Shown: one piece after another, positions 1-64,000 of the stretch
Layout: the number at the start of each line of letters is the position of its first letter
Numbering within the stretch: position 1 is the first letter of the stretch
IMG/VR virus record: IMGVR_UViG_3300033757_000347
Source: a virus
Taxonomy: Duplodnaviria > Caudoviricetes
Length of the DNA stretch: 64,000 nt
Direction: 5' to 3' (one strand)
Notes under the pieces: generated by a model
Told to the model about the DNA's origin: nothing
The model's input: only the letters and a program-made list of their open reading frames with translations
Database searches by the model: none
Program-made: the position numbers and the translations under genes

Positions 1-7
1 TGTTAAT

Positions 8-92
8 GGCCTCGTAGCTCAGTCAGGTTGCGCAAGCTTAGAGCTTCCGCCTTTTAAGCGGAAAGTCGTTGGTTCGAATCCAACCGGGGTCA
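8..92 (+). tRNA. tRNA-Lys(TTT) with enlarged D-loop
   Basis: Acceptor GGCCTCG/CGGGGTC, anticodon arm TCCGC-CTTTTAA-GCGGA, T arm GTTGG-TTCGAAT-CCAAC. Confidence 0.85.
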
Positions 93-98
93 CAGATT

Positions 99-128
99 GG
101 AAAGGTTCGAGTCCCTCCGGGCCTACCA
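99..128 (+). other. orphan tRNA 3' fragment (T arm + 3' acceptor strand + CCA)
   Basis: GAAAGG-TTCGAGT-CCCTC-CGGGCCT-A-CCA with no adjacent 5' half. Confidence 0.55.
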
Positions 129-137
129 AAGAAATTT

Positions 138-214
138 GGTCTCGTAGTAGAGTTGGTCACAATGTCTGCCTGTCACGCAGAAGGTCGCGGGTTCGAATCC
201 CGTCGAGACCGCCA
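138..214 (+). tRNA. tRNA-Asp(GTC)
   Basis: Cloverleaf, loop CTGTCAC, encoded CCA. Confidence 0.92.
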
Positions 215-220
215 AAAAAT

Positions 221-299
221 GGTATCGTAGTTCAGCCTGGTCTAGAATGCCTGCCTGTCACGCAGAGGGTCGAGGGTTCAAATCCCTTCGGTACCGCCA
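221..299 (+). tRNA. tRNA-Asp(GTC)
   Basis: Cloverleaf, loop CTGTCAC, encoded CCA. Confidence 0.92.
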
Positions 300-304
300 G
301 TATT

Positions 305-413
305 GATTTGTAGTGAGAAACAGAGTTTCATCGTTGGTTATCACAGGTTCGAATCCTGTACCAAGCTTCCATAATGCTTAGTATCAAGTCACTCTTTTCG
401 GCTTTCTCAAATC
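305..413 (+). ncRNA. Y-RNA-like scaffold RNA A (payload: T arm + closed acceptor-like stem)
   Basis: GATTTG/CAAATC terminal stem, TAGTGA/GGCTTTCT loop, GAAA-C-AGAGT/ACTCT-TTTC stem, payload ACAGG-TTCGAAT-CCTGT. Confidence 0.7.
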
Positions 414-473
414 TTTAATCAAAACAAAAGGGTGTAAGTTCGAATATAAATAAAATAAACAATAAACGAACTT

Positions 474-1193
474 ATGAAAATCTGTGAAAACTGTCAATGT
501 GAACATAATGGAAGTTACGGTTCCGGACGATTTTGTTCAGAAAAATGTTCTAGATCCTTCGTTACTAAAGCAAAGCGTAAGGAAATAAACGAAAAAATTA
601 GTAAAAAATTAAGTAATCTAGGACACGCACCAATAATTAAATTATGCAGCGTTTGTAACAATCAATTTACGGTAAACTGGGCAAAGAGAACTCAACAATA
701 TTGTTCAAAAAAATGTTCAGGTAAAATAAATGGTATACTTGGAGGTAATGCTATTAAATCAAATACTTCAGCAATGGGAGGATTTAGACCAAATGGAGGA
801 AGGCCTAAAACTTTTACATACGTTAATTGGTTAAATGAAAAAATGTCTTTAAACAAAGATGAAATTCTAGTTGCTAAAGTATTAGATCATTTAAAAATCA
901 AGTGGAATAGAAATTTAGTTGGGTTCGATTATGTAGACATTGATGGTAAAATTAGAAAATACTATCCAGATTTTTATATTTCGGATTTTAATACTTACGT
1001 TGAGTATAAGGGTTGGTTAAATGAAAAAATATTACATAAGATGAATGATGCGATAAACAAAAATTCATTGAAACTAGTCATTATTTACTCAAATGATAAG
1101 AGATATAATAAATTGGGGTTAAGCTTACGAGAATTAGAAATCAACCCAGAATTATTAATACAAAAATGCGTCTATGGTGAAATGGTATCATAA
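474..1193 (+). CDS. putative homing endonuclease, Zn-finger repeats + PD-(D/E)XK nuclease
   Basis: CxxC/FCS repeats, YYPDF...YVEYKG, AT-rich, late promoter TATAAATA at 445. Confidence 0.75.
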   Translation: MKICENCQCEHNGSYGSGRFCSEKCSRSFVTKAKRKEINEKISKKLSNLGHAPIIKLCSVCNNQFTVNWAKRTQQYCSKKCSGKINGILGGNAIKSNTSAMGGFRPNGGRPKTFTYVNWLNEKMSLNKDEILVAKVLDHLKIKWNRNLVGFDYVDIDGKIRKYYPDFYISDFNTYVEYKGWLNEKILHKMNDAINKNSLKLVIIYSNDKRYNKLGLSLRELEINPELLIQKCVYGEMVS

Positions 1194-1241
1194 TGGTCTC
1201 CAAAACCACAGTTCTCTGTTCGAATCGGAGTAGGCGTGCCA
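1168..1241 (+). tRNA. tRNA-Trp(CCA)
   Basis: Loop CTCCAAA, encoded CCA; overlaps the endonuclease stop. Confidence 0.88.
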
Positions 1242-1251
1242 CATTATTAAT

Positions 1252-1324
1252 GCCTCTTTAGCTCAGACGGTAGAGCGACTGTTTCGTACTCAGTAGGTCG
1301 TCGGTTCGATTCCGGCATGAGGCT
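1252..1324 (+). tRNA. tRNA-Thr(CGT)
   Basis: Loop TTCGTAC, canonical D and T arms. Confidence 0.82.
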
Positions 1325-1330
1325 CTCAAC

Positions 1331-1406
1331 GCCTTTGTAGCTCAGCTGATAGAGCCACTGATTTGTACTCAGAAGGTCGGGGGTTTGAATCCCTCCAAAG
1401 GCTCCA
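1331..1406 (+). tRNA. tRNA-Thr(TGT)
   Basis: Loop TTTGTAC, encoded CCA. Confidence 0.88.
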
Positions 1407-1412
1407 CAAAAT

Positions 1413-1619
1413 CACCTCTTAGCTCAGCGGTTAGAGCGTCCGGTTGAGGGCCGGAACTTGAGGACTTCGGTAAGGTACTCGTTTACTTTTGCGCAGAGGT
1501 AACCGATGAAGTAGCCGGGAGAGTCAAGGTAGACGAACCTGAAAATCAAGATGAGGGTACCCGAATCAAGACCATACGGTGTAGTCGAGAAGTCAGAGGT
1601 TCAAATCCTCTAGGGGTGT
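1413..1619 (+). ncRNA. tRNA-Leu(GAG)-like RNA with ~135-nt structured insertion in the variable arm
   Basis: CACCTCT/AGGGGTG acceptor, D arm, TCCGG-TTGAGGG-CCGGA anticodon arm, long insert, then AGAGG-TTCAAAT-CCTCT T arm. Confidence 0.7.
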
Positions 1620-1731
1620 CGATGAGCCGGCAGGCCACCGGATCGTAGTTCCTCGCTTTCCCTGATCGTAAGGTCAAACGACGAGCCGCACCGTAAGGCG
1701 GACGGGTTGGCAACTCCCGCTGACATTGAAC
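1619..1731 (+). ncRNA. unidentified structured RNA
   Basis: TCGATG/CATTGA closing stem with several GC-rich hairpins, two capped by GTAA tetraloops. Confidence 0.4.
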
Positions 1732-1744
1732 AAAGTTGCATAAC

Positions 1745-1821
1745 GGGCATATAGCTCAGTTGGTTAGAGCATCTGACTGATATTCAGAAGGCCGTAGGTT
1801 CGACTCCTACTTTGCCCACCA
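1745..1821 (+). tRNA. tRNA-Ile(GAT)
   Basis: TCTGA-CTGATAT-TCAGA, encoded CCA. Confidence 0.9.
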
Positions 1822-1828
1822 ATAAATT

Positions 1829-1904
1829 CGAGTAGTAGCGCAGCTGGTAGCGTACAACGTTCGGGACGTTGGGGTCGGAGGTTCGAACCCTCTCTACTCG
1901 ACCA
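1829..1904 (+). tRNA. tRNA-Pro(CGG)
   Basis: CAACG-TTCGGGA-CGTTG, encoded CCA. Confidence 0.9.
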
Positions 1905-1916
1905 ATATTAAACTAA

Positions 1917-1990
1917 CGAGTAGTGGCGCAGCTGGCTAGCGTTCTTGATTTGGGATCAAGGGGTCGGAGGTTCGAATCCTCTCTACTCGA
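1917..1990 (+). tRNA. tRNA-Pro(TGG)
   Basis: CTTGA-TTTGGGA-TCAAG. Confidence 0.9.
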
Positions 1991-1992
1991 CT

Positions 1993-2103
1993 AAGTAGTA
2001 GTAATGGATAGAGTTACTTCGTCGCCTAACGGTAAGGCAATTGTCTCTTAAACAATCGATGCGGTTCAAATCCGCCTGTTTACTCTCCCGACTTTCTCTA
2101 CTT
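1993..2103 (+). ncRNA. Y-RNA-like scaffold RNA B (payload: D arm + Lys(CTT) anticodon arm + T arm, no acceptor stem)
   Basis: AAGTAG/CTACTT stem, TAGTAA/GACTTTCT loop, AGAGT/ACTCT, TACTTCG; payload ATTGT-CTCTTAA-ACAAT. Confidence 0.75.
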
Positions 2104-2148
2104 TATTTTAACCGCAGTCTTAGATAAATAGAACTAAACTACGGTCAA

Positions 2149-2739
2149 ATGTATCATATCATCTATAAGATTACGAACCTAAAGAATAATAAGATTTATG
2201 TTGGGTATCATGGAACAGAAAATCTTTCAGATTCCTACATGGGTTCAGGGAAAGCAATAAAACTTGCAATACGAAAAACCGGAATAGAAAATTTTGCTAA
2301 AGAAATTTTATACGTTTATCCAACTAAGGAAGAAGCCATTGCTAAAGAGATTGAAATAGTAAATGAAGCTTTTATCGCTAGGAAAGATACCTATAATATC
2401 AAGTTGGGCGGTACTGGAGGTTGGGAACATACGTGGAACGATCCAAAAAGAATCGAAGGAATTAAGAAATCGTTTGAAACAGGTAGAAATAAAGGTTGGC
2501 CGCTATCAGCAGAGGCCAGACAAAAACTCGGAAAATCTTCATTCAAAGGAAAACATCATTCGTTTGAAACTAAAAAGAAAATAAGTGATTCTAAAAAAAT
2601 GAATGAAGTTGACTCATTAAAAAGATTGAAAGAATACCAAAGTATTGATAAATCTTGGGGTTGGATAACTAAATTAGCAAAAAGTTGGGGGATAACGAAT
2701 ACCCAAGTTAAAAGATACATTAAATCAATGGGGATTTAG
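2149..2739 (+). CDS. GIY-YIG homing endonuclease (Seg-like)
   Basis: IIYKITN...YVGYH...YMGSG, YNIKLGG, NUMOD3-like GKHHSFETKKKIS. Confidence 0.88.
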   Translation: MYHIIYKITNLKNNKIYVGYHGTENLSDSYMGSGKAIKLAIRKTGIENFAKEILYVYPTKEEAIAKEIEIVNEAFIARKDTYNIKLGGTGGWEHTWNDPKRIEGIKKSFETGRNKGWPLSAEARQKLGKSSFKGKHHSFETKKKISDSKKMNEVDSLKRLKEYQSIDKSWGWITKLAKSWGITNTQVKRYIKSMGI

Positions 2740-2806
2740 CTCAGATGGCCAGAGCGCCTGCCCTGCAAGCAGGATGTCACGAGTTCGACTCTCGTAATCT
2801 CCACCA
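2730..2806 (+). tRNA. tRNA-Ala(TGC)
   Basis: G3-U70, loop CCTGCAA, encoded CCA. Confidence 0.88.
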
Positions 2807-2814
2807 CACTAAAT

Positions 2815-2884
2815 GGGCGCGATCCCGAAGGCAGGGCGCTTCACTTGCAATGAAGATGATTGGGTTCAATTCCCACGTGGTCCA
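2815..2884 (+). tRNA. tRNA-Ala(TGC), atypical
   Basis: CTTCA-CTTGCAA-TGAAG; bulged acceptor stem and unusual D arm. Confidence 0.65.
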
Positions 2885-2888
2885 CTAC

Positions 2889-2974
2889 AAGAAGTAGCAA
2901 GGAACAGAGATACTTCGAAATCAAACGGTGAATTTGAAACTTCCAAAAGATGCTCTTTCCAACATTCTCTTCTT
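2889..2974 (+). ncRNA. Y-RNA-like scaffold RNA C (short hairpin payload)
   Basis: AAGAAG/CTTCTT, TAGCAA/AACATTCT, GGAA-C-AGAG/CTCT-TTCC, TACTTCG. Confidence 0.7.
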
Positions 2975-2980
2975 CGTTTT

Positions 2981-3056
2981 GCTCCCGTAGCTCAGGGGTT
3001 AGAGCAGGAAGCTTATACCTTCAAGGTCGGTGGTTCAATTCCATCCGGGAGTACCA
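2981..3056 (+). tRNA. tRNA-Ile(TAT)
   Basis: Loop CTTATAC, encoded CCA. Confidence 0.82.
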
Positions 3057-3059
3057 CAT

Positions 3060-3134
3060 GCTCCGTTCGTCTAGTCGGCCAAGGACGTCAGGTTTTCATC
3101 CTGGAGATCAGGGGTTCGAATCCCCTACGGAGTA
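3060..3134 (+). tRNA. tRNA-Glu(TTC)
   Basis: TCAGG-TTTTCAT-CCTGG. Confidence 0.9.
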
Positions 3135-3147
3135 CGCAAAGCCAAAT

Positions 3148-3221
3148 GGTCCTGTAGACGAACAGGTTAAGTCGTTGCCCTTTCAAGGCAAAGGTTGCGG
3201 GTTCGAGCCCCGTCGGGACTA
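3148..3221 (+). tRNA. tRNA-Glu(TTC)
   Basis: TTGCC-CTTTCAA-GGCAA. Confidence 0.88.
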
Positions 3222-3230
3222 CTCAAAATT

Positions 3231-3304
3231 GATCGTATAGCTCAGTTGGTTAGAGCGCTTCCGTGACATGGAAGAGGCCGTAGGTTCGAATCCCACTATG
3301 ATCA
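3231..3304 (+). tRNA. tRNA-Val(GAC)
   Basis: CTTCC-GTGACAT-GGAAG. Confidence 0.9.
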
Positions 3305-3309
3305 CACAA

Positions 3310-3387
3310 GCTCTCTTAACTCAGTTGGTTCAGAGTGTCACTCTTACAAAGTGAAAGTCGTAAGTTCGAATCTTACAGAGAGCACCA
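3310..3387 (+). tRNA. tRNA-Val(TAC)
   Basis: TCACT-CTTACAA-AGTGA, encoded CCA. Confidence 0.9.
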
Positions 3388-3393
3388 ATAATT

Positions 3394-3469
3394 GGAAGCG
3401 TAGCTCAGTCGGTAGAGCGCAAGCCTGAAGAGCTTGGCGTCGGCGGTTCGATTCCGTCCGTTTCCACCA
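3394..3469 (+). tRNA. tRNA-Phe(GAA)
   Basis: CAAGC-CTGAAGA-GCTTG, encoded CCA. Confidence 0.9.
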
Positions 3470-3472
3470 CAT

Positions 3473-3544
3473 TGCGGGGTAGAGCAGAGGTAGCTCGTGA
3501 GACTCATAATCTCAAGGTCGTGGGTTCGACCCCCACTCCCGCTA
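3473..3544 (+). tRNA. tRNA-Met(CAT), initiator-like
   Basis: Loop CTCATAA, 1:72 mismatch, GCGGGG acceptor. Confidence 0.85.
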
Positions 3545-3550
3545 CTAAAC

Positions 3551-3606
3551 GCAGTCGGATGGTAACTCCAAAGAACGGTTCGCCGTGTTGCCGGAGGGCT
3601 GCTCCA
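3551..3606 (+). ncRNA. minihelix-like RNA ending in UCCA
   Basis: GCAGTC/GGCTGC + TCCA, GGTAAC/GTTGCC, ACGG-TTCG-CCGT. Confidence 0.4.
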
Positions 3607-3607
3607 T

Positions 3608-3679
3608 GCCGAGGTAGTTCAGAGGCAGAACAGTTGAATCATAATCAACAAGTCGGGATTTCAAAATTCCCCCTCGGTA
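3608..3679 (+). tRNA. tRNA-Met/Ile2(CAT)
   Basis: GTTGA-ATCATAA-TCAAC. Confidence 0.8.
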
Positions 3680-3688
3680 CTAAGATTT

Positions 3689-3779
3689 GGAGAGGTGTCC
3701 GAGCGGCCGAAGGAGCATATCTGGAAAGTATGTGATCGCCAAAAGCGGTTCATGGGTTCGAATCCCATTCTCTCCGCCA
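3689..3779 (+). tRNA. tRNA-Ser(GGA)
   Basis: Loop CTGGAAA, long variable arm, encoded CCA. Confidence 0.9.
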
Positions 3780-3785
3780 AAACAT

Positions 3786-3868
3786 GCTCTCATGGCGGAA
3801 TAGGTAGACGCGAGGGTCTTAAAAACCCTTGTCCGTAGGGCGTGTCGGTTCGATTCCGACTGGGAGTA
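3786..3868 (+). tRNA. tRNA-Leu(TAA)
   Basis: AGGGT-CTTAAAA-ACCCT, long variable arm. Confidence 0.9.
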
Positions 3869-3876
3869 CTAAATTT

Positions 3877-3958
3877 GCCCGTATGGCGGAACTGGTAGAC
3901 GCGCTGCACTCAAAACGCAGTTTCGAAAGGAGTGTCGGTTCGACTCCGACTATGGGTA
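3877..3958 (+). tRNA. tRNA-Leu(CAA)
   Basis: Loop CTCAAAA, long variable arm. Confidence 0.9.
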
Positions 3959-4023
3959 CAAAACAGTAGAGTGGTAACTTTTATTATCGCTATTCATATA
4001 AATAAAAGAAAACACTCTACCTA

Positions 4024-4626
4024 ATGTTACCAAAGGATAAAGAATGTCCATTTTGTCATAAATTTTATTCTACTGCAGGAATAGGTACACATATTTGGAG
4101 AAACCACGGAGAAGGCAAACAACACGATCCAAATATTAATTACAAAAATGGACGTATTGTGTGGAATAAAAACTTAACCAAAGAAACTAACGAAAGTGTT
4201 AAAAGCATGGCTGAAAAACAAAAAGCTTTGGTTAGACCTAAAAAATCTGAAGAAACTCGTAAAAAAATATCGATTGCTGCAAAAGCTAGAGGATTTGGAG
4301 GGTATCGGCCTCACCCAAATAGAGGCGAACGATACAAAGGAATTTGGTTTGATTCCAAATGGGAAGTTAAAGTTGCTAAATCTTTAGACGAAAATCAAAT
4401 AAGATGGGAAAGACCGAAAATCGGATTTGTTTGGTCTGACGCCGGAAATAAGTACTATCCTGATTTTTATCTTATAGATTACGACGTATATTTGGATCCT
4501 AAAAATTCGTATTTGATGATTAAGGACGCTGAAAAAATACACGAATCTCAAAAACGAAACAATATTAAAGTTCTAGTATTAACTGAACACTTCCTTAATT
4601 GGGAAAAAATAAAATTGCTCTTGTAG
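4024..4626 (+). CDS. putative homing endonuclease, C2H2 finger + NUMOD3 + PD-(D/E)XK domain
   Basis: CPFC..H...H, SEETRKKIS, DSKWE...YYPDFYL...YLDPK. Confidence 0.75.
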   Translation: MLPKDKECPFCHKFYSTAGIGTHIWRNHGEGKQHDPNINYKNGRIVWNKNLTKETNESVKSMAEKQKALVRPKKSEETRKKISIAAKARGFGGYRPHPNRGERYKGIWFDSKWEVKVAKSLDENQIRWERPKIGFVWSDAGNKYYPDFYLIDYDVYLDPKNSYLMIKDAEKIHESQKRNNIKVLVLTEHFLNWEKIKLLL

Positions 4627-4687
4627 TTAAATGGCATAACGCATCCTTGGTAAGGATGAATTTCGAGTTCGATTCTCGATTTGAGCT
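4617..4687 (+). tRNA. tRNA-Thr(GGT)
   Basis: CATCC-TTGGTAA-GGATG. Confidence 0.82.
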
Positions 4688-4690
4688 CAC

Positions 4691-4886
4691 AGTTAATCGA
4701 AAGTACTTAACGCGGGAAACTGAGGAAATTGGTGCCACCTTTGCTGGTTGTCGGAGCTTAACAGCGTTCGTACGACATTGGTGCAAGTCAAACAGGCTTA
4801 GAGGGTCAGCAACTCTACGATAGCCGGGTTGATGCTAAGATAAATGTTAGGTGAGAAACAGAAGTCCAATTACGAAACGATTAACT
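4691..4886 (+). ncRNA. rnpB: minimal RNase P RNA
   Basis: P1 AGTTAATCG/CGATTAACT, P2 ACTTAAC/GTTAGGT, GAGGAAA-P4 (AATTGG-T-GC/GTCCAATT), GGTGCAAGTCAAACAGG, AGATAAATG and AACAGAA conserved blocks. Confidence 0.8.
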
Positions 4887-4890
4887 TTTT

Positions 4891-4962
4891 GCAGGAATAG
4901 CTCAGAGGTAGAGCATCTCGTTGCCAACGAGAGGGTCGTGAGTCCGATTCTCATTTCCTGCT
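4891..4962 (+). tRNA. tRNA-Gly(GCC)
   Basis: TCTCG-TTGCCAA-CGAGA, U73. Confidence 0.85.
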
Positions 4963-5016
4963 CAGATCAAGGTTAAGTGCAAAGGTTCACATATAAATAA
5001 AATAAAGTGATTTTGC

Positions 5017-5622
5017 ATGAAAACCAAAAGAGAATTGATAAACGAAAAAATAAGTAAATCATTAAAAGGTAGAGGAAATCCTAAATCTATAAAGATTTGC
5101 GAACACTGTCAAACTAAATTTGAAGTAGAATGGCGAAAACGAAACCAAAGATTCTGCAGTCGATCGTGTAGAGCAAAATCCATAAAGTTTTCAACCGAAT
5201 CAATTCAGAAAATGTCTATTAGTAAGAGCGGAGAAAACAATCCAATGTTTGGGGTTTCACCGAAAAATACTAAGAAAATTGAAGTTTATTCAGAAAAACA
5301 TTTAGGTAATAAGCAGTTCTTAGTAAGATCCACTTATGAAAAAGAATACGTTGATACTCTTACTTCTAATCCTAAAGTCGTATCTTTTGAATATGAACCT
5401 CGTAAATTCAAGTGCAAGTATTTCATAAATGGAAAATACCGAACGTATCAACCAGATTTCTTGGTAAATGAAATAGACCGGGAATACGTTATTGAAATAA
5501 AAGCAAGTTGGCAAATAGAAAGTGAAGAAACACAGCTTAAAGCTAACGCATTTAGATCAACTCATCTAATCAATTATGAAATAATTACTGACACATGCAG
5601 AAAGAGTGTATACGGAAACTGA
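5017..5622 (+). CDS. putative homing endonuclease, TnsA-like PD-(D/E)XK nuclease
   Basis: CEHC..FCSRSC, RSTYE...YEP...TYQPDFLV...IEIK. Confidence 0.75.
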   Translation: MKTKRELINEKISKSLKGRGNPKSIKICEHCQTKFEVEWRKRNQRFCSRSCRAKSIKFSTESIQKMSISKSGENNPMFGVSPKNTKKIEVYSEKHLGNKQFLVRSTYEKEYVDTLTSNPKVVSFEYEPRKFKCKYFINGKYRTYQPDFLVNEIDREYVIEIKASWQIESEETQLKANAFRSTHLINYEIITDTCRKSVYGN

Positions 5623-5689
5623 TCAACCGTGTGGCATACCGACCTTGCCAGGTCGGGGAGCGAGGCTAACGATCTCGCAATCTGCTCCA
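5597..5689 (+). tRNA. atypical or degenerate tRNA-Gly(GCC)
   Basis: GCAGA/TCTGC+TCCA, CGACC-TTGCCA-GGTCG (6-nt loop), hairpin in D loop, 9-nt T loop. Confidence 0.5.
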
Positions 5690-5750
5690 ACTAAAGAGGA
5701 ACAACTTGTGCAGGTGCCTCAGGGGACTGCAGCCCCACTGCACTCTACAC

Positions 5751-5824
5751 TGTCCTATGGCGTAACTGGCTATCGCGCATGACTCTGGATCATGAGATTC
5801 TAGGTTCGAACCCTAGTAGGACAA
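5751..5824 (+). tRNA. tRNA-Gln(CTG)
   Basis: CATGA-CTCTGGA-TCATG. Confidence 0.9.
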
Positions 5825-5845
5825 CATACAAATTTGCTAGTACAC

Positions 5846-5920
5846 TGCCCTCTAGCGTAATGGTATCGTGTCTGACTTTGGATCAGGAGATTGGGAGTTC
5901 GAGTCTCCCGGGGGCAACCA
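5846..5920 (+). tRNA. tRNA-Gln(TTG)
   Basis: Loop CTTTGGA, encoded CCA. Confidence 0.9.
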
Positions 5921-6121
5921 AACTTAACAATTAAAACAGCAAACACACTAGAAAAAAGAACTTACGTTGATGAGATCAACGAAGTTACGATAGAATTTTA
6001 CAGTGATGCCAAACAGTCTACTATAAATTCGCTATCTTTTAACGGCGAGTGGTACACAGTACGAAAAATATTGGTAGATTGGGGTTATCAAGTAGTAGAA
6101 AAACCTACTGTCAACTGATTC

Positions 6122-6208
6122 GGAAGAGTACTCAAGCGGTTTACGAGACCTGTCTTGAAAACAGGCGATCATGAAAGTGGTCCGGGGGTTCGAATCCCTC
6201 CTCTTCCG
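6122..6208 (+). tRNA. tRNA-Ser(TGA)
   Basis: CCTGT-CTTGAAA-ACAGG, long variable arm. Confidence 0.9.
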
Positions 6209-6215
6209 CGTAAAT

Positions 6216-6302
6216 GGAAAGGTGCTAGAGAGGTCGATTAGGCTTGTCTCGAAAACAAGTGATCGGGTGACCGGTCCCAGGGTTCGAATCCCTGCCTTTC
6301 CG
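6216..6302 (+). tRNA. tRNA-Ser(CGA)
   Basis: CTTGT-CTCGAAA-ACAAG, long variable arm. Confidence 0.88.
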
Positions 6303-6404
6303 CACTAAAGATAAAGTTAGCAGGACCGCAGATCCTGTTAAAATCCTGGATCCGAGCCGCGTTCGACAACCGCTGCGGGTTATCGATCGAACAACGGTGA
6401 AAGG

Positions 6405-6581
6405 GGTTTCGAGTTGCATGGGACGCTGCCCTTTAATGTTCAATGGGATTTAGAATGAAACCAAGTACTGAAGTCTAACGACGGAGGGACGGTGCGCTGA
6501 TTCAAAAATCTCTCGAGACATTTTAACCGTTTGGAATAACGGAGCCCAGATGGGAGAGAGTACGAGGCTCTCCTCGAAACC
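6405..6581 (+). ncRNA. unidentified rod-like structured RNA (6S-like architecture?)
   Basis: GGTTTCGAG/CTCGAAACC closing stem, nested TGGG/CCCA, AATGT/ACATT, GGGATTT/AAATCTC, GAAT/ATTC. Confidence 0.5.
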
Positions 6582-6591
6582 GAATCAAAAT

Positions 6592-6675
6592 GCCCAAGTG
6601 GCGGAACTGGTAGACGCGCTAGGTTGAGGGCCTAGTGTCCGGTAGGACGTAGGGGTTCGAGTCCCCTCTTAGGTA
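6592..6675 (+). tRNA. tRNA-Leu(GAG)
   Basis: CTAGG-TTGAGGG-CCTAG. Confidence 0.9.
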
Positions 6676-6676
6676 C

Positions 6677-22214: not shown

Positions 22215-24083
22215 ATGCCTAAGAACAGGATAGCTCTAATCCAAGTCTGGTTCGGTAAGCTTCCCAGCTATTTTGAGTACCATCACTCAACTTGCTTGAA
22301 CCAGAGAATAGATTTCTACTTTTTCACCGATCAGGAAGTCGACAAAAAATTCGAAGCTGAGAACATCAAATTCATCAAGATCACGACCAAAGACCTTCAG
22401 CAGAAACTGTTCGATAAGACTAAAAAGCAGTTAGTCGTTCCGTCAGCCTACAAGCTAAGCGACATTAAACCAGCTTACGTTGATCTTTTTCAGGATCACG
22501 TGAAGGACTACGAGTTCGTTGGGTGGTACGACATTGATACTTTGCTCGGAGACGTGGTTTCGTGGATGGAACCTTACCTTAGCGAATTTGATGTGATCTC
22601 CTTCGGAGAGGATGGTCCAATTTACAACAGAATTTCAGGCCCTCTGACTATAACCAGAAACACTGAAAAGGTGAGAACAGTTTACCTTAGCGATCCTGTT
22701 TTTTACGAGTGCATGTCAAAACCAGAGTACGATGAATACGACGAGAGAAAGGTCACGGAAACTTACCGAAGATTGGGAATTCCTGTCAAAATTCTGTTTG
22801 ACTGTTCGAACATGGAGCCAATTAGCTACAAGATACGATTCGATGCTATCTGGACAGGTGGAAAGGTTTACGTTGGCGGAAAGGAAAAGTTAATCTATCA
22901 CTTCTTCATGAAGAAACTCACTGCGTTCGATAGAAAGGGTAACACAGTAATCGCCCGAAGGAAAGTTGAGTACTTGGATGATTTTTACTACATCACCTAC
23001 TTCACGGAGAATTACGAGCCAATGGTTAGAACCCTCATCAATTCACTTGAAAAATTTTCAAGAAGAAAGTGCATTCTCTATACGGTAAACTATTCATCGA
23101 AATTAGTGCACGAACTATCAGAACAATTCATAATTCGTCGGATAGATATAACTGGTAGGGATTTTCTAGACAGTAGAGGGCGAAGTTTCAACACAATTAC
23201 TTCTAAGCCAGTCATTCAACTTGATTCACTTAAGTCCTTTCCTGGAAAGAAATTCGTATTTCTTGATACTGACATTTACGTGACAGTTGTCATTGATTCA
23301 ATAGCAAAGTACTTCGATGACTTGGAAAATTATCCATTGACTAACTCTCACGTGCACGATGTGATTTACAGCATAGAAGAAAACGGAGATCACGTTAGTT
23401 CATTACACGCTCTTGGAGATGAGATAAGCGTGCCAATCACAGTATTTCCAAGAAGAAAAACTAACGTCATGCTATACGATGAACGATCGGCTTGGTTCTT
23501 TAAAGAGCAAATGCAAATTTACAATGACCACAAGGATTCTAAAAGAAGAGCGATCTTTAAGTTTCATGATGAAGATACTTTCAACGTCATATTATCTAAA
23601 TACAACTTTCACGGAGCTCTCCCAGTAGTTGACATTGAGGAGGTTTTCGACCTAAACTTAGAGGTGTACAATCACTATACGTACAGCGATTACCCTATAT
23701 CAGAGAGAGCAGTTGTTCCAGTTAACGATAGAGGTGTTTACGTGTTTCATGGTTACAAGAATGTTGAACTTTTTCAAAGGGTGGAAGATACGTACGGCTC
23801 AACCGTTTTGGATAAAACTGACCTCATCGTTGAGTACGATGGAAAGGACGTAGCTTTAATAAAAACGTCGTTCTTTCGTGACAAACGAATCAGACCAAAC
23901 GTGAACGTCACTCTAAAAGACGGAAATGCCGAATTGTTTAAGTGCGGATGGGAAATATTCAATTCCCAGTTTTTCTTCATCTGGGGAATTCACCTGAACA
24001 ATCACACGACTTACTTGGTCGAACTTACCGAACAAGAAACAGATCGACTTATTTTCAGAACTGAGCTGATCACAAACTACTGA
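22215..24083 (+). CDS. two-domain glycosyltransferase-like protein (DUF6625-like N-terminus)
   Basis: WFGKLP.YF, YKLSDIKPAY, DID and LDTD DxD motifs. Confidence 0.65.
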   Translation: MPKNRIALIQVWFGKLPSYFEYHHSTCLNQRIDFYFFTDQEVDKKFEAENIKFIKITTKDLQQKLFDKTKKQLVVPSAYKLSDIKPAYVDLFQDHVKDYEFVGWYDIDTLLGDVVSWMEPYLSEFDVISFGEDGPIYNRISGPLTITRNTEKVRTVYLSDPVFYECMSKPEYDEYDERKVTETYRRLGIPVKILFDCSNMEPISYKIRFDAIWTGGKVYVGGKEKLIYHFFMKKLTAFDRKGNTVIARRKVEYLDDFYYITYFTENYEPMVRTLINSLEKFSRRKCILYTVNYSSKLVHELSEQFIIRRIDITGRDFLDSRGRSFNTITSKPVIQLDSLKSFPGKKFVFLDTDIYVTVVIDSIAKYFDDLENYPLTNSHVHDVIYSIEENGDHVSSLHALGDEISVPITVFPRRKTNVMLYDERSAWFFKEQMQIYNDHKDSKRRAIFKFHDEDTFNVILSKYNFHGALPVVDIEEVFDLNLEVYNHYTYSDYPISERAVVPVNDRGVYVFHGYKNVELFQRVEDTYGSTVLDKTDLIVEYDGKDVALIKTSFFRDKRIRPNVNVTLKDGNAELFKCGWEIFNSQFFFIWGIHLNNHTTYLVELTEQETDRLIFRTELITNY

Positions 24084-24107
24084 TAAATAAGAATAAAGTA
24101 GCGGATC

Positions 24108-25073
24108 ATGCCAACTTACCAAGCTAGACCTTTTGCCATCGGAGATATCGGAGCAGGTGGATTAGTCTATTACAACATGTCAATAACCGAACCTTAACTA
24201 CGATGAACTTCCTGGTGGGTTGACTTGGTACATGGGACCCAACGAGATACCTGGGTTCATCATAGCCTTGCAGAACGGAACACAGCCAACGTTCTTTAGA
24301 TCCACTGATAAGACTGATGCAAGCTACCTTTCTCTGCTTCAATCTCTCTACAAGAGCAGCACTGGGTTGGAGCCAGGAACTACCATACCGTGGTTCGACT
24401 CTTTTCTTTCAACCAACAGCATGTACACTTCTTACGAGGTCAGCGGCTCGATGAGTTTCACTGGAACAGGAACCTGTTACGGAGAAGTCGCTAGTGCAAC
24501 AGACCTTCTTCCTGGAACGAACGATTTTACGGTCGAATGGTTTCAGAAGCAGAGTTTGGGGTCTGATTTCCCTAGAATATTCAGTTTGGCGCATGGCCAT
24601 CCGGTTTTGGTGCCAGCTCAGAAAGTGGTGCTCTTTATTTCTGGTACAACGGTCAGTACATATTTAGAGGTCTTCCGACCTGGCAGGACGAGTGGGTCCA
24701 CTTGGCTATCTGCCGCTACAAAAACTACGTGAGAATATTTCACAATGGCACTCAGCTTGGAGCGGAGGCTTACATACCGGACAACATAACTGATACTGAA
24801 ACAGTTATGCACCTAGGAATAGATCCAGGATATGCTTCTACCGCTTATTTCACAGGCCTAATAAGCAATTTACATTTTTTGCCTACCATGGCTAAGTACT
24901 GGGAAAATTTTCCAACTCCAACTTCCGGCCTGAATGTGTCCTACAATTCAAACCTTCTCATGCGATCGTCCACCAACGGGTCGCTTTTGACCGACTCCAG
25001 CCCAGTCGGAAAGACCGTAACTAGTGCTGGATCAACACCTATCGCTTGGAGTTCAGATAAACCTTTCGTCTAA
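24108..25073 (+). pseudogene. LamG/concanavalin-like domain protein split by two frameshifts
   Basis: DFTVEWF...WVHLAICR...FTGLISNLH spans three frames; shifts near 24190 and 24585. Confidence 0.6.
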
Positions 25074-25137
25074 ACAGAGTATAAATAACTAGACTGATCA
25101 CCGCATTTTTTAGTAGGTTAGCCCAAACTATCGACTA

Positions 25138-25491
25138 ATGTGCGAAGACGAAACAATTAACAGAACCATAATGAAGCTGTTCCGCCAATTCAAACTGGGG
25201 AACACTCTTCACACTTGCAAGTACAGAATAGATAAGGAACTTGTAAAGCGGGCTAACCTTGGAGAACGCGCTCTCGACGAGCTCGTTCGCACAGAGATCT
25301 CTCACGTTTTAGCTGAGCAGATCGTAAATCAGCACAGATCGGAAATAAGTTCCGTCGAAGACGAGGAATTCGTCGAGTACGGAGTCCGGCTCATGGTCAT
25401 TGGTCTGAAAGACTTTAAGACTGTGGTCGAAGCGGCCATCCAAATGCTGCCGGAAGAACAAATAACAAAGATAAGAAATGGACAATCCTAA
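25138..25491 (+). CDS. hypothetical protein
   Basis: ORF after late promoter TATAAATA at 25080. Confidence 0.65.
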   Translation: MCEDETINRTIMKLFRQFKLGNTLHTCKYRIDKELVKRANLGERALDELVRTEISHVLAEQIVNQHRSEISSVEDEEFVEYGVRLMVIGLKDFKTVVEAAIQMLPEEQITKIRNGQS

Positions 25492-25810
25492 AGTAATTTT
25501 TCAAAACGCTGAAGAGTGGATCAAGAAACTCTTCAAGGGTCTAGGAAATGCCCTAGTAATAGCAATCGTTCTAGTAGTTGGTTTTTTCATCGGTTACTAC
25601 TACTACGTTTTCACCAACAAACCGGTTCAAGAATCTCCGCTTGGTCACGTAAGAACCATGCAAGAAACGTCGGTCGCAGTTAACGAACGAAGCGAACTCA
25701 TGATCATAGATCGCTCTACTGGAAACTACACTGTGTACTGCGACTCGGTTGGTACAGCAATCTTTACGGTTTACGCCAACCAAAAATACCAGGAAGCGGT
25801 AAAGCCATGA
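25478..25810 (+). CDS. membrane protein
   Basis: Single TM segment, upstream of SLT gene. Confidence 0.7.
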   Translation: MDNPKVIFQNAEEWIKKLFKGLGNALVIAIVLVVGFFIGYYYYVFTNKPVQESPLGHVRTMQETSVAVNERSELMIIDRSTGNYTVYCDSVGTAIFTVYANQKYQEAVKP

Positions 25811-26313
25811 TACGCGCGAAATTAATCATATTTCTAGCGTCGCTGATGCTATTGGGCGCAGCCTGGTCTTACGAAACGACTAAAGTAACCCAGAAAAAGA
25901 TACAGACGGTCGGAACTCCTATTAGCAAGGGACCGCTAAGCATCAGAATGTACGACTACTTGGTTGAGTACTCGGAAAAGTACGAGGTACCTCTTCAGAT
26001 AGCACTGGGAATAGCTAAAGCAGAGACTGGGTACGAGGGACCGTTCCACTGGGACTACAATCCAGTTAGAGTTTCCAGCGCCGGAGCTTGCGGAGCCATG
26101 CAGATACTTCCGTCAACCGCGACTTACATATACGGCGAACGAGTAACGAAAGATCAACTGCTAAACGATCTTGAGTTGAACGTTGAAATTTCTATGAAGT
26201 ACATGGCGTACCTTTACAAAATGTTCAAGCGATGGGACATAGCTCTTGGGTACTATAACACCGGAACGCCGGTGGTCAATAACTACGCGATGCGCATCAT
26301 GAAAAACACATAA
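25807..26313 (+). CDS. lytic transglycosylase (SLT domain)
   Basis: AET, SSAGACGAMQILPSTA, ALGYYNTG; N-terminal signal anchor. Confidence 0.9.
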   Translation: MIRAKLIIFLASLMLLGAAWSYETTKVTQKKIQTVGTPISKGPLSIRMYDYLVEYSEKYEVPLQIALGIAKAETGYEGPFHWDYNPVRVSSAGACGAMQILPSTATYIYGERVTKDQLLNDLELNVEISMKYMAYLYKMFKRWDIALGYYNTGTPVVNNYAMRIMKNT

Positions 26314-26314
26314 C

Positions 26315-26575
26315 ATGGAAAAGAAACAAGTAATAGTAACAGTCTCAGGGGAGCCGGCTTCCGGAAAGTCCAGAATTGCTTACATCATTGCTCAACGCTT
26401 AGCTGGGTTAGGTTTAGAAGTAACGGTAGAGCCGACTGCTGACCACCCAACCACCGAAAATTTTGCTAACCAAATGAAACAGAATCTTCCTGAAGTCATC
26501 GAAGCTTTTGCTAAAACTCGATCGATTACTGTTCGTGAGGTGTGCACTCAAAAAGAACCTAAAACCAATGGCTGA
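26315..26575 (+). CDS. small P-loop protein
   Basis: GEPASGKS. Confidence 0.6.
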   Translation: MEKKQVIVTVSGEPASGKSRIAYIIAQRLAGLGLEVTVEPTADHPTTENFANQMKQNLPEVIEAFAKTRSITVREVCTQKEPKTNG

Positions 26576-26900
26576 TTTTTGTACACCGTGTTCAGCGGCA
26601 ATGTTCGGAGATCGTTTTCAGCCGGACATTAACTTAAGGGAAATCGCTGCAACTTTGGAAAATGGAACGTACGTTCCTGTCCTGTGCGAGGGTTGCGGCA
26701 TGAACGCAGTAGGAAAAGACGAAAATGGACAGGTCATCGTTCACATTCCTGAAAACGTCAGAGATGCCAGTTGCGAAATTTACCTATGGATTCCTCTAGA
26801 AGATTTCGAACGAGATCACTTAACTAAGTACTGGTACCATGCGCCGGAGCACCAAGAATTTTTAAGAGAAAGTGAAACAATTTCACCCCAAGTAGTATAA
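26568..26900 (+). CDS. hypothetical Zn-binding protein
   Basis: MADFCTPC...LCEGCG. Confidence 0.65.
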   Translation: MADFCTPCSAAMFGDRFQPDINLREIAATLENGTYVPVLCEGCGMNAVGKDENGQVIVHIPENVRDASCEIYLWIPLEDFERDHLTKYWYHAPEHQEFLRESETISPQVV

Positions 26901-26920
26901 TATCTAAAAATCACAACAAC

Positions 26921-29080
26921 ATGAATCACACAAAAATCGACCAGGGGTTTCACCTGGTTTCGCAGCAAGTTAGCGACAGGCGAGTTGTTGCAAATGTGAC
27001 AAAACCGACCAACCACGTGTTTGTGGTCGACGTGTCTGGCTCTATGAGCTGGGAATTGCCTCACATTCGCACCCAGCTTAAGAACAAACTCTCGACCTTA
27101 ATGAACCCGGGAGACACTATTTCCATCATCTGGTTCTCAGGAAGCAGCCAAGCCGGCATCCTCAAGGAAGAAGTCGAAGTGAAGTCCCTCAAGACTCTTA
27201 CCGACCTTCACGAGGCTGTTGACCGTTGGTTGAAGCCAGTCGGCCTCACAGCTTTCCTGAAACCTCTCCAGCTGGCAAAAGAAGTGGTCCAGCGCATCAA
27301 AAAGAACCGCCCAAGCAGCGTGTTCTCTCTCATCTTCCTCACTGACGGTTACAACAATGACTGCCCGTGGCCGGAAGTTATCAAATCTCTCAAGGAAATC
27401 GAACCCGATTTCTCTTCCTCCGTGTTCGTGGAATACGGCTACTATGCTGATTCAAAACGCCTTACTGAGATGGCTTCCATCATGGGTGGCGAAAAGATCA
27501 GCTGCGGCGGTTTCGACGAGTTCGAACCGATGTTTGACAAAAAGATCTCAACCGGCCTTACTGGCGGCAAGAAAGTTGTCGTCGACGTTCAGTCAGACCT
27601 TTACGACTTTGCTTTCTCAATCACTCCGTCCGGCGGTGTTGTCCTGTACAACATTGACAACGGAAAGATCATGGTGAGCGAGGACGTTGACCAGGTTTAC
27701 TACTTCTCAACTAAGGCTCTCGGTACTTCAGTCCTTCCGGACAATGCAGCGCTTTACGCAGCTGTCTACGTCCTGTCCGACAAACTTCTCAATGACGATG
27801 CTGAACGCATGTTCAACATGCTGAGCGACCCGTACCACTACCGCCTGCTCGCAAACGCCTTCGGAAAGCAGAAGCTCAATGCCTTCAAAGCTGCCGTTGC
27901 TGAGTGCGTTGCTGACGTTACGAAGAGGTTCCCTGAAGGAGTCTTCCCAATCACCAGGGTTGACGATCACGCTTACTGCGTCATGGACCTCATCAACGAT
28001 CTCGGTGAGATGGACAACAAGTTCTTCCCTGGCCACCCGGAATTCAATTACAACCGCATCGGACGCAAGCGCGTTACCGCGGTCAACGAAGCCGGCGAAC
28101 CTGAGCAGATCGACGCAAAGTTCATCCAGACCGACCCGAACCCTGGCTACGCTCTTACCAGCCTCGTCTGGAACGAAAATCGTGCCAACCTTTCCGTTCT
28201 CTGCAAGATCGAAGGAACGGTCGAGCTGCCGGACAACCAGTACGGCATCAAATCAGTTCCATCCTTCAAGTACAGGGCTTACACCCTCATCAAGGACGGT
28301 ATTCTCAACATCACCAAACTTCCGGTGAATTACACGAAGGAACTGTACGACCTGCTGCTCAGCCGCGGAATCAACGCTGAGATTCAGGAAGACTACATCA
28401 TCCTTGACCTTAGCAGCCTTCCTCTCGTGAACAGAGCGATGGTCCAGAACTGCTCAGCTAACGACCTGGCTCGCCAGGAATGGGAACTGATCAAGCTCCA
28501 GGGCCGCAAGAAAGTTTACGATTACTACAGGAAGAGCCTCTTCCCGAAGGAAAGCAAATCGTACGCTGAAACCTACGGCCAGGAAGCAGCAGAATGGCTG
28601 AAGCAGAACGGCATAACCGACTACAACGGTTTCTCGCCAAAAACAACGGCCGCTGAATCCACCGACTTCTACATGTCAGTCAACCTGTTCACCAAAGTGA
28701 AAGGCCTGTCGTCCCTGCCTAAAGTTGAGGACGTGATTGCCAACATGGCAAAGGGACCGATCACCAAACCGTCCGAATGGGTAATGGCAGTCGCTATCGA
28801 AGAGTACAACCAGCAGATCAATTCTCCGCTCTTCATGAGCATGAAACCGGAAGATCAGCAGAAAGCTCTTCAGAACTACATCATCACAAAGTCTGACGAA
28901 CTTAACAAAGCTCGCCGGGCAGCTCTACGCGAGATCGCGAAGACCAAGTTCTCCCTCATCCTTTCTAAGAAATGGTTCAAGGAGTTCAAGACCTTCGACG
29001 AGAACAAACTCACTCTCTTCCTGGACGGTCACCAGTTAGATTTCACTTTCGAAATGACCGAAAAGGCTGAGCAGATTTAA
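26921..29080 (+). CDS. large vWA-domain protein
   Basis: DVSGSM, FLTDG; high-expression codon bias; terminator hairpin at ~29103-29137. Confidence 0.85.
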   Translation: MNHTKIDQGFHLVSQQVSDRRVVANVTKPTNHVFVVDVSGSMSWELPHIRTQLKNKLSTLMNPGDTISIIWFSGSSQAGILKEEVEVKSLKTLTDLHEAVDRWLKPVGLTAFLKPLQLAKEVVQRIKKNRPSSVFSLIFLTDGYNNDCPWPEVIKSLKEIEPDFSSSVFVEYGYYADSKRLTEMASIMGGEKISCGGFDEFEPMFDKKISTGLTGGKKVVVDVQSDLYDFAFSITPSGGVVLYNIDNGKIMVSEDVDQVYYFSTKALGTSVLPDNAALYAAVYVLSDKLLNDDAERMFNMLSDPYHYRLLANAFGKQKLNAFKAAVAECVADVTKRFPEGVFPITRVDDHAYCVMDLINDLGEMDNKFFPGHPEFNYNRIGRKRVTAVNEAGEPEQIDAKFIQTDPNPGYALTSLVWNENRANLSVLCKIEGTVELPDNQYGIKSVPSFKYRAYTLIKDGILNITKLPVNYTKELYDLLLSRGINAEIQEDYIILDLSSLPLVNRAMVQNCSANDLARQEWELIKLQGRKKVYDYYRKSLFPKESKSYAETYGQEAAEWLKQNGITDYNGFSPKTTAAESTDFYMSVNLFTKVKGLSSLPKVEDVIANMAKGPITKPSEWVMAVAIEEYNQQINSPLFMSMKPEDQQKALQNYIITKSDELNKARRAALREIAKTKFSLILSKKWFKEFKTFDENKLTLFLDGHQLDFTFEMTEKAEQI

Positions 29081-29170
29081 TCATACAGCCTCCTTTCTTT
29101 GGACCGGGGCGGCCCTAAACGCCCCGGTCTTTTTTTGAACCGAGGAACGGCTGAGATCACCTTAAAAAAG

Positions 29171-29407
29171 ATGAATAAAACTATGAGTCAACGATCACAT
29201 GCATACCAGCTCACACGAGATGTGACCCAGGAAGAATGTCCATGGTTGGGTAGAGACTTCAAAAAAGGCGAGACCGTTTTTGAGTACTTGCAGTACACTT
29301 ACGGTTGCATAAGCCCAAGCGGAAAAGCTTTTACCGAGGTTTTCGACGAAACTCCATTCTTCGAACTTCCAATAGATTCTGTCGACCAGGAAGATCAATG
29401 CGGCTAA
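29171..29407 (+). CDS. hypothetical protein
   Basis: ECPWL...TYGCIS. Confidence 0.6.
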   Translation: MNKTMSQRSHAYQLTRDVTQEECPWLGRDFKKGETVFEYLQYTYGCISPSGKAFTEVFDETPFFELPIDSVDQEDQCG

Positions 29408-29459
29408 TCCTTTCGAAACTCAATCGAATTGGTTAGTAAAAATTAGCAAAGAATTCCAA

Positions 29460-31184
29460 ATGACGGATCTGAAAAAAGAGTTCGAACAGTTCGTTCAAGC
29501 AAAGCACCCAGCACTACAGTTCAGACCTCAGCAAAAAGAGGTAATAATCGACATACTCGAAGCTTACTTTGAAGATCCAGAAGGCATCTATTTGTTGGAT
29601 GCTCCGACCGGTTCGGGAAAGTCGATCATTGCTATGCTAGCAGCAGACTTTCTCATTCACAAGGGAAAAAGAGGCTACATACTTGCATCGGATCTCGTTC
29701 TTCACCAGCAGTACGTCAACGATTTCAGGAGAATGCAGTTATGGAACTGGGGTAACGTGAAAGGTGTCGATAATTACACCTGCGCGGTGAACGGTGAAAG
29801 ATTTTCGGTTGGAGACTGCAAGAGCAAAGGAATGTCGTACCAAGCAGTCGAATCCTTACCGTGCTTCAAGCACTGCGGTTACTTGATGGCGAGAAGAAAA
29901 TCTATACGTTCTCCGTTAGCTCTTCTCACTTACCCGTACGCGCTCATTCAAAGAAATTACGTGGAAGAAAAGCAGACAACTCCGCCGTTTCCTAAGAGAG
30001 ATTTTGTGGTCTGCGACGAAGCGCACAAGATACTCGACATCGTTCAGGGTCACTTCAGCCCGTTAGTCTCGCACGACATCTACAAGAAAGTGGAAAGGCT
30101 ATCAGACGGGTTGTTTGAGATAGGCTTGAAACGACCAAAAATCGACATAAATCGACTCGAAAGATTGGTCAAAGACATTTACGCTGAAGAGGATCACGAC
30201 GTTCTTCTTACTCTGCTAAAAGAAGTCGAAAAGATACTCGAAAGTCTTGTTTCTTCGGTTGGAGACATCAGAGAAATTGCTGGTAAAGAGTTCGGCGAAG
30301 AAGATGTGCCACGAGAGTGGATAAAGGTGTTCAACCTTTACGACTGGTGCAAGGACTGTCACTGTAAGATCGAGGATTACTGCGACATCATAGACCAAGT
30401 CGGAGTAAGCAAGATGGTAAAGAACCCTGGCGAGAAAAGCATAGCTTTCAACTGCATAGACGAGTATTACTTGCTAGGAAAGCACTTTTTCAACCAGTTT
30501 GGGTTCAAGCTGCTGATGACAGCAACTGTAGGAAACCCAACCGACTTCATGAAGAACCACGGAATAAAGAACGCAAGGTACTTCAAGATGGATTCTCACT
30601 TCAAGTGGGACAACTCGCCCATCATTTACTATCCTGGAAAGAAAATGTCAGCTCGCCACTTAGACGATAACTTCGAGTGGGGAGTTAGGACGCTATCCGA
30701 AATCCTGGAAACACACCCAGAGGATTCAGGCATCATACACACTGGTTCTTATGAGCTCGGTCAAAGGTTGTGGCAGGCACTTCCAAAAGAGGTCAGGAAG
30801 CGGGTCCTTCTGTACAAAGGATCGGAGGAAAAGGACGTCATGCTCAAGAAGATGAAGAAGAAGAGGGGAACCGTTCTGATGGGACCGTCTCTTCTCGAAG
30901 GTTTGAACCTTATAGACGACCTTTCCAGGTTCCAAGTGTTCATGAAGGTGCCGTACCCTCACCTAGGAGACAAGTACGTTGCAGCAAAGTTAAAATTCTC
31001 GCAAAAATGGTACAACTGGAAGACCGAAATACTAATATTGCAGGGAATAGGCCGAAGTATTAGAAGTGAAACTGATTATGCTGTTACCTATTTTATAGAT
31101 GGATGCTTGGCTGATCTATTAAGAGATCCGAACTTATTCGCTACTTCTAATTTTAGAGATAGAATTAAAGTGGTATATAAGTAA
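29460..31184 (+). CDS. DinG/XPD-family helicase
   Basis: FRPQQ, APTGSGKS, DEAH, KVPYP, QGIGRSIR, Fe-S-type cysteines. Confidence 0.9.
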   Translation: MTDLKKEFEQFVQAKHPALQFRPQQKEVIIDILEAYFEDPEGIYLLDAPTGSGKSIIAMLAADFLIHKGKRGYILASDLVLHQQYVNDFRRMQLWNWGNVKGVDNYTCAVNGERFSVGDCKSKGMSYQAVESLPCFKHCGYLMARRKSIRSPLALLTYPYALIQRNYVEEKQTTPPFPKRDFVVCDEAHKILDIVQGHFSPLVSHDIYKKVERLSDGLFEIGLKRPKIDINRLERLVKDIYAEEDHDVLLTLLKEVEKILESLVSSVGDIREIAGKEFGEEDVPREWIKVFNLYDWCKDCHCKIEDYCDIIDQVGVSKMVKNPGEKSIAFNCIDEYYLLGKHFFNQFGFKLLMTATVGNPTDFMKNHGIKNARYFKMDSHFKWDNSPIIYYPGKKMSARHLDDNFEWGVRTLSEILETHPEDSGIIHTGSYELGQRLWQALPKEVRKRVLLYKGSEEKDVMLKKMKKKRGTVLMGPSLLEGLNLIDDLSRFQVFMKVPYPHLGDKYVAAKLKFSQKWYNWKTEILILQGIGRSIRSETDYAVTYFIDGCLADLLRDPNLFATSNFRDRIKVVYK

Positions 31185-31222
31185 AGCAACGATGTGAGTT
31201 CTATAAATAGAAATAAACTCAC

Positions 31223-31987
31223 ATGCAAATCTATAAAATTACAAATTTAATAAATGGTAAAATTTATATTGGGAAAGATGAACATGATAGGCCTAACTAT
31301 TTTGGTTCTGGCAAAATTATAAAATTGGCAATTAACCAATATGGGTTAACTAACTTTAAAAAAGAAATACTTGAAATATGTAATAGTCGAGAGGAGTTAT
31401 GCGAACGTGAACAATTTTGGATCAAGCATGTAAATACTAAAAGTCCTATTGGATATAATATAGCGAATGGTGGAAATGGCGGAGATACGACAACACATCA
31501 TCCAAATAAAATCCAAATAATAGAAAAAAGAAAAATTTCAAACACTGGTAAAAAACGGTCGCCTAAGTTTTGTCAACTCATGAGTACTATTAGTTTAAAC
31601 ATAAATAAACAAACTAGACTCTTAAGTGGGCAAAAAGCAGCAAAAACTAAAAGTAAAAGATGGAATGATACTGGATATACACATAAAGAATTAGAGGGTA
31701 GAACCGTGTGCACTAAAAAATTAATCGAATATAATAAGAGTGACACTGGACGAAAAACTATATCTGAAAAACTAAAAAATAAATCAAAAAAGCCATTTAC
31801 TGAAGAACATAAACTAAATATTGGAAAAGCAAGTAAGGGAAGGCCTGGACCAAATCAAAAAAGAATCGTAGTGAATGGCGAAAATTTCGAAAGCTTACAT
31901 CATGCAGCTAGGTCATTGAACTTATCAGTTACTACGATAAGATACAGATTACTCAGTAAAAAATTCGAAACATGGCAATATTCCTAA
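31223..31987 (+). CDS. GIY-YIG homing endonuclease
   Basis: IYKITNLINGKIYIG...YFGSG, YNIANGG. Confidence 0.9.
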   Translation: MQIYKITNLINGKIYIGKDEHDRPNYFGSGKIIKLAINQYGLTNFKKEILEICNSREELCEREQFWIKHVNTKSPIGYNIANGGNGGDTTTHHPNKIQIIEKRKISNTGKKRSPKFCQLMSTISLNINKQTRLLSGQKAAKTKSKRWNDTGYTHKELEGRTVCTKKLIEYNKSDTGRKTISEKLKNKSKKPFTEEHKLNIGKASKGRPGPNQKRIVVNGENFESLHHAARSLNLSVTTIRYRLLSKKFETWQYS

Positions 31988-32002
31988 ATACTTCAAAAAC
32001 TG

Positions 32003-32134
32003 TCGATACGAACTCCGGACGATTGGGCGGTCACTTACTTGGTGGACGGATGCTTTTCTGATCTTTTCCAAGCCGCTGGAGACCAATTTCCTGTAGAATT
32101 CAGATCTCGAGTAAAGGTTGAATTCAAAAGGTGA
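32003..32134 (+). pseudogene. stranded original 3' end of the DinG helicase gene
   Basis: Reads SIRTPDDWAVTYLVDGCFSDL...FRSRVKVEFKR*, paralogous to helicase C-terminus SIRSETDYAVTYFIDGCLADL...FRDRIKVVYK*. Confidence 0.85.
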
Positions 32135-32145
32135 TAAATATATGC

Positions 32146-32481
32146 ATGGAACGAACAGTCAAATCATTTTTAACATTCATCGCTGAGAGTAAATTTTCGG
32201 ACAGAAAACCCGGAAAGGAAGGCCTTCTTTCCAGCAAGACCTTTTCGAAGGAGATGAAGGAAAAGGTGCTGCCGTACGTCAGTTCCGAAACTTACTACTA
32301 CAACAAGAAAGTTCTCAGACTGGCGATTCCAAAAATAGAAGGTAAAAGTTTTGATGGTGTTGACCTAGGTGCTGACAAGGACGGTTTTTTCGTGTTTACT
32401 CACAGAGCTAGGTCAAAATCGTACGACTCTCCAGAAAAGATCCCAAACGGCAAGATCAAATTCATCGAATCCACTGGGTAA
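32146..32481 (+). CDS. hypothetical late protein
   Basis: VKSFLTFIAE motif; THRARSKSY. Confidence 0.7.
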   Translation: MERTVKSFLTFIAESKFSDRKPGKEGLLSSKTFSKEMKEKVLPYVSSETYYYNKKVLRLAIPKIEGKSFDGVDLGADKDGFFVFTHRARSKSYDSPEKIPNGKIKFIESTG

Positions 32482-32513
32482 CCTAGAATAAATAGCAAAA
32501 AGTTACCTCAGTT

Positions 32514-33077
32514 ATGCCAAGAAAACACGTAAAGGTCTTCGAAGAATTCAGTGCAGACCGCTTCCTAGAAAATCCAGAAGCTGAACTAGCCAACAGTTCC
32601 GATCCTAACGAAATAGGAGAAGGAGATTACGTTGATTCTTACCGAGGCAAAGGCCAAGTTCTCGAAATAGTCGGAGATTTTGCAAGAGTTCAACTAGAAG
32701 GTGCAGAGCAGAAGATCGTGAAGATCCCGGTGTTCTCCTTGAAGAAGAGCAGCGCTCCAACTTCAAAAGTTGATTACAAACTCATACGCGGCGAAGTCGC
32801 TGACCTAGCAGATCGCATAACTAGCTACGTTTCTTACTTGGAACAGGACCCAACCGCTATCGATCTTCACAGTGCAGAAGATATGCTGAGCAACACTCTA
32901 GTCGACATCATATCTCTCCAAAAGCAGGATCCTAGCATTACCAGGTCAGACGATTTTGACGCCATCTATCACAGCTCAGTTAGCTTAGCTGACATGATAA
33001 CCGACATCTCTCCAGGCAGAAGAGAAACTATCGACACCATTCTCTCCAAGTACGAAGAGCTTGGAAACATGCAGTAA
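32514..33077 (+). CDS. hypothetical late protein
   Basis: HVKVFEEF motif. Confidence 0.7.
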   Translation: MPRKHVKVFEEFSADRFLENPEAELANSSDPNEIGEGDYVDSYRGKGQVLEIVGDFARVQLEGAEQKIVKIPVFSLKKSSAPTSKVDYKLIRGEVADLADRITSYVSYLEQDPTAIDLHSAEDMLSNTLVDIISLQKQDPSITRSDDFDAIYHSSVSLADMITDISPGRRETIDTILSKYEELGNMQ

Positions 33078-33112
33078 TCATTCCATTTTTTCCTTTCTGT
33101 AGTATAATTTAG

Positions 33113-33273
33113 TTGGGCCAAGCACCCGTCTCAAACCGTGCTGACAAGGGATGCCTCTTCGGAGCAGTCATTCACCTGAAGTGCGTACGCAAGCTAAGCT
33201 GGGAACAAACGAAGCATGCCGTAACCCAAGGGAATTCGGATGAGCCAAGGAAACTAGTACTCTCCTTGGCTCA
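33113..33273 (+). ncRNA. possible structured RNA / leader
   Basis: TTGGG/CCCAA, AGCAC/GTGCT, CTC-TTCG-GAG, TGAGCCAAGG/CCTTGGCTCA after promoter-like TAGTATAAT. Confidence 0.35.
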
Positions 33274-33458
33274 GAACTTCGTCTAACAAAACCACTTATT
33301 ATGATAGTAGAAGTAACAAAAGAACACGACGGAATTCCAGAAGGTTCACGAATGAAGGTGGATAAGGAGCTTAAGCACTCTTACAAAGGGGTGTGGTCTA
33401 GCATGGCGGGATCCTACACGGTGAAATTCAAAAAGAAATACTCCAAAATCGTAGAAAA

Positions 33459-33686
33459 ATGAGCGCTTTGGGTTACCTATTAGGAACAGCGTACATGTTT
33501 GTGGACATGGTCGGCGAGATGGAAGAAAAAAGCAAGCAAAGGTGCAATGACCTGATCGATCAGTACGCGAATTTACGAAACCTTCCTCGTAAAAAGAAGA
33601 AGAAAGAGAAGAAACGTATCCTTCTAGAGTACTCAATCTTCAGCTACAACCCGTTGACCGGAAAGACCTATGATTGGGCAAAATAA
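33459..33686 (+). CDS. hypothetical protein
   Basis: LPRKKKKK motif ORF. Confidence 0.6.
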   Translation: MSALGYLLGTAYMFVDMVGEMEEKSKQRCNDLIDQYANLRNLPRKKKKKEKKRILLEYSIFSYNPLTGKTYDWAK

Positions 33687-33714
33687 TTGATCTAACACCA
33701 TAAAATCACTAAAA

Positions 33715-34329
33715 ATGTTCAAATCGTTAAAGATTTGGTGGGCAAAGCGCACAAACCGCTTGGCCAAAGCGGCTAACAAACAGAATGTTGCGCAAAGGGA
33801 AATCGTTCAGAAAGAGTTAGCAGAACTTATCGGAAAAGCTAAGGTCGAGGAATCTGAACAGGACCAATCGAACCGAGAGTACGTCAACCGCTACAACTCT
33901 CGGTGTCCTAAGTGCGGAGCAAGCGGGCAGTTAGACGTGGTTGATAAGATTCGTCAGGTTCAAGGAGACGGTGAAGTCAGCGGAAGCTTTTCTCTGGGTT
34001 TCGGAAGCGTGTACGGCAGCATGGAAATTGACACCAACGAAGTCAATCACTGCAACAAGTGCGGAAACGAGTGGAAGAAGGAAAAAAGACGTTATACATC
34101 TCACAAAAAAGTGATTGCTGAGTGGCTGAACGAATTAGAAACTCACCTCGAAGGAAAGTACACGTACGCTAAGCGCACGGTCGACAAACTCCAAAAATTT
34201 CACGCTGAATCAATATTTGCACTGTTCGGCGAAGCGGACGATGACAAGCTTTACTACAACGCAAAAAGCACGGTGACCTTATCCGCATTACGAACCCTGT
34301 TCAAATCCGTGTTCGATGAAAATAACTAG
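33715..34329 (+). CDS. hypothetical Zn-ribbon protein
   Basis: CPKCG...CNKCG. Confidence 0.7.
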   Translation: MFKSLKIWWAKRTNRLAKAANKQNVAQREIVQKELAELIGKAKVEESEQDQSNREYVNRYNSRCPKCGASGQLDVVDKIRQVQGDGEVSGSFSLGFGSVYGSMEIDTNEVNHCNKCGNEWKKEKRRYTSHKKVIAEWLNELETHLEGKYTYAKRTVDKLQKFHAESIFALFGEADDDKLYYNAKSTVTLSALRTLFKSVFDENN

Positions 34330-34645
34330 CAGAAAGTACCTTTGGGAAATCTTGGTGCCGTATCACGACAATAACGGCAACAAGTTCGACCTTGCGTACC
34401 ACCGCCAGTGGGACGATAAAGTTAGGTCGATCGCTGGGGGATTGACCGTATTCAAAACCTCAAAAGGTCAGTGGGTTAGCGAGGATAATGAGCAGTTTAA
34501 CGATCGCATGATTCCTGTGCGAATTTACTGCAGCGAATCGCAGATCGACGAGATCATAGAATTCACTCTGGAACACTACGATCAGAAAGCTGTACTGTGT
34601 TACACTATCAGCGATTTTGTTAAGCTAGTTTCTCGGCAAAACTAA
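34316..34645 (+). CDS. hypothetical protein
   Basis: WEILVP...GGLT...GQW...MIPVRI. Confidence 0.7.
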   Translation: MKITSRKYLWEILVPYHDNNGNKFDLAYHRQWDDKVRSIAGGLTVFKTSKGQWVSEDNEQFNDRMIPVRIYCSESQIDEIIEFTLEHYDQKAVLCYTISDFVKLVSRQN

Positions 34646-34672
34646 TTTTTCAACTGTCGTATAAATACTATT

Positions 34673-35691
34673 GGAACATAGAGCCTCGCTCTGTGAGTCT
34701 CGGGTCCAAGGGCCCTTGAGCGATCGATCGAACGGTCGCGATGAGATTTGCAAAAATAACACAGCTAACTATGTACCTAAATCAATCAAGCTCGTACTAT
34801 TCGAGCGGAGTATACTATTACTCAACATCAAACCCAACCCCAACGGCTCACGTTACAGTGAACCGAAATCGTCTGAAGCTTTACGGAGAAAACGTCTACA
34901 TGAAGGACGGAACGACCTTCGAGATTGAGCTTTGGAATCCAAGATCAAACCGAGTTCTTGCAAAAATTTCCATCAACGGAGTTTCCGTGTCAGGTGGAGG
35001 TATCGTCGTGAATCCCGGCCAGAGAGTCTACCTTGAAAGGTTTTTAGAAGAGGACCGCAAGTTCAAATTCACCACCTACGAGGCGGAAAATTCAGCTGAA
35101 GGAAGAGCTGCTATCGCGAAAAACGGGCTGGTAACAGTCGAGTTCTACGACGAGATCTTCCAACAGAAGAACTGGTTCTGCGGAAACGGTTCCATTACCA
35201 TCAATGGACCTACCATTTATGGAGGAACTAGCGGAAACCCAACGTTCAATCCTACCTTCACGACTAACCAGCGTTACTTTAACAGCACGCCGACCAGCGG
35301 AGCTGTGGACAGCGTTGGAATGTCATCTAACGTTAACTATTCGGCCAACATGAACATGATGGATTGCTGCAAAGACAGCTTTTCCGACAGAGTACCGCTC
35401 GGCCGAAAATTGTCAAAGTCCTCTATGAACATAGAGACTGGCCGGATCGAAAAAGGCGAACGCTCAAACCAGAAGCTAGTTGATACCTACGGGGATTTCA
35501 GCTTCTACGCTTGCGCTTACTACACAGTGAAGATCCTTCCGGAAAGCCAAAAACCCGCAGAGATCGGAGAGATCCGTTCGTACTGCACAGGTTGCGGCCG
35601 CAGGTGGAGATCCGGTGAAAACTTCTGCCCAACGTGCGGAACTGCTAGAAACAATTAACAATTTGTGCAAGAGCGAGGCTCAAATTGTTCC
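34673..35691 (+). repeat. long-range inverted repeat enclosing one gene
   Basis: GGAACA-TA-GAGCCTCGCTCT (34673-34692) vs AGAGCGAGGCTC-AAAT-TGTTCC (35670-35691). Confidence 0.75.
34771..35658 (+). CDS. hypothetical protein with C-terminal zinc ribbon
   Basis: FEIELWNP...VYLERF; CTGCG...FCPTCG. Confidence 0.75.
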   Translation: MYLNQSSSYYSSGVYYYSTSNPTPTAHVTVNRNRLKLYGENVYMKDGTTFEIELWNPRSNRVLAKISINGVSVSGGGIVVNPGQRVYLERFLEEDRKFKFTTYEAENSAEGRAAIAKNGLVTVEFYDEIFQQKNWFCGNGSITINGPTIYGGTSGNPTFNPTFTTNQRYFNSTPTSGAVDSVGMSSNVNYSANMNMMDCCKDSFSDRVPLGRKLSKSSMNIETGRIEKGERSNQKLVDTYGDFSFYACAYYTVKILPESQKPAEIGEIRSYCTGCGRRWRSGENFCPTCGTARNN

Positions 35692-35729
35692 TCTTTCCGT
35701 ATAAATAAACTCAAAATTGCATAACCAAC

Positions 35730-36008
35730 ATGGCAGAAATGAGTTTAACTAGCAGCGGAGCTAAAAAGGTTTTAAGTTTCGAAGAATTCACAGCTGCTCA
35801 GGACGGCGGAATGTCAGTTCCAAGCTTCGGAGAACAGCCAGAACTTCCAACCGAGCCTATTGCTGCTGAACCGGAAACTCCGGAAATGACTGATGAAGTC
35901 CCAACAACCGAGCCTGAACAGGACGAGGTTACCTTGCTTGATGGTCCGGAAGACGGGTCCGAAGAGCCTGCTCCGTCGGGAGAAGAAACCGAAGAGCCAA
36001 CCGCTTAA
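35730..36008 (+). CDS. acidic late protein
   Basis: KVLSFEEF motif, Glu/Pro rich, late promoter at 35700. Confidence 0.7.
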   Translation: MAEMSLTSSGAKKVLSFEEFTAAQDGGMSVPSFGEQPELPTEPIAAEPETPEMTDEVPTTEPEQDEVTLLDGPEDGSEEPAPSGEETEEPTA

Positions 36009-36045
36009 CAAACTACACTTTACTAAAAAAAACTTCGTACACGAA

Positions 36046-36441
36046 ATGGCAGGTTCTCGTGGCACTAACGATTCGGTAGATAACATGATGAATGACATTC
36101 TAACAGCTTTAGAAATCATCAAGAAGCAATTACCGAACGGCGAACTAAAAGCAATTCAGGAGAGAATAGAAAGGATAGATCAGTCTCAGGAAGACATGAA
36201 GGAGGACCTTCGTGCAATAAAGAGACAGTTGCTGGATCCAGAAGATGGGATAATCGTTAGGGTCAACAAGAACACAGAATTCAGAAAGAAGCAGGAATCG
36301 GAGGAAAAGGACTTCGATAAGTTTATGGAGGAACACAAGGACATGATGTCGTTTAAAGACACTGTCACAAAGATCCTCTGGATAGTCTTCACTGCAATCG
36401 CTGGAATAATACTGGCAATGATATTCGGAGTGACAAAGTAA
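36046..36441 (+). CDS. coiled-coil protein with C-terminal TM (holin/hemolysin-like?)
   Basis: Heptad pattern and C-terminal hydrophobic helix. Confidence 0.6.
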   Translation: MAGSRGTNDSVDNMMNDILTALEIIKKQLPNGELKAIQERIERIDQSQEDMKEDLRAIKRQLLDPEDGIIVRVNKNTEFRKKQESEEKDFDKFMEEHKDMMSFKDTVTKILWIVFTAIAGIILAMIFGVTK

Positions 36442-37030
36442 CACCATGAAAAGGATCGTCGAAAATTTTGAGCAGTTCTTGCAGCAAGCGAGCATATCCC
36501 AGACTGGCGATCCTAACATCTTTGGGTTGAACCCAAAGAAAAAGGGCTCAAAAGTTAAGAAAAGTAAGCCCAAATTAAAATCCAAACAACAGCCTGAGTA
36601 GTATAATATCGTTAGCAAAAAAGACTAGCGAAATTATATGCAAACAACCTTCGCCGAACCAGGCATAATCATCACCATCCAAGAAGAAAAGGGTTCCAAT
36701 TATTACGATGAAGAGTTAGCAAAAGCTCTTGTCGAAATATGGAGAGCTCGTCACAGTTGGACTCCCGAACAGAGGGAGAGAATCATCGCTATCACAAAAG
36801 AATCGTACATCGACCATGGCAAATAACGAGATGTTTTACCGGGAAGAAGACGTGTACAAAGAGTGCTTAACCTGGCATGCTCTTCAATGGATGAAAGATT
36901 ACGGTCACCTTAACAGCGTTTGGTACTTAGAAAACAACGCTGGGCCGGTCCTCGGCTACTTCATCAACAAGTACGGGATCAGCAAGGTACTCGAAGAGCT
37001 CGATCGAAAAATACAGGAACTAGTAAAGTG

Positions 37031-37435
37031 ATGAAAGCTCTATTTCAAGCACGAAAGATACAAGTAAAGGAGAGTCCTGTCCACGGTTGGGGAGTCTTCG
37101 CGACAGAAGACATAGAGAACAACGAACTCATAGAAGAGTGCGCTTTCGTCGAACTGCCAATAGCGTACGGAGAATCGTCTTCTCTTCTTATCGATTACCG
37201 GTTCAACTACCCGGCTGGCCCGATGACTCCCGAAACCAAGCAAGTTGCGGTTCTCGGGTACGGCATGCTGTACAATCACAGATCTCCAAACAATGCATAC
37301 TGGGTAACTGATACTGCATCTCGCAGTTTTAAGTTTTACTCGTGTGCCCCTATTAAAGCCGGAGAGGAAATTTTTCTGTACTACGGCGGAGAAGATTATT
37401 GGAAAGACGGAAGGTCAAACACTAAAGTAAAGTAA
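37031..37435 (+). CDS. SET-domain protein (lysine methyltransferase-like)
   Basis: SPVHGWGVFATEDI, LYNHRSPNNA, IKAGEEIFLYYG. Confidence 0.88.
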   Translation: MKALFQARKIQVKESPVHGWGVFATEDIENNELIEECAFVELPIAYGESSSLLIDYRFNYPAGPMTPETKQVAVLGYGMLYNHRSPNNAYWVTDTASRSFKFYSCAPIKAGEEIFLYYGGEDYWKDGRSNTKVK

Positions 37436-37436
37436 G

Positions 37437-37649
37437 ATGGCAGCAACAAGCAATCACTACGGTGACGTAGCTAAGTGGATCGAAAAAGTTATCGATTCGT
37501 GCAAGACGACCGATCAATTGACGGGAGCATTTGCTCTCATCAATAATTTCGGAACAATGTTTCCGGCTCACTATTCGTCTCTGTTCTTACCTCTTTGGTC
37601 CAGAGCAGACGACCGGTGGAACGAAATAATCGAAGAACGACACAAATGA
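37437..37649 (+). CDS. hypothetical protein
   Basis: WIEKVIDSC. Confidence 0.6.
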   Translation: MAATSNHYGDVAKWIEKVIDSCKTTDQLTGAFALINNFGTMFPAHYSSLFLPLWSRADDRWNEIIEERHK

Positions 37650-38170
37650 AAGTGATATTCGTGGACATAGACGGACCTCTCTCGTACGGAACTTGGGACG
37701 ATGGATCTGTAAAGATAACCGAAGATCTTACGATACCTTACGCTTGGGAAAAGGACCGGTGCGAAGTGTTGGCTGAGATAATCACAGAAACGGGCGCTAA
37801 GGTCATCGTCAGCTCTGATTGGAAGAAACACTTCACGGTAGACCAGCTGAACTCTGTGTTCGAGTATTACGGTATTCCACCCGTTGTTATAGGAGTAACC
37901 GACACGCAGAAAGCTAAGATCAGCTCGTGGTTGGACATGGACAGAGCTTACCAGATAGCAAGGTGGCTTCAACAGAACCGAGAATCGGTGGAAGAGTGGA
38001 TCGCAATAGACGATCTCAACTTGGGAAAATGGTTCGAAGAAATGACGGAAGAGCACCCGTACATAACGAAAAATCACCACGTGTGGATATTCGGCGATTG
38101 GGCAGAAGTAAACACGAGGTTGGCAGACTGTGCCGATAAAATAATCAATCACTTAAATGGAAGAAAGTAA
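37646..38170 (+). CDS. HAD domain protein (Swiss Army knife RNA-repair-like)
   Basis: IFVDIDG, VIVSSDW, IARWL, WIAIDD. Confidence 0.82.
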   Translation: MKVIFVDIDGPLSYGTWDDGSVKITEDLTIPYAWEKDRCEVLAEIITETGAKVIVSSDWKKHFTVDQLNSVFEYYGIPPVVIGVTDTQKAKISSWLDMDRAYQIARWLQQNRESVEEWIAIDDLNLGKWFEEMTEEHPYITKNHHVWIFGDWAEVNTRLADCADKIINHLNGRK

Positions 38171-38359
38171 GAACGAACTGAACATACCTCAGCTCAGCCA
38201 GGAATACGCCAGCGCTATAGTGCAATCGTTAGCGATAGCGCAAAAGAACAAAGCAATATCCGGGCCAGGAGACCTGGAACTTCTCATTGCTGCGGGTTTG
38301 GAAACTGCGCTTGAGGATTTTAAAGAAAAGCTATTGGCTAAACCTAAAATTGAATTGGG

Positions 38360-38737
38360 ATGAAACTGGAAGTATTTAAAGCGATAATACGTGCAATAGA
38401 GGTTCAGGGAGAACGCGGAGTAGAAGCAGCTAAGTTGGGTATCGATCTGGTGGAATACGAAGAAGGCTGGATGATTGCTCTGAACTTAGCTCTCAACGCT
38501 TACTACGGAAAGACCGGCGGAGATTGGATCGACTGGTACCTCTACGAGAGAACGGCTGGCGAAACTCCTCTGCAAGCGTTTGACGAGAAGAACAACCCTA
38601 TATGCTACGACGTTCCTAGCCTTTGGAAGCACGTAGAAGAACTTAGAGTAAGCGAGAATTTCGAAGAGTTTGACCTTCCTCAAAAGTTGACGATAACCGA
38701 TGCTGACATATTTCGGTTGCTGTCCGGCAAACGCTAA
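38360..38737 (+). CDS. hypothetical protein
   Basis: DWIDWYLYE. Confidence 0.65.
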   Translation: MKLEVFKAIIRAIEVQGERGVEAAKLGIDLVEYEEGWMIALNLALNAYYGKTGGDWIDWYLYERTAGETPLQAFDEKNNPICYDVPSLWKHVEELRVSENFEEFDLPQKLTITDADIFRLLSGKR

Positions 38738-38767
38738 TTTTGGTATAGTATCTTAGAACTAAAAGCA

Positions 38768-39220
38768 ATGAAAAATTCAGTAATACGATACTTCAGTTAC
38801 CGAATAAAGCGAATGACCGTGCGAACTCGTCAGAAACGAAAAGAGTCTGAGAGAAAGCACGCTCTTGGTCTTCTTAGCTCTGAACAGAAGGACGTTTTTG
38901 ATCTGGTTGTCATGACCGTAAAGAAACACCCGGAGAAGATTCTTTACGATAAGGTCACCGGAGAAGTTCTGATAGTCGAAGAGAATCGACTGTTCACGAT
39001 GTATCACGACAGCAAGGATCACATGGTGTCCATCCACAATCACAGTGGATTTCACTCGCAGTGGTTCATGGAATCTTCGTACAATTACTTGATGGACATC
39101 GTTAACGCCGAAGCTCACAGGTACCGTAGAAAGTTAAAGTACGAAGTTCGAATGAACATCAGAAACTTTCTCAAGGGCATAACCGAAGAAAAGCAAATCG
39201 AAGATGCTGAAGGTAAATAA
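38768..39220 (+). CDS. hypothetical protein
   Basis: ORF in operon. Confidence 0.65.
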   Translation: MKNSVIRYFSYRIKRMTVRTRQKRKESERKHALGLLSSEQKDVFDLVVMTVKKHPEKILYDKVTGEVLIVEENRLFTMYHDSKDHMVSIHNHSGFHSQWFMESSYNYLMDIVNAEAHRYRRKLKYEVRMNIRNFLKGITEEKQIEDAEGK

Positions 39221-39237
39221 AATAAAGGAAACATCAC

Positions 39238-39873
39238 ATGGACGTTGTACTAACAGACACTTTCGCAAAGAGCCTGAAGCGCTTGCGAAATCGCCAAAGG
39301 TGGTTTTGGAAAGCTTGGGATTGCCTGAGGTACGACGTACCTCGCTTTCTTAAGAACCTAAAAACTTACAGCAAGGACCTCTGGAACACTTACCCGTGGG
39401 ACACTCACGGAGCACTAAGGCTTCTTCGCACCAACATCAGAATCACAGCAGATACGATCGAAAAGTACGGTCACGAAGTTGACGAGTCCCGTCTGAAAAA
39501 GATCGAAAAGATGCGTCGTGCTGTCGATATTTTGAACTATCACATTGAGGACGATTTTATTGACTTAGCTGAGGAACAACTCGGAAAAACCGTTTCAGAC
39601 TGGGTAGACTTCGCAAAGGATGACAAGCATCCTGACTGGGTAAAGCTCGTTTCTAAAGCTACTGAGCAGGAAGAAAAGGACAATTCTGCGATCTACGCAT
39701 TGGCTAGAAAGTTGGAAAATGACACGTGGAAGGAACTCTTCGAGATACTACACGGGCAGAACGTTGAGGAATACCGGAAGCTCATGGAAAATTTGACTGA
39801 GGAAGAGAAAAAAAGTGAGGACCATTGGTATAAATGGTTCGACGGCTCTGGTATGAAAGGGTGGTGGGATTAG
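39238..39873 (+). CDS. hypothetical protein
   Basis: Ends in conserved-looking GWWD. Confidence 0.7.
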   Translation: MDVVLTDTFAKSLKRLRNRQRWFWKAWDCLRYDVPRFLKNLKTYSKDLWNTYPWDTHGALRLLRTNIRITADTIEKYGHEVDESRLKKIEKMRRAVDILNYHIEDDFIDLAEEQLGKTVSDWVDFAKDDKHPDWVKLVSKATEQEEKDNSAIYALARKLENDTWKELFEILHGQNVEEYRKLMENLTEEEKKSEDHWYKWFDGSGMKGWWD

Positions 39874-39913
39874 TCGTGAAAGGTTGGTGATAAATAACAT
39901 AAACTATTTTGAA

Positions 39914-40500
39914 ATGGCGTATGTTTATCAACACGTAAGGTTGGACACTAATTCTATTTTTTACATAGGCATTGGTTCTGGTCCTGATTACCGGAGAGCG
40001 TATATGCTGCATAACCGAAATCCCTTATGGAATAATATAGCAAAAAAAGTAGACTATAAAGTTGAAATAATTCACGATAACGTTACTTGGGAAGAAGCAT
40101 GCAAATTGGAAAAAGAATACATCAAAAAATACGGTAAGCTCTCAAACGGCGGGGTCCTTGCTAATTTCACTGATGGTGGAGAAGGTTTCAAAATGAATCA
40201 TTCAAACGATTCAAAAAGAAAAATATCAGCGGCTCTGTTCAATAAAACGTATGAAGAAATCCATGGATCAGAAAATGCTCAATTAGAAAAAGATAAACGA
40301 AGAAATTCTGTAAAAAATGATTGGGCTAAAATGGATCTGATTAAAAAAGAAGATAGACTTAAAAAAATAAGCAATTCATTATCTGCTTATTTTGAAACTC
40401 ATCCTGTTCAATTCAAACAATTAACGTGTCCGCATTGTGGCATCTCAGGAAAAACAAACGGTATGTATAGATGGCACTTTGATAATTGTAGAAACAAAAA

Positions 40501-40504
<4 letters not shown>
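39914..40504 (+). CDS. GIY-YIG-like homing endonuclease
   Basis: YVYQH...FYIGIG...R, LANFTDGGEG, CPHCG...RWHFDNC. Confidence 0.82.
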
Positions 40505-42501
<1,997 letters not shown>

Positions 42502-42580
42502 AAAAGCGCTCGATAGGTACTAATTTTTCACCTTGGCACACTTTTTTGCTGTTAAATAACTAAGCAAAAAGAACGCCAAC

Positions 42581-43317
42581 ATGAGAACACTAGCCTTTTT
42601 AGCAGTACTGTCAGTTATCCTATCGTTCGGCTGCTCGCCGAAAGTTGTGCAGGTCTCAAAAACCCCCACCGAAACGTACGTTGTTCAGGAAGAGCCTCAA
42701 CCAGTCGAGTACGTAGCTCCAACCTACCATTTTTACTTCTACCAGGAGCCAATTCGCTACACTTACTATGGTTACTACTGGTACCAGCCGTACTACTACA
42801 ACTTTTATTATCCTTACTACGATCCATTTTACTACGATTTTTACCGGTACAGTTACGGCTGGTACCCTTACTATCGCTGGGGTGCATGGGATCACCACCA
42901 GCACCACAGTTGGTACAAAGGTGATGGAACAACAACGACTGGTATTACGGCCCTAGAAAATCGCTAGGTTCATCGACCTTGCGAACTGTCAAACCTCAGC
43001 CAAAGATGCAGGAACAGCCTAGGCAGCAACAGAGAGTTCAAGAAAAACCGAAACCTCAGCCGACTTACCAGAAACCTGCAAGAACAGAGCCAACCCGTTA
43101 CTATTCTCCGACTTACAGACAGCCTAGAAACAAAAACGAATACACGAGCCCAGCGTACCGGACTCCGCCTGCCTATTCCAAGCCAGCAGAAAAAAGTCCA
43201 ACTCGCACAAACCCTGTTTACGAAGCACCGAAGTCTCAGCCGAGAAACGTACAGCCTTCTCGCACTCCTACTCGTAATTATTCTCAGCCAACAAAAACAG
43301 CCAGAGGACCCAGGTAA
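42581..43317 (+). CDS. Tyr-rich / Pro-Arg-rich lipoprotein, apparent frameshift near 42925
   Basis: Lipobox FGC; second frame continues WNNNDWYYGPRKSLGSSTLRTVKP into ORF 42979-43317. Confidence 0.6.
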
Positions 43318-43358
43318 ACTGACCAGCCTGTATAAATAATCATAAATAGCTGAGTTTA

Positions 43359-43874
43359 ATGGGAAAGTTCGGAAAGTACCCACTTCCTAAATTTCTTATG
43401 CGTAGGCTAGGACCAGTTGAAGAAACAGCCGGTCCTAACGCGGTTTTAGAAGAACCGACCAGCACAAAGAAATCCGAAGTTAACCTAACTGGTCCAACTG
43501 GTCAGGACAAAATAATTGAAAGAGAAATGTCAACCAAACGCGATCCTAATGTCGATAAAGAAAAAGGTTACGCCTTCGAAAGCTTTTCCGACTTCGAACA
43601 GCACGTCGAAACGGAAGAAGTCAACGAAGATGATATGCTGAAAGAACCGGAAGAAATGGTTCAACCTTGCGAGGGATGCAGCGACCACCCGGACGCTCTG
43701 TCGGAAAAAGCAAAGATTGCGATAAAGAAAATGTGCGACGAAGTCCTGATACAGGAAGCTACTGTTTTCGAAACATCGGATGATCCAAACCAAACTTACG
43801 AATCGTTTCTTCGCGAGTGCACTCACTACATGGCAGAGTGCTTGATAAGAGCAGCTCAGAACTTAAAGGTGTAA
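43359..43874 (+). CDS. hypothetical late protein
   Basis: FESFSDF motif, late promoters upstream. Confidence 0.7.
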   Translation: MGKFGKYPLPKFLMRRLGPVEETAGPNAVLEEPTSTKKSEVNLTGPTGQDKIIEREMSTKRDPNVDKEKGYAFESFSDFEQHVETEEVNEDDMLKEPEEMVQPCEGCSDHPDALSEKAKIAIKKMCDEVLIQEATVFETSDDPNQTYESFLRECTHYMAECLIRAAQNLKV

Positions 43875-43876
43875 CG

Positions 43877-44647
43877 ATGGAACAGAAACAACCTAAGCAG
43901 ATAGGAATACTTGCAGGAAAGTTCAAACCGCCTCACCTCGGTCACTTTGGCGTGATTCAAGGAATAGCTGACATGAACTACGAAACTCACGTGTTCGTAT
44001 CGCCAGTTGAGATGGATGGCGTTACTGGAAATATGGCGGTCGACATTCTGTACGAGTACTTTAAACCCGGAAAAAGAGATCGTCAGGACGTGTTCATTCA
44101 CTTAGCAGACGGTTCGCCGGTCAGAGAAGCTTTTAAGTTCGTTTCTGACCTTGGAGAAAGAGAGGACGCTAGCGATTTCGAAGTTAACGTTTACGCTCTG
44201 CCAGAAGACATGAATCGATTCAAAACGATGGATAAATTCGCTGGCAATTTGGCTGGAGTGAATCGTTACCAAACTGAGAGAACCCAGGAAATTTCTGGAA
44301 CCAAGATGCGAGAAGCTATACGGAACCGGGACAAGGAAACGTTCAAAAAGGGAATCCCTGAGGGAATAGATCCCGAAAAGATATGGAAGATCGTCACGGA
44401 AGAAGCTGGTGGAACTTATGCCATACCGGCTGACTCGTTTGAAACGCCAAACCAGTACGATTTCAACGTTCAACCGTCTCAGATAAGCTTGAACTTGGGA
44501 GGAATTCCAAACCAATGGAACAATTCTCAACCCATTTCGAGATGGGACTTCATGACCAACCCAATAGTTCAAGTTCGTGAAGAACAATCGACTACTAAGC
44601 ACGTGAAATCCTTCACTGAGTACCTAGAAGAACAAAAGGATAAATAA
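43877..44647 (+). CDS. cytidyltransferase-like (HxGH) nucleotidyltransferase
   Basis: GKFKPPHLGH, ISGTKMR. Confidence 0.85.
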   Translation: MEQKQPKQIGILAGKFKPPHLGHFGVIQGIADMNYETHVFVSPVEMDGVTGNMAVDILYEYFKPGKRDRQDVFIHLADGSPVREAFKFVSDLGEREDASDFEVNVYALPEDMNRFKTMDKFAGNLAGVNRYQTERTQEISGTKMREAIRNRDKETFKKGIPEGIDPEKIWKIVTEEAGGTYAIPADSFETPNQYDFNVQPSQISLNLGGIPNQWNNSQPISRWDFMTNPIVQVREEQSTTKHVKSFTEYLEEQKDK

Positions 44648-44666
44648 GAAAAAGTACCGATACGAG

Positions 44667-45128
44667 ATGACAGATAAAATCATGTCCTTCGATCAATTTA
44701 GCAAGAGCGACATTCTGGAGGATCCAAAAACTGCTCTAAAAGGCAATAACGTTGATCCTGGAAAAAAGGAAAAATTCGTTGACCAGGTAAAGAAAGCTGA
44801 CCTAACTCAGCTGGAAACAAACGAACCTGATTACTCTAAAGTAAACGAAGCTGATTCAAACGAGATAGCAAACTTGCAGAGCGTTGTGACGGCCGCCGAA
44901 CGTGAGTTGAACGATTTTAAGGAAAAGTTCTACACGGACCTGGCCGCTAAAGAAAAAGACTTGCAATCCAAGAGAGAAGCTCTCAACCAAGCTATCGCGA
45001 CAGCGGCTTCAACTACTCAGACAACGACAGTTTCTCCGACTGCTCAGCCTGCAACAACGCCGACTGCACAGCAATCGATCGGTGGAGTTACTCCTGGTCA
45101 AGCACCAGCTGCACCAGCGACAGCGTAA
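44667..45128 (+). CDS. hypothetical late protein
   Basis: KIMSFDQF motif, coiled coil. Confidence 0.7.
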   Translation: MTDKIMSFDQFSKSDILEDPKTALKGNNVDPGKKEKFVDQVKKADLTQLETNEPDYSKVNEADSNEIANLQSVVTAAERELNDFKEKFYTDLAAKEKDLQSKREALNQAIATAASTTQTTTVSPTAQPATTPTAQQSIGGVTPGQAPAAPATA

Positions 45129-45142
45129 AAACACCAACGTAA

Positions 45143-45874
45143 ATGACTAGAGCCGAACTAGCACTGGACATAAAACAGGAACTAACATTAGCGCAAGCTC
45201 TTCCTTACTCGATACCAGATAAGGAAATCGAGCGTGTCATCATCAACGCGGAACGGTTCTTTTACGATAACTGGCGTCATGCGGTTGAACCTCGGTACAT
45301 TTTGATTCCTAGCGAACTTCTGTCAAGCGAACAGTACAAGAGAACTCGAACCATACGCATGCCAGATTGCGTCCAGTTCGTTCACCAAGTTAAAGAACCG
45401 AAGGGTTCTTCAATATTCGGAACGATAGACCAGGATTTTTCAGAACAGAAGTTCATCGGTTCTGAACTGTTCCTTACTCCGTTCATCGGAGAATCGTTAG
45501 TTTACAGAACCGTCATCTTTTCGTTTCTTGACATCACTAAGAACTTTACTCTCGACACGGTTGCGTACGACTACAACAAGAACACAAAAAGCATAACGGT
45601 AAAGGGTAGAACTCCTACCAAAATGGTCGTTGAAGTAAGCAAGAAGATAGAAGAACAGTACCTTTACGAGGACGAAATGTTTCAAAGGTACGTAAGAGCA
45701 AAGGCAAAGGTTAGGTTAGGAGAACTCTTGACCAGCTTTGACTTCAACTTACCCGGTGGAGTTAGACCGAATTACAACACCTTTGTCACTAAAGCTGATG
45801 CAGAATTTCAAGCAGTGCTTGACATGATGAAGGGCGAAAATACGCCGGACTGGCTAATGTTGGTTCACTTTTAA
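45143..45874 (+). CDS. putative neck protein (T4 gp13-like)
   Basis: RYVRAKAK..LGELL...NLPGGV..N pattern. Confidence 0.6.
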   Translation: MTRAELALDIKQELTLAQALPYSIPDKEIERVIINAERFFYDNWRHAVEPRYILIPSELLSSEQYKRTRTIRMPDCVQFVHQVKEPKGSSIFGTIDQDFSEQKFIGSELFLTPFIGESLVYRTVIFSFLDITKNFTLDTVAYDYNKNTKSITVKGRTPTKMVVEVSKKIEEQYLYEDEMFQRYVRAKAKVRLGELLTSFDFNLPGGVRPNYNTFVTKADAEFQAVLDMMKGENTPDWLMLVHF

Positions 45875-45944
45875 TTTTATAATTCAATCCGGTATATTTT
45901 CTACTTAACGTTCGTAAATAAATAAAATAAAATTCGCGAATGTT

Positions 45945-46877
45945 ATGTTAGACTTGGATAAGTATTTTGACTTGTCTTTTAATGCTAAACGACCTAGTGC
46001 CTTTGTCGTTTCAGTGAAGAAAAACAAAAATGGGATGCTAGACGAATTGATTGAAATCACATCCTTTTTAGATCTTGAATACTCCAATGTATCAGTAAAT
46101 CAGAGGCTATTTCATTACATCAATAAAATTTACTCGGTATTGAGATGCAAGTATTGTGGATCTCCATTAATGCCAAAACCGTATAACGCTAGACTGCTTG
46201 GAAATTACTATCAAGGCACTTGTGGTAATGTTATTTGCCGAAAAAAACTAAATGTTGATCAAACAGAAGTTGGCGTTATAAAAAAGTACGGTGTCTCTAA
46301 TATTTCGCAGACAAAAGAATGGCATGATAAAGTAAAAGATACGAATTTGAAAAAGCGAGGAGTAGAATGGAACACCCAGTCTGCTGAATTTATAAACACA
46401 ACAAAAGAATGTAATAAAATAAATCAAGACGAAATAACCAGAAAACGTAAATTGACATATACTAAAAAGTCTATGGAAAAATATGGAGTACCTCATCCTA
46501 GACAAAATTCTAAAATTTTTGAAAGATCTATTGGCAATTGGTTTAAGAAAAAAGACTATATTTTGCCTTCCGGCAAACTTATCAAAGTTCAAGGATACGA
46601 ACCGACTGTCATAACTAACCTTTTGTCCAATCATAAGGAACGCGATATTATCATAAGCAACACTGAGATGGAAAATTACATAGGACAGATTATGTACACG
46701 TATAATGAAAAATTACATAGATACTTTCCAGATATTTTCATCGTATCTGAAAATAAAATAATTGAGGTCAAATCTCAATACACTTACGAAAAAGACATTG
46801 AAATAAATAATCTTAAGAAACAAGCATGTTTAAACGCTGGGTTCGATTTCGAATTCATAATAATCAAAAAACGATGA
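45945..46877 (+). CDS. putative homing endonuclease, KYGV repeats + PD-(D/E)XK domain
   Basis: KKYGV repeats, QGYE, RYFPDIF...IIEVKS. Confidence 0.75.
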   Translation: MLDLDKYFDLSFNAKRPSAFVVSVKKNKNGMLDELIEITSFLDLEYSNVSVNQRLFHYINKIYSVLRCKYCGSPLMPKPYNARLLGNYYQGTCGNVICRKKLNVDQTEVGVIKKYGVSNISQTKEWHDKVKDTNLKKRGVEWNTQSAEFINTTKECNKINQDEITRKRKLTYTKKSMEKYGVPHPRQNSKIFERSIGNWFKKKDYILPSGKLIKVQGYEPTVITNLLSNHKERDIIISNTEMENYIGQIMYTYNEKLHRYFPDIFIVSENKIIEVKSQYTYEKDIEINNLKKQACLNAGFDFEFIIIKKR

Positions 46878-47248
46878 AAGATTTTTATTTTAGACCAGTC
46901 GAAGACCCAAACTACAAAACGGACATTTTCGAGTCAATTAACGACATCGAAAACACCGTTTCGCAAGTCAGAATGACTCTGCTCACTAGAAAGGGAGAAG
47001 TTTTGGGAGAACCAAACTTTGGATTGGACGTCACCAAGTACCTATTTGAATTCGAGGGTTACCCTATCGACATCTTAGAAAAGGAAGCAGCTGAACAGAT
47101 ACAGAATTACGTGATGCTAGCTAAGGTCAACGAAGTAGTTCCAACAGCTTTCGCCTTGGACGATGCAGGAGATATGTTCAAAGTAGGATTAGGATTGGAC
47201 GTTTCGATCAACGGCAAGAGAACGTTCGCGGTTCTTTACGAAGACTAA
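46874..47248 (+). CDS. baseplate wedge protein (T4 gp25-like)
   Basis: LLTRKGEVLGEPNFG...YLFE. Confidence 0.8.
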   Translation: MKDFYFRPVEDPNYKTDIFESINDIENTVSQVRMTLLTRKGEVLGEPNFGLDVTKYLFEFEGYPIDILEKEAAEQIQNYVMLAKVNEVVPTAFALDDAGDMFKVGLGLDVSINGKRTFAVLYED

Positions 47249-47373
47249 CGGTTCGCTCTTGACCACGTGGTTCGGTTGCTTAAGTTTCCACAACTTATTT
47301 AAGTTAGTACTCATAAAAATGGCAGAACGTGTATTTCGTCCTGCCCTTTTTGCCTTGTTTCTTTGCTCCCACG

Positions 47374-49065
47374 TTACAGTCCTCCGCCAGGAGGTGCCAT
47401 TTCGCTAGCTGTTTCTTTTTCTGGACCGGCCGGCGGTGCTGGCTGTTCAGGTTGAGCGCCTGGACCAGCTGGTGCAGGTAAAGTAACTTCAGCTTCCTGA
47501 CCCTCGGAAGTTTTTCCACCAGATTTTGCAAGGTAATCTTTGTTCTTCTGGATGACTTGGTCGCTGAGCTTGAGGTATTCCTTGACAAGGAAGTCTGACG
47601 AGAAGTACGGTTTGTTCTGATCGTCTGTGATAGCTTTGAGCGCGTTGATTGCAGCGATTCTCTTGTTAAGAAGATCCTGGTTCTTAATTTCTTCGAATAC
47701 GTTATCGTCGTACCAGACAACGCCGACCGAATTTTTGAACTTCTGGTCGTTCCTAAGCTCCTTAACGTCCATGCAAACTTGCAAGTACAGCGGTTTGGTT
47801 ATGAGTTCCTGGTAAGCAGATCTTAACCTCTTGATGAACTTATTGTAACGAATTTCTTCTCTTGAAATACCTTCTGACGTGAGCGTGAATATTCCACCAC
47901 CTTCGCTGAACCTAGAAGCTGGAATCTTTGAATCCTGCTTCAATTTTTCGGTAAAATACTTCAAGAGTTCCGAACCTGAAAGGTTTGGGCCTTGGTACTC
48001 AAGAGGTTCGATCTTCACCTGTTGCTGCTGGTCGTTGACCGGAACCACGTAATTCTTGTAGAACAAGATGTTGGGTTTTCCGTCGACTCTCAGTTCTCCA
48101 GATTCGCCGTCAAAGTAGATGTCCTCCTTCAGAGTGTTAACAAACTCTCGCACGTCTTCCTTGGCTTTCTGCATTGACTTGGTTCCAATAGGAACAGTTG
48201 TGACCAACCTAATCGGTGCATGCATAGTGTGCCAGATGACCTTGGAGTGCTCGATTATCCTCAGCATGTTGAACGATCTTACCAAACGTTCTGTGAAGCT
48301 TACGCGCTTCGTTCTCATGTGATTTGAGTAAGACAAGTATATGATCTGAGAATCGTTCAGCTGACGATCCTTCTTGGTAATTGGATCTCTTTGAGTCCAC
48401 TGAAGAACGATCTTACCCTCATTATCTTTTTTGAGAATAGGGTAAAGAGAAGCTGGGTCAAGTTCCTTAAAACCTATGATCTCTGTTGGTTTTTCGAGGT
48501 TATCGTAGATGATTTCGAAAGCCAGGTGACCTTCGATAAGCCACTGGTAAAAGTACTGCCAGGCTGAAATTCCCTGGTCGAATCCCCAACGACTGTAGAT
48601 CTTAGAAAATGCTGCTTGGTAAGCATTTATGACGCGTTCTTGGTAATCCAGACGATTTTTCTTGTTGTCTCCTAAGTATTGCATCTCACCGACCAGGTCG
48701 TTTGCGTAGCAAAATCGGTTGTCCTCGTCGAAAACGATAGCGTCATCCGTTATGGTTTCCAGGATGAATTCTATCTCACCGTTGGACGCGATGTCACGAA
48801 GACGTTCTCTTTTTGAAATGTAATCGAGTTGAAAGAAAGCGATAGCTTTAGTTTTTATCGAAGAAGTAGTGTCCGAAAGAGCCAAAGTAGCTCTCATGAG
48901 ATCGTCAGACGCAAAGCCGGCAGCTCCGCTGAGCTGACTTTCGATAAAACCTATCGCTTGTGAGTTCTTTATCAAGAGATCGTCGTACTTTAGACCGAAC
49001 CTGCTAAGCTCAGTCAACCTAGACTTGAGCGATCGCATAGGGTTACCTTCTAAAAATCCTGCCAT
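47374..49065 (-). CDS. portal vertex protein (T4 gp20-like)
   Basis: 563 aa; LRIIEHSKVIW, KIPASRF, ISREEIRYNKFIKRLR. Confidence 0.85.
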   Translation of the reverse strand: MAGFLEGNPMRSLKSRLTELSRFGLKYDDLLIKNSQAIGFIESQLSGAAGFASDDLMRATLALSDTTSSIKTKAIAFFQLDYISKRERLRDIASNGEIEFILETITDDAIVFDEDNRFCYANDLVGEMQYLGDNKKNRLDYQERVINAYQAAFSKIYSRWGFDQGISAWQYFYQWLIEGHLAFEIIYDNLEKPTEIIGFKELDPASLYPILKKDNEGKIVLQWTQRDPITKKDRQLNDSQIIYLSYSNHMRTKRVSFTERLVRSFNMLRIIEHSKVIWHTMHAPIRLVTTVPIGTKSMQKAKEDVREFVNTLKEDIYFDGESGELRVDGKPNILFYKNYVVPVNDQQQQVKIEPLEYQGPNLSGSELLKYFTEKLKQDSKIPASRFSEGGGIFTLTSEGISREEIRYNKFIKRLRSAYQELITKPLYLQVCMDVKELRNDQKFKNSVGVVWYDDNVFEEIKNQDLLNKRIAAINALKAITDDQNKPYFSSDFLVKEYLKLSDQVIQKNKDYLAKSGGKTSEGQEAEVTLPAPAGPGAQPEQPAPPAGPEKETASEMAPPGGGL

Positions 49066-49068
49066 GTA

Positions 49069-49722
49069 TTATGAAGTAAATTTTGTCAAGAAGTACGAGA
49101 TCGGAGTTTTTGTTAAGACTGAACCATCCGTTACGTAACTCAATTTTGGAAGTTTTACTGCTTGCTCCCAATCGATGATTGCTAGTTTGTTACTCATCTC
49201 ACCTCTGGTATATTTATCAACCAGGAACTTAAAATTGATGTTATTCTGCTCGCCTATCTGAGTGATGAAGTTTCGGTTGATGTTCTTTAGCATCGAATTT
49301 TCAGAAAGTTTCATCCTTTCTCGAAAATCGATGAATTTTCCATCCTCATTCTCTGATTTTTCTATCAGGTTGCTGAGAATCTTGTAGTACTTTGATAGAA
49401 ACCAGTGTCGCACGCTAAGCGGCATTAGTTTCAAGTTAAGACCGACTTCCATTGGACCCTCCTGACCAAGCGATAGAATGATAGGTCGTCTGTCGAAGTA
49501 GGGTTTTACCGACTTGGTTGGGCTAGTTTGGTACTCGTCAAGTGAAGGCAACGAATCTTCTTCCACTACTTTGGCCGATACGAAAGTGTAGATGTACCCT
49601 GGAACTAAACGGTAGTAAGCAAAGGGAATGCAGTCATCGTCAAAGTAGTAGGGTCGACCTTCTTCGGTAAACGTTGGTACTGAGCCTACCCTTATGAAAT
49701 CATTGACTATCTTATTCTTCAT
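49069..49722 (-). CDS. putative DNA end protector (T4 gp2-like)
   Basis: PGYIYTF...PYFDRRP...GLNL; adjacent to gp4. Confidence 0.55.
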   Translation of the reverse strand: MKNKIVNDFIRVGSVPTFTEEGRPYYFDDDCIPFAYYRLVPGYIYTFVSAKVVEEDSLPSLDEYQTSPTKSVKPYFDRRPIILSLGQEGPMEVGLNLKLMPLSVRHWFLSKYYKILSNLIEKSENEDGKFIDFRERMKLSENSMLKNINRNFITQIGEQNNINFKFLVDKYTRGEMSNKLAIIDWEQAVKLPKLSYVTDGSVLTKTPISYFLTKFTS

Positions 49723-49730
49723 GAAGTATT

Positions 49731-50243
49731 TTATATCGATTTGAATAGAAAGTTTTCGGTAATGATACCGAATTTGATTCCCTTCTGAGAAGCAAAGTTC
49801 TTGGCTGCCTCGAACTTAGCCTGGTTAACGATGTACTGCTTTGCTGCGTAAACGTAGTTTGCGGTAGCTTTGTCGGTCATCCTATCAGGTTTCTTGGGCG
49901 GGTTTATGTACTTGTTTGGTTTTACTTCCACCAAGTACTTGTACTCGTTGCCGTTAGGGTCCTTTACGATTATGTAAAAATCAACGTAATAAATATGACC
50001 GCGTTTATCTAACGGATTAAAAAATTTAATCCCGATGGGTTCACTAGCATACTTAATAATAGTTGGGCTCAAGTCACACCATTTCAAAAACTTGAATTCC
50101 CAGGAACTTCTGAAGACTATCTTGTTCACATCTCCCATGTACTTTTCTGGATTGGCTGGACGGAAATATCCCTGACGTGGGCCGCCTTCTTTATTTCTAG
50201 GTTTTAGAAAATCTTGGATTTTTTTTGGCTCGCGCTTAACCAT
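49731..50243 (-). CDS. head completion nuclease (T4 gp4-like)
   Basis: P.NPEKYMGD..IVFRSSWE, YYVDF, VEVKP, NQAKFEAA. Confidence 0.88.
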   Translation of the reverse strand: MVKREPKKIQDFLKPRNKEGGPRQGYFRPANPEKYMGDVNKIVFRSSWEFKFLKWCDLSPTIIKYASEPIGIKFFNPLDKRGHIYYVDFYIIVKDPNGNEYKYLVEVKPNKYINPPKKPDRMTDKATANYVYAAKQYIVNQAKFEAAKNFASQKGIKFGIITENFLFKSI

Positions 50244-50732
50244 TTAGGTCGGATAATTTTTCTTTGAAGAGTATTCCATTTAATTGATATTTACTTCTAA
50301 AATCTAGCCATTCTACATAGGTCATGTTATTTTTTTGCACAATTTTCAAACCAAAAGTTAGTATTTCGATGAAAATTGAGGAATTAGTGTTGTTTCCAAA
50401 AATAAGAGCACTAACAAGCAATGAAATTGTAGCTGCGCCCAAAAACATCGTGTCGTCACTAGATTAAAGATGGAACTAGCCAACAGGCCTTTCATCCTGT
50501 AGAGATATTATTTAATGCACTGAAAAAGATAGATTCTGAGAAATTGAATTAAATTCTTTAAAGTTGAGTAAACATTAATCGTTTAATAAATGTTAAATAA
50601 AATAGTTCAACTTATTTAAAATGATGATTTAAGCTGCTTTTCTATGAATTGGAAAAAATTATTATAGTTGCATAAAATTAGTTAAGCTTAAAGATAAATA
50701 ATATTAAATAATCATTTAAAAACAGGTCACAT

Positions 50733-51944
50733 ATGAAAAAGTTAGCATTATTATTCATGGGTGTAAGCCTTTTGGTCGCATCCTGTTCCAAGGAAGAAGC
50801 GCCTGCCTTTGTCAATAAAGATGGTATTGTACTCAACAATAACCAGGAAGAACTGAATCAAAGGGTTACAATTAAAAATGAACCCTTGAATTTGATTGGT
50901 CTGAAAGCTTCACCTACCTTCTCTTTGGTGGCAGAAGTAGCTGCTCCTATAGTGAATGGTGTTAAACTCAGTACAAGCTATGTACATCGGAGATACCAGA
51001 AGGTTTATGTAACCTATCACGAAAGAGGAGCCGGACATGGCGGAGCTGTAGTGGTTTTTGATGTTTCAAATCCCTCCCTTCCTACTATCGTCTCTCAGAT
51101 GACTTTTGAAAAGATTGATATCAACACATGCGATATCAATGCGGGAGGAAGTGTTCTTTATCTTGCTGGCTCCCATAAAGCAAAAGGAGCCGTAGTGCTC
51201 AAAATTTCCATTGATGGAAATGGCATTATCACTTCCCTCCCTGAGCAGGTTAAAATTCTCAAAGTTGGTAATGCAGCGTCAGCCAATGGTATTATTCAGG
51301 CAAGCAACTGGATTTACGTGTCTGCTGGCAATACCAATGGAGGACTTTTTGCGTACAACCGCACAACTCTGGCATTTGTTGAAGCTGACTACTATAATGG
51401 CGCAAAATTTAGCACTGCAAATGGTAGGGTCAACGGAAAAAACCATATGAGCCTTGAAGTTGATGCCAGCAATAATGCTTACCTGCATGTGTATGTTGTA
51501 GGTTCAAGTGACCCAAATACCGAAACGGTATGGCCAATTGGTACAATCCAGCATCAAAATGTTGAACCTGAGTTTGTTAATTTCGGAAAAGCCACTATTT
51601 TTATCCGTCCTGATAGCGATGTCTGCTTTATTTCAATGGCTAAAAATGGTATGAAAGCTATCAATATCCATGACGGGTCACTGGTTTATCAATCCCCCGC
51701 AGGGATAATTACTTATGGCAACACGAACGCCGTTAGCGCCGACTACAAGTACATTTACATGGCCAATGGGGCACAGGGACTATACATCGCTAAAGCTCCT
51801 ACAAGCGGAACCGAGGTTGAAATCCTTGCTATCTGGGACGATAATAAATATCCCGGAAGCTGCAACCATGTCTACTCCGACGGCACCCATATTTTTGTGG
51901 CCAAAGGCGTTGAAGGTGGTTTGCAAATCCTGAAAGAAGATTAA
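50733..51944 (+). CDS. Bacteroidota-type beta-propeller lipoprotein (LVIVD-like repeats), host-like
   Basis: VASC lipobox, YIYMANGAQGLYI, IFVAKG..GLQIL; codon usage differs from flanking phage genes. Confidence 0.75.
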   Translation: MKKLALLFMGVSLLVASCSKEEAPAFVNKDGIVLNNNQEELNQRVTIKNEPLNLIGLKASPTFSLVAEVAAPIVNGVKLSTSYVHRRYQKVYVTYHERGAGHGGAVVVFDVSNPSLPTIVSQMTFEKIDINTCDINAGGSVLYLAGSHKAKGAVVLKISIDGNGIITSLPEQVKILKVGNAASANGIIQASNWIYVSAGNTNGGLFAYNRTTLAFVEADYYNGAKFSTANGRVNGKNHMSLEVDASNNAYLHVYVVGSSDPNTETVWPIGTIQHQNVEPEFVNFGKATIFIRPDSDVCFISMAKNGMKAINIHDGSLVYQSPAGIITYGNTNAVSADYKYIYMANGAQGLYIAKAPTSGTEVEILAIWDDNKYPGSCNHVYSDGTHIFVAKGVEGGLQILKED

Positions 51945-52064
51945 GGTTTTTTTTGAAACCAATAAAAAACAGGGGTTGACTTACAATCCCTATTTTTTAT
52001 TACTGAGAATTCCATTCAGCATCCCTAGGCACGGTAATTCAATCAAAAAAATCTTTTGACAACG

Positions 52065-52669
52065 TTAATTTTCTATTAGCCGAATTCCGTAAATATCGCT
52101 TAATCTCTTCAGCGCCATTTCCTTTTTGCTTAATTCCACTTCAATGGTAGCAATACAATGTTCAAGGTATTCAATATTCAATACCTCGGCATCCAATTCG
52201 CGGGTCAGGCTCATTACTGTATTCATCAATTCGTAAGAAAAAAATAGTTTAATAGGAACCGTAAGTTTCTTCTCAATTACCTTACAGGAGGAGAGAACCA
52301 TGTGAGCAGAAGTTTTATAAGCTTCAATAAGGCCGCTTACCCCTAATTTAGTTCCTCCAAAATAACGGACCACTACGACCAGAATGTTTGTAAGCTCGTG
52401 CGATAAAATTTGGCCGTAAATGGGCCTACTGGCTGTTCCAGAGGGTTCTCCATCATCATAATAGCGATAACGTTCTCCCTGAGGGCCCAGCCTCCACGCA
52501 AAACAATGATGAGTCGCATCAGGGTATTCATTCTTTAAAGCATTAATGTATTCTTTAATTTCATCTTCGCCCTTAACAGGATAAGCAAACAAATAAAATT
52601 TACTGGCTTTCAGTTTGTAATATGCTGATTCTGGTTGTAAAATAGTTTGTATTTGGCATCTATATCCAT
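52065..52669 (-). CDS. yigZ: YigZ/IMPACT family protein, N-terminal frameshift
   Basis: DATHHCFAW, DDGEPSGTA, VVRYFGGTKLG.SGL..AY; ATG at 52669 needs one extra A in an A run. Confidence 0.85.
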
Positions 52670-52762
52670 TTCACAAAATTAATATCTTGGGAATAATTTA
52701 TTCTAGCAAGTATTAAGAATGTATGGGTTTATTGTTATGTATCCGATACGTTTGATAGAAAA

Positions 52763-53884
52763 TCATAGGAAAGCTATGTCGTACACGCTATCGCTAAAAT
52801 AACTGTTCAAAAAATCGTTGAATTCATTGACTGTCAACGAAGGTTGTCGTTCCTTTAGAAAATTGAACAAGTCATTTATGTCCTTTATTTTCGTAAGCTT
52901 TATGAGGTCCGACTTACCGGAAACTTTCTTTTTTAGGTCGTTGATGATCTTGTTCCACAGAAGAACCGAGTAACCTTGCTTTATGAGGTTCATCATTTCT
53001 TCCTTGCCGCCTTTGTCCTTGTCAAAAAGGATTCGAATCTTGCCCTTTGCTCCCAATGATGGAAGTATGCTTCGCGCTTTAGTAACGCCGGTAGTTGCTA
53101 TGCAGTTTCGAATAAACAGTGCGTCAAACTGACCCTCAGTCAAACACAGAGGTTTGGAAAAATCGACGTTCAAGATGTTGAAATAGTTGTTCAAGTAATT
53201 CGCATCGTCCACCAGTTCCTTGTCGATCTCTCTCTGTAGGAATATGAGAGCTATGTCTGTGTAAGACTTTATGATGTACTTTCGTTCGGCGTTAGGATCC
53301 AAACTCCTTATGGATAGCCCTAGGAGCTTCCCAGAGCGACGATCGAAGTTGAAGATAAGTACTTTATTGTCCGACGAATCGGCATACAGGAAGTCCCCAA
53401 AATCCTCGATAAGGTCAAGGTTTCTGCTCTTGATGTATTCGAGTGCTCGTGGATTGTTTTCGGCTTGGTCTAACCTCACCAAGTTAAACCGATTGATGAT
53501 CTCGGAGATTGTTACTAGTTCAGTAGTGTCAGATGTTAGGAATCTCAAGAGTTGGTTCTCAGTTCTCTTTACTCGAACCGGTTTGTACTCAAAATCTGCA
53601 GCAAAGCTGGGCAGCATTATTCCGTGCTCCCTGCTCATCTTCGAAACGAACTCGGCTAACGACATGTAAGCCATGCAGCCGTCGTTGAAGCACTTGTAAG
53701 CTTCGGTATCAAAGTAGAGGTTACCTCTCTTCTTTGAAGATTTCTTGTGAGAGTCTCCGCAGATTGGACACGCAAAGTTCAGCTTTCGATCGTTGCTGTC
53801 GTCTACTTGCTGCTTTTCAAAATTATCGTGAAATCTCTTTCTGAGTACTATCTTGACAAAATCTACAACTTCCTCACGGTTCAT
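52763..53884 (-). CDS. DNA primase (T4 gp61-like)
   Basis: NFACPICGDS, YKCFN, TEGQFDA, FDKD, KDINDL. Confidence 0.9.
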   Translation of the reverse strand: MNREEVVDFVKIVLRKRFHDNFEKQQVDDSNDRKLNFACPICGDSHKKSSKKRGNLYFDTEAYKCFNDGCMAYMSLAEFVSKMSREHGIMLPSFAADFEYKPVRVKRTENQLLRFLTSDTTELVTISEIINRFNLVRLDQAENNPRALEYIKSRNLDLIEDFGDFLYADSSDNKVLIFNFDRRSGKLLGLSIRSLDPNAERKYIIKSYTDIALIFLQREIDKELVDDANYLNNYFNILNVDFSKPLCLTEGQFDALFIRNCIATTGVTKARSILPSLGAKGKIRILFDKDKGGKEEMMNLIKQGYSVLLWNKIINDLKKKVSGKSDLIKLTKIKDINDLFNFLKERQPSLTVNEFNDFLNSYFSDSVYDIAFL

Positions 53885-54138
53885 TTTCCTATTACGTTAT
53901 GTAGATTTTTTACTAACAATTTTAGCCAAGGTTTGGCTCTAACGACAGTTCGCTCAGGATCGTCGAACTGAACTTTTTCTCCGTCCCATATTCCGTGAAG
54001 AGGCTCGATCTTTCTGACCTTCTTTCCGTTTACGTAAGCCGATTTAGCATCAAGGTATTCTACCAGATCTCCTGGTTCAATATTATCTGTTTGGGTTCCC
54101 GCAGGTCTTCCGTAATCGTCAAAATCTTTATAGCTCAT
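53881..54138 (-). CDS. hypothetical protein
   Basis: Overlapping ORF between polymerase and primase. Confidence 0.6.
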   Translation of the reverse strand: MSYKDFDDYGRPAGTQTDNIEPGDLVEYLDAKSAYVNGKKVRKIEPLHGIWDGEKVQFDDPERTVVRAKPWLKLLVKNLHNVIGK

Positions 54139-55741
54139 CTTTCATCTCTTCAAGTTCAGCCTCGTTAAAAACGGTTACTTTTTTGGCTAAAATCTTCATC
54201 ACTCGAGAATAGGCAGCTTTGGTTGAGATACCTGTGTTTGCTTCCTTGTTCTTAGCCTTTGATTTTACCCAATTATCATCACTCCAACTCTTTTCCCAAC
54301 CATTTTCTTGCAGTACTTTAGCCATTTCCTCGTACGGGATAGCGAATGGATCCTCTACTTCGATACCCTTTTTCTTTGCTATCCGTTCTCTGTACTTCTG
54401 AAGTTCAGGCTTCGGCACGATAACTGTCGACAATCCATACAGACTGATGACCGAGATAAACGTTGGAAACAGATCGGCTGGCACCTGAACTTCCGGATTT
54501 CCGACGAAATCCTGAACCGTTGCTGGAATCTCTTCGAATTCAAGAGTTTCTGAATTTACAACGTAAAGTGGGTACAGATCCTCGCGTTTTGGGTTCTTTG
54601 CTCTGCTGCGAGACCGTACCATCTCCACGTGGCGTGTCAGTTTTGAGTTGATTTCTGAGTAGCCCATTGCTAAGAGCAGCTTGTTGATCGGTTCGACGAT
54701 CAACCTGAAGAATTGCTGTTCTCTGTCTATTGGTATCGCAAAATCTGGAAACACGCCAGGGGCGTAAGCGAACACGTCAAATTCGTAATCGTTGGTGGTT
54801 GGATCGCAGTAGTAGAATTTGATCTTCGAACCTCCGCGAATCATCGCGTACTTTTGGTTCTCGGTCTTGGTGATGATGTGATTGTGGTAGGCGGCCGCTC
54901 TGCCGTAGATTGGCATTCCCGTTCCTATGACGAGAGGGTTCAAGCTCTTCACGTGTTCCTCGTAGACTCGAACGTTGAAGTTGAAAGCTATGCTGTCGAT
55001 CGACATCGTTTCCATCTCGTTCTTCATTTCCTGCATGACAGGAATGAGGTCCTTTTCCAGGTCAAGGTCGTAACCCTTTGCTAGAAGGATCCAGTAAATC
55101 TTCTTGAGGTTCTCTCTAGCCCAGATTGGGTAAGAGGACTGTATCGCTTCCAAACCTTTGATCATCAGGGTAGGTTTCGGAAGAATCTTTGAACCTTTTG
55201 TCGCTACTTCAAGAACGTACTTTTTCTTAGCGACTAAGATGCCTGCTCTAGAAACGTTTTCGAGTTCGAAAACCAAGCGGTTCTTAGTGTGGAAGTGATT
55301 TGCATACTTTTCAAAAGCAGCTTTAAAGTAATCGTCCAGTCGGTACTTGTTGATGGCTAAGCAAATTTCCAAAGCTTTCATGTCGTCCATCTCGATGCCT
55401 TGCACAGATTTGATTGCGTACTCAATGCAAAAGTACACAGAATCGGTGTCAGTGTAGATAGCCGCTTCGCTCTCGATCGGTTGTATCACGTGGCCAACGA
55501 TTCCAAGCTTCTCGTGAAGCTCGGTGTCAAGGTGCCACCTGTTTCGAAAGTAGTGGTTTATTGCTTTGATTGTGAATTTGATAAGGTCCTGACCCTGAAG
55601 GGTGATGGACTGCGCTATGTCGTTGTTGTGGAAGTAAAAATAACGATTGCCAAACGCTCCGTAAAACGAGTTAATGAGAATCTTTATAGCGTTCTGTTTT
55701 AAGTCTAACGACTTTATCTGTTGATCTAGTGTTGTTTCCAT
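54128..55741 (-). CDS. family B DNA polymerase, C-terminal subunit (split gp43)
   Basis: Starts at KILINSFYGA, has YTDTDS and KKKY; lacks exonuclease and motif A. Confidence 0.88.
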   Translation of the reverse strand: METTLDQQIKSLDLKQNAIKILINSFYGAFGNRYFYFHNNDIAQSITLQGQDLIKFTIKAINHYFRNRWHLDTELHEKLGIVGHVIQPIESEAAIYTDTDSVYFCIEYAIKSVQGIEMDDMKALEICLAINKYRLDDYFKAAFEKYANHFHTKNRLVFELENVSRAGILVAKKKYVLEVATKGSKILPKPTLMIKGLEAIQSSYPIWARENLKKIYWILLAKGYDLDLEKDLIPVMQEMKNEMETMSIDSIAFNFNVRVYEEHVKSLNPLVIGTGMPIYGRAAAYHNHIITKTENQKYAMIRGGSKIKFYYCDPTTNDYEFDVFAYAPGVFPDFAIPIDREQQFFRLIVEPINKLLLAMGYSEINSKLTRHVEMVRSRSRAKNPKREDLYPLYVVNSETLEFEEIPATVQDFVGNPEVQVPADLFPTFISVISLYGLSTVIVPKPELQKYRERIAKKKGIEVEDPFAIPYEEMAKVLQENGWEKSWSDDNWVKSKAKNKEANTGISTKAAYSRVMKILAKKVTVFNEAELEEMKDEL

Positions 55742-55826
55742 GTTTTATTTTATCAGTCAATCACCAAAAAGTTTAGATAAGTCTAAATCTTTTTATGGTG
55801 CATTCATATAAATAAAATAAAAACAA

Positions 55827-64000: not shown

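Follow-up and report, generated by a model that had tools for sequence, protein, structure and literature searches.

RNase P RNA, Rfam clan CL00002, is regarded as a ribozyme of cells and organelles, and we found no report of a virus-encoded one in the full-text literature, a coverage outside which most subscription journals lie. The bacterial type A form, represented by E. coli M1 RNA, Thermotoga maritima P RNA and the Rfam model RF00010, has the helices P1-P6, P15, P16 and P17 in the same order in which we see them in the phage RNA described here. RNAs of a similarly small size are known from archaea. Type T RNAs of the Thermoproteaceae (Pyrobaculum, Caldivirga and Vulcanisaeta; RF02357) are natural, about 200 nt long, keep the catalytic domain and have lost most of the S-domain, and like the phage RNA they are missed by standard models. 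Type T arose from archaeal type A, is cellular, and has a P2 of 3 bp and a linker of 2 nt between P5 and P15 (PMC3579882). The same catalytic domain without an S-domain has also been engineered from E. coli: the C-domain-only constructs (CP RPR) still cleave, with reduced efficiency (PMC5839562).

The phage RNA shares with type A a 7-bp P2, the conserved regions CR-I, CR-IV and CR-V, the GGU of L15, a J5/15 of 3 nt and both pseudoknots. It differs in being about half the size, with P7-P14, CR-II and CR-III replaced by a 40-nt stub. It is also without P18, has a P3 of only 3 bp, lies inside a phage tRNA array and, together with the other members of its subgroup, has a shifted bulge in P4. We considered whether it might belong to type T and ruled this out, because its P2 has 7 bp, its linker is CAA (3 nt), its affinities are with bacterial type A and RF02357 gave no match. 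Its likeness to type T is a case of convergent reduction. Set against the engineered C-domain RNAs, which are laboratory truncations, the phage RNA is a natural and conserved gene with a stub module of its own and no P18. Other mini RNase P RNAs (L221, L049, L249, LR756502.1 and DLP6) are likewise without an S-domain and lie in or near the tRNA arrays of large phages, but where they can be aligned their P4 is canonical, which is not the case for the candidate.

The candidate is carried by an IMG/VR virus record of 174,479 bp that is about 67% complete and comes from an anaerobic digester metagenome. The record belongs to a tailed phage, with genes for a portal protein, a DNA polymerase, helicases and a Lon-like protease. 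We analysed a 64-kb window of it, meaning the whole stretch of DNA under study, and ARAGORN and the Rfam tRNA model found 41 tRNA genes there. The candidate sits in a same-strand tRNA array of this large phage, as is a feature of the family described below. The positions of its parts and of its neighbours are collected in Table 1.

Table 1. Coordinates of the candidate RNase P RNA, its structural elements and the adjacent tRNA genes in the 64-kb window.
Feature	Position	Strand	Remarks
tRNA-Thr(GGU), upstream neighbour	4617..4688	+	ARAGORN and Rfam tRNA; ends 2 nt before P1
mini RNase P RNA gene, whole	4691..4886	+	196 nt, from P1 5' end to P1 3' end
P1 5' strand AGUUAAUCG	4691..4699	+	9 bp with 4878-4886
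P2 5' strand ACUUAAC	4705..4711	+	7 bp with GUUAGGU 4846-4852
P3 hairpin CGG-GAAA-CUG	4713..4722	+	3 bp, 4713-4715/4720-4722, GAAA loop
CR-I / J3/4 motif GAGGAAA	4722..4728	+	invariant in 25-sequence alignment
P4 5' strand AAUUGG-U-GC	4727..4735	+	pairs with 4864-4871
P5 5' strand CACC	4736..4739	+	pairs with GGUG 4780-4783
stub replacing S-domain	4740..4779	+	40 nt between P5 strands
P6 pseudoknot 5' strand UUGC	4741..4744	+	pairs with GCAA 4809-4812 in P17 loop
GCAA then GUCAAACAGG	from 4783-4786	+	catalytic-domain landmark
J5/15 (CAA) and P15-P16-P17 arm	4784..4833	+	covariation in P15, P16, P17
P15; P16; P17	4787-4791/4829-4833; 4795-4798/4822-4825; 4799-4803/4813-4817	+	
CR-IV motif AGAUAAAUG	4838..4846	+	between P15 and P2 3' strand; aligned to models' conserved block
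J2/4 with CR-V ACAGAA 4858-4863, then P4 3' strand GUCCAAUU 4864-4871	4853..4871	+	
P1 3' strand CGAUUAACU	4878..4886	+	partner of 4691-4699
tRNA-Gly(GCC), downstream neighbour	4891..4963	+	starts 4 nt (UUUU) after P1

Both neighbours are kept in the closest relatives: the upstream tRNA-Thr is also found in L012, L008 and L018, and the downstream tRNA-Gly in L012, L008, L018 and L271. We found no promoter or terminator signal above chance near the RNA. In assemblies of four public runs, the similarity to relatives spans 4691 to 4885/4886 and the flanks are unrelated. Because the relatives' similarity starts and stops there, we place the borders of the element at the ends of P1. Contigs with close relatives were also present in three metatranscriptome studies. 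These contigs help to fix the borders but do not prove transcription, because they come without strand, ends or level and DNA carry-over is possible. The flanking ORFs are of homing-endonuclease types or belong to no family, and we rejected them as protein cofactors for this reason. No neighbouring gene is conserved among the loci.

An initial annotation of this DNA had proposed a minimal phage-encoded RNase P RNA at this place, and had listed P1, P2, a tiny P3, GAGGAAA running into P4, GCAAG, and AACAGAA running into the second strand of P4 as its landmarks. All of these are present, in that order, where they had been placed. The terminal helix P1 can be formed in 37 of 38 family members, while its sequence is unrelated from member to member. 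At least 9 bp are reached by 75% of members and by 12% of the shuffled flanks, a control of only moderate discriminating power, since pairing comes easily to AT-rich flanks. In P2, both sides change at five of the seven pairs across the family, and within the subgroup a C-G pair becomes U-A and a U.G pair becomes C-G or U-A. P3 varies between 3 and 8 bp among the relatives. The GAGGAAA that follows aligns with the conserved GAGGAAA of the Rfam models. P5 is paired in 99% of cases, with changes on both sides at three of its four pairs.

The S-domain with CR-II and CR-III is absent, and the S-domain positions of the models are deleted in the alignments. The initial annotation had estimated about 45 nt in its place, close to the length of the stub given in Table 1. 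The stub contains a helix (4749-4753/4773-4777), a small hairpin (4756-4757/4764-4765) and conserved loop residues (GGAG and GUAC). Its helix covaries across the family and shows a C-G to U-A change inside the subgroup. The internal loop of the P15 arm has GGGU on its 3' side, at 4826-4829, which includes the GGU of L15. The GG-U residues are conserved, and in relatives they align to CGGGUA of RF00010. In type A, this GGU reads C74/C75 of the tRNA. Between P15 and the 3' strand of P2, the CR-IV feature of RNase P RNA (AGNNNAAUG) is present as AGAUAAAUG. The 3' strand of P2 follows on CR-IV without a gap, which leaves no room for a P18 hairpin between the two, and none is found; the initial annotation was right on this point as well. 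In J2/4, ACAGAA plus the next UUA is invariant in the 25-sequence alignment.

At gathering thresholds, Rfam found only tRNAs in the 64-kb window. Below threshold, the archaeal RNase P model RF00373 aligned end to end (model positions 1-288) with 37.7 bits against a gathering score of 84; its E-value was 1.9e-9 for the local stretch, or 2e-10 when the 174-kb record was searched. GAGGAAA, GCAAG, AGAUAAAUG and ACAGAAG fall under conserved blocks of this model. The models for type A (RF00010), type B (RF00011) and type T (RF02357) gave no match at E <= 10 at the scale of the record. Judged on Rfam scores alone, the candidate would be a divergent RNase P look-alike. A blastn search against 50,697 GenBank phage records gave no match for the candidate, and none for its relative L203.

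A family model gave a much clearer result. The covariance model R1 was built from 21 typical relatives with all sequences of the candidate's subgroup excluded, and its structure is without the P4 and P6 pseudoknots. In the window R1 has one strong match, at 4697-4881 (123.1 bits, E about 1e-34, model positions 1-188). We set aside as noise a weak partial match at 37353-37391 (15 bits). Scores for the five subgroup sequences are 118-123 bits, and R1 gives one match per locus in 40 real loci. As a negative control we used 100 cellular loci (741 kb) that all have the three search motifs by chance, and none scored above 24 bits. We confirmed in this way that what is observed at 4691-4886 (+) is far beyond chance.

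The typical relatives provide the connection to type A. They align with RF00010 end to end at 46-72 bits, with E-values down to 5e-20. In the alignment of L203, about 140 S-domain positions are reduced to about 25 nt and the 23 positions of P18 to 1 nt. The mini form L221, which keeps P18 and has 18 nt in place of the S-domain, reaches 136 bits with RF00010 and is thus above the gathering score of 100. The candidate's subgroup has the lowest Rfam scores in the family. Through its R1 match the candidate belongs to this family, and by the RF00010 matches of the relatives the family descends from type A.

These results bear on the idea that the locus is some other structured RNA of tRNA arrays, tRNA-like or Y-RNA-like, which resembles RNase P RNA by chance motif matches. 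Folding of the single sequence is in keeping with it, as the minimum free energy was no better than that of shuffled sequences (z = -0.21, and about -0.2 on either strand). However, an uninformative value is expected for an RNA with two pseudoknots. Several results speak against an unrelated RNA: RNase P models match the candidate from end to end, the family links it by homology to RF00010, the chance-motif loci have low R1 scores and both RNase P pseudoknots covary (see below). We consider this explanation close to refuted. The reading that is supported is that 4691-4886 (+) encodes a phage RNase P RNA of which only the catalytic domain is left and which derives from bacterial type A, as judged from homology and structure. 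What the initial annotation had called a minimal phage RNase P RNA is upheld by the RNase P model matches, by R1 with the candidate's clade left out, by covariation in all helices and by the tRNA-array context.

Family members were found by motif scans. For viral contigs we searched for GAGGAAA, a gap, AGAUAAAUG, a gap and ACAGAA, with spacing so short that it excludes an S-domain and P18. This gave 23 loci: 10 true homologs, and 13 stretches of coding DNA that match by chance. A tighter pattern in metagenome contigs added at least about 30 further distinct members; among the metagenome matches listed, about 70 are one human-gut coding gene that matches by chance. A relaxed motif scan of 185,579 prokaryote genomes (one per species) gave at least 120 matches; those inspected were all chance matches in coding DNA, and the 100 negative-control loci above are taken from them. 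Members found in the scans are 177-220 nt long, and the family as a whole covers about 180-240 nt. In 28 of 36 family loci there are tRNAs, and the RNA is often 0-5 nt from a tRNA on the same strand.

Patterns with exact motifs undercount the family, as LR756502.1 has GAGGAAG and AGACAAAUG instead. This 642-kb phage, whose published genome is among the largest for phages, contains an unannotated member with an R1 score of 123.8 bits. A second unannotated member is found in the cultured Stenotrophomonas phage DLP6 (KU682439.2, 105777-106015; 239 nt, R1 66.5 bits, E 1e-17). It lies between a hypothetical CDS and a tRNA-Arg and has 28.5 bits with RF00010. L049, L221 and L249 reach only 32-46 bits with R1, and their low scores indicate separate reductions.

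To look at selection on the structure we aligned 25 sequences with MAFFT and ran a blind scan over all pairs of columns. The scan recovered stacks of covarying pairs for P2, P4, P5, P6, the stub helix, P15, P16 and P17. In the main helices, 94.3% of cells are paired, compared with 30-41% when the partners are slid by 1-3 columns, and both sides change at 28 of 37 pairs. The covariation score is 0.646 against 0.08-0.11 for the slid versions, and 0 of 500 shuffles reached it. The helices were chosen partly from the same alignment, but they coincide with the canonical helices of RNase P, which are an independent prior. P6 is 89-91% paired (20-56% when slid), with UA/CG/GC covariation. For P4 and P6 together, in a 40-sequence alignment made with the model, 94.5% are paired against 23-46% when slid, and 11 of the 12 pairs change on both sides. 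As R1 has neither pseudoknot, this count is not biased by the structure of the model.

The subgroup consists of the window RNA, L012, L271, L008 and L018, with a mean identity of 94%. P4, P5, P6, CR-I, CR-IV, CR-V and L15 are invariant in it. Compensatory changes occur at five pairs (in P2, the stub hairpin, P15, P16 and P17) and at none in any slid control. This matters for the view that the RNA is decaying as a pseudogene, a relic whose phage RNase P ancestor was active but which is functionless in the subgroup. Decay would agree with a non-canonical P4 and with the lowest Rfam scores of the family. But the five diverged relatives hold 98.6% of the 56 pairs of the structural model with their compensatory changes and an invariant core, the borders of the element are sharply conserved while the flanks diverge, and the array order of tRNA-Thr, RNA and tRNA-Gly is kept. 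We therefore judge a relic to be very unlikely.

The part of the RNA that departs most from expectation is P4. In 33 of 40 relatives P4 consists of 3 bp, a bulged U and 5 bp, and across the family it covaries at 7 of 8 pairs; L241 has an 8-bp P4 without a bulge. The initial annotation had noted an AU-rich P4 in the candidate with its bulged U apparently shifted, and our analysis bears this out. Eight pairs join 4727-4735 with 4864-4871. By duplex prediction and pair counts, the best duplex has 6 bp, a bulged U4733, and then a G.U and a C-G pair. U4730, which is at the canonical bulge position, can pair with A4868, so that the bulge is moved 3 nt downstream. The canonical register would have only 6 of 8 pairs, with two mismatches. 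The candidate thus departs from RNase P RNA in general, where a universally conserved U bulges out once three base pairs of P4 have formed. The re-registered P4 is identical in all five sequences of the subgroup, and since P4 is invariant there, covariation is silent on the shifted register.

To our knowledge the bulged U of P4 is treated as universal in RNase P RNA, and changes to the bulge lower catalysis in the E. coli and B. subtilis RNAs. With its re-registered P4, the subgroup may have a reduced or altered activity, and it is mainly for this reason that we are less confident in activity than in identity. One possible consequence is that the RNA is a catalytically impaired decoy or hijacker, which would titrate host RnpA or pre-tRNAs and so damp host tRNA maturation or time the release of phage tRNAs. 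The departure from the register of most relatives, the weaker predicted P4 duplex (-5.9 in the subgroup against about -10 kcal/mol) and the lack of a detectable RnpA gene in the 67%-complete phage record would fit this. On the other hand, the subgroup does not vary in GAGGAAA, GCAA, AGAUAAAUG, ACAGAA, the first A-U pairs of P4 or the L15 GGU, none of which a decoy would need, and all 39 aligned sequences have kept the U of the canonical bulge position. We consider a decoy unlikely.

The shifted bulge could also be an adaptation by which the phage RNase P takes over host RnpA with an altered choice of cleavage site or an altered substrate range, a proposal that we also rate as unlikely. If it is adaptive, the enzyme might process, in the Ro60-associated Y-RNA-like RNAs of the same array, their tRNA-like modules; the initial annotation had already suggested scaffold RNAs as substrates, and we saw nothing that specifically speaks for it. 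Such an enzyme might also stay active when the host RNase P or the tRNA pool is attacked during infection.

We also looked at what protein the RNA might work with. A gene for a CCA-adding enzyme, like one for RnpA, was not found in the 67%-complete record. RnpA is absent from 10 of the 11 viral records that have a family member, including a record that is 100% complete (with terminal repeats) and one that is 90% complete. The exception is LR756502.1, which encodes RnpA beside its family member. This protein scores 52.5 bits with TIGR00188 (the NCBI rnpA equivalog, cut-off 38.35), has the RNR motif and matches PDB 1A6F. That the family descends from type A, and that one huge phage has genes for both subunits, makes an RnpA-type protein of the bacterial kind a plausible partner; in most of the phages the host would supply it.

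RNA-alone activity of type A RNAs requires unphysiological salt. This is one of the points that count against an active ribozyme that does without bacterial RnpA, either in the cell as RNA alone or helped by a phage protein that has escaped recognition and makes up for the missing S-domain. The missing RnpA genes would be explained in that case, as would the reduction to 3 bp of P3, which is part of the usual protein-proximal region. But the hosts supply RnpA and one of the phages encodes it, and the neighbouring ORFs, with their homing-endonuclease types and no gene conserved from locus to locus, do not offer a substitute. We think that a ribozyme independent of RnpA is quite unlikely.

The tRNA genes of the window are informative about possible substrates. 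A C follows the discriminator in 40 of the 41, and the full CCA is encoded in only 14. Type A enzymes make a GGU-CCA contact with the 3' end of the tRNA. The leaders of the tRNAs mostly end in U, the nucleotide that A248 of type A RNase P RNA prefers as its partner at position -1 (PMC6582537). The C after the discriminator and the U-ending leaders both agree with an acceptor end that is read by J5/15 and the L15 GGU, as in type A enzymes.

The best explanation overall is that this is a mini RNase P RNA carried in the tRNA array which would bind RnpA and cleave the 5' leaders of phage pre-tRNAs, and we give it a probability of roughly 0.68. The RNA would probably be co-transcribed with the tRNA array. 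Its 5' end would then be set by the 3' processing of tRNA-Thr and its 3' end freed by RNase P cleavage at the 5' end of tRNA-Gly. The RNA is predicted to fold via P1-P5, P15-P17 and the P4 and P6 pseudoknots and to bind a bacterial RnpA-type protein, which in this phage would be that of the host. The predicted cleavage is at the 5' leaders of the closely packed pre-tRNAs of the phage. The RNA would grasp its substrates at the acceptor end, with the L15 GGU on C74/C75 and J5/15 on N-1, and not at the tRNA elbow. A function as a ribozyme for tRNA 5' processing is the best-supported reading, with odds of about two in three for the subgroup and higher for the family.

Current annotation misses the genes of this family: in Rfam they score below threshold, and GenBank records leave them without annotation. 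A natural and conserved RNA of 196 nt that is without an S-domain and P18 and has kept both pseudoknots marks the minimal catalytic core that evolution has arrived at for the bacterial type, independently of type T. In the subgroup, nature has in effect carried out an experiment on a residue that is regarded as universal, the bulged U of P4. With DLP6 and Stenotrophomonas there is a cultured pair of phage and host, so that the question can be taken to the bench. For the phages themselves, it would mean that large phages carry besides their tRNAs an enzyme that would mature them, with both subunits encoded in the 642-kb LR756502.1.

The mini RNase P RNA of the window lies in a tightly packed tRNA array, in which the gaps separating adjacent tRNAs are commonly just 5-15 nt. 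A C stands immediately 3' of the discriminator base in 40 of the 41 window tRNA genes (which include those ending at 4688 and 4963), although the full CCA is encoded in only 14. The window also has a tRNA with the anticodon CUA (amber suppressor; called tRNA-Pyl by ARAGORN), and a CUA-anticodon tRNA occurs on L011, another phage contig bearing a family member. Three homing-endonuclease-type ORFs are dispersed in the array. A 200-aa ORF, for which we found no Pfam family, overlaps with its 3' end the 5' part of tRNA-Thr. For a 542-aa ORF we obtained weak TROVE and Ro60-vWA domain matches, all slightly under the Pfam cut-offs, and its sequence is consistent with a Ro60-like gene. In the DNA polymerase region, a 537-aa polymerase piece adjoins a 522-aa HNH homing-endonuclease ORF on the opposite strand, and the polymerase gene may be split. 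R1, the family covariance model, gave a weak partial match elsewhere in the window (15.1 bits, E 0.004) at model positions 49-87, the stub region; this match is probably due to chance.

Among the relatives, L241 has a P4 of 8 unbroken base pairs with zero bulged nucleotides, which makes it the second natural exception to the "universal" bulged U. The mini RNA of L221 keeps P18 and has 18 nt replacing the S-domain. It scores 136 bits with RF00010, the Rfam bacterial type A model, which is above the gathering score. The family model gives it just 45 bits, and by this low score it was probably reduced independently of the family. The mini RNAs of L049 and L249 look similar to that of L221.

The tRNA array of the cultured Stenotrophomonas phage vB_SmaS-DLP_6 contains an unannotated member of 239 nt (R1 66.5 bits; RF00010 28.5 bits).

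Coordinates of the RNAs and genes discussed
Feature	Location	Strand	Remark
LR756502.1 RNA	L307 567-766; 614659-614806	minus	R1
LR756502.1 RnpA	L308 387-692; 525189-525473	plus	TIGR00188
DLP_6 RNA	L310; KU682439.2 105777-106015	+	tRNA-Arg starts 10 nt downstream
L221 RNA	4263-4477	+	
L241 RNA	355-551	+	
200-aa ORF	window 4024-4626	+	
tRNA-Thr	window 4617-4688		
Homing-endonuclease-type ORFs	window 5017-5622, 2149-2739, 7688-8338		NUMOD3, TnsA-like or GIY-YIG
542-aa ORF	window 9132-10760	+	
CUA tRNA	window 21251-21322	+	
Partial R1 match	window 37353-37391	+	
Polymerase region	window 54128-57395	minus; plus	polymerase piece; HNH ORF

The published 642-kb uncultured phage LR756502.1 has an unannotated mini RNase P RNA as well (R1 123.8 bits), and the same phage has an RnpA protein that scores 52.5 bits with TIGR00188, the NCBI rnpA equivalog model (cut-off 38.35), and has the RNR motif. 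Judged by its sequence, this RnpA is genuine, and LR756502.1, a virus, encodes both bacterial-type RNase P subunits, the RNA and RnpA.
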